Source of the DNA: Dehalococcoidia bacterium
GTDB taxonomy: Bacteria > Chloroflexota > Dehalococcoidia > Lucifugimonadales > UBA3495
Direction of reading: 5' to 3'
DNA: 64,000 nucleotides
Assembly: GCA_965199995.1 (NCBI GenBank)
Contig: OZ241328.1
Location: forward strand, 1,484,627-1,548,626
Shown: positions 1 through 64,000 of the stretch, in pieces
Layout: each line of letters begins with the position of its first letter
Numbering within the stretch: position 1 is the stretch's first letter
Notes under the pieces: generated by a model
Told to the model about the DNA's origin: nothing
The model's input: the letters and a program-made list of their open reading frames with translations, nothing else
Database searches by the model: none
Translations under genes and position numbers: made by a program

Positions 1-503
1 TCGGCACCGGGGCCGCCGACGACAAGCTGGTTTTTCTCTGGGTGCCGCAGATGATAGAGCGTTACCTGGGGGAGACGCCGGTGCTGGAACAGGCTCCCAG
101 CTACAATTTGGCCGATATAGACAGCCGCCGTTTTGTTCTGGAGAATATGGAACGCCTGGTCATCAAGACCCGCCAAGGATATGGCGGCCTCGGCGTCTAC
201 GTCATGCCGGACCTAGGAGAGGGATACAAGGCCAGAGTAACCAACAACATTCTGCAGAATCCTTTAATGTTTATTGCTCAGGAAACCTTGGATTTTTCGC
301 AGCATATGGTTTTTAATGAAAGGAACGGCAGCCTTGAACCGCACCACATCGACCTCCGGGTATTCGCGGTGCAGGGCGGCGACGGCAGCGTGTCCGTCTT
401 TCCCGGCGGCCTGACTAGGGTAGCCCAGTCAGGCAGCAGAATCACGAACAACTCGTCCGGTGGTTTATGCAAACCAACGTGGGTAGTCCGACAGATACCA
501 TAA
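1..503 (+). CDS. circularly permuted type-2 ATP-grasp protein (DUF404/DUF407 family), C-terminal part; 5' end lies outside the window
   Basis: The frame is open from base 3. The translation ..DDKLVFLWVPQMIERYLGE..LVIKTRQGYGGLGVYV..HHIDLRVFAV..FPGGLTRVA..NNSSGGLCKPTWVV matches the conserved C-terminal half of this family (VPxMIxYYLGE, DLRxF, GGLTRVA, NSSxGG..K.TWV). Confidence 0.8.
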   Translation, partial: GTGAADDKLVFLWVPQMIERYLGETPVLEQAPSYNLADIDSRRFVLENMERLVIKTRQGYGGLGVYVMPDLGEGYKARVTNNILQNPLMFIAQETLDFSQHMVFNERNGSLEPHHIDLRVFAVQGGDGSVSVFPGGLTRVAQSGSRITNNSSGGLCKPTWVVRQIP

Positions 504-1423
504 CTGCGTCCTTCATATACGCGGTTAGATACGGCTACTCCGATACTGTTATCCACAACGACAATCAACTCCGCATCTTCCCCCGTGATGGAGAGGGACA
601 GTTTTCCTTTGAGACAAACCTATGGTCCATCCCGTCCGGTCGCGGCGTTGACTACAAGGACCGCTTCGGGAATCAGGTGCGCCGCCTTCGGGTAATTGAG
701 CCCCACAGCACCTTCATCGTGGCGGCGGCGGGAACCGTGAGACTGTCTACGGAAATTCCGGCGGTTGATGACCTCGCCATTGCAGACTTGCGGAACTTGC
801 CGGAGAGTTTCGAATTCACCTCCGTCTCTCCGCTGGTGAACCCGGCAACCGTCGCCGACTTGGCTGTTGCTATCGCTGGCGGCGACGATAGCTTGCTGGC
901 AACTATCAACAGCACAGTGCAGTGGGTGTATCAAAACATCTTGTACAAACGGGGCACGACGTCCGTCGCCACTACTGCCGACCAAGTTGCGCTGGCCGGG
1001 GAAGGAGTCTGCCAAGACAAGACGCATCTGGCGCTGGGGATATTGCGGGCGCTGAACGTGCCTTGCCGCTATGTCAGCGGCCTGATAGCCGGACAGACCG
1101 GCGAAACTCATTCCTGGGTGGAGTTCTTCCATCCCTATCACGGGTGGCTGGGAGCCGACCCCACTAGGGGTTTAATCCTTCCGCCTGCTGGTGATTATGT
1201 CAAGTTAAGCGCCGGCCGCGACTATACCGACATATCGCCAGTGACCGGCTCGTTCCTGTCTAAGGGAGAAGCCCAGGACATCGCGGCCATTGCCGACGTC
1301 ACGCTGGCCGTAAGGAAATCCACGCTGGGGGATGCGCTAGAACTACTTGAGCAGGCTTATGTGGTGCAGAACGATAGCGGCGGCCTCGGCGCGCCAATGG
1401 AAAGACCGGAGAAAGACAGATGA
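467..1423 (+). CDS. transglutaminase-like family protein (N-terminal Bact_transglu_N-type region plus Cys-His-Asp core)
   Basis: The core motif is GEGVCQDKTHLALGILRALNVPCRYVSGL...GETHSWVEFF..GWLGADPT. It overlaps the ATP-grasp stop by 37 nt. A GTG at 479 is an alternative start. Confidence 0.85.
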   Translation: MQTNVGSPTDTITASFIYAVRYGYSDTVIHNDNQLRIFPRDGEGQFSFETNLWSIPSGRGVDYKDRFGNQVRRLRVIEPHSTFIVAAAGTVRLSTEIPAVDDLAIADLRNLPESFEFTSVSPLVNPATVADLAVAIAGGDDSLLATINSTVQWVYQNILYKRGTTSVATTADQVALAGEGVCQDKTHLALGILRALNVPCRYVSGLIAGQTGETHSWVEFFHPYHGWLGADPTRGLILPPAGDYVKLSAGRDYTDISPVTGSFLSKGEAQDIAAIADVTLAVRKSTLGDALELLEQAYVVQNDSGGLGAPMERPEKDR

Positions 1424-1953
1424 TGGACAGCACGGATTCGAGAGCTATTGCCTTGGGCGAAAGTCGCTGGATTACCGATTCCCGCGTTTACAACCTGTTA
1501 TGGCTGGGGCGCTGGATTGAGCGCGCTCATACCATCGCCGGCGTGGTGCGCTGGGCGGCTCATCAAGACGCGGCCGGAGGCGGGCCGGAACTGGATACCG
1601 TTCTGGGCATGGCAGCCAGCATACGGGGCGTAAACGTCGGGCCGGATGACACTTCCCTTGACTTGTTGTTAACCCGAGACAGTGGGGCATCGTTGCGCGG
1701 CTGTCTGGTAGCGGCAAGGTTCAACGCTACCTACGTTGCTCCGGTGGAAGTTATTCAGGTCATCGGCGCGGCCATTGCCCTGATGGACACCGGCGGCCAG
1801 CCCTTGACCACGTCGCAAGAGGTAGCGGAGCTGATGGACGAAGTTCTGCCTGTGTTGGAAGCCCTTCATTCCGTCATCGAGGGCGCATGGTTTCATTCGG
1901 GCCCGCTGTCGGAGGAAGAAGTCTACCGCCGGTTTGTTCAGCAACAACAATAG
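1420..1953 (+). CDS. short alpha-E domain protein (DUF403-like)
   Basis: The N-terminal RVYNLLWLGRWIERAHTIAGVV resembles the alpha-E signature (SLYWMGRYIERAENTARL). It is 177 aa, roughly half the usual alpha-E length as I recall it. An ATGA overlap with the transglutaminase stop suggests translational coupling. Confidence 0.6.
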   Translation: MMDSTDSRAIALGESRWITDSRVYNLLWLGRWIERAHTIAGVVRWAAHQDAAGGGPELDTVLGMAASIRGVNVGPDDTSLDLLLTRDSGASLRGCLVAARFNATYVAPVEVIQVIGAAIALMDTGGQPLTTSQEVAELMDEVLPVLEALHSVIEGAWFHSGPLSEEEVYRRFVQQQQ

Positions 1954-2025
1954 GGCAATAGGGCTTACGCTGCGAGCATTCGCATTCCAGGTTTCTGCCG
2001 TCGGCTGGGCTGGCATTGCCGGAGT

Positions 2026-3060
2026 TCAGGCAGGCTTTCGGCGAAGCGGCGCGCTGACCTCGTGCATATAACCCAGAATCTCCCGTTGCGACTGCCAAAA
2101 CCCCGTTTCATGGTAGGGAATGCCTCGTTCCAGGCAAAAGGCCTTAACGACGTCGCGGGCATCTTTAAGGCGGTTGCGGGGCATATTCGGAAAGAGGTGG
2201 TGCTCTATCTGGTAATTCAGGCCGCCGTAGGCGAAGTCTATCACCGGATTGGGCAATACATCGCGGGCGGTAAGCACTTGCTGGCGCAGATAGTCCAGTT
2301 TCACGCCGGGATCCAGCACCGGCATCCCTTTATGGTTGGGGGCAAACACCGCCCCCATGTGGAATCCTGCCAGCGCGCGATGCACCACGATGAACAGCGC
2401 AGCCTGCCAAGGTGGGAGAAACCAGAACAGAATCCCCAGATACAGCCCAATACCGGCCAGAACCACCGTGACCTCGGCAACGGGGTAGCGCACCCGCTCC
2501 CGGCGCACCAGGTAGGCGATTCCTCCCCCCAGCAGGCTTAACGAAGTTAGCAACAGAACGGGGTAGAAGAAGAACGCCTGATACTTCACCAGAAACCGCA
2601 ACAGGCCCTTTTTCTCCAAGGACTGTTCTTCAGTGAAGGCAAACACCGAAACTTCGATGTCGCCGTCCGCGTCGAGCTGATTGGGATTGCTGTGGTGAGT
2701 GTTGTGCTTATCCTGCCACCAACTGGGAGTCATCCCGGTGACCAGGCCGGCGAGCAGCAGCACCATGTCATTGTTGCGGGAGGAGCGGAAAATCTGGCGG
2801 TGGCCCGAGTCGTGGCCTATAAAACCGAACTGAGCGAAGATCGCGGCTAGGAACACAGCGTTGAGCAACTGGACCCAAAGTTGATCAAATAGCGCAATAA
2901 CCGCGATGCCCAAAGCGAGCATCGCCAGCATTCCGGGGATTTTCACGGCGTAGTAGAGATACTGACGCTCCAGCAACCCTTTTTCGGCAACCATCTGCCG
3001 GAGTTGCAAGTAGTCATTCCCGGAATCTTCTCTAATAGAGTCTTCTATCGCGGCATCCAC
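2026..3060 (-). CDS. membrane fatty-acid desaturase family protein
   Basis: Three His boxes are present (HDSGHRQ, HNTHHSNPN, QIEHHLFP), together with hydrophobic segments. Confidence 0.85.
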   Translation of the reverse strand: MDAAIEDSIREDSGNDYLQLRQMVAEKGLLERQYLYYAVKIPGMLAMLALGIAVIALFDQLWVQLLNAVFLAAIFAQFGFIGHDSGHRQIFRSSRNNDMVLLLAGLVTGMTPSWWQDKHNTHHSNPNQLDADGDIEVSVFAFTEEQSLEKKGLLRFLVKYQAFFFYPVLLLTSLSLLGGGIAYLVRRERVRYPVAEVTVVLAGIGLYLGILFWFLPPWQAALFIVVHRALAGFHMGAVFAPNHKGMPVLDPGVKLDYLRQQVLTARDVLPNPVIDFAYGGLNYQIEHHLFPNMPRNRLKDARDVVKAFCLERGIPYHETGFWQSQREILGYMHEVSAPLRRKPA

Positions 3061-3196
3061 ATACTCCCGATTAACCGCGCTGTTCAGAACTCTGGGCAGA
3101 ACTCTTTGAGTAGCTATATCTAGGTCTCCGTGCTGGGTATCAGTTGATGGGCTCTTTCTTGCAGGGGTCTTGCAGGGGCATAAGGAGCGGCGAAAG

Positions 3197-3997
3197 CTAG
3201 GCAGTCAACGCCTTGGAGGTCTCTTCCTGAATCCGGGCTGCCGATTCCTTCAGCGAGTTGAGCACGATGGTGGGCGGAGCGGGTGCAACGGAAGTGTAAT
3301 TGACTCCCATGCTCAATAAGTCCTGGGGCGACAGACGCAGCGCCGAGTGATTAACCGGGATGTATACCTTGGCCTTGCCTACGGCGTTCACTCTATCCGC
3401 CAAGTTAATGAATGTTTCCTTCAGCCGCGGGTCATTGGGGTCGGTCATGCCCAGCGCGGTGGAGATGTCCGTGGGGCCGAGGGATATGACGTCCACGCCG
3501 TCAACGGCGGCAATCTCTTCGATTTCGTCTAGTCCCCGCTTGTCCTCTGTCATCACAATAAGGAGAATTTCCTCGTTGGAGGTCTCCATGTGCTCCGTCC
3601 AAGGAACTGCGCCGTAGCCCGCGGCGCGGGTGCTGCCTGCGCCGCCGCGCTCGCCCACCGGGGGATAGCGGACAGCGGCAACGGCGCGCTTTGCGCCTTC
3701 CACTCCTTCGATATGCGGCACCTGGATCCCCTGGGCGCCCGCGTCGAGGATGCGCAGAATGGTCTTGGGGTTATTCTCTGGCACTCGCACGATGGGGGTT
3801 ATATTGCAAAGGTCGGCCACTCGAATCATCTCAGCGACGGTCTTCATATCAAAGGCCGAATGCTCCATATCGATAAACGCGCCGTCGAATCCGGCAGCCG
3901 CAATTATCTCCACCACCGCAGGGTCAGAAAACCCGATGTGGCTGACGATAGCCAATCCACCTTCCCGCATAACGCGCTTGACACGGTTCTCTTTCAT
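3197..3997 (-). CDS. HpcH/HpaI family aldolase (2-keto-3-deoxy-acid aldolase type)
   Basis: GFDGAFIDMEHSAFD, PIVRVPENN and LDAGAQGIQVPHIE are typical of the HpcH/HpaI TIM-barrel aldolases. Confidence 0.8.
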   Translation of the reverse strand: MKENRVKRVMREGGLAIVSHIGFSDPAVVEIIAAAGFDGAFIDMEHSAFDMKTVAEMIRVADLCNITPIVRVPENNPKTILRILDAGAQGIQVPHIEGVEGAKRAVAAVRYPPVGERGGAGSTRAAGYGAVPWTEHMETSNEEILLIVMTEDKRGLDEIEEIAAVDGVDVISLGPTDISTALGMTDPNDPRLKETFINLADRVNAVGKAKVYIPVNHSALRLSPQDLLSMGVNYTSVAPAPPTIVLNSLKESAARIQEETSKALTA

Positions 3998-4068
3998 TGC
4001 ACTTTACCTCTAGGTCAACCTGACTGCTTGCGCAACTCAAGCAGTGTAGATAGCGCGGCACAGCCCTG

Positions 4069-4809
4069 TCAAACTTTCTCGCTGCGGGGCGGCGGGACCA
4101 CCAGCTCAATTTCATCACCAAGGGACACGATACCAGGGCTTTCCACGATGCCATACACACCGAAGTACGGAGCGCGGACGGCGGGACGGTAGGTCAGCAG
4201 CAGGCGCGGGGTGTCAAAGTCGCGCTGGCCGGTGTAGGGGTCCACCGTGGTGATGGCGCAGCGCGGGTCGGGGGCGACCAACCTAAGCCTCAATTCCGGG
4301 CCGACGGCGATGACCCCGCCGAGCCAGAAGTCCTCTTCATGGGGAGAACAGCCATCCAGCAGAAAATTAGGGCGAAAGCGCCTCCCTTCGAATTCCATGG
4401 CTCCGCCGGTCTTCTGGCTCAAGAAGTCAATCGACGCTTGCGACAGCAGCGATATGGGGTATTCATCGAAAGATAGCCCTGGACCGTCGGTCTTTACCAG
4501 CCGGACCGGGCCACCACAGAACAGGGAAAGCGCTTCGTTCCATTCTTCCGCGGCAACTCGCCCCGATACGAGGCGGCCCCATACAGGGGTTCGCACAGCC
4601 TCACCCAATTCGACCCGGCCCGACAATTCCCGGCCGTCGGGAAACGCCAAGGAGAGGCATTCTCTTGCAGCGTCGTAAGTGGAGGATACCAAGGCCAATT
4701 GGGGACGCTGCCGTTGCGTGAGCAACCCCCCACGCCCGTTTATCAGGTGGAAGTGGCGGTCTTCGGCAATCCCCGACGAGCTCACCAGCACCGATTCCCG
4801 TCTTTGCAA
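4069..4809 (-). CDS. MOSC domain-containing protein
   Basis: It contains RRFRPNFLLDG, ..LVAPDPRCAITTVDPYTG and FGVYG, which are MOSC C-terminal signatures. Confidence 0.7.
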   Translation of the reverse strand: MQRRESVLVSSSGIAEDRHFHLINGRGGLLTQRQRPQLALVSSTYDAARECLSLAFPDGRELSGRVELGEAVRTPVWGRLVSGRVAAEEWNEALSLFCGGPVRLVKTDGPGLSFDEYPISLLSQASIDFLSQKTGGAMEFEGRRFRPNFLLDGCSPHEEDFWLGGVIAVGPELRLRLVAPDPRCAITTVDPYTGQRDFDTPRLLLTYRPAVRAPYFGVYGIVESPGIVSLGDEIELVVPPPRSEKV

Positions 4810-4882
4810 AGCCAGGGACTTGACCGCCGCAGTATATATGGCATTTACGGTAGGCAGGGTTCTGTCCTTAGATAAGCCAGAT

Positions 4883-6304
4883 TTATTCCAGGGATTCAGG
4901 CCGCCGGCCCAGAGTTACCTCCACTTCCTTCTGCTCTCCGTCTTGCAGAACCGTAAAAGTAACTACATCGCCGGGGCTGTTGTGGTAGGTCAAGTAGGCA
5001 ATTAGCTCGCTGGAACCGACGATTTGGTCAAGGCCGATGGCGATGATGATGTCCCCCCCGGCTGGGAATTGTACACCATCTATCTCGACGTTTGATTCCG
5101 ACTCTCGCAATCCTGCCTTGTGGGCCGGGCTATCCTCAACAACTTCTGTAATCAGGGCGCCCTTGGTCTCCTTGGCCAACCCTAGCTCTTCAGCATAAGC
5201 CGAGTTTAAAGATATAATTTTAACTCCCAGCCAAGGATAGTTGAACTCGCCCTCCTCAATCAAGGGCGGCACCACCCGTTTAGCAATGTTTACCGGCACC
5301 GCCATACCGACGCCTGAAAAGTTGCCGGTGCTGCTGATAATCTGGGTGTTGATGCCAATGACTTGCCCCAAACGGTTCAAGAGCGGGCCGCCGGAGTTAC
5401 CCGGATTGATAGCCGAATCCGTTTGTATCACTTCCGGTATACTGAAGTTGGCTTGTCCTGTTATGTTGCGCCCCACCGCGCTGACGATACCCGAAGTCAT
5501 AGTGAATTCCTGACCGAAGGGCGCGCCAATGGCGACGGAGAGTTGGCCTACCTTGACCTCGCCACTGTCGCCCAGCAACGCCGGCACCAGTGGCCGGTCT
5601 ACTTCTTCCAGTTTAATTACCGCCAGGTCGGAATGCGGGTCGCTGCCCACTACGGTGGCCTTCGCCTGCGTAGAGTCGGAGAAAAACACGGTCACCCCGC
5701 TCGGTTCTTCTAGCACATCTTCCACCACGTGATGATTGGTGACTATGTGGCCTTCATCGTCCCATACGAATCCGGACCCGGCGGACCATAACAGACCTTC
5801 AGGAATCCCCGGCATATCTCTCAGCCTCTCTCTTGCTGGGTTCGCAACCCTGAGATAGACCACAGAAGGAAGAGTTTCCTCGTAAATTCCAATGAGAACA
5901 TCCTCGAAGGCCGCCACCATTTGCTCCGATGTAACTGGAGCGGCATCGGTATCAGACGAAGTTTCGTCAGCCGCTAACTGAGCGGACAAAGCGGCAGGAC
6001 TGTCTAACCGTTCAGTTCGGTTTTCCGGCACAGTGGACGCAGAGGAAGAAACGTTGACTGATTCGGATGTAGGTAATACATTCCCGGTCGATGCAATGTT
6101 GCTCACCGTGGCCGAAACCTCACCTTCGACGGTGGTGAATTGCGCCGCTTCAGGTCCGGAATCAGGCGCGGACGTTGGGGTTGCGGAGTCGCTACAAGCC
6201 GCGAGGCTTACCGCAAACACGCTCAGCATCAGCAACACCGCTGCCTCTCTTAGCGTCTTGGCAATCTGTCTACGCATATACAACACCCCTCCTAATAGTT
6301 GCAA
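4883..6304 (-). CDS. HtrA/DegP-type trypsin-like serine protease with PDZ domain; probable lipoprotein
   Basis: Catalytic motifs TNHHVV, DLAVIKL and GNSGGPLLN are present, followed by a C-terminal PDZ domain (GALITEVVEDSPAHKAGL). The N-terminus has the lipobox-like LSVFAVSLAAC. The real start may be the internal Met at 6277. Confidence 0.9.
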   Translation of the reverse strand: MQLLGGVLYMRRQIAKTLREAAVLLMLSVFAVSLAACSDSATPTSAPDSGPEAAQFTTVEGEVSATVSNIASTGNVLPTSESVNVSSSASTVPENRTERLDSPAALSAQLAADETSSDTDAAPVTSEQMVAAFEDVLIGIYEETLPSVVYLRVANPARERLRDMPGIPEGLLWSAGSGFVWDDEGHIVTNHHVVEDVLEEPSGVTVFFSDSTQAKATVVGSDPHSDLAVIKLEEVDRPLVPALLGDSGEVKVGQLSVAIGAPFGQEFTMTSGIVSAVGRNITGQANFSIPEVIQTDSAINPGNSGGPLLNRLGQVIGINTQIISSTGNFSGVGMAVPVNIAKRVVPPLIEEGEFNYPWLGVKIISLNSAYAEELGLAKETKGALITEVVEDSPAHKAGLRESESNVEIDGVQFPAGGDIIIAIGLDQIVGSSELIAYLTYHNSPGDVVTFTVLQDGEQKEVEVTLGRRPESLE

Positions 6305-6499
6305 TTAAATCTACGATGGGGGAAAACAAGCGGATTTTATTCGTCTTTGAAAAGCAGGTTATTGAAGAAAATTTCACAAATAGCAGGCAGGGCAGGGCCA
6401 TCATATGTGAAATCACAACCCGGCCGCTCCGGAGGAAACCCAGGGTCCGGAGCGTTGAGGATGCCTAATTTGGAGAATAATGCCGCCCAATTCGGTTTA

Positions 6500-6527
6500 T
6501 GGATTCCCGCGTCCGCGGGAATGACGG
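6500..6527. repeat. REP-type palindromic element, family 1 (ATTCCCGC-N4-GCGGGAATGACGG)
   Basis: The sequence tggATTCCCGCgtccGCGGGAATgacgg has 8-bp perfect arms. It lies in the htrA/nfeD divergent intergenic region, and the same core occurs at 9931 and 47768. Confidence 0.85.
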
Positions 6528-6642
6528 ATATACACCGCCTATATACAATAGCCCTGTAAGCAGGGGCAACAGTAGCTAAACGCGGATGAAAGCTGGCGTA
6601 TAATAAAGTCTGAGATTTCATCCCACCGGACGATTCCGGTGC

Positions 6643-8016
6643 ATGGCGAGTTGCGATTTGGCGTCATTAGGCCGTATCAAGCGTCTAATTTCGTTCTGCA
6701 CTGCGATTGCATTGCTCCTAGGCCTTGCCGGGCCTCTGGCGGCGCAAGCCGAAGCGCAGGCAATATCAGAACCGCACTTCATCATCATCACAGTAGACGG
6801 CGCTATAAACCCCATCGAGGCTCGCTATATCGAGCGCGCCATTGAAGAGGCCGGGAATAGCGGGGCTGAGCTGTTGCTCATCCAGCTCGACACTCCGGGA
6901 GGGCTGCTAGACTCGACGCGGGACATCGTGGAACTGTTGCTGTCTTCGCCGGTGCCGACGGCAGTCTACGTATCCCCTGCCGGAGCTCGGGCCGGCTCGG
7001 CAGGGACGTTCATTACTGCCGCCGCCAATTTCGCCGTGATGGCTCCGGGAACTAACATCGGCGCGGCTACCCCAGTCTCCTCCACCGGACAGGACTTGGG
7101 CGAAACGCTGGCCAGCAAGGTTGAGAATGACGCGGCGGCCCTGATTCGCAGCATCGCCCAGGAACGCGGCCGCAATGCCGAATTGCTCGAAGCCACTGTG
7201 AGAGAGGCTGCGTCCTATACGGCGAAGGAAGCCTTTGCCGGGAATGTAGTGGACTTCCTCGCCGAGGATATCGAAAGCCTACTGACTCAACTGGACGGGC
7301 GCACCGCGCTAACTCCCGCAGGCCCGGCTAAGATGGAAACCGCCGGGTTAGCGAAACGAAGCCTCGACAAGAACCTACTGGAGGGGCTGCTGGGATTCCT
7401 GGCCAATCCGAATGTATCCTTCCTTCTGCTAACCATCGGAGGGCTAGGGATAATAATCGAGCTGTTCAGTCCGGGCCTGATTGTTCCGGCCGTGGTGGGC
7501 GTGATATGCCTAATCCTAGCTTTCGTAGCCCTGGGCAACCTGCCGGTCAACTGGGCCGGCGTAGCCCTGATTCTGCTGGCTATTGTCCTCGCCGCGGCAG
7601 AGGTATTAGTGGCGGGTTTCGGGATCCTGGGCATTGGTTCGGGGGTCAGTTTGGTAATTGGCGGCCTGCTCCTGTTTGCCCAGTTTGGCGATTCCTCTCC
7701 CACTCTGCACCCACTGTCGGTTAATCGCTGGCTTATCTTTGGCACCGGCATAGTAGCGGCCGGCAGTGTGCTATATTTGGCTAGAGAAGCATTGAAGTCG
7801 CGCCGTCAACGCCGGGCAGACTCCAACATTTCTCTCATCGGAGAAATGGGGGTGGTTACTCTGGATCTGTCTCCCCGGGGCGTCGTGCGCGTCGCCAGCG
7901 ACACGTGGACAGCCGTCAGCGCTGATGGAGACACAATTGAAGTTGGCGAGGCGGTCTGGGTTCTGGATGTTGAGGGTCTGGTATTGAGCGTGGCCCGCAC
8001 TAATATATCTACCTAG
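6643..8016 (+). CDS. NfeD-family membrane-bound ClpP-class serine protease (long form with C-terminal OB domain)
   Basis: A signal peptide is followed by a ClpP-like N-terminal domain (IQLDTPGGLLDST, SAGTFI), then several TM helices and a C-terminal soluble domain. It sits immediately upstream of an SPFH gene, which is the canonical pairing. Confidence 0.85.
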   Translation: MASCDLASLGRIKRLISFCTAIALLLGLAGPLAAQAEAQAISEPHFIIITVDGAINPIEARYIERAIEEAGNSGAELLLIQLDTPGGLLDSTRDIVELLLSSPVPTAVYVSPAGARAGSAGTFITAAANFAVMAPGTNIGAATPVSSTGQDLGETLASKVENDAAALIRSIAQERGRNAELLEATVREAASYTAKEAFAGNVVDFLAEDIESLLTQLDGRTALTPAGPAKMETAGLAKRSLDKNLLEGLLGFLANPNVSFLLLTIGGLGIIIELFSPGLIVPAVVGVICLILAFVALGNLPVNWAGVALILLAIVLAAAEVLVAGFGILGIGSGVSLVIGGLLLFAQFGDSSPTLHPLSVNRWLIFGTGIVAAGSVLYLAREALKSRRQRRADSNISLIGEMGVVTLDLSPRGVVRVASDTWTAVSADGDTIEVGEAVWVLDVEGLVLSVARTNIST

Positions 8017-8061
8017 CTCAACCCCCAAATAAGGCAGGGCAGTTACCTCAAGGAGGACGCT

Positions 8062-8946
8062 ATGGCGGCAGGTCTTATCATGGTTCAGCAGTACCAGCGC
8101 ATGGTCGTGCAGCGGTTTGGAACGTATGTCGGCACCAAAAGATCGGGACTGCACTTCCTTATCCCCTTCGTATATCACGGGACAAAGATCGATCTGCGAG
8201 AGCGGGTGGCTCGAGTCCCCACTCAGAAGTACATCACCTCGGACAACGTAGTGGTGGACATGGATTTCGTTATCTACTATCGCGTAATGGAGAATATGTC
8301 CGACCGGGCCGTTCTGGAGGTGCAGAACTTCGAACTGGCTGTAGTCAACCTAGCCTTCGCCACTCTCCGCGCAGTAATCGGCGCAACCACCCTGTCGGAA
8401 GCGCTCGCTGAGCGGGAGCGCATTCGCGACGCCCTACAGGTAAGGATGGACGAGGTTACGGAGCGATGGGGGGTTAAGGTCTCGCAGGTGGAAATCAATG
8501 AGATAGACCCGCCCATCGGTGTGAAGGCGGCCATGGAGCGAGAAAAGTCCGCCGAGGCTATCAAGACTGCCGAGATTACCGAGTCCGAAGGGGCCAGGCA
8601 GTCCCAAATTAACCGGGCGGAAGGGGAAAAGCAGTCGGCCATCCTGAAAGCCGAGGGGGAGCGGCAGTCGGAGATTCTCAAGGCCGAGGGCGAACAGCAG
8701 GCCGCCGTTCTGCGGGCGATGGGCTTCAGCGAGGCGCTGGAGCGAATCAACTCCGTAGCCCACGAGGCCGATGGCCGCACCATGAGCCTGCAATACTTCG
8801 ACACGCTGAAGTCGCTGGGAGAATCCCCGTCCACCAAGTGGATATTCCCCATGGAGTTTACCTCCATGCTGGGCAACTTCATGTCAATGGGCGGCAACAC
8901 CGGCAGCAATGGCAACAATGAACGTCAGAACAACGGTGCCGGGTAG
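8062..8946 (+). CDS. SPFH/band-7 (stomatin-like) protein
   Basis: It has an SPFH core (YQRMVVQRFGTYVG..GLHFLIPF..TSDNVVVDMD..WGVKV..VEI) and a coiled-coil AEGE(K/R)Q repeat tail. Confidence 0.9.
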   Translation: MAAGLIMVQQYQRMVVQRFGTYVGTKRSGLHFLIPFVYHGTKIDLRERVARVPTQKYITSDNVVVDMDFVIYYRVMENMSDRAVLEVQNFELAVVNLAFATLRAVIGATTLSEALAERERIRDALQVRMDEVTERWGVKVSQVEINEIDPPIGVKAAMEREKSAEAIKTAEITESEGARQSQINRAEGEKQSAILKAEGERQSEILKAEGEQQAAVLRAMGFSEALERINSVAHEADGRTMSLQYFDTLKSLGESPSTKWIFPMEFTSMLGNFMSMGGNTGSNGNNERQNNGAG

Positions 8947-8972
8947 AGGGCAGACACGGCCGGAACGCCAGA

Positions 8973-9006
8973 AAGGGCCGGGCTTGATGCCCGGCCCTTG
9001 GTTTTG
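8973..9006. terminator. bidirectional rho-independent terminator between the SPFH gene and hpf
   Basis: aAGGGCCGGGCttgatGCCCGGCCCTTggtttt has an 11-bp GC-rich stem followed by a T-run, with an A-run on the other side. It lies between convergent genes. Confidence 0.6.
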
Positions 9007-9095
9007 TGGCCTTTGTTTGTGCGGAGGGAATGACCAGTCGTCCTGACTTTGTGCGCTTTGCGGCTATACGCTATGCGGGGAAAGAAGCTCGCTGT

Positions 9096-9677
9096 CTAAG
9101 CCTCCGTCGGCTGGATCAGGCCGTAGTTAGCGTCGGCGCGGCGGTAGAGGACGCTGTAGCGGTTAGTGTCGTAGTCCAGGAACATATAGAAGCTATGGTC
9201 GAGGTACTCCATCTGCAGGGCGGCCTCTTCCACCGTCATCGGCTCCATCTCGAAGCGCTTGATTCTGACCAGGTCTCCCGGAGGAGCCGCCGCCCCTCCG
9301 TCAGCGATACCGTTGCCGGGCGCTAAGGATTCCCGCAACACGACATCGGCATCCGGCGCGTTGCGGGAGGCTCGTTCGCTGCGATAGTGTTGCGACTTCC
9401 AGCGACTGAGCTGACGGTCCAGGGCCTCGGCAGTAGCGTTAACGGCGGATCGCGCGTTCGCCGCTCGGCGTTGAGCGCGCAACAAGTCGCCGCCGACGCT
9501 GATAGAAACCTGCACCACAACCCGGTCCTGTTGAGAGCGCGTCGGTTCCGTTGCCATCTCTACATCGGCCTTGGCAATGGCCGACTGATGGCGGTCAAGG
9601 GAGGCAAGCTTGGCGGCCACGTGCTCCTTCATCGAGCGGGTAATCTCGATATTCCGGCCCTGAATGTTCAAGTCCAT
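9096..9677 (-). CDS. hpf: ribosome hibernation promoting factor, long form
   Basis: MDLNIQGRNIEITRSMKEHV.. matches the sigma-54 modulation/HPF N-domain. The C-terminal VRIKRFEMEPMTVEEAALQMEYLDHSFYMFLD matches the dimerisation domain. An ATG at 9677 is preceded by GGGAGGTG, and the longer ORF to 9821 is probably not used. Confidence 0.9.
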   Translation of the reverse strand: MDLNIQGRNIEITRSMKEHVAAKLASLDRHQSAIAKADVEMATEPTRSQQDRVVVQVSISVGGDLLRAQRRAANARSAVNATAEALDRQLSRWKSQHYRSERASRNAPDADVVLRESLAPGNGIADGGAAAPPGDLVRIKRFEMEPMTVEEAALQMEYLDHSFYMFLDYDTNRYSVLYRRADANYGLIQPTEA

Positions 9678-9930
9678 TTTGCACCTCCCATAGCCAGCAT
9701 CGGAGTAAGAAATCCGGTTAGCCCCGATGTCCCCCAGGGCGGGGAGCGATGATACCATAACCTCCTTGAAATAAGCATAGCAGTTTTTGAGGCAGCGCGC
9801 TGTAATTCCAGAATAACGCATTGTTGATACGCATTGGTATCGACGCCCAGCCTCGGTCCTCTGCCCGCCCCTCCCACTTTCACGGGAAGGTAAGCATTCT
9901 ACTACGGAGGCCGTTTCTTCAAAACCCAGT

Positions 9931-10209
9931 GGATTCCCGCTTTCGCGGGAATGACGGGGGGAGGAGGCGGTATACTGCCATCAGGGAAGATCGGAGCGGC
10001 AAGCCATTACCAGCGCGGGAATGACGGGGGGAGGAGGCGGTATACTGCCATCAGGGAAGATCGGAGCGGCAAGCCATTACCAGCGCGGGAATGACGGGGG
10101 GAGGAGGCGGTATACTGCCATCAGGGAAGATCGGAGCGGCAAGCCATTACCAGCGCGGGAATGACGGGGGAGGAGGCGGTATACTGCCATCAGGGAAGAT
10201 CGGAGCGGC
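9931..10209. repeat. tandem array with a 70-bp unit and about 3.8 head-to-tail copies, seeded by a family-1 REP palindrome
   Basis: Units start at 9945, 10015, 10085 and 10155 (gcgggaatgacggggggaggaggcggtatactgccatcagggaagatcggagcggcaagccattaccagc). Copies 1-3 are identical as far as I can read. Copy 4 lacks one G and is truncated. The period is not a multiple of 3, and there are no spacers. Confidence 0.95.
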
Positions 10210-10225
10210 CCAGGGCCTTTCGGGA

Positions 10226-11251
10226 TTAAAGGGACTGTACCGTGAGGGCTTCCGGGTTGAGGGTGGAGTGGTTGAGGAATTCCAGCGCAGCCGAATATGG
10301 CTCAGCCTCCCGGGAGGAGACGAGCTCCAATTGTACTAGTAGCTTAGGGTCTGTCTGCACCAAACGGCGCAAACGGCGCACTAACTCCTCTTCGACTACC
10401 TCAAGGAATTCCTGAGACCGGTGTTCGCCGCGGCGTCTAGCCAGGTTGCCGCTGGATTCCAGGAAGCCGCGATGCTCCTGAAATTTTACCCAAAGCTCTT
10501 CAATACCCTGCCCGGTGTGGGCTGCTGTCAAAGTCACGGGTGGCAGCCACTCCGGGGTGGTCAGCGACATATGGAGCATAGCGGTAATCGTCGCGACCAT
10601 CCGGTCGGCGCCGTCCCGGTCGGCTTTGTTCACCACATACAGGTCGGCAATCTCCAACACCCCTGCCTTGAGGGCCTGAATGGAGTCGCCCGCTTCGGGG
10701 ATGAGGGCTACGGCCACGGTGTCGGCCACCCCCATGATGCCCAGTTCCGTCTGCCCCACGCCCACGGTCTCTACTATAACCACTTCAAAACCGGCGGCGT
10801 CCAAAGCGCGAGTGATTCCTTTGACGATACGGGGCAGTCCCCCCATCTGTCCGCGAGTGGCAATGCTGCGGATGAACACGCCGGAATCGAGGTAGTGCCG
10901 CTGCATCCGAATACGGTCGCCAAGCAAAGCCCCGCCACTGAAAGGGCTAGTAGGGTCAACAGCCACAATGCCCACCCGCTGGCCCTGTTCCCGCAACAGC
11001 CGGGTGAGCTGGTCAACGATGGTGCTTTTCCCGGCGCCCGGAGGGCCGGTTATGCCTATGGTGTAAGCCCGGCCGGTGTGGGGGTCTATATCCCGCATCA
11101 CCTCCGCAGCCGAAGGGTCGCCTCGCTCCAACATAGAGATGACCCGGGACAAGGCGCGCTGCTCGCCGGACAATAGCCTGCTGGCTAAATCAGACAACGC
11201 CCGCCCTCTTCTCCCGGGATTCGCGCCGGACACAAAGGGGAACAGGCGCAA
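10226..11251 (-). CDS. meaB: MeaB/ArgK-type G3E-family GTPase (methylmalonyl-CoA mutase accessory protein family)
   Basis: It has the P-loop GITGPPGAGKST, then AVDPTSPFSGGALLGDRIRM, and NKADR. Confidence 0.85.
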   Translation of the reverse strand: MRLFPFVSGANPGRRGRALSDLASRLLSGEQRALSRVISMLERGDPSAAEVMRDIDPHTGRAYTIGITGPPGAGKSTIVDQLTRLLREQGQRVGIVAVDPTSPFSGGALLGDRIRMQRHYLDSGVFIRSIATRGQMGGLPRIVKGITRALDAAGFEVVIVETVGVGQTELGIMGVADTVAVALIPEAGDSIQALKAGVLEIADLYVVNKADRDGADRMVATITAMLHMSLTTPEWLPPVTLTAAHTGQGIEELWVKFQEHRGFLESSGNLARRRGEHRSQEFLEVVEEELVRRLRRLVQTDPKLLVQLELVSSREAEPYSAALEFLNHSTLNPEALTVQSL

Positions 11252-11289
11252 GGCAGTATGGCGGAAAGAAGAGACATCAATACGTCGGC

Positions 11290-13488
11290 CTAGTGGCGAA
11301 ACTGGCTGCCGAATCCCTTGGCGCCGGCCGTAATCAGCAGGTCGGGCCGGTTGCCCCAGCGTTTGAGGAAACGCCCAAAGTTCTTGCGAGAAAGTTCATC
11401 CCGCTGATTGTCGTCCAACTCCGTCCATTGCCGGTGTTCGTGGCGAACCAGCGGCAAGGACGAGTCGGCCACCACCCGGTAGCCTTTATCCTTAAACTGG
11501 AAGCAGTAGTCAATATCCAGGTTGCGGTAGAAGCGGAATGCCTCGCGCATCAGCCCAACAGTATTAACCGCCTCGCGCCGGAAGGACATACAGTAGGCTT
11601 GCATCGCGTCGGCTTCGCCGCGGTCCACTTCTTCGTGGAAGTGCTGCATATCATCGGTGGTCAGCCCGTAAGGACCGAATATGCCAACGGTAGGATCGCT
11701 TAGCTGTTGGGAAACAGGGCCGAGAATCTCGCCCACAATCTCCGCGGAGCCGTCCACTATGATGATGTACTTTCCCAAGCTTTGCTTGATGCCAATGTTT
11801 TTGCTGGCGGCATCGCCGATGACATGATCGCAGTGGATGACCCGCAGATTTTCATGCTCCTGTTGCATCGCCTCCAACATCTCGCCGGTACCGTCGGTGG
11901 AGCCGCTGTCAATCACAATGATTTCGGCGGAGTGTTCTTCCGAGTGGCGCAACATTCCGTTGACACAGCGACGGACGTCCTCAGGATAGCCATAAGCATT
12001 CAGGATGAAAGTAAAGTCATACAGAGAAGGCTCATGGAGGCGCGAAGGCACTTCCCTGGAAGAGGACACGGAGTGCCATATATCCAGGCGGCGCTCCATT
12101 GGCGTCTTGGGGCGGACGCGAGAGCCGCCCGGAGCATCTTCGACCACGTAGCCGTCGGAAGAGAGCCGGGCCCGCACAGAATCGGCGGATTCCCAAGTCT
12201 GCTGTCGGCGCAGGGATTCCCGCTCCCGGATTGAGGCGATAACTTCCTCGCCGACTTCATTAGCGGTCTGGGTTTTGTGCAGGTCGAGGCCAAACATTCG
12301 GTCGAAGTCTAGCAACAGCTCCAGCTTGGCTTTGCCGGGAAGATGGGAGCGCACCGTTTCCCAAGTTACCGCTAAAGCGCCGGGCAGGTTCAGGTCCGAG
12401 TCCACTGCTTCCCAGAAGCGCCGGCGGTACTCCCCGGCCTCGGCATTATGGCAGTTGGTATCCGGCTCCATGCTCCATTGCCAGACATGCGAACGCAGAT
12501 TCGTCAGGGCTTTTTCCGCCGCTTTGAGCGAGGTGAAAGTGAAGTTCATGCGGTGGCGATAGAGAACCGTCATACATAGATAACGGAAGGCGAGTGGGTC
12601 GAACCCCCGTTCAATCAATTCCTCAACCAGGAAAACGTTGCCGGAGGACTTCGCCATTTTCGCGCCGTCGGCCAGCAAGTGTTGCCCATGCACCCAGTAG
12701 CGGACATGCTGATCCCCGAAGGCCGCTTCACTCTGGGCAATCTCGTCCTCGTGATGGGGGAAGATATTGTCCACGCCGCCGGTATGAATATCGAAGAAAT
12801 CCCCCAAGTACTTGGAGGCCATGGCCGAGCATTCGATATGCCAGCCCGGGAATCCTTCTCCCCAGGGGCTGTCCCACTTGACGTCCCGGCCGGGTTCGGC
12901 GGCCTTCCACAGGGTGAAATCGCGGGGGTCTCGCTTCAGCGGATCGGCCTCGGCCCGAACGCCTTCCAGCAGGTCGGCCCCGGTGTTGCGGGAGAGCTTG
13001 CCATAGCCGGAAAAACTGGGGACATCAAAATAAATGTTGCCGCCGCGCTCATAGGCGTGGCCCCTTTCCAGCAGCGAGCCAACGATGGAAAGCATTTCCG
13101 GGATATGCTCGCTGGCCCACGGGAAAACCTGGGCCTCCATAATGTTAAGACGGGCTTCGTCGCGGTGGAATCTCCCGGCGTATACCTGGGCGATTTCCTG
13201 AACTGTCTTGCCTTCGGCCAAAGCGGCGAGAATCATCTTGTCGCCGCCGGTTTCCACCAACTCCTGCCTCATGTGGCCCACGTCGGTGATGTTCTTGACG
13301 TGCTGGACTTCAATGCCGTGGTGCATCAGGGCGCGGCGAATCCAATCGGCCATCATATAGGTTCGCAGGTTGCCGATGTGGGCATCCCGATATACCGTCG
13401 GACCGCAGGTGTACATCCGAATGACCCCCGGCTCCGCCGGTTCAATCTCTTCTACCTGCTTGGACAGGGTGTTATATATGCGAAACAA
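11290..13488 (-). CDS. cysS: cysteine--tRNA ligase with a C-terminal GT-A (glycosyltransferase family 2-like) domain fused in frame
   Basis: Residues 1 to about 462 form a complete class-I CysRS (TCGPTVY, HIGN, WHIECS, KMAKSSGN, DSDLNLPGALA, C-terminal RARLSSDGYVVEDAPGGSRVR). Residues from about 489 to 732 have GT2 hallmarks (FTFILNAYG.., EIIVIDSGSTDGT, YIIIVDGS, C-terminal NLDIDYCFQFKDKGYRV). It uses a TTG start, and there is no stop between the two parts. Confidence 0.85.
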   Translation of the reverse strand: MFRIYNTLSKQVEEIEPAEPGVIRMYTCGPTVYRDAHIGNLRTYMMADWIRRALMHHGIEVQHVKNITDVGHMRQELVETGGDKMILAALAEGKTVQEIAQVYAGRFHRDEARLNIMEAQVFPWASEHIPEMLSIVGSLLERGHAYERGGNIYFDVPSFSGYGKLSRNTGADLLEGVRAEADPLKRDPRDFTLWKAAEPGRDVKWDSPWGEGFPGWHIECSAMASKYLGDFFDIHTGGVDNIFPHHEDEIAQSEAAFGDQHVRYWVHGQHLLADGAKMAKSSGNVFLVEELIERGFDPLAFRYLCMTVLYRHRMNFTFTSLKAAEKALTNLRSHVWQWSMEPDTNCHNAEAGEYRRRFWEAVDSDLNLPGALAVTWETVRSHLPGKAKLELLLDFDRMFGLDLHKTQTANEVGEEVIASIRERESLRRQQTWESADSVRARLSSDGYVVEDAPGGSRVRPKTPMERRLDIWHSVSSSREVPSRLHEPSLYDFTFILNAYGYPEDVRRCVNGMLRHSEEHSAEIIVIDSGSTDGTGEMLEAMQQEHENLRVIHCDHVIGDAASKNIGIKQSLGKYIIIVDGSAEIVGEILGPVSQQLSDPTVGIFGPYGLTTDDMQHFHEEVDRGEADAMQAYCMSFRREAVNTVGLMREAFRFYRNLDIDYCFQFKDKGYRVVADSSLPLVRHEHRQWTELDDNQRDELSRKNFGRFLKRWGNRPDLLITAGAKGFGSQFRH

Positions 13489-13621
13489 GGCAACCGCCCC
13501 TTTCTGCTGCCCTTCAGCCTAGCTAAGGATTGGGCTAGTTTACCACGGGGCAACAGCCCTTGCTACCCCGCCGCTAGTCTCGGCGACACTGCAAGCAGCA
13601 AGACAATTAAATTTCGGAAGG

Positions 13622-13645
13622 TAAAAATCCGAGCTGGTGCTCGGG
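13622..13645 (-). terminator. possible intrinsic terminator after the decayed CoA-transferase genes
   Basis: The minus strand reads CCGAGCaccaGCTCGGaTTTTTa. The stem is short (6 bp), so support is weak. Confidence 0.35.
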
Positions 13646-13990
13646 ATCCTGACCGGGTGCCAAGCCTCCAGCGCTTCCAATCCTAACGGCCCGGTTCCGC
13701 CGACAGCGATAACCAGACTAGAAACCTACCGGACGCTCAATAGCGGTGAGGGCGTTTCTGTCGCAAACCTCTTTCGTCCGCCGCAAGATGGTCAAGACTT
13801 GGTCAACCGCAGCCAGGCCATAGAAATCAGCTCCGTCCAGTCAGTGGCCCAGCCGGTTCAATATCGGCGTTGGGGATGGCGAAACGACTTCGGAACCCGG
13901 CAGCCCCGGCCCAGACCTAGGCGCGACAGGCACAACCGGCGAGGGCAGCCCTTAACGCCTCCAGCCGGAGCGCCGAAAGTCGCCGCCAAC

Positions 13991-15152
13991 CTAATCCGCT
14001 GCCTGCACTACCGCTCCGGCGGTTTTCAGCACCGATATTTCCACCGCTCCGTAACCGGCTTCGGCCAAAATCTCATCCGTTTCCGCGCGCAGGAACAGGG
14101 GTGGGGCGGCCCAGCCGCACCGGAGTTTCCGACAGCTTGGGGATAACACCGAAATGGTCGGCCATCCCCATTCTCGGATTCTCCCGGCTCACGACTAGCC
14201 CGGCCCGGCGGACGGGAGGGTCGGCGTGGAACTCGGGAACGCCTAGGTTTGCCATTACGCTGACAGCCGTGGGGGCCAGCAGTTCCCGCAGCACTCGCGA
14301 TCATGGCCGGACAGGATGTCAGACAGCGCAGCGCACAGATCGGCATCCTAACGCTATCGGCTTTCTCTGTCGCTGAAGCGGGCGTCATCGGCCAGGCTGG
14401 TGAACTCCGGCAGCCGGATCATTTCGCTCCAAGCGCCGTTGTCGGGGCAATGCAGATACAACCAGCCGTCGGCGGCCCGATAAAGCCGCGACAGAGCCGA
14501 AAATCCGCGCACGCCCAGCCCTTCGGGTTCAGAACGCTGGAGACCTTCATAGTCGAGGAAATAGGGCGACTGCAACATACAGGCGGTCAAAGCCAGCCCC
14601 CCGTCCACCGATTGCCCCCGCCGGTGCGCTGGCGTTCATGCAGGGCCAAAGCCACGGAATAGGCTCCCAGCAGGCCGGCAGCATAGTCATTCATCGGGTA
14701 GGGCAACAGTGGGGAGCGGCGTCCCGGCCTCCCCGGCGGACCTGAATGCCGGTGGTAGCTTGCGCCAATTGTTCCCACCCCGGCCTCGAGGCCCAGGGGC
14801 CGTCATAGCCGAAGGCGTTTAGGGAGGTATAGACAATGTCGGGGCACCGCTTCCGAACTTCATCATATCCCAATCCCAGGCGGGCCAGACTGCCCTTGCG
14901 GATATTCTCTACCACCACGCCGGCGGTCTCCACCAGCTCCCAGAATACTTGCCTTCCCTGCTCATTCTTCAAGTCTATTTGGATGCTGCGTTTGCCGCGG
15001 TTTACGTCCAGATTCCCAGCGTAGTAATAGGGGCGAGACGGGTCATCAATCTTGATTACGTCAGCGCCGAACTCGCCCAGCGTCCGTCCGCAGGTGGGCC
15101 CGGCCAGCACGATGCAGAGGTCTAGCACTCGCACGCCGTCCAAGGCGGACAT
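13991..15152 (-). pseudogene. family III (CaiB/BaiF-type) CoA-transferase, disrupted by several frameshifts and two in-frame stops
   Basis: Homologous segments lie in different frames. They are MSALDGVRVLDLCIVLAGPTCG..ADVIKIDDP (to 14691), PMNDYAAGLLGAYSVALALHERQRTG (14587-14778), LDYEGL..YRAADGWLYLHCP (14354-14608), DADLCAALSDILSGHDRE after two TAG codons near 14340-14350, VPEFHADPP..FGVIPKLSETPVRLGRP (14073-14294), and PLFLRAETDEILAEAGYGAVEISVLKTAGAVV ending at 13991. Confidence 0.7.
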
Positions 15153-15175
15153 TGCGCTTTCGCCACCGGACGGGG

Positions 15176-16274
15176 CTACATGAAGAGTAGCTCTCCGCCC
15201 TTCGGTCATCGCGGTTGCGGTATATTCGCCCAGCATGGGCGCGCGCTGGGGCTTCGGCCCCGGCGTTCTCCGGAGGCGTATGGGAGCGCCCGGTTGTTTC
15301 ATCTGGCCATACTTGGCATCGTCTACCTCGACGACCATTCCACCGGCTATGGCGTGTTCATGGATCAGCCATTCATCCACCGTCTTGCAGATGGTGCAAG
15401 CTCCTCTCGTCTGGGCGATGGCGTCTTCCCATTCTTTGGCGGTCTTTTCCCGGAACAGGTTTTCCACCCGCTCCTGCCACATTTCGATAATATCGTTGCT
15501 TACTTCCGCTCCGTACAAATCCTCCAGGTCTTCAATCCACTCCGGGCGCTCCGCAGCCTGCAAAAACTGACTGGCGAAGCGCTGGTACATACCGTGGTTC
15601 TGGACGTAACGGCCATCGGCGCACTGGTATTCTGGTATTGATGAGACATGATGTTGCGGGGAAGCCGGAACAGGCCGGACGGGTTGACGTCGTGGAAATT
15701 GGACAGGTGGCGCCCCATGGCGGCGAACATAGCGCTGTGGAGAGGCGCCTTGATACGCTGCCCCGTCCGATGCGCTGCCGGGCATTCAGAGCCATCGCCA
15801 CAGACACCGAGCCTAGGACGGCCGCGAAGGAGATGGCGGAAGGCAGATGCAGGAACAACGGCTCGTCCATCCCTGCCACGCTCTGGTGCGCTCCGGTGGC
15901 AGCCCCGGCTATGGGTTTCCAGCCCCGTTAGTGCCTGTGGGGGCTGTCTCCCCGAAACCGGGAAGCGAGCAGTAGATGAGCCCGGGGTTATTATCCGCCG
16001 AGGCATAGCCAATTCCCAGCCGGTCAGCCACACCTGGGCGGAAGTTCTCAATCAAAACATCGGCCCAAGCTATCAGTTCTTTTGCCTGTTTCAGGCCAAC
16101 GAGCGACTTAAAGTCCAGCTCAACTGACCGCCTGCCCCGATTCCAGGTGGCGAAGGCCGGTTCGCAGCGAGCCGGGTCGCCGCCGGGCCTCTCTACTTTG
16201 ATTACGTCGGCCCCTTGCTCGGCCAATAGCATCCCCAGAAGCGGGCCCGGTATGTACTGCCCGAACTCTACCAC
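15176..16274 (-). pseudogene. family III (CaiB/BaiF-type) CoA-transferase, disrupted by at least three frameshifts
   Basis: The N-terminal part VVEFGQYIPGPLLGMLLAEQGADVIKVERPGGD..ENFRPGV..CSLPGFGE runs from 16274 to 15909. GWKPIAGAATG..FAAVLGSVSVAMALNARQR follows in a second frame, APLHSAMFAAMG in a third, and YQCADGRYV..KTVDEW..PIRLRRTPG..APMLGEYT in a fourth. The 3' boundary with the next copy is unclear. Confidence 0.65.
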
Positions 16275-16359
16275 TCGAGCGCAGCGCTCCTTGGTACTCC
16301 GGGGCGGTGCCTACGCTGGTTATGATATGGCTCCCTTTCCGTTTTGTTGACTGTTTTGG

Positions 16360-17406
16360 CTAATGGCTGTGAACCCGGTGCGTGATTTTGACTGCTTTCC
16401 CGGTCTTTGCCGACTCGATAGCGGCGGTTGTGATGCGAGCGGCGGCCAGACCGTCCTCGCCGACAGCAGACGGAGCGCGGCTATGCTCCAAGGCGTCGCG
16501 AAAGTCATCCAACTCGGCAACGAAGTTGGCCAAGTAATCGTATTCGTAGCTTTCGGACTGGTTAACGGCGGCGCTAACTATCTCAGCCCGTCCCAACCGG
16601 GCTTCCCAGATAGTCTCCTTAGTAGTGATGCGCCCATCGGAGCCGTAGAGCGCCAAGTCGTTTTGGGTGTCGGGCAGCATCCGCCCGCACATTACCTGCG
16701 AAATTGTCCCGCTGCTCATCCGCAGGGCAATAGTAGCGATATGCTCCAGGGGTTGCTGGTCCGTCTGACCGTCGGTCATAGCGACAACCTCCACGACTTC
16801 CTCGCTCAGCAGGAAGCGCATCAGGTCGAAGACATGGACGCCCAATCCCACCAGAACCGATGCCTCGCCAATCAGTTCGGGGGTTTCCCACCATTCCCGC
16901 AAGCCGGTGCGGGGCAAATGTTCCGGCTCGCCCCGGTTGCCCCGGCCCCATTGCCCGTGGGCCAGTCTAACCCGGCCGATGGCGCCGGCGTCAATCAGTT
17001 GCTTCGCCCAGAGATGGGCTGGGTGAAAGCGCAGCTCGAAGCCTAATCCCAATGTGACGCCATGGTCTCGGCAAGCGTCCACCATGGCGGAGGCGGCGGA
17101 AACCGAGTTCGCCATCGGTTTCTCGACCAGTACGTGCTTTCCTGCGGCAGCAGACATGATGGTTTGGGGCGCGTGCAGGTGGTTGGGCGACGCCACGAAA
17201 ACGGCATCAACGCGCGAGTCTGCCAGCATGGCGTCCAGGCTGCTATATGCAGCGTCGGCGCCGTGGGCATCGGCGAAAGCGTCGGCCCGGCCTTGGTCTC
17301 GACTGTACGCGGCAACCAGTCGCGAGTCTTTCGCCAGTTTCATGGCGGGCGCGATTTTCAGGTCGGAGTGCGAGCCTATGCCAGCGATGGCCCAGCCTAT
17401 AGGCAT
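16360..17406 (-). CDS. Gfo/Idh/MocA family NAD(P)-dependent oxidoreductase
   Basis: It has an N-terminal Rossmann fold (IGWAIAGIGS), SPNHLHAPQ and the HVLVEKPMA motif. Confidence 0.85.
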   Translation of the reverse strand: MPIGWAIAGIGSHSDLKIAPAMKLAKDSRLVAAYSRDQGRADAFADAHGADAAYSSLDAMLADSRVDAVFVASPNHLHAPQTIMSAAAGKHVLVEKPMANSVSAASAMVDACRDHGVTLGLGFELRFHPAHLWAKQLIDAGAIGRVRLAHGQWGRGNRGEPEHLPRTGLREWWETPELIGEASVLVGLGVHVFDLMRFLLSEEVVEVVAMTDGQTDQQPLEHIATIALRMSSGTISQVMCGRMLPDTQNDLALYGSDGRITTKETIWEARLGRAEIVSAAVNQSESYEYDYLANFVAELDDFRDALEHSRAPSAVGEDGLAAARITTAAIESAKTGKAVKITHRVHSH

Positions 17407-17601
17407 AAAGGTTCTCCCGGAATCAAAGGAATTTGTTAACTTCCTTCCTTGGACAGGTTTCCCCGGCTGGCTGCTGGGGCAACTCCGAAGACGACAACCG
17501 GGGCACTAGACGCGAGCGTTGCCGCCGGCTATCTTCCGGGCCGCCGTCATAGCCCGCCCCGCTGTCATAGCGGGCCGGTATTTCAGAGGAACCGCCAGAC
17601 C

Positions 17602-18729
17602 TCACGCCGGCACTGGTGCGGCGAACCGCTCCGGAGCGAAGTTCTCAATGGGGAGATGGGTGGCATCTGAAGTAACCAGATCCGCCACGGCCTTTCCGAT
17701 GCCTGGGGCTAGCAGGATGCCTTTCTTGCCCGCGCCCGTAGCCAGCCAAGCGTTTTTGTGTCCGGGGGCACGGCCCAAAATGGGCAGCCAGTCTGGAGTC
17801 ACAGGCCTCAGGCAAGCCGTGTGCATCACCAGGGTAGCTTCGGTTATCGCCGGCAGAATGCGTTTGACCCCGGCCAGTATGCGCTCTTTAGTCTCGGTCA
17901 GCGGCTGAAGGTCAAAGCCGCGCCAGTCCTCGGTGGTGCCGCACCATATTTGACCATCGGATTTGGCGTAAATGCTGGCGCCCTCTCCGGTAACATCATG
18001 CGCCAGCGGCTCTCCAGGCAGCCGCATACGCAGAATTTCGCCCTTGAGCGGGTCAACGGGAATGTATGCGTTTAACCATTGCTCTGCCTGCCGCGACCAC
18101 GGGCCCATAGCCAGCACCACGGCATCGCACTCCAATTCCCCGTCTTCCAGCAGCACCCGGCTTACTTGCCCATTGCCGGCCTGGAGTCCGCGCACGGCGC
18201 CCGGCCGTAGCTTCGCGCCCAAAGACTGGGCCGCCGCCGATAGCGCTTGCGTAAAGGCTAGGCTATCCACCTGGTAATTGCCGCGGGTGAATATGCATCC
18301 GGCGAAATCCGTGTTCACTCTCGGGTCCAGATTTTTCACTTGCTGGGGGTCGGTTATTGATGAGGCGAAACCCGCAGTGCGTATCAGCCTGTCTGTCATG
18401 GCTTCGAATTCAGGCACTTCCGACTCATCGAAGGTCAACCGGATTTCTGAAGTTTCCCGAAGCTGATAGTCAATTCCGGTCAGCTCTCCCAATTTGGGGT
18501 AGAGGCTGTGATGCATCCGGAAGGATTCCCAAGCGAAGGCAGCCAGCGGCCCCGGGATACCGTGCCCCGTGAGGGGGTTCAGCCCTCCGGCGGCGTATCC
18601 CGAAGCCTGCGAACCCACGCCCTCTCGCTCTATGATGACGCTGGACACGCCTGCCACGGCCAGGAAGTAGGCTACGCTGCAGCCTGCCGCTCCGCCACCG
18701 ATGATTGCTACTTCCGTCTTTTCAGCCAT
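17602..18729 (-). CDS. FAD-dependent oxidoreductase (DAO / glycine-sarcosine oxidase-like family)
   Basis: It has the N-terminal dinucleotide fold VAIIGGGAAGCSVAYFLA..VIIERE and a C-terminal ATGAGKKGILLAPGIG. Confidence 0.8.
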   Translation of the reverse strand: MAEKTEVAIIGGGAAGCSVAYFLAVAGVSSVIIEREGVGSQASGYAAGGLNPLTGHGIPGPLAAFAWESFRMHHSLYPKLGELTGIDYQLRETSEIRLTFDESEVPEFEAMTDRLIRTAGFASSITDPQQVKNLDPRVNTDFAGCIFTRGNYQVDSLAFTQALSAAAQSLGAKLRPGAVRGLQAGNGQVSRVLLEDGELECDAVVLAMGPWSRQAEQWLNAYIPVDPLKGEILRMRLPGEPLAHDVTGEGASIYAKSDGQIWCGTTEDWRGFDLQPLTETKERILAGVKRILPAITEATLVMHTACLRPVTPDWLPILGRAPGHKNAWLATGAGKKGILLAPGIGKAVADLVTSDATHLPIENFAPERFAAPVPA

Positions 18730-18858
18730 AAATCCTCGCGAGTATCGCTTATTGGGAGCTTATTGCGCCGGTGGCGAACCTGTCTGCGGTCCTGCCGTAG
18801 CGCGGCTTAGGGAGCAGGGTTACAATAGGGGTTAAATTTCCTCAGCGAGAGCATACCG

Positions 18859-19080
18859 ATGCCAATCTATGAATATTATTGCTCCAAGTGCGGCTACGAA
18901 TTCGAACTGATACTGCCAGTTTCCAGATCCAACGAAACCGCGCCTTGCAGCCGGTGTGATGAGCCGGCGCAACGGCAGCTTTCTAACTTTGCCTTCCGCT
19001 CCAATACCTTCACCGCGCCTAAGTTTAAGGCATCCCTGGAAAAGCCCATGCGCTCGCGCCCAGAAACTCTGGCGAACTAA
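18859..19080 (+). CDS. FmdB-family zinc-ribbon protein
   Basis: MPIYEYYCSKCGYEFE...CSRCDEP matches the CxxC..CxxC putative regulatory zinc-ribbon signature. Confidence 0.8.
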   Translation: MPIYEYYCSKCGYEFELILPVSRSNETAPCSRCDEPAQRQLSNFAFRSNTFTAPKFKASLEKPMRSRPETLAN

Positions 19081-19123
19081 CGGGACTGCGCTCGCCTCGC
19101 CCTATTCCTGGAGGACTAAAGAA

Positions 19124-19501
19124 CTAGGTAGCGTCCGCCGCGGCCTCTGCCCGCGCCTCGTTGCAGAGGATACAGGTGCAGGCTGCCCGAAGGGCCCTGT
19201 AGGTGTAAATGCCGGTATAGTGGGCATCGTCCCACAAGAACTGCATTCCGTAGTTGCCCACTGGCATATAGTCAATGGCCCGGACGTTGGCCGGCACCGA
19301 GTCCGGTTCCAGAATGGGCCTTCCGGTCATCTCCTCTATGCAACTGGCGCACGGGCAGCGCAGCCTGAGGTAGCGGTGGGGATAGGGACTGCGATGCCCA
19401 TCCTCCCACAAGATGATGATGGCGTTGTCTTCCAGGCTAATTTCGCGGGGAAAGGTTGGCTCTTGCATTAGTTTCGCCCTGTTCTGCTCGTAACTCTCCA
19501 T
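19124..19501 (-). CDS. DUF971 (gamma-butyrobetaine hydroxylase N-terminal-like) domain protein
   Basis: LEDNAIIILWEDGHRSPYPHRYLRLRCPCASC and FLWDDAHYTGIYTY are typical DUF971 strings. It lies 11 nt downstream of the TPP enzyme on the same strand. Confidence 0.75.
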   Translation of the reverse strand: MESYEQNRAKLMQEPTFPREISLEDNAIIILWEDGHRSPYPHRYLRLRCPCASCIEEMTGRPILEPDSVPANVRAIDYMPVGNYGMQFLWDDAHYTGIYTYRALRAACTCILCNEARAEAAADAT

Positions 19502-19512
19502 ACTGATTACGA

Positions 19513-21201
19513 TTACGACTGCGCCTGCACATCCGCCAGGCGAGCCGGGCGGGGCAGTTCGTCGGGGTCAATAGGTATTTCAATGATACTAGGCCTTCCC
19601 GCGCTGAGGGCCTCCAGCATGGCGTCGCCAACGTCTTCCGGGCGTTCCACGTAGAAGCCTGCGCCGCCGAACAACTCGGCATATTTATCGTAACGCGGGT
19701 TGAGGGTGTCAGCTCCGACGTAGCGCTCGTTGAAAGCGAAGCGCTGGTAGGCCTTTTCCGAACCCCAACTGCCGTTGTTCATTATTACCGTCACCACCGG
19801 AAGGTTATACTCGACGGCCGTGGCGAATTCCTGGGCATTGAACAAAAATCCTCCATCGCCGTTGAAGTTGACCACTGGACGGTTAGGGGCGGCAAATTGG
19901 GCGCCCAACGCAGCGGGGAAGCTGAAACCCAGCCCGCCCAAGTCCAGGGAGGTCATCAGGCTACGGGGCTGGAAGAAATTCAGCCGATCCTGCCCGAAGT
20001 TGGGCGCGAGGCCGGCGTCCAGGGCGACAATCGCATCTTTTGGCATCACTTTGCGCAGTTCCGCGTACACCCGTTGCGGCTTCATCGGCAGGCTGTCCAG
20101 CCGCTCCTCGCCGCGCAAACGCTCTACCCGGCGGGCATTCCAGCCCTTGACTTCCTCGGCCCATTGGGGGTTGACGCGCGGCTCCCGGTTTCGCAATTCC
20201 TCCAGCAGCCCTTCCGACACGACCCTTGCGTCGCCTTCAATACCGACGGTCACCGGGTAGTTGCGCCCTATCTCTTCCGGGTCTATCTCAATCTGGATTA
20301 TCCGGGCATCGGCCGGGATAAAGCGGTGGTCGTAGAACGTGGTGGACTGTCCCAGCCGAGTTCCGACGGCCAGGATTACATCAGCCTCCCGCACCGCCTC
20401 AATGCCCTCGGCGGCCCCCAGCCGTCCCAAGTGTCCGAGGAAATTGGGGTGGCCGGAGGAAACGGCGTCGGCCCGCCCATAGGAAGTAACGATGGCCGCG
20501 CCCGTCAATTCCGCCAAGCGGCAAACGGAGTCGCCGGCATTGCTCCACTGCACACCACCGCCGGCTAAGATAACGGGACGCTGAGCTGCGGCCAGCACAT
20601 CGGCGGCCTGCTGAATAAGCCCTAGGTCTCCCCGGGAGCGGGTCTGTCCCGGGCGATAGGCATCTGGAGGGAGCAACTCCATCTCCACCTCGGCTCCGGG
20701 CAGCAGGTCGCGGGGTATATCCAAAAGCACCGGCCCCATCTTGCCTGAAGTAGCCACCCGAAAGGCGTGGCGGAGGGCGTCGGGCAGGCGGTCTATGCGA
20801 TTGATGGGGAAGGCAGCCTTGGTGATGGGTTTGAACAAGGCCACCTGGTCGAATTCCTGAGTGGAGTTGCGATACTGGTCGCGGCGGGACGCCGACGGAG
20901 CGATCACCACGACCGGGGAATGTGCGACGTAAGCAGAGCCGATGCCATAGGTCAGGTTCAGCACGCCAGGCCCGTTGGTGGCTAAACACACGCTGGGGGT
21001 GCCTGCTATTCGGCTGAAGCCGTCGGCCATTAGCGCGGCTCCCTGCTCGTGGCGCACGCCGATGAACCGCATATCGTCGCGGTCGTACAAGGGGTCAAGA
21101 ATGTCGAGGAAGGACGATCCGACGATACCGAAAATGTGGGAAACGCCTTCCTGTCTCAGGAGTTCGATGACTGCCTCGCCGGCATTGAATCGCTGGGGCA
21201 C
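19513..21201 (-). CDS. thiamine-pyrophosphate-dependent enzyme (acetolactate synthase / sulfoacetaldehyde acetyltransferase superfamily; specific function unknown)
   Basis: An N-terminal Pyr domain (GVSHIFGIVGSSFLDILD..RHEQGAALMADGFSR..NGPG) and a C-terminal PP domain (GLGFSFPAALGA..NGDGGFLFN..NNGSWG) are present. Confidence 0.85.
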   Translation of the reverse strand: MPQRFNAGEAVIELLRQEGVSHIFGIVGSSFLDILDPLYDRDDMRFIGVRHEQGAALMADGFSRIAGTPSVCLATNGPGVLNLTYGIGSAYVAHSPVVVIAPSASRRDQYRNSTQEFDQVALFKPITKAAFPINRIDRLPDALRHAFRVATSGKMGPVLLDIPRDLLPGAEVEMELLPPDAYRPGQTRSRGDLGLIQQAADVLAAAQRPVILAGGGVQWSNAGDSVCRLAELTGAAIVTSYGRADAVSSGHPNFLGHLGRLGAAEGIEAVREADVILAVGTRLGQSTTFYDHRFIPADARIIQIEIDPEEIGRNYPVTVGIEGDARVVSEGLLEELRNREPRVNPQWAEEVKGWNARRVERLRGEERLDSLPMKPQRVYAELRKVMPKDAIVALDAGLAPNFGQDRLNFFQPRSLMTSLDLGGLGFSFPAALGAQFAAPNRPVVNFNGDGGFLFNAQEFATAVEYNLPVVTVIMNNGSWGSEKAYQRFAFNERYVGADTLNPRYDKYAELFGGAGFYVERPEDVGDAMLEALSAGRPSIIEIPIDPDELPRPARLADVQAQS

Positions 21202-21340
21202 GCTCGGCCTCCGGGTTTAACAATTGCATGGCAGTTTAACACACGACGGCATCCGTTCCGCGCCCTTTGCGCTTCGCCGCCGAAATCCATACAATCGGAT
21301 ACAAAATGAGTCGGCCCTTCCAGGCCCGGAGGATATACCA

Positions 21341-22117
21341 ATGGACTACGAGCATCTGCTGGTGGAAGTCGAAGACAAGGTAAAAGTTATTACTATGAAC
21401 CGCCCGGAAATACTCAACGCGATGAACCACAAGCTGGATGAGGAACTGCATCACGCCGTGATGTCGGGCAACAAGGACGACGGAATCGGCTGCATTGTTA
21501 TCACGGGAGCGGGGGAGAGGGCCTTTTCGGCGGGCGGTGACATCCACGAACAACGGGTGCACGCTCGCGAACTGACCGAGGAGCAGCGAGAGGCCAATTC
21601 CCTTCAGTATCAGAACTGGATGTATGACATCTCCGCCTCACCCAAGCCGGTCATCGGCATGATGAACGGTCTGGCTTACGGCGGTGGGGCCGTGCTGGCA
21701 TCCTGCCTGGATATGCGGGTCGGCTGCGAAAACACCCGCTTCCGTTTCTTGGCCGTAGCCTATGGGCGCATCAACAGCACCTGGACGCTGACCAACCAAG
21801 TTGGCTGGCCCGCGGCCAAAGAGTTTCTGTTCACCGGGCGGGTTGTGGAGGCCGAAGAAGCCTATCGGGTCGGCCTGCTTAACCACCTGGTGCCGACATC
21901 GGAACTGCGCGACAAGACGATGGAAATCGCGTCCACCATTGCCGGGCACCGTCCGGAGTCGGTGATAGGCATCAAGGAGATTTTGCTCCGGGACAAGGCC
22001 GCGGACCTGCGGGGGATGTGGGAGAACGAGGTTGACTACACCACAAATCAGGTTAAGGGATATGGCGTGGAGCAGGCGTTCCCCGAGTTTATAACCCGCC
22101 GGGGCCGGCCGCTTTAG
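21341..22117 (+). CDS. enoyl-CoA hydratase/isomerase (crotonase) family protein
   Basis: It contains KVITMNRPEILNAM, VITGAGERAFSAGGDI and NGLAYGGGAVLA. An ATG at 21341 is preceded by GGAGGA, and the ORF-track start at 21224 is probably too long. Confidence 0.85.
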   Translation: MDYEHLLVEVEDKVKVITMNRPEILNAMNHKLDEELHHAVMSGNKDDGIGCIVITGAGERAFSAGGDIHEQRVHARELTEEQREANSLQYQNWMYDISASPKPVIGMMNGLAYGGGAVLASCLDMRVGCENTRFRFLAVAYGRINSTWTLTNQVGWPAAKEFLFTGRVVEAEEAYRVGLLNHLVPTSELRDKTMEIASTIAGHRPESVIGIKEILLRDKAADLRGMWENEVDYTTNQVKGYGVEQAFPEFITRRGRPL

Positions 22118-22427
22118 AGAGCGGCCTCTCGCGGGGCGGGGCGGGGCTGCGGCGGACCGGATTGATTGCCCGCGCGCTGTCGGCAATCAAGGCGCCTCAA
22201 AATCCAGCGCCAGCGCAGCAAGCAGGGCTTTGGCTGCGCGCAGATCCCTATAAGCGAGGCAGGCGCAAACCGACAGCATCACCGACTCCGCGAAATCGGC
22301 AACGAACACTATCTCGAACCCGATTATGATGGTGAGCGTCCATGATATGCCCGCTATTCCCCCGCTATTCCTAATGATGAAAATCAGGTAGATAACCGCG
22401 ATTAGGGAGCGGAAAATGCCGATGCAC

Positions 22428-22724
22428 AACCCGCCGCACCCGGCGAAATCGTTAAATTAGAGTGCCTTGAGCCGCTAGGGTTGTCCGTAACCAGGCAGCT
22501 AAAGGTTTGGGCGTGGCCCGTCAAGCGCTGTCTGATTTGATAAACGAAAAGCCCGGCGTATCAAGGAAAAGCCCGACGTATCCATGGATATGGCTGTTCG
22601 TCTGTCCAAAGCCTTTGGCTCCACACAAGAAACCTGGCCGGGAGTTCAGATGGATTACAATCTCTGGCAGGCTCAAGCGCGCGCCGAGAGCATCGAAGTA
22701 GAGCGGTTCGAGCCGGTAGCCTAA
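22428..22724 (+). pseudogene. HigA-type (Xre HTH) antitoxin remnant with frameshifts and a 20-bp tandem duplication
   Basis: Pieces lie in three frames: HP(G)EIVKLECLEPLGLSVT, KGLGVARQALSDLINEKPGVS, and EKPDVSMDMAVRLSKAFGSTQETW..QMDYNLWQAQARAESIEVERFEPVA. The HigA consensus, as I recall it, is HPGEIL.EEFLEPLG..LA..LGV....L.ELI.GKR.IS.DMALRL...FGTS.EFWLNLQ..YDL. The duplication at 22546-22583 shifts the frame. Confidence 0.55.
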
Positions 22725-22904
22725 CCGTTTGACATCCCCGAAAAACGGAGCCTGATCCACATCCGCAGGATAATCAAGCGGGAAGAACCGTTCGCGTAGC
22801 CCTATTCATAAACACCGGCGACGGCCCTCTTTCTCCAAACCGGAGGAGTCCCGGCGGTTATTCATACGTTCGCAAGGCGGAGGGGGCTGGGCCAACGGGC
22901 AATC

Positions 22905-23537
22905 CTACTCGCTGAGCGTGCCTTTGGTGCTGGGAATGGCGTGGGGCGAGCGGGGGTCCGGCTCCAGGGCGTCGCGCAGGGCGCGGGCAGTCGCCTTGCA
23001 CAAGGCTTCGGCCTTGTGGTGGGGGTCTATGCCAGTGAGGATTTTGGCGTGGAGGTTAATCTTCCCTTCCAGGGCGAAGGATTCGAAGAAGTGGCGCACC
23101 AGAGACCCAGGCAGCGTCTCCACCATGGAATCGTCTATGGTGGTCTCGATGACCGCATATCCCCGGCCAGAACAGTCCAGCGCCACCATCGCCAGCGTTT
23201 CATCCAGCGGCACGATGGCGTGGCCCATACGGCGAATACCACGGGCGTCGCCGATGGCTTCGTTGAAGGCCCGGCCCAGAGTGATGCCCACGTCCTCCAC
23301 TAGATGGTGCCACCCGGTGTGCAGGTCGCCCTGAGCTTTAAGATCTATGTCAATCAGTCCGTGCCGGGAAATCTGGCTGACCATGTGGTCGAGGAAACCG
23401 TTGCCAGTATCCACGTCATAGACGCCGACTCCGTCCAGGTTCAAGGAAAGTCGAATGTCGGTTTCGCCGGTGGCGCGGTGAAGCGTCGCCGTACGGCCCT
23501 CCGGTACGGCGGCAGGCAGATTCGATGCGTCAGCCAT
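22905..23537 (-). CDS. hisB: imidazoleglycerol-phosphate dehydratase
   Basis: It contains TGETDIRLSLNLDG, GNGFLDHMVSQ and GDLHTGWHHLVEDVGI. An ATG at 23537 overlaps the hisC stop by 8 nt. Confidence 0.9.
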   Translation of the reverse strand: MADASNLPAAVPEGRTATLHRATGETDIRLSLNLDGVGVYDVDTGNGFLDHMVSQISRHGLIDIDLKAQGDLHTGWHHLVEDVGITLGRAFNEAIGDARGIRRMGHAIVPLDETLAMVALDCSGRGYAVIETTIDDSMVETLPGSLVRHFFESFALEGKINLHAKILTGIDPHHKAEALCKATARALRDALEPDPRSPHAIPSTKGTLSE

Positions 23538-24642
23538 CGGCGCCCTCCGTAAGTTCGGCCAAGGCCGCCGCCACTGCGTCATTCTCCTCTGGTAAGCCGA
23601 CGGAAGTTCGGATGCAGTCCCTGAGCCGGGCGTTGTTCCAGTAGCGAAGGAATATGCCCCGATTGCAGAGACCGTCGAACACTTCCTGACCACTGCCCTC
23701 GGGCAGTCGGCACAGGATGAAATTCGCCTTTGACGGGTAGGGTCTGACGGTAGGAATGGCCGCAAGCAGCCCGTGCATTCGTTCCCGCTCCGCCACGATG
23801 GCGTTTACCCGTTCCAAGAGGGCCGGCATATCCTCCAGCGATGCTATTAGAGCCGTTTCCGCCGCCAGGTTGACGTTATAGGGCGGCTTGACGGACATCA
23901 TCGTCCGGGCCAGGTCGGGGTGCATCGCGCCGAGGCCGATACGCAGCCCGGCCAGTCCCGCCCACTTGCTAAAGGTACGCAAAACTACCAGATTGGGGAA
24001 TTCTTCCAGTAGAGGCATCAGGGTTTGGCCACAGAATTCGTAGTATGCCTCATCCACTATTACCAGAATCCCGGTGTCCAGCAATGCCCGCACTTCGGCC
24101 TCGGTGGGCATATTGCCGGTGGGATTGTTGGGCGAGCAGACGACGATGGCTTTAGTTCGGGGCGTAATCGCCAGCTTTACCTCTTCCATGTCGATCTCGA
24201 ACTCTGCGTCTCGCGGGACAGAAAAGGCTTCCCCGCCACAAACCTCGGCCCCTAGCGAATACATCCCGAATGTGGGAGTCGAGTTAATGATGTTATCGCC
24301 GGGGCCGATGAACATCCTAAACAGCATATCTATGAGCTCATCGCTCCCATTGCCTGCGATGATGTGTTCCGGACCGACGCCGACATAGGAGGAGAGGGCC
24401 TGCCGCAACTGGCGCTGCTCCGGGTCGGGATAGTGATTGAAGTTGGGGAATTCAGCCAGAGCCTTTGCCACTGCCGGGGAGGGCCCATAGGGGTTCTCAT
24501 TGCCGTTGAGCCGGATAATTCTTTCCGACGGAATTCCGGCCCGTTCGGCCATCACTTCGACCGGCTCAACGCCCTGGTAGACGTCCAAGCCGCGGATGTG
24601 GGGGAGCATTGACTGTTGCAACTGCTGAGAAAACTCGGCCAT
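23530..24642 (-). CDS. hisC: histidinol-phosphate aminotransferase
   Basis: It contains LNGNENPYGPS, a PLP-lysine region (TFSKWAGLAGLRIG) and operon context. The Met at 24642 is the likely start. Confidence 0.9.
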   Translation of the reverse strand: MAEFSQQLQQSMLPHIRGLDVYQGVEPVEVMAERAGIPSERIIRLNGNENPYGPSPAVAKALAEFPNFNHYPDPEQRQLRQALSSYVGVGPEHIIAGNGSDELIDMLFRMFIGPGDNIINSTPTFGMYSLGAEVCGGEAFSVPRDAEFEIDMEEVKLAITPRTKAIVVCSPNNPTGNMPTEAEVRALLDTGILVIVDEAYYEFCGQTLMPLLEEFPNLVVLRTFSKWAGLAGLRIGLGAMHPDLARTMMSVKPPYNVNLAAETALIASLEDMPALLERVNAIVAERERMHGLLAAIPTVRPYPSKANFILCRLPEGSGQEVFDGLCNRGIFLRYWNNARLRDCIRTSVGLPEENDAVAAALAELTEGADG

Positions 24643-24682
24643 GTTTTTCCGCCTGCCCGATTCTGTCCTAAATATGGGGGAC

Positions 24683-26038
24683 TTAGCCAACGGTCGCTTC
24701 GAGGGAATCCAGCCGCACTTGCACCGCTCCTGCGTGCCCGGCCAAACCTTCGGCATTGGCTATCTGCACTGCGGCAGGGCCAAGATGACGGAAATCATCC
24801 GGGCTTAGGCCGACGACCGGCATCGTGCGAAGAAAGTGGTGGACGCTCAGAGCAGAACCAAACCGCGCAGTACCGCCGGTGGGCATAACGTGGCTGGGCC
24901 CCGCGATGTAGTCCCCCATAACTTCCGGCGAGTACTCTCCCAGAAATAAGCCTCCGGCGTGGTGTATACAGTCAACCCAGCTCCAAGGCTCTCGCAAGAG
25001 CAGGCACAGATGCTCGGGCGCGATGCGGTTGACCAGATCAACCCCTTCCTCCAAGGAGTTCACCAGCACTACTCGACCTTGCCGCTCCAACGCTTGCCGG
25101 GCCACGTCTCCCCGGGGGGCGGCGGCGAGCTGCGCCTCCAGCCGATTCTCCACGCGAGCGACGAGAGCATCGCTGTCTGTTACCAGAATCGCCGTCGCCA
25201 GCGGGTCATGCTCCGCTTGGGCGACAAGGTCGGCGGCGCAGAAATCGGCGTTAGCCCCATCATCGGCCAGGATGATGGTCTCGGTAGGGCCAAAAACACC
25301 GTCGATATCCACCGCGCCCTGCACCAGTTTCTTGGCGTAGGCCACGAAAATGTTGCCGGGACCGCATATTTTGTCCGCCCGGGGAATGGACTCGGTTCCG
25401 TAGGCTAAGGCGCCGATGGCCGGGACGCCGCCGACCTGGTACATAGAGTCCACCCCGGCAATCTTGGCGGCGGCCACCACGGCGGGGTTCAAGGGCTGCG
25501 ACCCGGTCCGGGGGGTGGTCAGTATTATCTCGCCAACACCGGCAACGCGAGCCGGTATCACGGTCATCAGCACGGTGGAAGGATAGGCCGCGCTGCCGCC
25601 GGGGGCATACACGCCGACCCGCGCCAGCGGACGCACCAGCTCGCCTAGTCCTTGGACAGAATCCATCCACTGACCAGGGAGGGTTGACTGATGGAACGAC
25701 CGGATGCGTTCCGCAGCCAGCTCCAGGGAGTCCCAAAGCTCCGGGCTAATCTGTTCGCTGGCGGCGTCCAACTCGGCCTGCGGGATGCGAAAGTCCTCGA
25801 GATCCGCCCCATCCAACAGCTTCGCGTAACGGCGGACAGCAGCGTCGCCTTCCCGCTTCACGTCGGCCAGCATCCGCACCACCGACTCTGCCGGAGACAC
25901 ACCTTCACCGAACGCCTGACGGGTCCGCTCCAGCACCGATTCAGGCAGTGAAGACAGGTCCAGGGGGTCAATGCGGGCCAAAACGTTTTCGGCGTTCTCA
26001 ATGCCGCGAATTATCTTCAGGGGAGAGTTAGCAGGCAC
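24683..26038 (-). CDS. hisD: histidinol dehydrogenase
   Basis: It contains AGPSHVMPTGGTARF, QAEHDP and GPGNIFV, all hisD signatures. Confidence 0.95.
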   Translation of the reverse strand: MPANSPLKIIRGIENAENVLARIDPLDLSSLPESVLERTRQAFGEGVSPAESVVRMLADVKREGDAAVRRYAKLLDGADLEDFRIPQAELDAASEQISPELWDSLELAAERIRSFHQSTLPGQWMDSVQGLGELVRPLARVGVYAPGGSAAYPSTVLMTVIPARVAGVGEIILTTPRTGSQPLNPAVVAAAKIAGVDSMYQVGGVPAIGALAYGTESIPRADKICGPGNIFVAYAKKLVQGAVDIDGVFGPTETIILADDGANADFCAADLVAQAEHDPLATAILVTDSDALVARVENRLEAQLAAAPRGDVARQALERQGRVVLVNSLEEGVDLVNRIAPEHLCLLLREPWSWVDCIHHAGGLFLGEYSPEVMGDYIAGPSHVMPTGGTARFGSALSVHHFLRTMPVVGLSPDDFRHLGPAAVQIANAEGLAGHAGAVQVRLDSLEATVG

Positions 26039-26071
26039 TTGGCGGCTCCGGCGTAAAAGTTCTTTCAGGGG

Positions 26072-26833
26072 TTAGTCGGGCAGGAACTCCCGCACATGGG
26101 CTATGGTGGCCGCTACGGCTTCCCGGCGATAGTTTTCTATCTGGGCTTCGGGAATTTTCCGGTATACCTCTTCCAGGCTGTACGGCATCCGGTCAAGGAA
26201 ACAGTCAACGTACTGTTGCACTTCATCGTTGTCGCGGTACATCCGGTTGACAGCGAATTTCAGCCGCGACCAATCAAATTCTCTAGCCACAAACCCGGAA
26301 ACCCGTTCCTTCCATTGCGTGAGCAGGCCGTCCTCAAAAAAGGCTACAGACACCCCGGCGTCGCCGCAGGAAACGACACATCCTGCGTCCAGGGGGCCCC
26401 GAACGTCGGGCAAGGACATCCGGTCCATATCGAGCTGTATGGCGCGGTCCCAGATATCCGCCTCTATCTGGTCGCTGGTCAGGGGAGACCCCTCGCTGGT
26501 GTCGAAGTTGGGGCGGTAGACGGTGGTTATCCACACCTCGTCGGCAGCTAGGTGGCAAACATATCCCAGAAGGAAAGTTCGCGTCGCCAGGGACTGTGCG
26601 CTCTCGTCCCTCAGTTCCGGGTAATTCTGAAACATAGTACGGGTTCCGGTGCCAACCTCTCGCACGGAAAGCGGGGCGAAGTGGGTCTGTTCGCGAGGCC
26701 ACTTGGTCATAGCGCGAATGTCGGGAGAGGTAGAGCCAAGGTAGAAGCTGCCGATATGGTCATAAACATAGCCCCAATCAAGCTGCTCAGCAACCTGATG
26801 AGCTATATAAATGTGCATGGGCAGGTTGGGCAT
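26072..26833 (-). CDS. zinc-dependent phospholipase C-like (PF00882-type) family protein, function unknown
   Basis: The pattern MPNLPMHIYIAHQV.., FYLGSTSPD, THF, GYVCHLAADEVW resembles the His/Asp metal-ligand pattern of proteins annotated this way. The call rests on memory of the family only. Confidence 0.5.
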   Translation of the reverse strand: MPNLPMHIYIAHQVAEQLDWGYVYDHIGSFYLGSTSPDIRAMTKWPREQTHFAPLSVREVGTGTRTMFQNYPELRDESAQSLATRTFLLGYVCHLAADEVWITTVYRPNFDTSEGSPLTSDQIEADIWDRAIQLDMDRMSLPDVRGPLDAGCVVSCGDAGVSVAFFEDGLLTQWKERVSGFVAREFDWSRLKFAVNRMYRDNDEVQQYVDCFLDRMPYSLEEVYRKIPEAQIENYRREAVAATIAHVREFLPD

Positions 26834-26958
26834 TATGCGCGTCCTTATGCCTGGCCATGGAAGGGTTTATCCCTAACTGCCCCGGCCTCAGAGGCGTCTC
26901 TGCAACCGGACTTGGGAGACGCCGTATTTTAGCCCTTTGCAATTAGCTTGTCTAACAT

Positions 26959-27999
26959 TCACTCCTGTCCTTGCTTAATAGACACTCCAAACAACGCTTC
27001 GTATGCGTGGGAACGGCCGTTAAACAGATAGGAGAGTTGTGAGGCCGCCACGTCTTCAGCGCCGCAGCTACGAAGGTGGTCTACGGCCTCCAGCAGCCGG
27101 TCTTTCTTCACCAGCAGGCTCACCGCGAACCAATCCTGCTCTTCGACGTTGTAAACCCGCGCCACCGTTGGGCCTCGCAACCCGGCCAAGGCCGGGCGGC
27201 CCAAAATCATCGCGCTCACTCCATTGGCGGAAGACCCCTGAACGTTGGCGGTCAGGCGGTAGTACGGCTCCGCTCGCAGATGGGCTTCCATCATTTCCGT
27301 CAGGCCGCGGGCCAGCTCTCGCGCATCCGGCGACTCCGCCAGCAATTCCGCATTTGCCAGCAGACACGCTTGGGAACTGAGGATGGTGCCGTCCTCCAAC
27401 GTCTTAAGACGGTTTTCCCGCAGGGTGGTTCCGGTAGCGGTAAGGTCGGCGATGAGGTCGGCGTAACCGGCGAGCGGGGCCGCCTCCAGGGTGCCGGACG
27501 CCGGAGCCAGCGTGAAATAATTTATGCCGCGGTCGTGAAGGAATTGGCTCAACAGACGCGGATACTTAGTCGCTATACGGAGTTGCTTGCCTTCCTGCCG
27601 AAACTCCAGGGCCAAGTCGGCCAAGTCGGCCAGAGACGTTACGTCCAGCCATACGTCCGGAACCGCCAGCACCAAATCGCAGCGGCCATAGCCCAGATTG
27701 TCTACCAGCACGGCGGCCCTCCGGGCATCCTCCCGGTATTCCAGCAGCCGGTCCATTCCCGTGACGCCCAGCTCAGCGCTGCCTTCTTCCACCTTGGTGG
27801 TGATGTCGGCGGTACGCTGGAACAGCACTTCGATGCCGGGCAACGCGGGCACTGTGGCGGTGTAGCGGCGGGCGTTGGGCCGACGAACCGGCAGGCCGCA
27901 GTCCCTCAGAAAGTCCAGCGTAGGCTGGTGCAGGTCGCCATCGCTGGGCAACAACAGGCGCAACGACGGCGGAAGGCTGACGATTTCGTTCTCGCTCAT
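26959..27999 (-). CDS. hisG: ATP phosphoribosyltransferase, long form (with C-terminal HisG_C regulatory domain)
   Basis: The catalytic part contains LLLPSDGDL..FLRDCGL and FQRTADITTKVEEGSAELGVTGMD. The C-terminal domain contains LAGLRGPTVARV..DWFAVSLLVKKDRLLEAVDHLRSCGAEDV. Confidence 0.9.
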   Translation of the reverse strand: MSENEIVSLPPSLRLLLPSDGDLHQPTLDFLRDCGLPVRRPNARRYTATVPALPGIEVLFQRTADITTKVEEGSAELGVTGMDRLLEYREDARRAAVLVDNLGYGRCDLVLAVPDVWLDVTSLADLADLALEFRQEGKQLRIATKYPRLLSQFLHDRGINYFTLAPASGTLEAAPLAGYADLIADLTATGTTLRENRLKTLEDGTILSSQACLLANAELLAESPDARELARGLTEMMEAHLRAEPYYRLTANVQGSSANGVSAMILGRPALAGLRGPTVARVYNVEEQDWFAVSLLVKKDRLLEAVDHLRSCGAEDVAASQLSYLFNGRSHAYEALFGVSIKQGQE

Positions 28000-28053
28000 T
28001 TGCGCCCTCGCCTTATCTCTTCAAGGACAGGAAGGGGATTCGTGGAGACAGCA

Positions 28054-29523
28054 TCAGACATAATAAGTCGCGGCGCTGCCGTCATCTCCTATAACTACAA
28101 TGCGCCGGAGGCCGCGGCGAGAGGCATAGGCACGAGCTTCGGCCAAGGAGCGCCCCGACACTTCCATTTCGGCGGTCTCTCCCTGCTCGCGGAGTTTCTG
28201 GGCTTCTTTCAGCGCGGCTTCGTGAGCTGCATCGCTACCAGCTATGACCAGCATACCGGAGGGTTCCGCGCTGATAGCAACGGAATCGCCGGCGGTCAAT
28301 TGAACCAGCGCGTCCAGGTTATAAGCGAAGCCCAAGGCAGGCAGAAGATGCCCGCCGCCGAGGTCGCGGGCCAGACCGTCATAACGGCCTCCGCCGCCCA
28401 GAGGGCCAGGCCAGTCAGGATGCGAAACCTCGAAAATGATTCCGTTGTAGTAGGCCAACCCTCGAACTACCCCGAAATCCAGAACAATACGCCCGAACGT
28501 GTCCTGCCGTTTGGGAATCATGCTGACTAGCTGCCGCAGTCGCCCCACAGCGGCAACATCCGCCCCGGCTCGCCGCAATGCGCCGGATGCTTCTTCTAAG
28601 GCCGTCGCCGCGTCCCCCCTCACTTGGGCCAGTTCGCCGGCGACTTGCAAGGCTCTGCGCAAGCTTTCTTCGGCGTCAGGACGGCGAATTTTGCGCAGGA
28701 GTCGCTCGACCACTTCCTCCGGACTGCGCTGGCCCAGTTGATCGAGAGGGTTGGAGCGAAGCACACCTAGCAAAACGCTTCGAGCATCGTCGTCGTCGAG
28801 TCCGTGCACCGCCTGGCTCAGATAATCATCTTCGGCGGCAATGCGCCCGATTACATGAAGCCGCTGCGCATCTTCCATTAGGCCGGGAATCGCTGAGGGG
28901 CCGTCGCGCAACAAAGGCACGCTCTGCACCACAAAAGCGCGGGCGCGTTCCGACAAACCCAGCGGATCCAGCACACTGTTCAGAACGCCCAAATCTGCCA
29001 GCCGGAGCTCCCACTCCCGTAGTCCTGTCGCGCAAAGGACAGAAACCGAAACATCCAGCAATTCGACATCGGCCAGCACGCCGGAAGCTCCTAGCAACTC
29101 GCCGCCAATCTGAGTAAACTGGTCGGCGCTCCTGCCTCCCTCCAGCGCCCGCGACAGGGACGAGGCATCGAAACGGAACACCGGGCCGGAGTATTGCCAG
29201 CGGGCCGGCAGCTCGATTTCCGAGGAATGCTCCAAGTAATGGCGCATAGCCGGAGCGGTGAACTCCGGGCGCAGGCTAATTGCCCGCCCCCCGGGGTCGG
29301 TGAAGCTAAATAGCTGAGAGGCCAACTCGCCGCCGGACTTGCGCAGGAAAAGCTCAGTAGATTCCAGAAGAGGGGTTTCCAGGCCGCGGTAGCCGTAGCT
29401 GGACAGAAGGGCAGTGAGGCGGCGGTGCAACTGCTCGCGCCGGAGGAGGGCATCGCCGGTAAAATCAGACATACCGCGCAAGCGCGCCACGGATGAAACT
29501 GATTCTACGGGCTGTCGGTACAT
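28054..29523 (-). CDS. HisRS-like class-II paralog, probably the ATP-PRT regulatory subunit HisZ rather than a canonical HisRS; retains a C-terminal anticodon-binding-like domain
   Basis: It has LRPEFTAPAMR, where HisRS normally has RPEGT. The motif-2 region is degenerate with an insertion (FRFDASSLSRALEGGRSADQFTQIG versus FRYERPQxGRxRQFxQ). GGGGRYDGL is present. The C-terminal MLVIAG..AQKLREQGETAEME..RIVVIGDDG is HGTP_anticodon-like. It is directly upstream of hisG. Confidence 0.65.
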   Translation of the reverse strand: MYRQPVESVSSVARLRGMSDFTGDALLRREQLHRRLTALLSSYGYRGLETPLLESTELFLRKSGGELASQLFSFTDPGGRAISLRPEFTAPAMRHYLEHSSEIELPARWQYSGPVFRFDASSLSRALEGGRSADQFTQIGGELLGASGVLADVELLDVSVSVLCATGLREWELRLADLGVLNSVLDPLGLSERARAFVVQSVPLLRDGPSAIPGLMEDAQRLHVIGRIAAEDDYLSQAVHGLDDDDARSVLLGVLRSNPLDQLGQRSPEEVVERLLRKIRRPDAEESLRRALQVAGELAQVRGDAATALEEASGALRRAGADVAAVGRLRQLVSMIPKRQDTFGRIVLDFGVVRGLAYYNGIIFEVSHPDWPGPLGGGGRYDGLARDLGGGHLLPALGFAYNLDALVQLTAGDSVAISAEPSGMLVIAGSDAAHEAALKEAQKLREQGETAEMEVSGRSLAEARAYASRRGLRRIVVIGDDGSAATYYV

Positions 29524-29616
29524 CGCCGGTTGTTATTTTACACCAGCAACAGGAGAAGTTGAAGCTAATCGGAGCATCAAAAATTTCTGGCGACTGCCAG
29601 TCTTCTCAGTCTGCCC

Positions 29617-30369
29617 CTACGGGTGGGCGTTCAATCCTCCGTCCACATACACCGGCTGTCCCGTAGAGTAGTCGCAGGATTCGGAACACAGATACACCAG
29701 CAACGGCCCCAAGTCTTCCGGGCTGCCTTTGCGCCGTAGCGGCGTGTAGCGCACTAACAGCTCTTCAAGCTGCTGCTCGACCGGCTGGCCGGTGGAATCG
29801 ATCCAGCCCGCGCCCAAGGCGTTGACGCGGATATTGCGCTGGCCCCATTCAACGGCCAGTGAGCGGGTCAGCGAAAGCAGAGCCGCCTGGCTGGCAGCGA
29901 AAGCGGAGCCGTTTATCATCCCGCGTTCCGCCAGCTCAGATACCACGTTGACCACCCGGCCGTACTCCCGATTAGCCATACGCGGCAAAACCTGCTGGGA
30001 GAGCAGGAAAGGCATCTTGACGTTGCGGGTTTGAACTTCTTCCCAGACCAGTTGCGGAATATCAGCAAAGGGAGCGGCATACATACTGCGGCAATCGTTA
30101 ACCAGGATGTCCACTCGACCGTGGCGGCGGTCTAGCTCATCCATCACGCGGGCGGCGCTCACGTCGGAACCGGGATTCATCACCGCGCCGGAACTGCCGG
30201 AGGGCAGAGCGGCCATCACCGCGTCCAGCAGGGACTGGGTACGCGCGACGGCGAACACGTCAGCACCCGCCTCGGCCAGCGCTCCCGCCAAGAACGGGGC
30301 CTCGCCGCCACCGGACGTGGCGAATACTGCTGCCTTTCCTCTTAGTCCATATTCCGGCAAAACCGGCAT
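29617..30369 (-). CDS. SDR-fold protein lacking the canonical catalytic Tyr/Lys and Gly-motif (probable non-catalytic SDR paralog)
   Basis: It aligns to the neighbouring SDR, but TGxxxGxG reads TSGGGEAP, NNAG reads NDCR, and YxxxK reads FAASQ. An ATG at 30369 is preceded by GGAG. An alternative start at 30441 would overlap the upstream SDR by 11 nt. Confidence 0.7.
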   Translation of the reverse strand: MPVLPEYGLRGKAAVFATSGGGEAPFLAGALAEAGADVFAVARTQSLLDAVMAALPSGSSGAVMNPGSDVSAARVMDELDRRHGRVDILVNDCRSMYAAPFADIPQLVWEEVQTRNVKMPFLLSQQVLPRMANREYGRVVNVVSELAERGMINGSAFAASQAALLSLTRSLAVEWGQRNIRVNALGAGWIDSTGQPVEQQLEELLVRYTPLRRKGSPEDLGPLLVYLCSESCDYSTGQPVYVDGGLNAHP

Positions 30370-30430
30370 CTTCAGCTCCGTAATCCCCCTGTTCGGGGGA
30401 ATAAAGTTAGGTCGAGGGCGCGCCTTAAAT

Positions 30431-31237
30431 TTACGGCTCAAGCGGAATCAGAGGGGCGTGGCCCGTTGGCGTGATGCCGCCGGCCAGCCCGCCGCCGTCG
30501 GCGATTATCATTTCACCGGTCATGTAGTCCGAGGCGCTGGAAGACAAGAACACAGCCAACGGACCGAAGTCTTCCGGCTTGCCCAGTTTGCCGATGGGAA
30601 GAAAATCCCCGGAGCGGGGTAAGCTGGAAGTAGTCGCGCCCATATCTCCCGTCGGCACAAATCCGGGCACGATACTATTCGCGGTTATACCGTAGCGGGC
30701 CAGGTTGAAAGAAAGCACTCTGGTGAGCTGAATCATCCCACCCTTGCTGGTGCAGTACATATAAATGTCGCGTCCGCCCCGCATACCGAAACCCGACGCC
30801 ACATTGATTATCTTTCCGTGCCCTTGATCCACCATCGGCCTGGAAACGGCGCGCGAGCAGAAGAATGCGCCTGTCAAATTCACGTCCATAATGCGATGCC
30901 AGTCTTCATCGGTTATTTCCCAGATCGGCTTGCGGACGTTGTCCTGAACTGCTCCGGCGTTATTGATCAGAACGTCTATCTTACCGAACCTGGCGATTGC
31001 CGACTCCATCAGGGCGTCAACCTGCCCGGAATCGGTTACGTCGGTGGAAACGGCGATGGCCTCGCCGCCCAGGTTTTCCACCTCTACGACAGCGGCCTCG
31101 AGCGGCCCCGAGCGACGGCCTGCGACGGCAAGAGCTGCCCCGGCGCGAGCTAGAGCGCGCACCATCGCCAACCCCAGGCCGGTGCCGCCCCCGGTTATCA
31201 CTACGGATTTTCCATCGAGACTCAGCGATTCCAGCAT
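30431..31237 (-). CDS. short-chain dehydrogenase/reductase (FabG-like)
   Basis: The motifs VVITGGGTGLGLA, NNAG, NVAS and YCTSK are all intact. Confidence 0.85.
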   Translation of the reverse strand: MLESLSLDGKSVVITGGGTGLGLAMVRALARAGAALAVAGRRSGPLEAAVVEVENLGGEAIAVSTDVTDSGQVDALMESAIARFGKIDVLINNAGAVQDNVRKPIWEITDEDWHRIMDVNLTGAFFCSRAVSRPMVDQGHGKIINVASGFGMRGGRDIYMYCTSKGGMIQLTRVLSFNLARYGITANSIVPGFVPTGDMGATTSSLPRSGDFLPIGKLGKPEDFGPLAVFLSSSASDYMTGEMIIADGGGLAGGITPTGHAPLIPLEP

Positions 31238-31300
31238 AGCCGCTCCCCAGCTTTCCGTGGCTCCGCGATGATTAGTAATTCTTCAGAAATGACGGCGTTA

Positions 31301-32083
31301 TTATTGCGCCGTTCCGCCGAGAGTAACGTCCCCGGCGGTAAGGGTTAAGACTGCGCCATCATCCAGGCGCAACAGAAGGTTGCCCATATCGTCCACTCCC
31401 TCGGCGATTCCTTCATAGGCATCCTTTCCGAAGGTTGCTTCCACCCGGCGTCCGGTAGTTTCCAGCAAGTCGCGCCATTCCGGCAAGGGCGACGCCCCGC
31501 GTTTCAGGCCGACATATAGGCCGTCCAAATCTGTAAGCAGTTGCCGCAACAATGATTCCCGGTCCACCTCGCGCCCGGCCGCCGCGTTGACGCTGGTAGC
31601 GAAGGCAGAAATTTCCTCGTTCTCTGAGGTGTCCAGGGTCACGTTTATGCCAATACCCAAAACAGCATAACACACCGAATCGCCCAAGACGGCGCTCTCG
31701 GCTAGGATGCCCGCCGCCTTGCGTCCGCCCAGCATTAGGTCATTGGGCCACTTGATGCGCGGGGCCAGACCGGCGACTTTACGAACGGCCCTCGCCGCCG
31801 CCACGCCGCCGATTATGCTGATGAACGGCAAATCCTGCATTTCGGGCCGAAACAGAACCGACAAAAGCACATTTCCCGGTTGGGAAACCCAACTGCGTCC
31901 CTGGCGCCCTCGACCGGCTGACTGCCGTTCGGCGATGACTACAGTCCCTTCCTCGGCGCCCTCGGTGGCCAGCCGCGCCGCCCCGTCCATCGTGGACTCA
32001 AGCTCCGGGAAGTAAAGGATGCGGCAACCAACCACGTGAGTATAGAGGCCCTGCCGAACAGCGGATGAGACCAGATTCTGCAT
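31301..32083 (-). CDS. birA: biotin--[acetyl-CoA-carboxylase] ligase (class I, no HTH domain)
   Basis: It contains the biotin-binding loop AERQSAGRGRQGRSWVSQPG, KWPNDL and GIGINV. Confidence 0.85.
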   Translation of the reverse strand: MQNLVSSAVRQGLYTHVVGCRILYFPELESTMDGAARLATEGAEEGTVVIAERQSAGRGRQGRSWVSQPGNVLLSVLFRPEMQDLPFISIIGGVAAARAVRKVAGLAPRIKWPNDLMLGGRKAAGILAESAVLGDSVCYAVLGIGINVTLDTSENEEISAFATSVNAAAGREVDRESLLRQLLTDLDGLYVGLKRGASPLPEWRDLLETTGRRVEATFGKDAYEGIAEGVDDMGNLLLRLDDGAVLTLTAGDVTLGGTAQ

Positions 32084-32118
32084 ACTATCCTACAGCAAAC
32101 CCCAAGTTTCCCGGCAAG

Positions 32119-33489
32119 CTACCAGCCGTGCTCCATTTTGTCCCGCAGAATCTCCACCAGCCGCGCAATGGGAACTCGCGCCTGATACATGGTGTCCCGG
32201 TCTCTGATGGTGACTTGGCTATCATCTAGAGTGTCGAAATCCACAGTGACGCAGTAAGGTGTTCCGATTTCGTCCTGCCGCCGGTAGCGGCGGCCAATGC
32301 TCTGGGCATCGTCGTACTGGGCGGCGAAATGCGGGCGCAGAATGTCGTGTACCCGGCGGGCCGTGGGGGTAAGGCGCTCGTTCCGGCTAAGGGGCAGCAC
32401 CGCTACGGCAATTGGGGCCAAACGCCGGTGAATTCGGGAAACAACGCGCACCGTGTTGCCGTCCGGCTCTTCGTCGTAGGCATCCAGCCAGAACGCCAGC
32501 GTCGCCCGATCAACCCCACCGGAGGGCTCAATCACATACGGGTAATAGCGGGACTGGAGTTCGTCGTCGAAATAACTGAGGTCTTCGCCGCTGAACTCGG
32601 CGTGCTGCTTCAGGTCATAATCGGTGCGGTCAGCAATGCCTTCAAGCTCGGCCCAACCCCACGGAAAGCGGTATTCGATGTCATAGCAGTCCTTGGCATA
32701 ATGGGCCAGCTCGTCCAGCCCATGCCGCCTGAGACGCAGATTTTCAGCTCGGATGCCCAGACCAACGTACCATTGAAAGCGGTCGTTGACCCAACGGCCC
32801 AACCACTCCAGGTCGGTTTCCGGGCGGACAAAGAACTCCACTTCCATCTGCTCGAACTCGCGAGTGCGGAACGTGAAGTTCCCTGGGGTGATTTCGTTGC
32901 GGAAGGACTTGCCAATCTGCCCGATGCCAAAGGGGAGCTTCTTGCGGGAGGTGTTCACCACATTGGGGAAATTGACGAAGATGCCCTGGGCCGTTTCCGG
33001 CCGCAGCCAAACCTCATGGGCGGAATCCTCCACCGGACCCATAAAGGTGCGAAACATCAGATTGAAGCGGCGCGGTTCGGTGAGTTCGCCGCCGCACTCC
33101 GGGCAGCGCAAGCCGCGAGTAGCCTCGGCTGCGCCGGGGGCGGCCGGGTCAATGCCCTGCGCTTCCAGCAGATGGTCTTGCCGAAACCGCTGGTTGCATT
33201 CGCGGCACTCCACCAGCGGGTCGCTGAAATTCTCCACGTGGCCGCTGGCTTCCCAGGTTCGGGGGTGCATCAGGATGGCGGCATCAAGACCAACCATATC
33301 GTCGCGCCCGGAGATGACCGACCGCCACCAGGCTTCCTTAACGTTGCGCTTCAACTCTACTCCCAGCGGCCCATAGTCCCACGTGGAACCGAGGCCACCG
33401 TAAATCTCGCTGCTCTGGAACACGAAACCGCGGCGCTTGGACAGAGAGAGCATTTTGTCCATATCGGCGTAGGGAAGAGAGCGGGCCAA
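32119..33489 (-). CDS. glyQS: glycine--tRNA ligase (alpha2 dimeric type)
   Basis: It contains [51 protein letters not shown] and a C-terminal anticodon domain. The start may instead be the Met at 33462. Confidence 0.95.
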
Positions 33490-33768
33490 GGAACAACCTC
33501 CTGAACGTCGGGCGGATTAGAGTACGCTAAGCAACGCGAGCAGAGATGCTCATTCAGGTTAACAACGCGGCGAAAATAGCGCAATCATCCTAGCGGGCAT
33601 CTGGCTAGCGGGCATCTGGCTTATTCCGTGTTCCACATCTCTCCGCCGTTTGACGCCTGCGATATGGCATAGATATTCTTGGTGTCATCCCAAATCCCCG
33701 GAGGCGTCCAATCGGAGAAACTTCGCGCTTCCTTAGTTCTACCCTAATATCCTGACCATACCTTAACC

Positions 33769-35413
33769 TTGGCAGTAATGACTACCCTGGTAGCAATGAC
33801 TACCCTGCTGATTGCGGTAGCAACGACCTACGGCATCGCCAGCTCGCAGACCGGCAACGGGAGGTACGATACCGGCGGTGACGGGCTGATTGAAATCGAG
33901 TACCTAGAGCAGTTGAACGCCGTCCGCTATGACTTGGATGGAGATGGCAGAGCAGACAGTGAATTCAGAGAGGATGCCTACACTGCTGTATTTCCAACAC
34001 CTACCGGAGCAGCAGTATGCGAAATAATTTTCGGTGGCTATGAACTTATCAGATCGCTGGACTTTGATAGCGTGGAGAGCTACGCATCAGGGATCGTCAA
34101 CACCGCATGGACGACGGGTAGCGGGTGGTTGCCTATTGGCCCCACAGATAATAATGGTTTTAACGCTGCTTTTAAAGGGTAACGGATTCTCTATCTCCAA
34201 TCTATTTATCAACCGTACTACATCCCTGACCGATCCAGGTGCTGTCGGCCTTTTCGCCTATACCGGCAAGCTGAGTCGAAGACACAGCTCCAGCATCATC
34301 CAAGGGGCAGGAGTCATAAATGCCGATATAACCGGGCAAAATTATGTCGGTGGTCTTGTTGGATACAACCAAGGCGCAGTGAGACAAAGCTACTCAAATG
34401 GCAAAGTGTCGAGCAAGAAAATTTGGGGATGGGTTGGCGGACTATTAGGAGTTAACTGAGGTCATTGTTGCATATGCCACTGGTACTGCATCCAGCGATG
34501 GTAATCCTAATTCCATTGTCGGTGAGTTAGTGGGGGGCAATTATGGAACAATCAGTTCTAGCTACGCTACAACCAATGTGTCTAGCCCAGGGGGCAATGG
34601 CGGTCTTGCTAGGTGGAACGGTGACACAATCAGCGCAAGTTATTCTACCGGTAAAATTACTGCTATCGCGCTTTCAAGTAGCCGCAAGTTCGATAGCTCA
34701 GGGGGCTGGTGGGGAGTAATTCAGACGGCACGATAGTGGCAAGCTATTGGGATACTCAAGCGTCAGGACTGCCAATCGGAATTGGGGAGGGTGCAACTAG
34801 CGGCTGTCAAGACAAAACAACGGTTGAGCTGATGTCGCCCACTAGCTACACTGGGATATACGGCGACTGGCGCCTTGACTTAGATAATGCCGACTAAGAT
34901 TCCGATCCCATGATCGGAGCCGACGACTTTGGGGACTTTGGCACTTCACGTCAATATCCGACACTTAAAGCGGACACAAATAAAGACGGAATCGCCACTT
35001 GGTGGGAGTTTGGCCCACAGATAGGGAGTAGGCCTACCCCTACTCCCACGGCTACGGCCAAGCCAATCTCGACAGAGACACCAAGACCTATGCCATCCCC
35101 TACACCTACATCCGAATCAAGGGCAACATCCATTCCCACACCAGCAGTGCCGGTATTGGAAACTCCCACTCCCCTTGTACAGATAGTCACTGTGGTCGTA
35201 ACGGCAACACCGTCGCCTAAGCTTGAAGCCACGCCTGGGTCAATAGCGGAGTCGGGTGGCGGAGCTTGCAGTCTTCCGCCCGGGGACGCACCAAGGGGCG
35301 CAACCGCGGTCAATCTGCTCCTGCTATTGGCTCCACTGGCAATGATTAGCGGGCTGAAGTTGCGAAATCGGCGCAAAGGTCTTAGAGAGCGAAGATGCCT
35401 GACGCGGAAATAG
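33769..35413 (+). pseudogene. GLUG-repeat secreted/surface protein with P/T-rich linker and C-terminal sorting-signal-like tail; broken by three frameshifts and one in-frame TAA
   Basis: There are five collinear fragments. Fragment 1 is a signal peptide plus a Dx[DN]GDG-type region ending FNAAFKG*. Fragment 2 is NGFSISNLFINR..VGGLVGYNQGAVRQSYSNGKVS. Fragment 3 is VIVAYATGTASS..VGELVGGNYGTISSSYATTNVS. Fragment 4 is GLVGSNSDGTIVASYWDTQASG. Fragment 5 follows a TAA at 34895-34897 in the same frame and reads DFGTSRQYPTLKAD..PTPTPT..GGGACS..LLLLLAPLAMISGLKLRNRRK. Confidence 0.7.
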
Positions 35414-35606
35414 TTTTCCAGGTGCGGGAGTCTCCCGAGGCGGCTATGAAGCCAGCGCCGTTGGATACAGCATATTCACCCAGGGCGACGACTGGGATGA
35501 TTTGATATACATGATGCGGGGCGCCGTGCTGTGTCATTTCGATGACAGGGAAGCTCAAGGAGCGATTCGAGTTCATTCGGTCCAGAATGAGGTAATACCC
35601 ATGTGA
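35395..35606 (+). pseudogene. HicB-like (UPF0150) antitoxin remnant, frameshifted
   Basis: Reading across a 1-nt frameshift near 35430 gives EIVFQVRESPE(G)GYEASALGYSIFTQGDDWDDLIYMMRGAVLCHFDD..AIRVHSVQNEVIPM. This matches the HicB-like pattern (F.V....DGGY.A......I.TQG....EL....REA...HFD......IRLH.V..EV) as I recall it. Confidence 0.55.
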
Positions 35607-35857
35607 GGATGCCCCGAATCTGTCGGGCATGGAGCTCGCAGTCTTGTTGCGGGCGGTACGGCTATAACTTCCCCTGCCGGAGAGGCAGCCATCCGCGACT
35701 TACCAGCAGCTATATGGGCTATGCCCATAACATCTCCGTTCCGCGTTCCGCGCCATAACCCGCTGGGGTTGGCACATTGGACGGTATACTGGGCGACGTA
35801 GCTGAGTATTTGGAGATTGGACAAGACGAGTTAATGCAGGAATTGTTTGGCAGGTAA
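35601..35857 (+). pseudogene. HicA-like toxin remnant, multiple frameshifts
   Basis: The pieces MPRI / SGMELAVLLRAV / GYNF..RRGSHPRLTSSYMGYAHNISVPRS / HNPLGVGTLDGILGDVAEYLEIGQDELMQELFGR lie in alternating frames. An ATGTGA overlap links it to the preceding remnant. Confidence 0.5.
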
Positions 35858-35933
35858 CCGGCAAAAGCTCCTCCATTGGTTGGGCAATCAGCGTCCTGTC
35901 GTTCCCGATAGCCCTGATGACGTCAATTCCCGC

Positions 35934-35962
35934 TTGACATTCCCAGCTTGGCTTGTTATATT
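35934..35962 (+). promoter_or_regulatory. sigma-70-type promoter candidate for the str operon
   Basis: TTGACA (35934-35939), a 17-nt spacer and TATATT (35957-35962) are present. The rpsL ATG is about 36 nt downstream and is preceded by GGAG. Confidence 0.5.
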
Positions 35963-35997
35963 CGGTCTCCCACCGAACTGCGTGCGGAGAATTGTCT

Positions 35998-36417
35998 ATG
36001 CCAACAGTCAATCAGCTTGTCCGCAAAGGGCGTAAACCGGTTCGCAAGCGGACCAAGGCTCCGGCCATGCACTGGGTGCAGAACTCCCTGCGCAACCGCG
36101 TCAAGTGGGGGCCGGGTTGCCCGCAGCGGCGCGGCGTCTGCATTCAGGTGCGCACCATGACCCCCAAGAAACCCAACTCGGCCCTGCGCAAGATTGCCCG
36201 CGTGCGGCTCACCAACGGGGTCGAGGTAACGGCCTACATTGGCGGTGAAGGGCACAACCTGCAGGAGCACTCCGTGGTGCTAGTGCGTGGCGGCAGGGTC
36301 AAAGACCTTCCCGGCGTCCGGTATCACGTAGTTCGCAGCGCCCTGGACTGCGATGGCGTCAACGACCGCCGTCAAGGGCGGAGTAAGTACGGAGCGAGCC
36401 GTCCCCGCCGGAACTAG
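35998..36417 (+). CDS. rpsL: 30S ribosomal protein S12
   Basis: [13 protein letters not shown].. is present, along with the conserved [10 protein letters not shown]. Confidence 0.97.
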
Positions 36418-36495
36418 GCAGGCTTAGGGCTACATCTCTTTCAAGAACGCCGAACGCCCAAGGGCGGCGGCGTTTAGATTCTTAGGTGCAACGAT

Positions 36496-36966
36496 ATGTC
36501 GAGAAGAAGACGCGCTGAACGCCGCGCCACGGCGCCGGACCCGCGCTTCAATAACGTGGAGCTGGCCAGGTTTATCAACCGGCTGATGCTGAAGGGCAAG
36601 AAGTCCACGGCTCAGAGAGTGGCCTACAACGCTTTTTCAATAATTCAGAGCGAATCCAGCCGCGAGCCCTTAGAAGTCTTTCAGCAGGCGCTTCGCAACG
36701 CCACCCCCGCGGTGGAGGTGCGGCCCAAGCGCGTAGGCGGCGCCACCATTCAAGTTCCCACCGAGCTGCGCACAGAACGCAGCGAAGCGCTGGCAATGCG
36801 CTGGCTCATTCGGGGGGCCCGCTCGCGTAAGGGTATGCCCATGCGCCGGGGACTGGCGCTGGAGTTGATGGACGCCTCGCGCGGAGAAGGTTCGGCAGTA
36901 CGCCGAAGGGAGGAATTGCACCGGATGGCCGAGGCCAACCGCGCTTTTGTTCATTACCGCCGGTAA
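36496..36966 (+). CDS. rpsG: 30S ribosomal protein S7
   Basis: MSRRRRAERR..DPRFNN..LINRLMLKGKKS matches S7, and the gene follows rpsL. Confidence 0.95.
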   Translation: MSRRRRAERRATAPDPRFNNVELARFINRLMLKGKKSTAQRVAYNAFSIIQSESSREPLEVFQQALRNATPAVEVRPKRVGGATIQVPTELRTERSEALAMRWLIRGARSRKGMPMRRGLALELMDASRGEGSAVRRREELHRMAEANRAFVHYRR

Positions 36967-37030
36967 GCCCGGCGGCCGGCGACCCCGGAAGAATGACGGA
37001 CAGGTTGCTCTCCCCATTGTGCCAAGCAAG

Positions 37031-39106
37031 ATGGATAACACCTACCCCATAGAAAAAATTCGCAACATCGGCTTTATCGCCCACATAGACGCCGGAAAGA
37101 CCACCGTCACAGAGCAGGTTCTGTATGCCACTGGACGGATTCACCGCGCCGGCGGCGTAGACGACGGCACCACTGCTATGGACTGGATGCCTCAAGAACG
37201 GGAACGGGGCATCACCATCACTGCCGCCGCAACCACCGCCCAATGGCAAGACTGCCGAATCAATATCATTGACACCCCCGGACACGTGGATTTCACCGCC
37301 GAAGTCGAACGCTCTCTCCGCGTTCTTGATGGCGGCGTAGTTGTGCTGGACGCCGTTGCCGGGGTGCAGTCCCAGTCGGAAACGGTCTGGCGGCAGGCGG
37401 ACACTTACTCGGTTCCCCGCATTTGTTTCGTTAATAAGATGGACCGCGTAGGCGCCAGTTACGAGCGGACGCTAGACTCTATTCGCCGCCGGCTTAACGG
37501 TAATCCGGTGCCCATTCAGTTGCCGATGGGCGAGGAAGCCGACTTTTACGGCACCATAGATTTGATTGGGGGGCGTGCCACCGTTTACCCAATAGGCCGC
37601 GCAGCCCGCAATAGCGCGGAAGACTACGAAAATATGCCCGTGCCGGCGGAGTTTGAAGAGGACTATCTGCGCTATCGTCAAGAGATGATTGAGAAAATAG
37701 TCGAAACGGATGAGCAGTTGCTCATCCGTTATCTTGAAGGCGAGGAGCTGCCGCCCGAAGATTTGCGAGACGCATTGCGCCGCGCTACCGTGGCCCGAAC
37801 CTTGGTTCCGGTGCTTTGCGGCAGCGCCATCTCCGGCAAGGGCATTCACCCGCTCCTAGACGCCGTTCTGTACTACCTGCCTTCGCCTTTCGACGTGCCG
37901 CCAGTGGAGGGAGTCAATCCGCGTACCGAGGAAACTGAGCTGCGACACCCCGACGAGGACGGCCCTCTAGCCGCCCTGGCCTTTAAAGTGGCCACCGACC
38001 CTTACGTGGGACGGCTGGTATTCCTGCGAGTCTATTCCGGGCGGGTCAAATCGGGCGAGTCGGTGCAGAACGTCTCCCGCAAGGGCCGGGAGCGTATGGG
38101 GCGCCTGCTCCTGATGCACGCCAATCACCGCGAAGAACTGGAAGACGTTACCGCAGGCAATATCTGTGCCGCCGTCGGCCTGAAAAATACCTTCACCGGG
38201 GACACCATCTGCGCCAACGTCAACCAGGTCATCCTCGAACCGCCCAAGTTCCCCAGCCCGGTTGTGTCGGTAGCCATCGAGCCGATGACTCGCGCTGACC
38301 AGGACAGGCTGTCTGAAGCCCTCCGCAAGCTGTCAGACGAGGACCCCACCTTCGTAGTGCGATTCAACGAGGAAACCGGCCAGACTGTTATGTCCGGCAT
38401 GGGCGAGCTGCACCTGGAAGTGCTGGTGGACCGGATGCGGCGGGAGTTCAGTGTGGAAGCTCAGGTGGGCAGGCCGCGGGTATCTTACCGAGAAACACTG
38501 ACCAAACCTTACCGCTCCGATGCCAGGTTTGTCCGGCAGACGGGCGGCCACGGCCAGTATGGTCATGTAGTTGTGAACCTAGAGCCGTTGGAACAGGGCC
38601 AGGGAATACAGTTCGTCAATGAAATCGCCGGCGGCGTAATTCCCCGCGAATACATACCAGCCATCGAAAGGGGGGTGCGCGAAGCACTGGACAACGGACC
38701 GCTGGGCGGTTATCCTCTTGTAGATTTGAAAGTCACTCTGGTGGACGGCAGTTATCACACTGTGGATTCTTCGGAGATGGCTTTCCGAAGCGCCGGAATG
38801 ATGGCTATCCGGGAAGGGGTCAGCAAAGCCGGCCCCATTCTTCTGGAGCCTATCGCTGATCTGGAAGTGGTGACGCCCGGCGAGTTTCTGAGCGAAGTTA
38901 TCGGCGACTTGGGAACGCGCCGCGCGCAGATTCGCACCATTGAAGGACAGGATGGCATTCAGACTGTGCGCGCGCTGGCGCCGCTGGGAGAGACGTTCTC
39001 CTACACCACGGCGCTGCGCTCCATAACCCAGGGACGGGCCTCATATACCATGGAGTTCCGTCATTACGAGCCGGTTCCCGAAGGGTTGCTCCGAACCCTG
39101 CTCTAG
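37031..39106 (+). CDS. fusA: elongation factor G
   Basis: It contains IRNIGFIAHIDAGKTT, DTPGHVDF and NKMDR. The ATG at 37031 gives the normal N-terminus. Confidence 0.95.
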   Translation: MDNTYPIEKIRNIGFIAHIDAGKTTVTEQVLYATGRIHRAGGVDDGTTAMDWMPQERERGITITAAATTAQWQDCRINIIDTPGHVDFTAEVERSLRVLDGGVVVLDAVAGVQSQSETVWRQADTYSVPRICFVNKMDRVGASYERTLDSIRRRLNGNPVPIQLPMGEEADFYGTIDLIGGRATVYPIGRAARNSAEDYENMPVPAEFEEDYLRYRQEMIEKIVETDEQLLIRYLEGEELPPEDLRDALRRATVARTLVPVLCGSAISGKGIHPLLDAVLYYLPSPFDVPPVEGVNPRTEETELRHPDEDGPLAALAFKVATDPYVGRLVFLRVYSGRVKSGESVQNVSRKGRERMGRLLLMHANHREELEDVTAGNICAAVGLKNTFTGDTICANVNQVILEPPKFPSPVVSVAIEPMTRADQDRLSEALRKLSDEDPTFVVRFNEETGQTVMSGMGELHLEVLVDRMRREFSVEAQVGRPRVSYRETLTKPYRSDARFVRQTGGHGQYGHVVVNLEPLEQGQGIQFVNEIAGGVIPREYIPAIERGVREALDNGPLGGYPLVDLKVTLVDGSYHTVDSSEMAFRSAGMMAIREGVSKAGPILLEPIADLEVVTPGEFLSEVIGDLGTRRAQIRTIEGQDGIQTVRALAPLGETFSYTTALRSITQGRASYTMEFRHYEPVPEGLLRTLL

Positions 39107-39213
39107 CCTGTCGGCGGGAGCTATTGGGACAGATTCGGCGCAGCTTTTCGGGTTTAATTTTTTGACGCAGTTGCGGACCGGGCGAACCGAGTCCAGAGAA
39201 TTGAAGAAGGCGT

Positions 39214-39525
39214 ATGCAAGCAAGGCAGAAAGTCAGGATCATCCTGAAAGCGTTTGACCACAAGATGCTGGATACTTCCACCGGCCAGATTGTGGAGACC
39301 GCCGAACGAACCGGGGCCAGGGTCGCCGGGCCGGTGCCTCTGCCTACTCACATACGCCGTTTCTGCGTTATCCGGGGGCCGCACGTGGACAAGGACTCTC
39401 GGGAGCATTTCGAGATACGAACCCACAAGCGGCTGATTGACATTCTGGAACCTACCTCCAAAACGATAGATTCGTTGACCCGGCTGAATCTTCCCGCCGG
39501 TGTTGACATATCTATTAAACTGTAA
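39214..39525 (+). CDS. rpsJ: 30S ribosomal protein S10
   Basis: [22 protein letters not shown] matches S10. Confidence 0.95.
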
Positions 39526-39632
39526 ATTCCCGATTCGCGTTTCAGGCGTTATCTTTGCAGTCGAAATCCGGTAGGGCCCGGTGAGACTTAAGCCGGGCGC
39601 CAAGCTGTTGAAAATTCAAGGCTGGTCTAAGG

Positions 39633-40247
39633 ATGCTTCAGGGATTTCTTGGCAAGAAAATAGGCATGACCCAGCTTTTCCGGGACAATGGCAGCATTGT
39701 TCCGGTGACGCTAATTGAGGCGGGCCCCTGCGTCGTTACCCAGGTTAAGACCAAAGACAACGACGGCTACGAGGCAGTGCAATTGGGATTCGGCGCGGCG
39801 AAAAGGCCTAACAAGCCAATGCAGGGTCATTTCCGCCCCAGCCAGGCCAGCCGCTACCTGCGGGAAGTCCAAGCGGACGATCCATCGGAGTTTTCTGTAG
39901 GGCAGACCATCAGCCTGGATATCTTCGCTGAAGGCGAGAAAGTGGACGTCATTGGCCGCTCCAAGGGTCGCGGCTTTGCCGGCACCATGAAGCGGCACGG
40001 CTTCGGAGGCGGCCCCCGCACTCACGGCCAGTCCGACCGCGCTCGCGCTCCCGGGTCCATCGGCGGTGGCACTACGCCGGGCAAGGTGTTCAAGGGCCTG
40101 AAGATGGCCGGACACATGGGTAACCGCCGAATTACCGTAAAGGGACTGGAAATTGTGAAGGTGGACACCGACCGGAATATCCTAGCCGTAAAGGGAGGGA
40201 TTCCTGGCGCTCCCAACAGCCTGGTGCAAATCCGCCGGGCAAGCTGA
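39633..40247 (+). CDS. rplC: 50S ribosomal protein L3
   Basis: GFLGKKIGMTQLF and SKGRGFAGTMKRHGF match L3. Confidence 0.95.
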   Translation: MLQGFLGKKIGMTQLFRDNGSIVPVTLIEAGPCVVTQVKTKDNDGYEAVQLGFGAAKRPNKPMQGHFRPSQASRYLREVQADDPSEFSVGQTISLDIFAEGEKVDVIGRSKGRGFAGTMKRHGFGGGPRTHGQSDRARAPGSIGGGTTPGKVFKGLKMAGHMGNRRITVKGLEIVKVDTDRNILAVKGGIPGAPNSLVQIRRAS

Positions 40248-40295
40248 CCCATCCGGCGGCAAACGGCCCACGGGGGCCAAACGCATAGGAATAAT

Positions 40296-41006
40296 ATGCA
40301 AATCGCAGTCAGAAATCAGTCGGGGAATACGGTCGAGAGCATCGAACTCGATGACCTCGTCTTCAACATGCCGATGAACCGCTCGCTGGTCCATCAGGCA
40401 ATGGTCATTTATCAGTCCAACCGGCGCCAGGGAACCCATGACACGAAAACCCGCGCCGAGGTTTCCGGCGGCGGACGCAAGCCGTGGATACAAAAGCACA
40501 CAGGCCGCGCCCGCCAGGGCAGCACCCGCTCGCCCCACTGGCGGCACGGCGGAGTGGTTTTCGGCCCGCATCCCCGCAGTTACCGCAAAGCCATTCCCAA
40601 GCGGATGCGCCGCGCCGCCCTCCGCTGTGTCCTGTCGGAGAAAGCGCGAAACGACCGGATTGTATGCCTCGACTCCATGGACAATATAGACGGCAAGACC
40701 CGTTCTATGTCCGGGTTGCTCTCGCGCCTGAACATTTCCGGTTCAGCGCTGATAGTCACTCTGGAAACCAATCCTGACGTGGTGCAAGCCGCCAGCAATC
40801 TCAAGAAGTTATATACCTTGCCGGTAAATCAGTTGAACGCTGAAATACTGCTTTCCCGGGATACTGTTATTATGACCGTGGACGCTGCCCGGTGGGCCGA
40901 GGATACGTTGGCTTCCGAACCCCACGGCCGCCGAGGGCGCAAGTTCGCCCACTCATCCGCCGGAGAAGAAGCGACGGAAATCGCCGGCTCAGAGGATGGT
41001 GAGTAG
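40296..41006 (+). CDS. rplD: 50S ribosomal protein L4 (with C-terminal extension)
   Basis: GGGRKPWIQKHTGRARQGS is present, and the gene follows the expected operon order. Confidence 0.93.
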   Translation: MQIAVRNQSGNTVESIELDDLVFNMPMNRSLVHQAMVIYQSNRRQGTHDTKTRAEVSGGGRKPWIQKHTGRARQGSTRSPHWRHGGVVFGPHPRSYRKAIPKRMRRAALRCVLSEKARNDRIVCLDSMDNIDGKTRSMSGLLSRLNISGSALIVTLETNPDVVQAASNLKKLYTLPVNQLNAEILLSRDTVIMTVDAARWAEDTLASEPHGRRGRKFAHSSAGEEATEIAGSEDGE

Positions 41007-41007
41007 C

Positions 41008-41292
41008 ATGGATATTCACCGCGTGCTGGTAAAGCCGACGATAACGGAAAAGAGCACCATTCTTCAGGAGTCGGGAAAGTACACCTTCGAAATCGCTCCG
41101 AGAGCCAACAAAGTCCAGGTCAAGGAAGCGGTGGAGAAAAGCTTCGGCGTCGAAGTCGAAGACGTTAATATCTCCAAACTGCGGGGCAAGCGGAAACGCT
41201 ATGGTCCCCGCTCCGTGAAGCAGCCCGACACGAAGAAAGCGGTCGTTACCCTCAAACCGGGCAATCGCATCAACCTTATAGAAGGACTGTAA
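41008..41292 (+). CDS. rplW: 50S ribosomal protein L23
   Basis: [16 protein letters not shown].. matches L23. An alternative ATG at 40996 would add 4 residues. Confidence 0.9.
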
Positions 41293-41303
41293 GGCGGAAT
41301 TCA

Positions 41304-42137
41304 ATGCCCTTGAAGAATTACAGACCAATTACGCCGGGAACCCGGAATGCGGTGCGGGCCTCCTTTGAAGAGCTGACCACCAATAAACCGGAAAAGTCCC
41401 TTATCTCCCGCAAGAAGAACCACGCCGGACGCAACAACCGGGGGCGCATCACCGCCTATGGCCGTGGCGGAGGCTCGCGGCGGATGTACCGCGAGGTCGA
41501 TTTTAAGCGCAAGAAGGATGGCGTCCCAGGCCGAGTTCGCTCCATCGAGTATGACCCCAATCGCACCACCCGCATCGCCTTGATTTTCTACGCCGATGGC
41601 GAGAAAAGCTATATCCTCGCTCCCCATGGGCTGTCCGTGGGCGATGTAGTTCAGTCCGGCCCAGACGCAGAGGTGAGTTTGGGTAATTCCCTGCCGCTGA
41701 CCAACATCCCGACGGGCACAGTAGTGCATAACATCGAACTGACTCCGGGCCGCGGGGGGCAGTTGGTTCGGGGTGCTGGAACAGGCGCGCAAGTGCTGTC
41801 TCGCGAGGGCGAGTATGTGCTGATCCGCCTGCCTTCCGGGCAGATGAGGCGCATCCTGTTGCGGTGCCGGGCCAGCGTAGGGCAGCTTTCCAACCCGGAT
41901 CACAAGAACGAGAGCCTGGGCAAGGCCGGGGCGTCAAGGCATATGGGCCGCCGGCCCCATGTGCGCGGCGTCGCCAAAAACCCAGTGGATCACCCTCATG
42001 GCGGCGGTGAAGGCCGCTCTCCCATCGGAATGCCCGGCCCCAAGTCCCCCACGGGTAAACCCACTCTCGGCCACAAGACGCGCAACAAAAAGAAAGCGTC
42101 GAGCAAGTTTATCGTGCGCCGGGGCAGGAGACGCTAA
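41304..42137 (+). CDS. rplB: 50S ribosomal protein L2
   Basis: YRPITPGTR and [12 protein letters not shown] match L2. Confidence 0.97.
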
Positions 42138-42138
42138 A

Positions 42139-42423
42139 ATGTCCCGTTCGATAAAGAAGGGGCCATACATACATCCCAAATTGATGAAAAAGGTGGAGCA
42201 GGTGCAGCGCTCCGGAGCCAATACGGTCATCCGCACCTGGTCGCGGGCTTCGATGATTATGCCCGAAATGGTCGGGTTGACCATCGGTGTGCACGATGGG
42301 CGCCGGCACGTTCCCGTATTCATCACTGAGAATATGGTGGGGCACCGGCTGGGGGAGTTCTCGCCAACCCGAACTTACCGCGGGCACGTGGCCCGCTCAG
42401 AACGCTCCAGTAGGGTGAGGTAA
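42139..42423 (+). CDS. rpsS: 30S ribosomal protein S19
   Basis: [38 protein letters not shown] matches S19. The ORF-track start at 41959 lies inside rplB. Confidence 0.95.
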
Positions 42424-42427
42424 TGGT

Positions 42428-42769
42428 TTGCCGCCAGTTCGTGCAGTAGCAAAACAGCTTGGGGCTTCTCAGAAAAGGCTCAAGCCCATATTGGACCTGG
42501 TCCGCGGCCAGCGCGTGGACGACGCCCTGAACACACTTCGGTTTTTGCCGTCCCCTTGGGCCAAACCGGTGGCTAAAGTGGTCGCGTCTGCCGCAGCCAA
42601 TGCGGAAAACAATATGCTGATGGACCGCGACAACCTGCGCATAGTTCAGATTACCGCCGATAATGCCCCATCGCTGAAACGCTTTCGTCCCAGGGCCAGA
42701 GGGCGAATCGGACGTATCACCAAACGTAGCAGCCACGTCACCGTGGTGGTGGACGAAGACGAGGAATAG
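42428..42769 (+). CDS. rplV: 50S ribosomal protein L22
   Basis: KRLKPILDLVRGQRVDDALNTLRF and RGRIGRITKRSSHVTVVV match L22. It uses a TTG start. Confidence 0.93.
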   Translation: MPPVRAVAKQLGASQKRLKPILDLVRGQRVDDALNTLRFLPSPWAKPVAKVVASAAANAENNMLMDRDNLRIVQITADNAPSLKRFRPRARGRIGRITKRSSHVTVVVDEDEE

Positions 42770-42780
42770 GAGACTGAGGA

Positions 42781-43524
42781 ATGGGCCATAAAACCCATCC
42801 ATACGGCTTCCGGCTGGGAATAATCAAGGACTGGAAGGCGCATTGGTACGCCCCCAACGGTTCGGGGTACCGTAGCCTGGTCAAGGAAGACCTGAAGCTG
42901 CGCGAAAGCATACGGAACGAGTACCGAGGCTTTTCCGACGCCGGCATCGCCCGAGTCGAAATCGACCGGGGCGCTCAGGACAGCGAAATTAACATTTACT
43001 CGGCCCGGCCCGGCATACTGATAGGGCGCGACGGGGAGCGGGTGAAGAACCTGCGAGCCAAGTTGGAATCAATCACCGGAAGCCGCGTTCATCTCAATAT
43101 CAACGAGATTGAGCAGCCGGAGATAGACGCCTATCTGGTAGCCCGCAACGTGGCCGACCAGTTGGAACGCCGGGTGGCCTACCGGCGGGCTATGCGCCAG
43201 ACGGCTCAGCGGGCTATGCAGGCCGGCGCCGAAGGCATCAAAATTATCGTCAAGGGCCGCATTTCCGGCTCTGAGATAGCCCGAACCGAAAAAATGATGA
43301 TGGGGCAGGTCCCGTTGCATACCCTAAGGGCCAACATCGACTATGCCATTGCTGAAGCTCACACCATCATGGGTAGGGTCGGTGTCAAGGTTTGGATTTA
43401 CACCGGCGAGGTTATGCCCTCGCAGGCCGAGGAAGCAGCGGAGCTGGAAACTATCGAAGTCACTGTTCAGGCCGGTGAGCCGGACGTGAATTTGGAGCAG
43501 TTGCTCGACGAGAACCTAACGTAG
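42781..43524 (+). CDS. rpsC: 30S ribosomal protein S3
   Basis: MGHKTHPYGFRLGI and a KH domain are present. Confidence 0.96.
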   Translation: MGHKTHPYGFRLGIIKDWKAHWYAPNGSGYRSLVKEDLKLRESIRNEYRGFSDAGIARVEIDRGAQDSEINIYSARPGILIGRDGERVKNLRAKLESITGSRVHLNINEIEQPEIDAYLVARNVADQLERRVAYRRAMRQTAQRAMQAGAEGIKIIVKGRISGSEIARTEKMMMGQVPLHTLRANIDYAIAEAHTIMGRVGVKVWIYTGEVMPSQAEEAAELETIEVTVQAGEPDVNLEQLLDENLT

Positions 43525-43569
43525 CCGGGCATAGCCTGGCTTGAACCCTAAACTCCCGGGAGAATGGCA

Positions 43570-44013
43570 ATGCTTTCACCCAAGCGAACCAAGTACAGGA
43601 AGCAGTTTCGTGGACGTATGCGTGGGACTGCCGTAACCGGCAGCAGCGTAACCGCGGGCGAAGTTGGCCTGAAAGCTATGGAACCGGGCTGGATTACGGC
43701 CCGCCAGATTGAATCGGCCCGTATCGCTGTGACCCGCCACCTAAGGCGCGGCGGACAGGTCTGGGTGCGGGTATTTCCCGACAAGTCTGTAACCAAGAAA
43801 CCCGCCGAGACCCGTATGGGCGGCGGCAAGGCTGCCGTGGATTACTGGGTCGCCGTGGTCAAACCGGGGCGCGTTCTCTTCGAGGTCGCCGGCGTGCCGC
43901 AGGAGGACGCCGTTGAGGCTCTGCGTCTAGCCTCTCAAAAGTTGCCTCTGGCTACCAAAACCGTGTTCCACGACCGGCTGGCAACTGCCGCCAGTAACGC
44001 CGCCGTCGCCTAA
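43570..44013 (+). CDS. rplP: 50S ribosomal protein L16
   Basis: [16 protein letters not shown] matches L16. An ATG two codons upstream (43564) is also possible. Confidence 0.95.
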
Positions 44014-44020
44014 CTGAATT

Positions 44021-44221
44021 ATGCGTATACACGAAGTACGAGAACTGAGTGACGAACAGCTCCAAGAGGAGTTGGATAAGGCTGGCCGTGAGCTGATGAA
44101 TCTCAGGTTCCGCGCCGCGACTAATCAGCTGCCCAACTCCAATGAACCGGCATCCGTTCGTAAGACCATCGCCCGCCTGCGTACCGTCATCCGCGAGCGG
44201 CAGATGTTGGAGGGCCGCTAG
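44021..44221 (+). CDS. rpmC: 50S ribosomal protein L29
   Basis: VRELSDEQLQEEL..LMNLRF matches L29. Confidence 0.92.
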   Translation: MRIHEVRELSDEQLQEELDKAGRELMNLRFRAATNQLPNSNEPASVRKTIARLRTVIRERQMLEGR

Positions 44222-44652
44222 TGGTTGCCTCGAACCCTTCTCAGAGAAACCGGCGCAAGGTGCGCACCGGATCAGTGGTGCGAACCAAGCAAGACAAAAC
44301 CGCCATCGTGGAAATGGTGTGGAAGCAACGCCATCGCCTTTATCATAAGCAGGTACGGCGGGTGGCCCGTTTCTATGTTCATGACCCGGATAACCAATGC
44401 CAGATCGGCGATTTGGTGCGCATCGAGGAGACCCGGCCCATTTCTAAAACCAAGCATTGGCGATTGCTGGAAATTCTGGAGCGTCGCCAGGTGGCCGAGG
44501 TGCGGCCCATCGAGCTGGAAAGGGATGCGGCCACTGCCGCCGAAGCGGAAGAGGACGATGCTCTGCTGATAATGGATGAGGACATCGACCCGGACATCCT
44601 AAATCAGCTAACGGCGAGCAGCGGAGATTTAGAGGACGAAGAAGACGATTAA
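44221..44652 (+). CDS. rpsQ: 30S ribosomal protein S17 with a long acidic C-terminal tail
   Basis: RKVRTGSVVRTKQDKTAIVEM..HDPDNQCQIGDLVRIEETRPISKTKHWRL matches S17. It uses a GTG start. About 55 residues rich in D/E follow the conserved core. Confidence 0.9.
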   Translation: MVASNPSQRNRRKVRTGSVVRTKQDKTAIVEMVWKQRHRLYHKQVRRVARFYVHDPDNQCQIGDLVRIEETRPISKTKHWRLLEILERRQVAEVRPIELERDAATAAEAEEDDALLIMDEDIDPDILNQLTASSGDLEDEEDD

Positions 44653-44696
44653 GGCAACCGGCCGGGGTATAGCCCGGCCCATTGAGGAATACCGGA

Positions 44697-45065
44697 ATGA
44701 TCCAGACCTATACCAGGCTTACGGTGGCGGACAACAGCGGAGCGAAGGTTATCCGACTGATAAACATCCCCGGCAGCAGCCGACGCAGGTATGCCGGCGT
44801 GGGCGACGTGGTGGTGTGCAACGTCCGCGAGGCAGCGCCCAATTCCCCGGTGCGCAAGGGCGATGTCGTTCGCGCCGTGGTTATCCGGCAGGCTCAGGCC
44901 CGCAAGCGCCCCGATGGCACATACATCAAGTTCGATGACAACGCAGCGGTGCTTATTTCAGAAAACCTCAACCCTAGAGGCACTCGCATTTTCGGGCCCG
45001 TGGCCCGCGAGCTGCGGGAACGCGGGTTCATGCGCATCGTGTCGCTGGCCCCGGAGGTGGTCTAA
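44697..45065 (+). CDS. rplN: 50S ribosomal protein L14
   Basis: [17 protein letters not shown] matches L14. Confidence 0.96.
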
Positions 45066-45385
45066 TGCGAATTCGCACCGGCGACACCGTGTTGGTGATA
45101 GCCGGCCGGGATAAAGGCAAGACAGGCCGGGTTGAGCGGAATTATCCACGCGATGACCGGGTGATTGTCGAAGGCGTCAACATAGTTACCAGGCATATGC
45201 GGGCCCGGCCCGGCATCCGCCAGTCCGGGCGTATCCAGAGAGAAGCCCCGCTCCATGTTTCCAATGTCGTACTCATTTGCAATAAGTGCAATCAGCCCAC
45301 CAAACCCCGTATAACCTTTCTGGAAACAGGGGTAAGGGTTCGCAGTTGCCCTAAGTGTCAGGAAGTGATCGACGATGCTCGATGA
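45065..45385 (+). CDS. rplX: 50S ribosomal protein L24
   Basis: [21 protein letters not shown] matches the KOW motif. Confidence 0.94.
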
Positions 45386-46058
45386 CGAAACTCAACAGCA
45401 GAATACCGAATCCTCACCGGCGGCGGAAAGAAGCGGCGGAGGGCGGCCCCGGCGCCAGCGCGGCCAAGGCGATTCAGCGGCCGCCGTTGCCGAACCGGAT
45501 ACCACAACTCCGGTTCCTAGACTGAAAGAGCAGTTCCGCAACGAAATAGTTCCGCAGATGATGCGGGAGTTCAGTTACTCCAATCCGATGGAGGTGCCGC
45601 GCCTCCAGAAGATTGTCCTTAATGTCGGTCTAGGCGAAGCGCTGGTTAACGGACGCGCTCTGGAAGCGGCTACCCAAGACTTGACCGCCATCAGCGGTCA
45701 GAAGCCGATAACTACTCGCGCCCGCAAGTCCATCGCCGGGTTCAAGATCCGGCAGGGCAACGCCATAGGGGCGGCAGTGACCCTGCGGGGCGACCGGATG
45801 TACCATTTTCTGGACCGGCTGGTGAATACCGCCCTGCCTCGCATCCGCGACTTCCGAGGCATTCCCCGGCGCGGGATGGACGGGCGCGGCAATTTCTCCA
45901 TCGGCATCCGGGAACAGATTATCTTTCCGGAAATAGACTATAACTCCATAGACAGGATTCGCGGGCTCCAGGTGACTATCGCAACCACGGCGCGCAACGA
46001 TGCCGAGGCGATGCGGCTACTGGAGCTTTACGGATTCCCGTTCATCCGCGAAACCTAG
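45375..46058 (+). CDS. rplE: 50S ribosomal protein L5 (with N-terminal extension of about 45 residues)
   Basis: The core starts at [13 protein letters not shown]... I saw no alternative ATG, GTG or TTG start near the core. Confidence 0.9.
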
Positions 46059-46089
46059 CCGATACCGAGCTTGTCGAAGGGGGCAAGGA

Positions 46090-46275
46090 GTGGCCAAGAC
46101 ATCCCAGATACAGAAGTGGCTCAAGAAGCCCAAGTACTCGGCGCGGGCCTATAACCGGTGCAATCGCTGCTTCCGCCCCCGGGCCTATATTCGGCACGCT
46201 GGCCTGTGCCGTATCTGCTTCCGGGAACTCGCCTTGACTGGTGAACTTCCAGGCGTGCGCAAGGCCAGTCTGTAA
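46090..46275 (+). CDS. rpsZ: 30S ribosomal protein S14, zinc-binding type Z
   Basis: It has a GTG start. It is 61 aa with CNRC...CRIC and the ending [11 protein letters not shown]. Confidence 0.9.
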
Positions 46276-46351
46276 AGCGCTGAAACCCGGAAAGACACCG
46301 GCGATAATTCCGCCTGAACCATCCCCTCCAGTATAGGGAGACGAAACGCAG

Positions 46352-46750
46352 ATGCCCATAAGCGATCCCATAGCCGATATGCTGACCCGTATACGTAATG
46401 CCATTCAGGCGCGCCATGATTCGGTGATGATGCCCCATTCCAAGATGAAATTGGCTATCGCCAGGATATTGAAGGAAGAGGGATTCATCCGCGACTTCGA
46501 CACTCCGCGCGGTCAGGCCCATCCCACTCTGCGCTTGCATCTGTCCTACCGCGAAGGAAGGCAGTCGGCGATTGCCGGATTGAAGCGCGTCAGCAGACCG
46601 GGCCTGCGAGTCTATGTCGGCAAGGGCGAGATTCCGCGAGTGTACGGCGGTTTGGGATTAGCCGTCGTTTCCACCTCCCGCGGAGTAATGGCAGGCCGCC
46701 AGGCATGGCGCGAAGGCATCGGAGGAGAGTTGCTCTGTTATGTCTGGTAA
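46352..46750 (+). CDS. rpsH: 30S ribosomal protein S8
   Basis: [17 protein letters not shown] matches S8. Confidence 0.96.
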
Positions 46751-47330
46751 CGAAAACGGCAAAGATAAACCGGCTGGCCGAACGCTGTCCCGCATCGGAC
46801 GCAAGACTATTCCCATTCCTAGCGGTGTCGCCGTGGATGTCGGTTACGGGGAAGTAACGGTCACGGGACCACGGGGTGTCCTTACCCAGAGCTATCATCC
46901 CGACGTGGTGGTCCGGGTGGAGGACGATCAAATCGTTATTGAACGGCTGACCGAGCGAAAGTTCCACCACGCCCTGCACGGGTTGACTCGCAGCCTGGTG
47001 GCTAATGCCGTCGTCGGCGTAACGGACGGATATTCCAGAACGCTGGAACTGATGGGTGTCGGATATCGGGTGCAGGCCGCCGGAGACGGCGTGATATTGA
47101 ACGTGGGCTACAGCCACCCAGTGGAAATTCACCCCCCAGAGGGCGTGACCATGGAAGTGGAAGGAAATAATCGAATCCACGTCCGGGGCATGGATAAGCA
47201 AAAGGTGGGGCAATTGGCCGCTCGGGTGAGACGGGTCAGGCCTCCTAATGCTTACAAGGAAAAGGGCATCCGCTATCAAGGTGAAATGCTCCGCTTCAAG
47301 CCGGGGAAGTCAGCAGCACGCAAAGCGTAA
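46740..47330 (+). CDS. rplF: 50S ribosomal protein L6
   Basis: [15 protein letters not shown] is present and the protein has the two-domain L6 length. It carries a short N-terminal extension. Confidence 0.93.
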
Positions 47331-47384
47331 CAATCAAGTTTCCTCTATTTCCGAGAGAGGTTAGGGTGAGGGCGCGATCCTAAT

Positions 47385-47756
47385 ATGCCTAAAGATAAGA
47401 ACGCCAGACATTTGCGAAGGGTGCGGCAAGCGCGCGTTCGCAAGAAGGTTACGGGAACCCCGGAACGCCCCCGGCTTTCGGTTTTCCGTAGCCTGAAGCA
47501 TATATACGCCCAGGTCATTGATGACACGACCGGGCATACCTTAGCCGCCGCCTCCAGCCAGGAAGCGTTGAAGTCCGACGCTGAATCAGCCTCAGGAACC
47601 AAGACCGAAGTGTCCACCGCTGTAGGCAAGGCTCTGGCCCACCGGGCGTTGGCCGCCGGCGTAACCCGCGTAGTCTTCGACCGGGGCGGCTGCAAGTATC
47701 ACGGCCGGGTCAAGGCCCTGGCCGACGGTTCCCGCGAAGGCGGGCTGCAATTCTAG
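47385..47756 (+). CDS. rplR: 50S ribosomal protein L18
   Basis: [20 protein letters not shown] and [26 protein letters not shown] match L18. Confidence 0.95.
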
Positions 47757-47767
47757 CTCGATATTAA

Positions 47768-47791
47768 CGTCATTCCCGCAGAGCGCGGGAA
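47768..47791. repeat. REP-type palindromic element, family 1, inverted orientation, in the rplR-rpsE spacer
   Basis: cgtcaTTCCCGCagagcGCGGGAA has a 7-bp stem. Its left flank cgtcattcccgc is the reverse complement of gcgggaatgacg. It abuts the rpsE Shine-Dalgarno sequence (aggagg). Confidence 0.8.
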
Positions 47792-47810
47792 CAGGAGGTA
47801 CGGACCTCAG

Positions 47811-48515
47811 ATGGTACAAGCCCCACCAAGCAGACGTGGCGGACAAGGCAGGGGAGGCCCCGGTCGCTCCGGCCCACCCGGACAGAACAGGCAACAGCGT
47901 GGCGAAGGCGGCGGAGAAGGACGAGGGCGCGGCCCTCGGGATGGTCGCCCGCCCCGGGAGCGAGCCCCGCGGGAAGACGATTCCGGCGGGTTCTCCGAGC
48001 GCGTGGTCTACACCCGGCGTATCGCCAAGGTCGTGAAAGGCGGCCGTCGCCTCCGGTTCAACGCCCTCGTAGTGGTGGGCGATGGACAAGGCACCGTCGG
48101 AGCTGGCTTGGGCAAGGCTTTGGCCATTCCGGACGCGGTCCGCAAGGGAAACGCCGTCGCCCGCCGCGAAATGGTGACGTTGCCATTGCGGGGCAGCACC
48201 ATTCCACAACAGATAACGGTGAAGAAGGGCGCTACCATAGTCCTTATCAAGCCTGCCCGAGAAGGAACCGGGGTTATCGCCGCCGGAGCCATGCGCGCCA
48301 TACTGGAGCTAGGCGGCGTCAAGGACGTGGTGGGCAAATCCATGGGATCGCGCAATCCCATCAACATCGTCTATGCCACCATGGAGGCCCTGAGACAGTT
48401 GAAAGACCCGGCTACCGAGTTGGCCAGGCGGGGCGTGCGCCCCTCTCGCGCTCCAGACCCTGAACCCGCGCAAGCGGCCAATCCGGAAGCCGAAGAACAG
48501 CCGGCTGCCGTATAA
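47811..48515 (+). CDS. rpsE: 30S ribosomal protein S5 (with Arg/Gly-rich N-terminal extension)
   Basis: The core is ERVVYTRRIAKVVKGGRRLRFNALVVVGDG. It is preceded by about 60 RG-rich residues. Confidence 0.93.
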   Translation: MVQAPPSRRGGQGRGGPGRSGPPGQNRQQRGEGGGEGRGRGPRDGRPPRERAPREDDSGGFSERVVYTRRIAKVVKGGRRLRFNALVVVGDGQGTVGAGLGKALAIPDAVRKGNAVARREMVTLPLRGSTIPQQITVKKGATIVLIKPAREGTGVIAAGAMRAILELGGVKDVVGKSMGSRNPINIVYATMEALRQLKDPATELARRGVRPSRAPDPEPAQAANPEAEEQPAAV

Positions 48516-48578
48516 GAAGCGGCCCCAATCCTCCCGCCGTTCCTGCGGCGTCAGGGAACAGGATACAAGGACAGATCA

Positions 48579-48764
48579 ATGTCGCAACTGAAAATCACTT
48601 GGACGCGAAGTTGCATTGGCCGGCCCGGGAACCAGCGGGAAATCATTCGTTCCCTGGGCCTGCACCATTTGCATGACACCGTAGTCCATCAAAATTCTCC
48701 CACCATCCGCGGCATGGTAAGGAAGGTGGAACATCTGGTGCGGGTTGAGGAGGTGGAGAGTTAA
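48579..48764 (+). CDS. rpmD: 50S ribosomal protein L30
   Basis: LKITWTRSCIGRPGNQREIIRSLGL matches L30. Confidence 0.92.
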   Translation: MSQLKITWTRSCIGRPGNQREIIRSLGLHHLHDTVVHQNSPTIRGMVRKVEHLVRVEEVES

Positions 48765-48766
48765 TT

Positions 48767-49219
48767 ATGATGCACCATCAAGTAGCACCTTCCAGGGGGG
48801 CGCGCCGCAACCGTAAGCGTGTCGGCCGCGGCGACTCCGCCGGTCAGGGCAGCACGGCCGGGCGAGGCATGAAGGGTCAGAAGTCCCGCTCCGGTCGAGG
48901 CCCTCGCGTTGGCTTTGAAGGCGGCCAGTTGCCCATAATCAAGGGGCTTCCCATGCGCCGCGGCTTCACTAACATTTTCAAGACCTATTATTCGTTGGTG
49001 AAACTGGAAACGCTGGATATGTTCCAGGCCGGCGAGACGGTCACGCCCGAAGTCCTGGTTGAGCGCGGTTATGTCCGCAACCTCAATCGCCCAATCAAGG
49101 TGGTTGGCGGGGGAGAACTGAACAAGCCGCTGAACGTAGTAGCCCACAAGTTCACCCGCTCGGCCCGCGAGGCAATCATGGCTGCCAATGGCACGGCGGA
49201 GGAAACAGCCGCGCTATGA
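48767..49219 (+). CDS. rplO: 50S ribosomal protein L15
   Basis: RKRVGRGDSAGQGSTAGRGMKGQKSRSG matches L15. Confidence 0.94.
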   Translation: MMHHQVAPSRGARRNRKRVGRGDSAGQGSTAGRGMKGQKSRSGRGPRVGFEGGQLPIIKGLPMRRGFTNIFKTYYSLVKLETLDMFQAGETVTPEVLVERGYVRNLNRPIKVVGGGELNKPLNVVAHKFTRSAREAIMAANGTAEETAAL

Positions 49220-50544
49220 TGGCTACCGAGACTCAGGGAGGCCGGTTCCCCAGGCTGCTTCAGGCGGCCATAGACGCCTTTAGCATCCCGGATTTGCGAG
49301 CCAAGATACTGTTCACCTTGGCGGCCTTGGCGCTCTACCGATTCATCGCCCATATACCGTTGCCGGGAATCGACCAAGTACAACTCGACAATCTTTTCCG
49401 AAACAACGAACTATTGGGATTCCTGGATCTCTTTAGCGGCGGCGCCCTCAGCCGGATGAGTATCGTCGCCCTCGGCGTCTTTCCTTATATCACCGCGTCC
49501 ATTGTAATCCAGTTGCTGACCCCGGTGATTCCTCAGCTTCAGGAACTGTCTCGGGAGGGAGAGGCTGGCCGGGCAACGATGAATCGGATAATCCATTGGA
49601 TTACCGTGCCTATCGCCCTAGCTCAAGGCTACGGTCAGCTAGTGCTGCTCCAGCAAAGTAATGTACTGACTAACGTAGGCTTTACCGGCGACGCAGCGCT
49701 GCCTACGCTGGCGGCTCTGTTCTCCATCACGGCCGGCACTATGTTCTTGGTATGGTTGGGCGAGATGATAACCGAACGGGGCATCGGCAATGGCATCTCG
49801 TTGATTATTTTCGCTGGTATCGTGGCTGGGTTCCCTAGCCTCCTTACTCAAGGTTTCCTAGACCGGGACAATGTGCTGGGCATTGGTTTCTTCGCCATTA
49901 TCGGCGTGATGATTATCGCGCTGATTGTGCTTTTCAACGAAGCCCATCGCCGCATTCCGGTGCAATACGGGCGCAGTATTTTCCGCGGCGGGAGGATGTA
50001 CCGCCAGAGCGGCGCCACATACCTGCCGTTGCGAATCAATTCAGCGGGGATGATTCCCCTCATTTTCGCCTTCTCCATCGTGATTCTGCCCGGCACCATT
50101 GCCACGTACTTCGCTACCAACACCTCTTGGGTGGGCGATGTCGCTAACTTCTTCGCTGTGCTGCTGGTTCCTACATCCCCGCTGTATTGGGCGATGGTGT
50201 TCATCCTGGTGGTGCTTTTCACCTTCTTCTATACGCTGGTGATTTTCAATCAACAGAACCTGGCGGAAAATCTCCAGCGCAACGGCGGTTTCGTGTTGGG
50301 CATAAGACCAGGCAGACCGACGCAGGACTACCTCAACCGCGTGATTGTCCGCATAACCATGGGCGGCGCCCTGTTTTTGGGGTTCATCGCCATCGTGCCT
50401 TATCTGGCGTCGCTGGTGACCGGCGTGCAGGCAATTTCCCTGAGCAGCACCAGCCTTCTGATTATGGTGGGCGTCGGCCTGGACACTCTGCGCCAATTGG
50501 AAGCCCAGTTAATGATGCGAAATTATGAGGGGTTCCTGAGATAA
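49216..50544 (+). CDS. secY: preprotein translocase subunit SecY
   Basis: Ten hydrophobic segments are present, with GIGNGISLIIFAGI and operon position as further support. Confidence 0.96.
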   Translation: MMATETQGGRFPRLLQAAIDAFSIPDLRAKILFTLAALALYRFIAHIPLPGIDQVQLDNLFRNNELLGFLDLFSGGALSRMSIVALGVFPYITASIVIQLLTPVIPQLQELSREGEAGRATMNRIIHWITVPIALAQGYGQLVLLQQSNVLTNVGFTGDAALPTLAALFSITAGTMFLVWLGEMITERGIGNGISLIIFAGIVAGFPSLLTQGFLDRDNVLGIGFFAIIGVMIIALIVLFNEAHRRIPVQYGRSIFRGGRMYRQSGATYLPLRINSAGMIPLIFAFSIVILPGTIATYFATNTSWVGDVANFFAVLLVPTSPLYWAMVFILVVLFTFFYTLVIFNQQNLAENLQRNGGFVLGIRPGRPTQDYLNRVIVRITMGGALFLGFIAIVPYLASLVTGVQAISLSSTSLLIMVGVGLDTLRQLEAQLMMRNYEGFLR

Positions 50545-50546
50545 TC

Positions 50547-51233
50547 GTGGCGGAAAGTCTGAGACTCGTGCTCTTCGGTCCCCCGGGGGCTGGCAAAGGC
50601 ACTCAAGCGCAGTTGCTGGTGGAGCGCTATGAGCTCTCTCACGTAAGCTCGGGGGATATATTTCGCCACAATTTGCGTCAGGGAACGCCGTTGGGCCTCC
50701 GGGCGAAGGAGTACATGAACCGGGGGGAATTAGTGCCGGACGATGTTGTCATAGACATCATGCTGGACCAGATAATGTCCATCCCCGCAAAGAACGGCTT
50801 CATTCTGGACGGCTTTCCTCGCAACACCCGCCAGGCAGAGGAACTGGAGCAAGCGCTGACTGCCCGCGATCGAGACATAGGCCGCGTGCTGCATATCGAT
50901 GTTCCCGAAGACGAACTAGCCCGACGGCTAGGCGGACGTTACGTGTGCCGCGAATGCCAGGCCCCGTATACCCTCGAGGGAGAGCCGGAGGCCCCAGCCT
51001 GCGAGCGTTGCAGCGGCGAGCTATATCAGAGGGACGACGACCGGCCGAAAGCAGTCCAGCGGCGAATAGACGTTTACCGCCAAGAGACTATGCCGGTTCT
51101 GGATTTCTACCGCGCCCGCGGCCTGCTGAGCGATATCCCCGGCCAAGACACGGTAGACGGCGTGTTTGTCAGTATTGTGAATGCCCTTCTAGTTCGATAT
51201 GAAAACCTTCGACTTTCCAATAATTGTAATTGA
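50547..51233 (+). CDS. adk: adenylate kinase (Cys4 zinc-lid type)
   Basis: It has a GTG start, GPPGAGKGTQ, and a LID with CRECQ..CERCSGEL. Confidence 0.95.
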   Translation: MAESLRLVLFGPPGAGKGTQAQLLVERYELSHVSSGDIFRHNLRQGTPLGLRAKEYMNRGELVPDDVVIDIMLDQIMSIPAKNGFILDGFPRNTRQAEELEQALTARDRDIGRVLHIDVPEDELARRLGGRYVCRECQAPYTLEGEPEAPACERCSGELYQRDDDRPKAVQRRIDVYRQETMPVLDFYRARGLLSDIPGQDTVDGVFVSIVNALLVRYENLRLSNNCN

Positions 51234-51248
51234 AGGTAGAATAGTAAA

Positions 51249-52055
51249 ATGAATAAACAACGCAAAAAAGGAACCGCTTCCACCTCGCCTTCATCATACT
51301 CCGGCGGGATAACCATAAAGTCTCAGCATGAGCTGGACCTGATGCGAAAAGCGGGGGAGATAGTCGGCGGCACGCTGGATCTCCTCAAAGCGTCAGTTCA
51401 GCCGGGTATGACCACCCGCGACCTAGACCGTATAGCTTTTAAAGAAATCACCCGCCGCGGAGCGGCACCTACCTTTAAGGGCTACCGGGGCTTCCCGGCT
51501 ACCATATGCTCATCAGTTAATGAAGAAATAGTTCATGGCATCCCTAGTAAGCGGGTAATCAAGGAAGGCGACGTCGTTAAGGTTGACGTGGGCGCGACCT
51601 ACAACGGCCTTATCGGAGACGCAGCAGTGACTATCGCCGTGGGCGAGATTGATGAAGCGTTGCTGGCCTTGATTGAAGATACCCGGATGGGTCTGGAAGC
51701 GGGCATCAAGGCTGCGGTTCCGGGCGCTCGCGTGGGCGACATCGGGGCCGCGGTACAGGCTTATGGTGAATCCAGAGGCTACGGCGTGGTCCGCGAGTTC
51801 ACCGGACATGGCGTGGGCCGCTTTCTGCACGAGGACCCCCAAGTGCCTAATTACGGGGTCGCCGGACGAGGGGCTCTGCTCCGGCCGGGAATGTGCATCG
51901 CCATTGAGCCGATGTTCAATATGGGCGATTGGCGCACCCGAGTTATGAATGACCAGTGGACGGTAGTAACGTCAGATGGTAAGCTGTCCTCTCATTTTGA
52001 GCATTCTATAGCCATCACCGAGCAAGGGCCGGAAATTCTGACTGTGCATAGTTAG
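51249..52055 (+). CDS. map: type I methionine aminopeptidase
   Basis: Metal ligands occur in the contexts VVKVDVGA, GDAAVT, FTGHGVG, IEPM and EHS. Confidence 0.94.
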   Translation: MNKQRKKGTASTSPSSYSGGITIKSQHELDLMRKAGEIVGGTLDLLKASVQPGMTTRDLDRIAFKEITRRGAAPTFKGYRGFPATICSSVNEEIVHGIPSKRVIKEGDVVKVDVGATYNGLIGDAAVTIAVGEIDEALLALIEDTRMGLEAGIKAAVPGARVGDIGAAVQAYGESRGYGVVREFTGHGVGRFLHEDPQVPNYGVAGRGALLRPGMCIAIEPMFNMGDWRTRVMNDQWTVVTSDGKLSSHFEHSIAITEQGPEILTVHS

Positions 52056-52124
52056 ACTGCCCTCAACGGCGCGCGGCCCAAGTAAATTTATCGTAACCCC
52101 GAAATTCAATCCGCAAGAGGTTTT

Positions 52125-52343
52125 ATGGCAAAGAAACAGGCGATAGAAGTCGAAGCCAGCGTTAAGGAAGCACTGCCTAATGGTATGTTCCGCGTAGAGT
52201 TGCCTAATGACCATGAGGTGCTGGCCCATGTGTCAGGCAAAATCCGCATGAACTTCATTCGCGTGCTGCCCGGAGACCGGGTGCTGGTAGAGTTGTCGCC
52301 ATATGACCTTACTCGCGGGCGCATAACCTATCGTTTCAAGTAG
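52125..52343 (+). CDS. infA: translation initiation factor IF-1
   Basis: [42 protein letters not shown] matches IF-1. Confidence 0.96.
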
Positions 52344-52446
52344 CTCCGCTTTCTCCGCAAAGAATCAGCCAAGCCAGGGATGCCAGTTCAGGGTGTTAAT
52401 AGTCGCCCTACACTGTCTGTTCATCCCTAGGGCATAGGGGCGCCAA

Positions 52447-52560
52447 ATGAGAGTTACAGCTTCGGTCAAGCCGCGGTGCGATAAGTGCCGGGTTATAAAG
52501 CGTAAGGGCGTGGTCAGAATTATCTGTGTCAATGCACGCCATTCCCAACGCCAAGGCTGA
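52447..52560 (+). CDS. rpmJ: 50S ribosomal protein L36
   Basis: This gene is not in the ORF track because it is shorter than 60 aa. My own translation is [37 protein letters not shown], which matches the L36 pattern (MKVR.SVK..C.KC..I.R.G.V.VIC.N.KHKQRQG). Its position between infA and rpsM is as expected. Confidence 0.9.
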
Positions 52561-52626
52561 CCAGAATATCTATACTGGCCCTTCTATTCATAGGGCAGAA
52601 GGACTCCCCATCTGAAGGAGGCAAAC

Positions 52627-53019
<393 letters not shown>

Positions 53020-53056
53020 TACCTTCTTTCCCTTTGATAGGGCTCTTGATAAATTT

Positions 53057-53092
53057 CCCTCTCCCTATTGGGGAGAGGGTCAGGGAGGGGGG
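53057..53092. repeat. REP-type palindromic element, family 2 (CCCTCTCC-N-GGAGAGGG followed by a G-rich tail), in the rpsM-rpsK spacer
   Basis: The sequence is CCCTCTCCCtattGGGGAGAGGGtcagggagggggg. A second copy is at 56518. Confidence 0.8.
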
Positions 53093-53095
53093 CGA

Positions 53096-53479
53096 ATGCC
53101 CAGACCCAGAACCAGACGCAGGGAAAGGCGTTCCGTGCCGCAAGGCCGGGCGTATATTTACTCCACTTTTAACAACACGCTGGTGAGCATCACCGACCCG
53201 CAAGGCAATGTGATTGCTTCAGCCAGCTCGGGTGCGGTCGGCTTCAAAGGCTCCCGCAAAGGCACCGCTTTCGCCGCTCAGAGAGCCGCAGAACAGGCGG
53301 GCCGCCGGGCCGGCGAGGCCGGTATGCGTCATATCGACGTCTTCATAAAGGGGCCAGGAGCCGGACGGGAAGCCGCTATCCGCTCGCTGCAAGGGGTGGG
53401 CCTAGTGGTCACCAGCATACGCGACGTGACCCCCATCCCGCATAATGGATGCCGTCCACCCAAGCGAAGGAGAGTGTAG
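53096..53479 (+). CDS. rpsK: 30S ribosomal protein S11
   Basis: [22 protein letters not shown] and [18 protein letters not shown] match S11. Confidence 0.96.
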
Positions 53480-53489
53480 GTCAACATTT

Positions 53490-54116
53490 ATGGGAAGATA
53501 CACAGGGCCGGCCTGCCGTTTGTGCAGGCGTTCCGGCGAAAAACTGTTCCTAAAAGGCGACCGCTGCTTTACTCCGCGTTGCTCCTTCGAGAAGCGCCGT
53601 AATCCTCCGGGAAATGTCTCGCGCCGCCGCCGGCGCCCTTCAGACTATGGCGTTCATCTGCTGGAAAAGCAGAAGGCCAAGTACATTTATGGCGTGCTGG
53701 AATCCCAGTTCCGCAAGTATATGACCGAAGCCTTCAACACCCCCGGCGTCACCGGCATGAATCTCTTGCGCAGCCTGGAACGCCGCCTCGACAACGTGAT
53801 ATTCCTCCTCGGCTTCGCGGATTCCCGCAAGCAGGCCAGGCAACTGGTTTTGCACGGCCATTTTCAAGTTAATGGGCGCAAAACCGACATACCGTCCTAT
53901 TCCGTAAAGGCGGGCGACGCAATCACGTGGAAGGAATCTAACAAGACCACCGATTTTTTCACCGACCGAACTAGCGGGCTGCCAAAGCGCCCCGTGCCGG
54001 CCTGGCTGGCCCTGGATGTCAGTGAGATGTCCGGGCGAGTGGTCTCGTTGCCTTCGGATGATGAACTGCAGACTGCGCTGGATTCCCGCCTGATCGTTGA
54101 GTTTTACTCGAGGTAA
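53490..54116 (+). CDS. rpsD: 30S ribosomal protein S4
   Basis: MGRYTGPACRLCRRSGEKLFLKGDRC and an S4 RNA-binding domain are present. Confidence 0.95.
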   Translation: MGRYTGPACRLCRRSGEKLFLKGDRCFTPRCSFEKRRNPPGNVSRRRRRPSDYGVHLLEKQKAKYIYGVLESQFRKYMTEAFNTPGVTGMNLLRSLERRLDNVIFLLGFADSRKQARQLVLHGHFQVNGRKTDIPSYSVKAGDAITWKESNKTTDFFTDRTSGLPKRPVPAWLALDVSEMSGRVVSLPSDDELQTALDSRLIVEFYSR

Positions 54117-54126
54117 TTGGGAGTCA

Positions 54127-55305
54127 ATGCTAGACACTTTCGTTGTTCCGGCCGTTGGGCTGGAAACAGGGGTAAATGACCCCCCCAAACCGGAAATCCG
54201 CGTGATTGACGCCGATGATTCCGACGGCTCTTACGGGATGATCGCTGTCGAGCCGTTGGATCGCGGCTTCGGACAGACCATCGGCAATCCGCTGCGCCGC
54301 ATATTGCTCAGTTCTACTCCGGGAACGGCCATCACTTGGGTCAGAATCGAGGACGTCGTTCACGAATACATGGCTATTCCCGGCGTCAAAGAGGAGGTGA
54401 TGGAACTCCTCATCAATATCAAGGGCATACGTATCCGCTCCAATGCCGTGCGACAGGGCAAAATGCGCCTCAATGTCAAAGGAGAAGGCCGCGTGTGCGC
54501 CGGCGACATTGAGACCTCGCCCGAACTGGAAATCGTCAATCCAGAGTTGCACTTGGCAACCCTAGACAGCGATGACACCGGCCTTTCCATCGAGTTCAAC
54601 GTGGAGAACGGAGTGGGCTACCGCGCCGCGCAACCCGGCGAAGACGGGGCAAGCGTACCCACCGGGGCCTTGCCAGTGGATGCGGTTTTCAGCCCGGTTC
54701 GCAAAGTGAATTTCAGGGTCGAACCTACTCGCGTCGGCCAGAACACCAACTATGAACGGCTATTGCTGGAAGTATGGACCGATGGCGCGATAAGGCCAGT
54801 TGAGGCGGTGCAACAAGCCGCCGAAAAACTGGTTGAACACTTCTTTCTGTTCAGTAAGCTCAGTCGCGCTGCGGAACGCGGCGTAGAACGGACGCCCCGA
54901 GTGGTGTCCCCCGAAGTCTATCAGACTCCCATAGAACGGCTGGAGCTATCCCCGCGCACTCTTAATTGCCTCAAGCGCGCCCAGATAAACCGGGTGGGTG
55001 AAGTACTGGAGATGTCCGACGAGGATTTGCTGAAGATACGAAACTTCGGCGAAAAATCTTTGGTCGAATTACAGGAGAAGCTGGTCGAGCACGGTATCAC
55101 CACCAGTGCCCGGACTACGGAAACTCCTTCCCCAGCCGGCGAGGTTCCCGCCATTTCCGCCGAAGATCTGGACGAACTGATGGGCAGCAACTCCGACGTC
55201 GCTACTTTGCCCGCCGGAATGTCCTTCGCGGAGACCGGGGAAGCGCAAGAAGAACCTGAAGAGCAGGATGTCGACGCCTTCATCTCTGCCGACGAAGAAG
55301 ATTAG
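54127..55305 (+). CDS. rpoA: DNA-directed RNA polymerase subunit alpha (with acidic C-terminal extension)
   Basis: GFGQTIGNPLRRILLSS is present, and the alpha-CTD contains LELSPRTLNCLKRAQINRVGEVL. The start may instead be at 54097. Confidence 0.94.
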   Translation: MLDTFVVPAVGLETGVNDPPKPEIRVIDADDSDGSYGMIAVEPLDRGFGQTIGNPLRRILLSSTPGTAITWVRIEDVVHEYMAIPGVKEEVMELLINIKGIRIRSNAVRQGKMRLNVKGEGRVCAGDIETSPELEIVNPELHLATLDSDDTGLSIEFNVENGVGYRAAQPGEDGASVPTGALPVDAVFSPVRKVNFRVEPTRVGQNTNYERLLLEVWTDGAIRPVEAVQQAAEKLVEHFFLFSKLSRAAERGVERTPRVVSPEVYQTPIERLELSPRTLNCLKRAQINRVGEVLEMSDEDLLKIRNFGEKSLVELQEKLVEHGITTSARTTETPSPAGEVPAISAEDLDELMGSNSDVATLPAGMSFAETGEAQEEPEEQDVDAFISADEED

Positions 55306-55319
55306 GGAGATTTACCGAA

Positions 55320-55673
55320 ATGGCTACCCACCGCGTCTCAGGGCGCCGATTGAGCCGGTACAAGGACCAGCGCAAGGCATTGATGCGCGGCTTGGTCTGC
55401 GAGCTGATAAAGCACGAGCGAATTACAACCACCTTGGCCAAGGCTAAGGAAACCCGAATCGTCGCCGAAAAACTGATTACCCACGGCAAGAAGGGTAGCC
55501 TGCACCACCGGCGGCTTGCCTTGGCCCAGATTCCCAACAAGGGTGTGGTGGAAAAGGTGTTTGACGACATCGCGCCCCGGTACGCCACCCGTCCAGGCGG
55601 ATACACCCGTATCACCAAGCTGGGCCCCCGCCAAGGGGATGCAGCCCAGATGGCAGTAATCGAACTGGTCTGA
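55320..55673 (+). CDS. rplQ: 50S ribosomal protein L17
   Basis: RLSRYKDQRKALMRGLVCELIKHERITTTLAKAKE matches L17. Confidence 0.95.
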   Translation: MATHRVSGRRLSRYKDQRKALMRGLVCELIKHERITTTLAKAKETRIVAEKLITHGKKGSLHHRRLALAQIPNKGVVEKVFDDIAPRYATRPGGYTRITKLGPRQGDAAQMAVIELV

Positions 55674-55746
55674 TGGAGCAGTCCAGATAGAGGCGCGTGA
55701 ATGTCCGTTGCCCGAAGGCGAAGCATGCAATTCGCAAACGCCCGGC

Positions 55747-56505
55747 GTGCGCAGGCTTGCTCTACGGGTTGAGTACCAAGGCACTAGTTACAACGGTTTC
55801 CAGTTGCAGCTTAACCAACCGACGATTCAAGGAGCGCTGGAAGAGGCTCTGAAGCGCTTTACCGGAGAGAGCATTCGCATTCGCGGGGCGAGCCGCACCG
55901 ACTCCGGAGCGCACGCCTTGGGCCAAGGGGTGGATTTCCTCACTTGCTCCAAGCACCCGGCCGAAAAGTTCCTCGCAGCACTGAACTTCTTCCTAGCAGA
56001 AGACATTCGAGTGCTTTGGGCAACTCAGGTTCGCGAAGGGTTTCACTCCCGGCACTCCGCCCTCAGCCGGGTGTATCAGTATCGGATTCTGGCCCGAAAG
56101 GAGCCTTCAGCACTGCTCCGGCACACCCATTTGTGGGAAAGAACACCCTTGGACACGGCGCGAATGGTCGAGGCGGCCCAGTTCTTGACCGGAACCCATG
56201 ATTTCCGGGTTATCGCGCCCAGCCACCCCAAGGATCGCAGTGCAGTTCGAACGGTGAGCCGGTGGGAAGTGAGGCGAGAGGCTGATACCATTATCATAGA
56301 GTGCGAGGCAAACGGATTCCTGAAGCATCAAATCAGGAAGGCCAACGGGATACTGCTTGAAATAGGAAAAGGAAAACGGCAGGTTGAGTTCACGCGAGAG
56401 GCCCTAGAAGGAACTGCGGACGTTTCAGATATTCCAGTATTGCCAGCCAGGGGCCTGTGTTTGGTAGAGGTAAAATACCCAGCCGAGGCGTTTGACGTTC
56501 TTTAG
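55747..56505 (+). CDS. truA: tRNA pseudouridine(38-40) synthase TruA
   Basis: RRLALRVEYQGTSYNGFQLQ and GASRTDSGAHALGQ contain the catalytic Asp. The GTG at 55747 gives the usual N-terminus, and an alternative TTG is at 55708. Confidence 0.88.
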   Translation: MRRLALRVEYQGTSYNGFQLQLNQPTIQGALEEALKRFTGESIRIRGASRTDSGAHALGQGVDFLTCSKHPAEKFLAALNFFLAEDIRVLWATQVREGFHSRHSALSRVYQYRILARKEPSALLRHTHLWERTPLDTARMVEAAQFLTGTHDFRVIAPSHPKDRSAVRTVSRWEVRREADTIIIECEANGFLKHQIRKANGILLEIGKGKRQVEFTREALEGTADVSDIPVLPARGLCLVEVKYPAEAFDVL

Positions 56506-56517
56506 AATACCGAAAGT

Positions 56518-56545
56518 CCCTCTCTGGGAGAGGGCAAGGGCGAGG
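56518..56545. repeat. REP-type palindromic element, family 2, in the truA-rplM spacer
   Basis: CCCTCTCtgGGAGAGGGcaagggcgagg has the same core and G-rich tail as 53057. Confidence 0.75.
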
Positions 56546-56550
56546 ATAGC

Positions 56551-56982
56551 TTGAAAAGAACCGGAACATATTTCCCTAAACCCGGCGAGGTGGCCGCAAA
56601 CTGGAAAGTGGTTGACGCCACCGGCCAGACCTTGGGCCGTTTGGCCCGCGATATCGCCGTCTCTCTCCAGGGCAAGGACAAGCCGTCCTACACCCCTCAT
56701 ACGATGACGGGCGACTTTGTAGTGGTGGTCAACGCATCCCGTGTCCGCACTACTGGGCGCAAACCCACCCAGAAATTCTACTATCGCCACTCTGGTTACG
56801 TGGGGAACCTCAAGTCCATCCAGTTGCGGGATATGATGGAATCCCACCCGGAGCGGGTCATCGAGCTGGCGGTGAAGGGTATGCTGCCCCGTAACCACCT
56901 GGGGCGGCAGATGTTGCGCCGCCTCAAAGTTTACGCCGGCCCGCAACATCCCCACGACGCGCAGGCGGGACAGGTCAACTAA
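56551..56982 (+). CDS. rplM: 50S ribosomal protein L13
   Basis: It has a TTG start, and WKVVDATGQTLGRLARDIAVSLQGKDKPSYTPH matches L13. Confidence 0.94.
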   Translation: MKRTGTYFPKPGEVAANWKVVDATGQTLGRLARDIAVSLQGKDKPSYTPHTMTGDFVVVVNASRVRTTGRKPTQKFYYRHSGYVGNLKSIQLRDMMESHPERVIELAVKGMLPRNHLGRQMLRRLKVYAGPQHPHDAQAGQVN

Positions 56983-57027
56983 CCTGTTCCAATAAGAAAA
57001 ACGGCAAGACACGGAGGCAATACCGAC

Positions 57028-57438
57028 TTGGTGCAAGCAGACGCAGTTCAGCAGTACTACTACGGTACAGGAAAGCGCAAGACGGCCATAGCCCGGGTGC
57101 GGCTCTACATGGACGCCGGTGGGCCCTTTATAGTCAATAGCAAGCCAATGGACGAGTATTTCGGCTGGTCCACATGGCAGCGCATCGCAAATGACGCCTT
57201 TCACATTACCAATACTCTAAACCGGTTCCGCGTGGTAGCGAAGGTGGCGGGCGGCGGCGTGAACGCCCAAGCCGAGGCGATACGCCACGGCATAACCCGC
57301 GCTCTCATCGCCTTCGACCCCTCGTTAAAGCCGGCACTACGCCGGGCCGGATTCGTTACCCGCGATGCCCGCATCAAGGAAAGCAAGAAGTATGGCCTGA
57401 AACGGGCTCGCCGCGCTCCGCAATACACCAAACGCTAA
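57028..57438 (+). CDS. rpsI: 30S ribosomal protein S9
   Basis: YYGTGKRKTAIARVRL and the C-terminal KKYGLKRARRAPQYTKR match S9. Confidence 0.95.
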   Translation: MVQADAVQQYYYGTGKRKTAIARVRLYMDAGGPFIVNSKPMDEYFGWSTWQRIANDAFHITNTLNRFRVVAKVAGGGVNAQAEAIRHGITRALIAFDPSLKPALRRAGFVTRDARIKESKKYGLKRARRAPQYTKR

Positions 57439-57481
57439 TGCCACTCCTCATTGGGCCGGGCCGTTCTAGGGAAAGAGCCAA

Positions 57482-57508
57482 GCCCCGCAGATTGGCGGGG
57501 CGTTATTT
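57482..57508. terminator. rho-independent terminator between convergent rpsI and the deacetylase gene
   Basis: GCCCCGCagattgGCGGGGCgttattt has a 7-bp GC stem, a 6-nt loop and a T-rich tail. Confidence 0.6.
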
Positions 57509-57523
57509 GCGTTGGAACCCGGA

Positions 57524-58411
57524 CTAAGCCTTTATTCGAGGGTGCCTAGCCAGAAAGTCGTCTGCTATCTCGTTGAAGGTCACAAACCGAACTCCATCGT
57601 GGGAAGTGATGTATTCGGTCAGCCGTTCCAGCATCAGAATTACCTGGGGCCTGCCGCTTACGTCAGGGTGGATGGTAATGGGGAACACTGCCTCGTCGTA
57701 TTCCCGGTACACGTAATCGAACTGATCCCGCCACATTATCTCGATGTCCCGCGGATTGACGAATCCGTGGCTATTGGGCGACTTCTTAATAAACATCATA
57801 GGCGGCAGGTCATCCAGATACCAGTTGGCCGGTATCTCAACCAGGTCGGTCTCCTCACCCCGCTCCAGGGCATGCATCCAGTTTTCAGCGGGCTGGGAAT
57901 AGTCTATTTTTGTCCAGCGGTCTCCCACGCGCACGTAGTAGCACTCGAAGTCTCTGTGCATCAGGCTGTGGTCATACTTGATGCCGTGCTTGAGCAACAG
58001 CTCGTTGGTGACATGGCTGAACTCCCACCATGGCGCCACATAGCCGGTAGGTGGCTTTCCTGTCAACTCGCTGAGCACCTCGATACAACGGACAAGCACC
58101 GCCTCTTCCTGTTCCGGAGACATCGAGATAGGGTTTTCATGCGAGTAGCCGTGTAGACCCACCTCGTGCCCGCCGTCAACAATCATCCGGCATTCGTCCG
58201 GAAAGGTCTCTGCCGAGTGGCCCGGTATGAACCAGGATGTCCTGATTCCCAGCCGGGCAAACATCCGCAACAGTCGCGGGGTACCTACTTCGCCGGCAAA
58301 CAAGCCCCGGGAGATGTCATCGGGCGAGTCTTCCCCGCCATAGGAGCCCAGCCAGCCGCCCACGGCATCCAAGTCTACCCCGAAGGCGCACAGTATTCGC
58401 TTTTCCGCCAT
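57524..58411 (-). CDS. polysaccharide deacetylase (NodB-homology / PuuE-like) family protein
   Basis: It contains [19 protein letters not shown] and [14 protein letters not shown]. Confidence 0.8.
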
Positions 58412-58538
58412 AGCTTTTCCCTCCCGCCTTATATGGCATAACTATCGGCCTTAATGTCATTACCGCGAATAAGGATACAGCCCCCTCTCCTTGATAAAGG
58501 CATACTAAGAAATAAAGGTACGGAGGGGCGTTGCATCC

Positions 58539-59960
58539 CTAGACTCCCAAGTATTCGGCGGCGGCAGCAAGTAAACTGTTCACGCGCTCCGGCGAGCTTG
58601 CTTCGGAATATATGCGCAACAGAGGCTCCGTACCGGAAAAACGCACTGCCAGCCAGCCATCATCGAAGCGCAGACGGCGCCCGTCGATGCTGTCTGAAGA
58701 CACCACAGGATTATCGCCAAGACGTTTCAGATCCGGATTATTCACGAGGTTTCGGATGCGTTCCCGGTCATCCGCTTGAAACTCGATGTCGCGCCGGTAG
58801 TAGAAATGCGGCCCAATCAAACGGAATAGGTTTTCCAAAAGCTCGGAAACTGTCTTGCCAGTCTTGGCCATATACTCCAGAAGGAAAAGACCGCTCAGGA
58901 TGCCGTCTCGTTCTGGCACATGGCCTCGGAAGGCAAAGCCTCCGCTCTCTTCGCCTGCCATGAGCGCGTTCAGCTCTTCCATGCGCGGCCCCATGTGTTT
59001 GAACCCCACCTGCACTTCGTGAACGTCCACGCCATAGATGCCGCCCATCTTGTTCAGGGCCTGCGAGGCGGTCACGCCTTTAATTAGCGACCCGCGCCAG
59101 CCTTTCATCTCCAGCAAATACAAGGCCAACAGTGAAAAGGTGTCCAGCGTAGTTACAAAACGTCCCCGCTCGTCGATGATGCCCACCCGGTCGGCATCGC
59201 CGTCCAGAGCAATGCCCACCGTGGCGCCGGTCTCCGGCACGCGAGCCAGCAGTTCGCTCAGGTTGGGCGCGATGGGCTCCGGCTGGGCCATGCCAGGAAA
59301 AGCCGGATTGCGATAGCCGTGCAGTTCATCTACCGACGTCGCGCCGCCTTCCAGCAGATGGGGCAGATAGCCAGCTCCGGCTCCATACATGGCATCCACA
59401 ACCACCTTAAATCCAGCGGCGCGAATAGCGTCCAAGTCCACGAGGCGGGTCACATGGGTGAAGTACGGCTCTGACGGCTCCAGGTCTTCCACCAGACCGG
59501 TGTTCCGCCCCGCGCCGAAGCCGGACAAATCAACCGGGCCTGCCTGCCGGATGGCGGTCTCCATCTCGTCGGTGATTTCCTGAGTGGCGCTGCCGGCGTA
59601 CTCAGGCTTGAACTTAAAACCGTTCCAGGTGGCCGGATTGTGGCTGGCGGTGATGATTGCCGCGCCTCCTGCCCGGTGATGGAGTACGCTGTAGCTCAGA
59701 ACCGGCGTGGGCGCGCTCTTATCCGCCAGCAACGTTCGTATGCCCTGACCGGCGGACACCCCGGCGACGGTGGCCGCGAATTCCGGCGACAGAAAGCGGG
59801 TGTCATAGCCGACGATTAGTCCGCGGCCGGCAGTACCGCGCTTTTTCATATAATCGCACAACCCTCGGGCACAGCGGGCCACATTGGCATAGGTATAGTC
59901 CTCCGCAATGAGGGCCCGCCAACCATCGGTGCCGAACCGGATATCAGCCTGATGCGTCAT
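58539..59960 (-). CDS. phosphoglucomutase/phosphomannomutase family protein (alpha-D-phosphohexomutase)
   Basis: It contains FGTDGWRA, the active-site loop ITASHNPATWNGFK, the metal loop ALDGDADR, and GEESGG. An ATG at 59960 is preceded by AGGAG. Confidence 0.9.
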   Translation of the reverse strand: MTHQADIRFGTDGWRALIAEDYTYANVARCARGLCDYMKKRGTAGRGLIVGYDTRFLSPEFAATVAGVSAGQGIRTLLADKSAPTPVLSYSVLHHRAGGAAIITASHNPATWNGFKFKPEYAGSATQEITDEMETAIRQAGPVDLSGFGAGRNTGLVEDLEPSEPYFTHVTRLVDLDAIRAAGFKVVVDAMYGAGAGYLPHLLEGGATSVDELHGYRNPAFPGMAQPEPIAPNLSELLARVPETGATVGIALDGDADRVGIIDERGRFVTTLDTFSLLALYLLEMKGWRGSLIKGVTASQALNKMGGIYGVDVHEVQVGFKHMGPRMEELNALMAGEESGGFAFRGHVPERDGILSGLFLLEYMAKTGKTVSELLENLFRLIGPHFYYRRDIEFQADDRERIRNLVNNPDLKRLGDNPVVSSDSIDGRRLRFDDGWLAVRFSGTEPLLRIYSEASSPERVNSLLAAAAEYLGV

Positions 59961-60060
59961 CGAGTCTCCTGTACGGACGTCATTATGACAAAAAGCGGCG
60001 GACTTTGCGCCGCCGCTCCTTGCTGGTCTTGTTGCCAATCTTTCCGAAGTTAGGAGGCAG

Positions 60061-61287
60061 CTACACCGCGGCTTGCCGCAGAGCATCGGCCTTGTCGGTC
60101 ATCTCCCAGCTCAGGCCCAATTTTTCCGCCGTGGGACGCCCGAAGTGGCCGTAGGCGGCGGTAGGCTGGTAGATCGGGCGGCGCAGGTTCAGGTCTTCGA
60201 TAATGGCGCCGGGGCGCAGGTCAAAGTACTCGCCCACCAGAGCCTCGATACGGTCGTTGGCGATCTGACCCGTGTCAAAAGTTTCCACTGATACCGAGAT
60301 GGGTTCCGCCACGCCGATGGCGTAAGAAACGATGACTTCCACTCGCTGGGCCAAGCCGGCGGCCACCAGGTTCTTGGCTACATATCGGGCAGCATAGGCC
60401 CCAGATCGGTCAACCTTGGTCGGGTCTTTGCCTGAGAAAGCGCCGCCGCCGTGGCGGGCGATACCGCCATAGGTGTCTACCAAGATTTTGCGCCCGGTTA
60501 GCCCAGTGTCCCCTTGCGGCCCGCCCACAGCGAACCAGCCGCTGGGATTGACAAAGTAGCGGGTGTTGTCGTCCAGAAGTTCCGACGGGACGATGGGGCG
60601 TATCACGTGCTCGAGGATGTCGCTGCGAATTTTCTTGGTGAACGATTCGCGGTCGTCGCTGTCTTGGTGCTGGGAGCTGATGACGACAGCGTCCACCCGG
60701 CGCGGTTTCCCTTCGCCATATTCCACCGTGACTTGCGATTTGCCATCCGGTCCCAGGTAATCAAGAAGGCCGTCCTTTCGGACGGCGGCCAACTGCTCTA
60801 CCAGACGGTGGGAAAGGTCAACGGTAATCGGCATCAGCCCATCTGTCTCGTCGCAGGCGAAGCCGACCATCATTCCCTGGTCGCCGGCGCCTGTGGCGCG
60901 CCGGGCGTCCGAAGCCGTGCTGCCCCTTTCCTCTAGGGCAGTGGTAACGCCGCTACTGATGTCGGGGGATTGTTGGCTCACATGGGCAATGACGCCGCAG
61001 GAATTACCGTCAATTCCGTAGCTGACGTCGGTGTAGCCAATCTGCCGCATCACGCCCCGAGCAATTTCGTCGAAATTCAACTCAGAGTTAGTGGTAATTT
61101 CGCCGGTAACCATCACCAGGTTTTTGGTGGCAACGGTTTCGCAGGCAACCCGGCTCATAGAATCGTTGCGCAGGGCGGCGTCAAGCACGGCATCGGAAAT
61201 CTGGTCGCACAGTTTATCAGGGTGACCCTCGGTTACCGACTCGGATGTGAGCAGGTACTTGGGGGAAGTCATGAACTGTATGGGCAT
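60061..61287 (-). CDS. metK: S-adenosylmethionine synthase
   Basis: It contains [31 protein letters not shown] and [16 protein letters not shown]. Confidence 0.97.
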
Positions 61288-61310
61288 GGGGAATCTCCTC
61301 CGGTTTTATC

Positions 61311-61399
61311 TGTCTGAATCAGGATTTTCAGGATTGCCAAATTCACCGGATTGGAGAAAATCCTGAAATCCCCAAGTCCGGCTAATCCTGATTCAGACA
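61311..61399 (-). other. nested extended hairpin (16-bp perfect outer stem plus a 9-10-bp inner stem) in the ahcY-metK intercistronic spacer; function unknown
   Basis: The outer arms tgtctgaatcaggatt (61311-61326) and aatcctgattcagaca (61384-61399) are perfect complements. The inner arms are tttcaggatt (about 61326-61335) and aatcctgaaa (61359-61368). No U-run follows. The metal-independent feature nearby is the metK SD (GGAGGAG), which lies about 12 nt 3' of the stem on the transcript. Confidence 0.6.
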
Positions 61400-61400
61400 A

Positions 61401-62729
<1,329 letters not shown>

Positions 62730-62768
62730 TTAGCCGTACTTTGTTCAGGGGCATCTGCAGGGCTTTCT

Positions 62769-63128
62769 TTAGGGATCGTTCCCGTATGACGTAGGGTTGC
62801 CTGCTGCAATCCAGGAAGGCGTGCCGTCGTCTATGTTGAACAGATTGGCGGGGTCGAAACCACCAGCCATAGCAAACTCGCAGGCAAGCCCGCTGCGCAC
62901 TCCGGCAGCGCAAATGAACAGCAGATTCTTGCCCTGCGGCAGTTCATCGAGACGGCCCATCAGATCATCTATCTCTATGTGAATGGCCCCAGCGGCATGG
63001 CCGGTAACCCATTCGTCCGGACGGCGCACATCTACGACCACCATGTTCTCCGGGTCAGCGTCCAGCATTTGGCGGGCCTCAACCGAGTCCACCCGGAAAT
63101 AAGGCTCGCCGGGTTCTTGTCTAGGCAT
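62769..63128 (-). CDS. rhodanese-like domain protein (single domain, active-site Cys present)
   Basis: It contains VVVDVRRPDEW..GHAAGAIHI and the active-site loop FICAAGVRS. Confidence 0.85.
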   Translation of the reverse strand: MPRQEPGEPYFRVDSVEARQMLDADPENMVVVDVRRPDEWVTGHAAGAIHIEIDDLMGRLDELPQGKNLLFICAAGVRSGLACEFAMAGGFDPANLFNIDDGTPSWIAAGNPTSYGNDP

Positions 63129-63161
63129 TGCTAAACCTCCTGATTCGGGTTTGCCTCTGTC

Positions 63162-64000
63162 TCAGCCTTTCGATTGCTGGCTGAAGTACTTGCCGATTAT
63201 GGGAGACAGTTTTTCCTTCATCGCTTCAGGAATCATATCCGGGCTGGTGATTATGGCGTCCTTGAGAGCGGAGCCGCACTCGCACTCCCGGTCGCCGGCG
63301 AGGGCCGGAATCGTGCTCAGCAACAGATCCTTGGAAGTCGCCACATTCTTTAGCAGATTTTGAACCACAGCATCAACACTCACCGCTTCCGTGTCGGCTC
63401 GCCACACATCGTAGTCGGTAATCCAGGCCATGGTGGCGTAGCACATCTCCGCCTCCCGCGCCAGCTTGGCTTCGGGAAGGGCGGTCATGCCGATTATGTC
63501 AGCCCCCCACGAACGGTACATGAATGACTCCGCCCTTGTTGAAAAGGCGGGCCCTTCCATCACCACCATCGTCCCGCCCCAATGGGCATTAATGCCGAGT
63601 ACATCTGCGGCCCGGTGGATAGCCCTGCTAGCTACCGGGCAGAAAGGTTCGGCGATTCCAATATGCGCCACTATATGCTCGTCGAAAAAGGTGCTTTCCC
63701 TCATCCGCGTGCGATCAATCAACTGATCGGGAATCACCAAGTCCAGCGGAGCGAACTCCTCTCTTAAGCTGCCCACCGCGCTTACGGATATAATGCGCTC
63801 CACTCCCAGAGTCTTGAGGGCGTATATATTGGCTCGCACCGGAATGCGAGTAGGACTGAGGCGGTGACCGCGCCCGTGGCGGGGCAGGAAGGCCATACGG
63901 ACTCCCGCAAGGTCGCCAAGAACAATGCTGTCGCTTGGCTTTCCAAAGGGGGTATCCACGTCTGCGCGGTCAACATTTGTCAGGGCGTCCATATCATAAA
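63162..64000 (-). CDS. mtnP: S-methyl-5'-thioadenosine phosphorylase, N-terminus beyond the window edge
   Basis: It contains TPFGKPSD, FLPRHGRGH, RANIYALKTLGVERIISVSAVGSL and MTALPEAKLAREAE. The frame stays open through base 64000 (..YDMDALTN), so the listed Met is internal. Confidence 0.9.
   Translation of the reverse strand, partial: YDMDALTNVDRADVDTPFGKPSDSIVLGDLAGVRMAFLPRHGRGHRLSPTRIPVRANIYALKTLGVERIISVSAVGSLREEFAPLDLVIPDQLIDRTRMRESTFFDEHIVAHIGIAEPFCPVASRAIHRAADVLGINAHWGGTMVVMEGPAFSTRAESFMYRSWGADIIGMTALPEAKLAREAEMCYATMAWITDYDVWRADTEAVSVDAVVQNLLKNVATSKDLLLSTIPALAGDRECECGSALKDAIITSPDMIPEAMKEKLSPIIGKYFSQQSKG

Follow-up and report, generated by a model that had tools for sequence, protein, structure and literature searches.

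A cysteinyl-tRNA synthetase fused to a predicted GT-A glycosyltransferase-like domain in Dehalococcoidia and related lineages

Canonical bacterial cysteinyl-tRNA synthetases (CysRSs), such as E. coli CysS (PDB 1LI5/1U0B), combine HIGH-type and KMSKS motifs with a Cys/His/Glu zinc site and an anticodon-binding domain. In the pathway of MshC (TIGR03447, PDB 3C8Z), cysteine ligation is linked to a glycosyltransferase (GT) step, for which a distinct GT-B protein serves as the partner of MshC. GT2-family enzymes with a GT-A fold include QTGAL (B3GNTL1). This stand-alone vertebrate galactosyl-queuosine tRNA glycosyltransferase acts on queuosine-34 of tRNATyr and provides a precedent for anticodon-loop nucleoside glycosylation (PMC11755703). 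Aminoacyl-tRNA synthetases (aaRSs) that carry a second transferase domain in one polypeptide are represented by LysX (LysRS-MprF, M. tuberculosis) and ErdS (AspRS-DUF2156, fungi), in which the aaRS feeds the appended domain (PMC9437257, PMC7334510). Here, we describe a bacterial gene in which a CysRS is joined in frame to a GT-A domain.

The window (the whole 64-kb stretch of DNA analyzed here) contains, on its minus strand at 11290..13488, a single unbroken open reading frame (ORF), recognized from the ORF list as a complete cysS-GT fusion gene of 732 codons plus stop. The uninterrupted ORF claimed in the original prediction is thus confirmed. Its TTG start lies a few bases 3' of a Shine-Dalgarno-like stretch (GAAAGGGG), and a search of the 5' leader for a T-box or other known RNA returned no Rfam match. 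The sequence strings quoted in the original prediction were all located in the translation: HIGN (residues 37–40), WHIECS (216–221), KMAKS (277–281), DSDLNLPGALA (363–373), DGYVVEDAPGGSRVR (445–459), FTFILNAYG (492–500), EIIVIDSGSTDGT (522–534), YIIIVDGS (574–581), and NLDIDYCFQFKDKGYRV (656–672). Gene calls in three independent short-read (Logan) assemblies, as well as on a 3.07-Mb contig, yielded the identical 732-aa product, and GC content is continuous across the domain junction. In 78 of the 80 best species loci, which include SPAdes and MEGAHIT contigs, one in-frame tblastn HSP spanned residues 1–732. A lost stop codon or indel, the hazard initially flagged for the linker, is excluded by the three Logan assemblies and these in-frame loci, and the fused gene is real and in frame with near certainty. 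All coordinates below refer to the minus strand of the window.

Residues 1–462 align end to end with canonical bacterial CysRS and share its HIGH-type and KMSKS motifs, Cys/His/Glu zinc site, and anticodon-binding domain; unlike canonical CysRS, the fusion carries 270 additional C-terminal residues that form the GT-A domain, and HIGH is replaced by HIGN. A domain search assigned the catalytic region (residues 16–325, 12514..13443) to Pfam tRNA-synt_1e (PF01406, E 6e-96), the family that had been anticipated, and TIGR00435 and Foldseek support a helical bundle and C-terminal α/β anticodon-binding domain (residues 326–462, 12103..12513). The NCBIfam cysS equivalog TIGR00435 reached 421.7 bits (cut-off 340) over residues 3–459 and model positions 2–464 of 466. 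Two CysRS subtype models stayed below their cut-offs (NF011108, 443 vs 780; NF011107, 312 vs 744), and Pfam CysS_C alone was sub-threshold for the fusion protein (18.9 vs 23). A "DVGHMRQE...GGDK" insertion places the fusion in the same CysRS subtype as B. burgdorferi CysRS, and the alignment with the latter reaches that protein's C-terminus.

Catalytic landmarks of the CysRS half were strongly conserved among the 79 species compared. In HIGN (13369..13380), a HIGH variant with Asn at the fourth position, H37, G39, and N40 were invariant and residue 38 was Ile in 76 species and Val in three; KMAKS, corresponding to the KMSKS loop (12646..12660), was likewise invariant. So were C28, W216, H217, C220, H245, and E249, which include residues of the WHIECS cysteine/zinc pocket (12826..12843; located by translation and alignment), and, in the anticodon-domain region, R427, D436, R439, and D451. 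We propose C28, C220, H245, and E249 as candidate zinc ligands, from alignment to solved CysRS structures together with the zinc site of E. coli CysRS. The best Foldseek match of this half was 1u0b, the E. coli CysRS–tRNACys complex (TMt 0.88 over 461 residues), and purifying selection was strong over residues 1–330 (dN/dS 0.10) and weaker over residues 331–462 (dN/dS 0.28). The view that residues 1 to ~462 constitute a complete CysRS with all its landmarks is borne out by TIGR00435, the motifs, and 1u0b, and on sequence and model grounds they probably function as such. LysX and ErdS are extra paralogs beside a housekeeping aaRS, whereas the fusion looks, from sequence, like the main CysRS and is probably the working CysRS of its lineage. 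No second cysS and no tRNA genes were found in the 64-kb window, and no tRNACys was found across 91 loci.

The C-terminal part was predicted to be a family-2 GT-A domain, an assignment upheld by Pfam, AlphaFold, and Foldseek (residues 490–711, 11356..12021). Pfam Glycos_transf_2 (PF00535) matched residues 495–584 with an E-value of 1.6e-14 (54.6 bits vs a gathering score of 23.3) and scored 56.9 bits against the same threshold on the C-terminal part alone. The AlphaFold model of the domain is of high confidence (pLDDT 91.7, pTM 0.90). The top 50 Foldseek matches listed for it were all GT-A glycosyltransferases (E down to 5.5e-13, TMq up to 0.73), including 6p61, WrtF, ppGalNAc-T2 (TMq 0.72), and K4CP. 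With GT2 GT-A enzymes (PF00535; 6P61, WrtF entries beginning 9OM, K4CP 2Z87) the domain shares a Rossmann-like fold and its N-terminal half, which is canonical (VxDxGSTDGT ... KN.G ... xxD), and the fold of the GT27 enzyme ppGalNAc-T2 is also close. By contrast with GT2 enzymes, the DxD motif reads DxS-x-E and the acceptor half (residues 585–732) has no Pfam match; against NCBIfam, it gave one marginal rhamnosyltransferase match. The C-terminal half instead carries family-specific invariant motifs (HxDH, HFHE, DAMQxY, RFYRNLD, and HEHRxW). The appended domain also differs from that of LysX and ErdS, which is a DUF2156/MprF aminoacyl-tRNA transferase, whereas that of the fusion has a nucleotide-sugar GT-A fold; DUF2156/MprF was absent from the nine Pfam families listed for the fusion protein at E <= 0.1.

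Candidate catalytic residues of the GT domain are invariant in the 79 species. At the DxD position (DGSAE, residues 579–583, 11740..11754), D579-G/A-S581 aligns with DAD of 6p61 and DSD of 5hea; none of D579, S581, and E583 varies, with Ser in place of the final Asp of DxD in 79/79 species and Ala in place of the usual following Asp. The motif had been called degenerate from the window alone, and its degeneracy extends to every species compared. D658, in NLD (residues 656–658, 11515..11523) of an NLDID stretch, lies in a helix that begins at residue 657 in the model, and H683, E684, and H685 form HEH (residues 683–685, 11434..11442) after the last β-strand. Both D658 and H683/H685 occur in the order and secondary-structure context expected for xED and C-His (motif definitions in PMC7185993), and the fusion's candidates for G-loop, xED Asp, and C-His follow the canonical GT2 order. 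By sequence pattern and secondary structure, we infer that D658 is a candidate xED catalytic base and H683/H685 a candidate C-His. A candidate nucleotide-binding Asp and ~30 further polar residues of the domain are likewise invariant. The domain is under stronger constraint (dN/dS 0.11, residues 490–715) than the CysRS anticodon domain. It is followed by a variable tail (residues 712–732, 11293..11355) of low model confidence (pLDDT <50 for residues 722–732; dN/dS 0.22 for residues 716–732). With a median pI of 5.1, the GT domain is acidic and gives no hint of general RNA binding.

The two halves appear closely integrated. A connector that includes an N-terminal extension of the GT domain (residues 463–489, 12022..12102), defined from alignments, model, and dN/dS, is conserved in alignments (family consensus RPKT..E..W..VSSS.EV.S; dN/dS 0.23). 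In the full-length structure prediction, a check proposed at the outset (pTM 0.84), this connector is ordered (pLDDT 84–96), a disordered linker is absent, and the GT domain is joined to CysRS at the anticodon-binding domain. The CysRS catalytic region and the GT domain are under equally strong purifying selection (dN/dS ~0.10–0.11). No stand-alone member of the GT subfamily was found among the 120 matches listed, and every inspected match was a fusion fragment that carried CysRS C-terminal sequence or sat in a frameshifted fusion. The inspected candidates of 250–470 aa for a stand-alone GT were rejected as gene calls starting inside CysRS or as frameshifted long-read contigs. The lack of conservation of Met464 makes a conserved internal start unlikely, and a separate GT protein produced from such a start was rejected. 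In one syntenic ortholog (P0127), the catalytic residues of both CysRS and GT have been lost. P0127 is a single rare lineage and could simply be a decaying copy; a metagenome scan for its relatives yielded nothing useful.

The GT domain was detected in at least 562 GTDB species representatives, and fused proteins of 714–742 aa occur in at least 120 clusters at 90% identity; at 50% identity, ~10 clusters contain fused proteins. When 125 CysRS sequences were placed in a quick neighbor-joining distance tree, the fusions grouped together inside CysRS, nine fused representatives lying in a clade of 10, with members labelled SAR202, Dehalococcoidia, Roseiflexaceae, and Dormibacteria. A single origin within the Chloroflexota/Dormibacterota radiation, followed by vertical inheritance, is probable. 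NCBI (PGAP) names the fused relatives plainly "cysteine--tRNA ligase". We searched the literature for a CysRS-GT fusion and found no description. The novelty originally claimed is therefore restricted to the architecture, which alone is undescribed: the sequence itself is not new, as the fusion is common and already present in NCBI.

The window encodes a meaB-type G3E GTPase (10226..11251; PF03308 E 5e-89, TIGR00750 325 bits) on the same strand, 38 nt downstream of the fusion if its TTG start is used; gene callers place the start 54 nt later. This placement agrees with the original prediction, and meaB lies downstream of the fusion in 68/82 loci; it is absent at five distant members (L004, L086, L087, L088, and L090), so that the linkage is limited to close relatives and meaB is probably not part of the system. 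Neighbors in distant members include genes for MetRS, a class Ic (Trp/Tyr-type) aaRS, a class II (tRNA-synt_2b) aaRS, and RecO, as well as a GlmU-like gene, PRPP synthase, and pyruvate kinase. No partner gene was conserved across the loci compared, which also had no glyco, thiol, or tRNA-modification gene in common. A conserved operon partner was rejected, given that meaB occurs in close relatives only and distant loci hold assorted housekeeping genes. The housekeeping character of these contexts was counted in favor of a CysRS role.

We tentatively favor an explanation in which a working CysRS is functionally coupled to the active GT module that it carries, although sequence and models leave this reading as a whole slightly short of even confidence. 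The core of the original prediction, a genuine CysRS to which a GT-A module has been added, is supported by the same sequences and models. Residues 1–462 would carry out the canonical CysRS reactions, ATP-dependent activation of cysteine and charging of tRNACys, and residues 490–711 would bind a nucleotide sugar and transfer the sugar. In the GT domain, D527 would contact the nucleotide, D579, E583, and H683/H685 would contribute to an altered metal site, and D658 would act as base. The GT acceptor would be something presented by CysRS, as suggested by the GT being seen only in fused form, the lack of conserved partners, and the joint decay in P0127. Its likeliest identity would be bound tRNACys, approached from the anticodon-arm side, since the GT is placed at the anticodon end of the enzyme; a GT directed at tRNACys is nevertheless doubtful. 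We know of no glycosylated nucleoside in tRNACys, which counts against this acceptor. The anticodon of tRNACys is GCA. Queuosine is confined to tRNAs with GUN anticodons (PMC12313893). QTGAL, the precedent named above, is stand-alone and acts on another tRNA, whereas the GT of the fusion is joined to CysRS. The specific version in which an active GT modifies an acceptor presented by CysRS, whether an anticodon-arm nucleoside of bound tRNACys, Cys-tRNACys, or cysteine itself, is rather unlikely on present evidence.

Catalytic activity of the GT domain is itself somewhat more likely than not from sequence and model, and the replacement of DxD by DxS, with Ala for the usual following Asp, is a point against it. 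Present in 79/79 species, this degeneracy would fit a non-catalytic pseudo-glycosyltransferase whose role would be structural, in dimerization, or in additional tRNA recognition, or that would sense sugar nucleotides and thereby tune CysRS activity. C-terminal domains appended to class I aaRSs commonly provide tRNA affinity or dimerization, and the ordered connector at the anticodon-binding end of the model would suit such a role. GT-A pseudoenzymes are also known, for example COSMC (PMC7185993). In COSMC, however, DxD and xED are both gone; the fusion departs from DxD in part only, and its candidate nucleotide-binding Asp, xED Asp, C-His, and the ~30 further polar residues are invariant. A dN/dS as low as that of the CysRS catalytic core, and an acidic character (pI ~5.1) unlike that of general tRNA-binding appendages, further argue against a pseudoenzyme, which we consider unlikely.

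The coupling of an active GT to CysRS would be dispensable if the polypeptide held two independent enzymes, with the GT acting on an unrelated acceptor (a small molecule, protein, or envelope precursor) and the fusion serving co-expression only. GT2 acceptors are very diverse, GTs directed at peptides and glycans are among the best fold matches, and the acidic domain and the lack of conserved tRNA-modification or thiol genes nearby are consistent with such an arrangement. Mere co-expression is harder to reconcile with the retention of the fusion across phylum-level divergence, the absence of a stand-alone subfamily member among the 120 matches listed, a connector that, unlike a flexible tether, is conserved and ordered, and the joint decay of both active sites in P0127; we regard this arrangement as improbable.

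A bifunctional low-molecular-weight-thiol enzyme, in which cysteine would be ligated by the CysRS-like half to an amino-sugar glycoside made by the GT (cf. MshA and MshC), is very improbable. The MshA analogy drawn in the original prediction is weak, because MshA and BshA are GT-B/GT4 enzymes and not GT-A. MshC is a CysRS paralog (PMC2922099, PMC9437257) that has the catalytic fold and Cys-adenylate chemistry in common with the CysRS half; its structures match the model (TMt 0.83–0.86), and in one distant locus (L087) an Amidohydro_1/3 gene lies directly 3' of the fusion. Membership in MshC was nonetheless rejected: the MshC equivalog TIGR03447 scored 220.2 bits against a cut-off of 485.1, over residues 2–375 only, whereas cysS passes. 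The fusion keeps a full anticodon-binding domain under selection, whereas MshC chains have only 413–414 residues. No deacetylase or acetyltransferase neighbor is conserved at the loci compared, and the models suggest that the GT is attached far from the aminoacylation site. The low rank originally given to an MshC-like thiol ligase is therefore justified. Finally, an artefact, in which adjacent cysS and GT2 genes were merged by a lost stop codon or indel in assembly, might be read from the many database "proteins" of only 250–470 aa and from the ENA contigs L004 and L005, where gene calling splits the two halves into separate, overlapping genes, but it is essentially refuted, with a negligible chance of being correct, because the short calls begin within CysRS (e.g. 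at the Met of KMAKS) or come from error-prone contigs in which meaB is split too, the exact product recurs in short-read assemblies, 78 of the 80 species loci, produced by different assemblers, keep the frame, and the connector is conserved and ordered.

An apparently housekeeping CysRS thus carries a strongly conserved GT-type domain across a phylum-scale radiation, and annotation pipelines overlook this domain in hundreds of genomes. The carriers include soil Dehalococcoidia and SAR202-labelled genomes, and SAR202 is abundant in the ocean. aaRSs with appended catalytic domains have repeatedly led to new biology, as when LysX and ErdS led to tRNA-dependent lipid aminoacylation. A pseudoenzyme would be an accessory domain of a type new to aaRSs. 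GT activity toward tRNACys or a cysteine derivative would define a bacterial glycosylation of RNA or amino acids that is new, along with a new way for an aaRS to be bifunctional. Should the GT be active and its acceptor presented by CysRS, hundreds of abundant soil and ocean Chloroflexota species would possess a previously unknown tRNA-linked glycosylation integrated into an aaRS.

The gene at 11290..13488 on the reverse strand is a single uninterrupted ORF of 732 codons in the ORF list, with a TTG start and, a few bases 5' of it, a Shine-Dalgarno-like stretch (GAAAGGGG). The original prediction of one reading frame encoding a cysteinyl-tRNA synthetase (CysRS) joined to a GT-A glycosyltransferase (GT) domain was borne out, and all sequence landmarks that it quoted were found in place in the translation. 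With the full protein as query, the Pfam family tRNA-synt_1e matched residues 16-325 (E 6e-96) and Glycos_transf_2 matched residues 495-584 (54.6 bits, gathering score 23.3), while the NCBIfam cysS equivalog TIGR00435 covered residues 3-459 (421.7 bits, cut-off 340). The window protein is thus a member of the CysRS family, as claimed for its N-terminal part. GC content along the window showed no discontinuity at the CysRS/GT junction.

The fusion is a real single gene and not an assembly or annotation artefact. Gene calls in three independent Logan assemblies of short reads, and on a 3.07-Mb contig, give exactly this 732-aa product, and 78 of the 80 best loci gave one in-frame tblastn HSP spanning residues 1-732, on SPAdes and MEGAHIT short-read contigs and on long-read chromosomes alike; the other two were cut by a contig end or carried an N-terminal frameshift. 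A lost stop codon or indel as the source of the fusion, a concern raised with the prediction, is therefore rejected. The initial protein search had returned only matches of 150-470 aa, which seemed to speak for separate genes. Those inspected either begin within CysRS (one such start is the Met of KMAKS) or come from error-prone long-read contigs of low coverage, on which the two halves occupy different, overlapping frames and the downstream meaB is also split, so that they do not bear that reading out. Searching with the whole protein brought up fused proteins of 714-742 aa in at least 120 clusters (90% identity). The GT domain is encoded by at least 562 GTDB species representatives (scan of one genome per species), and each inspected match to it was a fusion or a piece of one.

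The CysRS half (residues 1-462) contains HIGN, the WHIEC pocket, HHEDE and KMAKS; C28, C220, H245, E249, R427, D436, R439 and D451 do not vary among the 79 species compared. The half can be aligned over its whole length to solved CysRS structures, and the full-length model most closely matches 1u0b, the E. coli CysRS-tRNACys complex (TMt 0.88, rmsd 3.4 Å). Distant members lie among housekeeping genes (MetRS, a class Ic Trp/Tyr-type and a class II tRNA-synt_2b aminoacyl-tRNA synthetase (aaRS), RecO, a GlmU-like gene, PRPP synthase and pyruvate kinase). Together, these motifs, alignments, model match and contexts fit a working CysRS. No second cysS and no tRNA genes were found in the 64-kb window.

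An AlphaFold2 model of the GT domain, built on a 75-sequence alignment, reached pLDDT 91.7 and pTM 0.90, and the top Foldseek PDB matches listed were all GT-A: the Leptospira GT 6p61, the fucosyltransferase WrtF, ppGalNAc-T2 (TMq 0.72) and the chondroitin polymerase K4CP. The N-terminal half of the domain is canonical GT2 (VIDSGSTDGT ... KNIG ... IVD). By Pfam score and fold the protein is a GT2/GT-A member, in agreement with the prediction, though its DxD position is degenerate, as likewise foreseen: D579-x-S581, followed by an invariant E583, aligns with DAD or DSD in solved GT2 enzymes. The GT-A core comprises the DxD, a G-loop, the xED Asp starting helix alphaF and a C-His (Taujale et al., PMC7185993). 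Invariant candidates stand in the right order in the 79 species, and we infer that the G-loop corresponds to G605-P-Y-G608, the xED Asp to D658 in N-L-D-I-D at the start of a predicted helix (657-667), and the C-His to H683 and H685 after the last strand. The acceptor half had no Pfam match and matched one NCBIfam model only marginally; the family-specific invariant motifs of the domain are HxDH (552-555), HFHE (616-619), DAMQxY (627-632), RFYRNLD (652-658) and HEHRxW (683-688). With a median pI of 5.1, the domain is acidic. Median dN/dS (Nei-Gojobori, 79 species sequences) was 0.10 for the CysRS catalytic region (residues 1-330), 0.28 for the anticodon-binding region (331-462), 0.23 for the connector (463-489) and 0.11 for the GT domain (490-715). 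The GT domain is thus constrained as strongly as the aaRS active-site domain, which rules out a decaying remnant.

Searched exhaustively, a set of 1.84 billion cluster representatives contained about ten clusters (50% identity) of full-length fusions, 709-818 aa long and with 42-70% identity to the window protein; ordinary stand-alone CysRS of ~440-510 aa and fragments came after them in the same listing. Fused members were labelled SAR202 cluster, Chloroflexi/Chloroflexota, Roseiflexaceae or Candidatus Dormibacteria. When 125 CysRS domains were placed in a quick neighbour-joining distance tree that carried no support values, the nine fused representatives grouped in a single clade of ten, whose remaining member is a true stand-alone 474-aa CysRS on a short metagenome contig. 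Clade and labels fit one ancient fusion that was then inherited vertically.

Several fused relatives depart from the common plan. P0122 (2739-5147 of its locus, L086) and P0125 belong to one clade, which includes a Roseiflexaceae-labelled MAG, and carry extra C-terminal tails of 50-60 residues that are extremely His-rich (e.g. HTHTHQHWPDHSHEHPHYH), suggestive of metal binding. P0130 (709 aa, Chloroflexota MAG) keeps the CysRS catalytic motifs intact and lacks ~70 residues spanning the conserved RPKT connector and the alpha/beta subdomain that binds the anticodon at the CysRS C-terminus. A distant relative (L004, 5900-6200) has a long acidic low-complexity insertion between the catalytic and anticodon-binding parts, within which the reading frame shifts; the cause is either an indel error in long reads or a true division of the gene in two.

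Downstream on the same strand follow meaB, 38 nt away as originally noted, and hpf, a ribosome hibernation factor gene; no methylmalonyl-CoA mutase family member was present among the scanned neighbouring products. A 70-nt tandem repeat (9944-10239) of three perfectly identical copies and a partial, diverged fourth separates meaB (stop at 10226) from hpf (start at 9821). It produces a strong local GC skew, and the three short-read Logan contigs stop within it, ~46 nt beyond meaB. Upstream, a CoA-transferase gene (14003-16286, reverse strand) has lost its open frame to two frameshifts, near 14700 and 14610, and one or more in-frame stops; its fragments carry CoA_transf_3, and in four relatives (L006, L008, L019 and L040) it is a single ORF of 795-817 aa (stop-to-stop lengths). 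It is probably a real pseudogene, since the three Logan assemblies show the same fragmented gene calls. A terminator-like hairpin (13629-13644, reverse strand; CCGAGCACCAGCTCGG, then a T-run) lies ~140 nt upstream of the fusion start. The ~140-nt leader (13489-13644 region) had no match in Rfam, T-box families included. A 335-aa ORF antisense to the 5' part of the gene (12679-13686, forward strand) is almost certainly non-coding, given the E 6e-96 Pfam match of the sense frame.

Full-text literature searches brought up no account of a fusion between CysRS and a glycosyltransferase, and the only CysRS variants named in a 2022 review of how aaRSs diversified (PMC9437257) are CysRS* and MshC. LysX and ErdS likewise combine an aaRS with a further transferase domain in one protein (PMC9437257), whereas the domain appended here differs in fold and chemistry. 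The claim of novelty thus holds for the architecture and not for the sequences, which are already public and common and, where named at NCBI, are simply called 'cysteine--tRNA ligase'.

The linker, predicted at about 25 residues, spans 27. It is conserved (family consensus RPKT..E..W..VSSS.EV.S) and predicted to be ordered (pLDDT 84-96) in the full-length model that the prediction had called for (pTM 0.84), so the GT domain is probably fixed firmly to the anticodon-binding subdomain at the CysRS C-terminus. Judged by 1u0b, it would probably sit at the anticodon end of a bound tRNA, far from the aminoacylation site. One rare lineage, P0127 (three near-identical sequences, contigs up to 724 kb), is syntenic with intact relatives and retains an intact ORF (L090, 10001-12238, 745 aa). 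Its CysRS half shows HIGN to DINQ, WH to PD, loss of the zinc-ligand Glu and KMAKS to KMATR, and its GT half D527N, D627H and D658A, so that candidate nucleotide-binding and base residues are gone as well. By these substitutions, P0127 is a double pseudo-enzyme, implying another CysRS in the same genome, and the joint loss, known from this single lineage, points to linked functions of the two halves.

In the best-supported prediction, the N-terminal half would charge tRNACys, and the GT half would bind a nucleotide-sugar at its altered metal site and transfer the sugar to an acceptor presented by the CysRS-tRNA complex. The GT half could instead be a non-catalytic pseudo-GT serving structure, recognition or sugar-nucleotide sensing, or its activity could be independent of CysRS and merely co-expressed. 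An MshA/MshC-like thiol synthase is disfavoured, because the anticodon domain is retained, the MshC equivalog score in the NCBIfam profile search fell short (220 bits against 485), the partner genes are missing and the two sites of the fusion are far apart. QTGAL belongs to the GT2 family. In vertebrates, it provides a precedent for a glycosylated anticodon nucleoside (PMC11755703). For sugar transfer at the CysRS-tRNA complex, geometric considerations would make the anticodon arm of tRNACys the most plausible acceptor.
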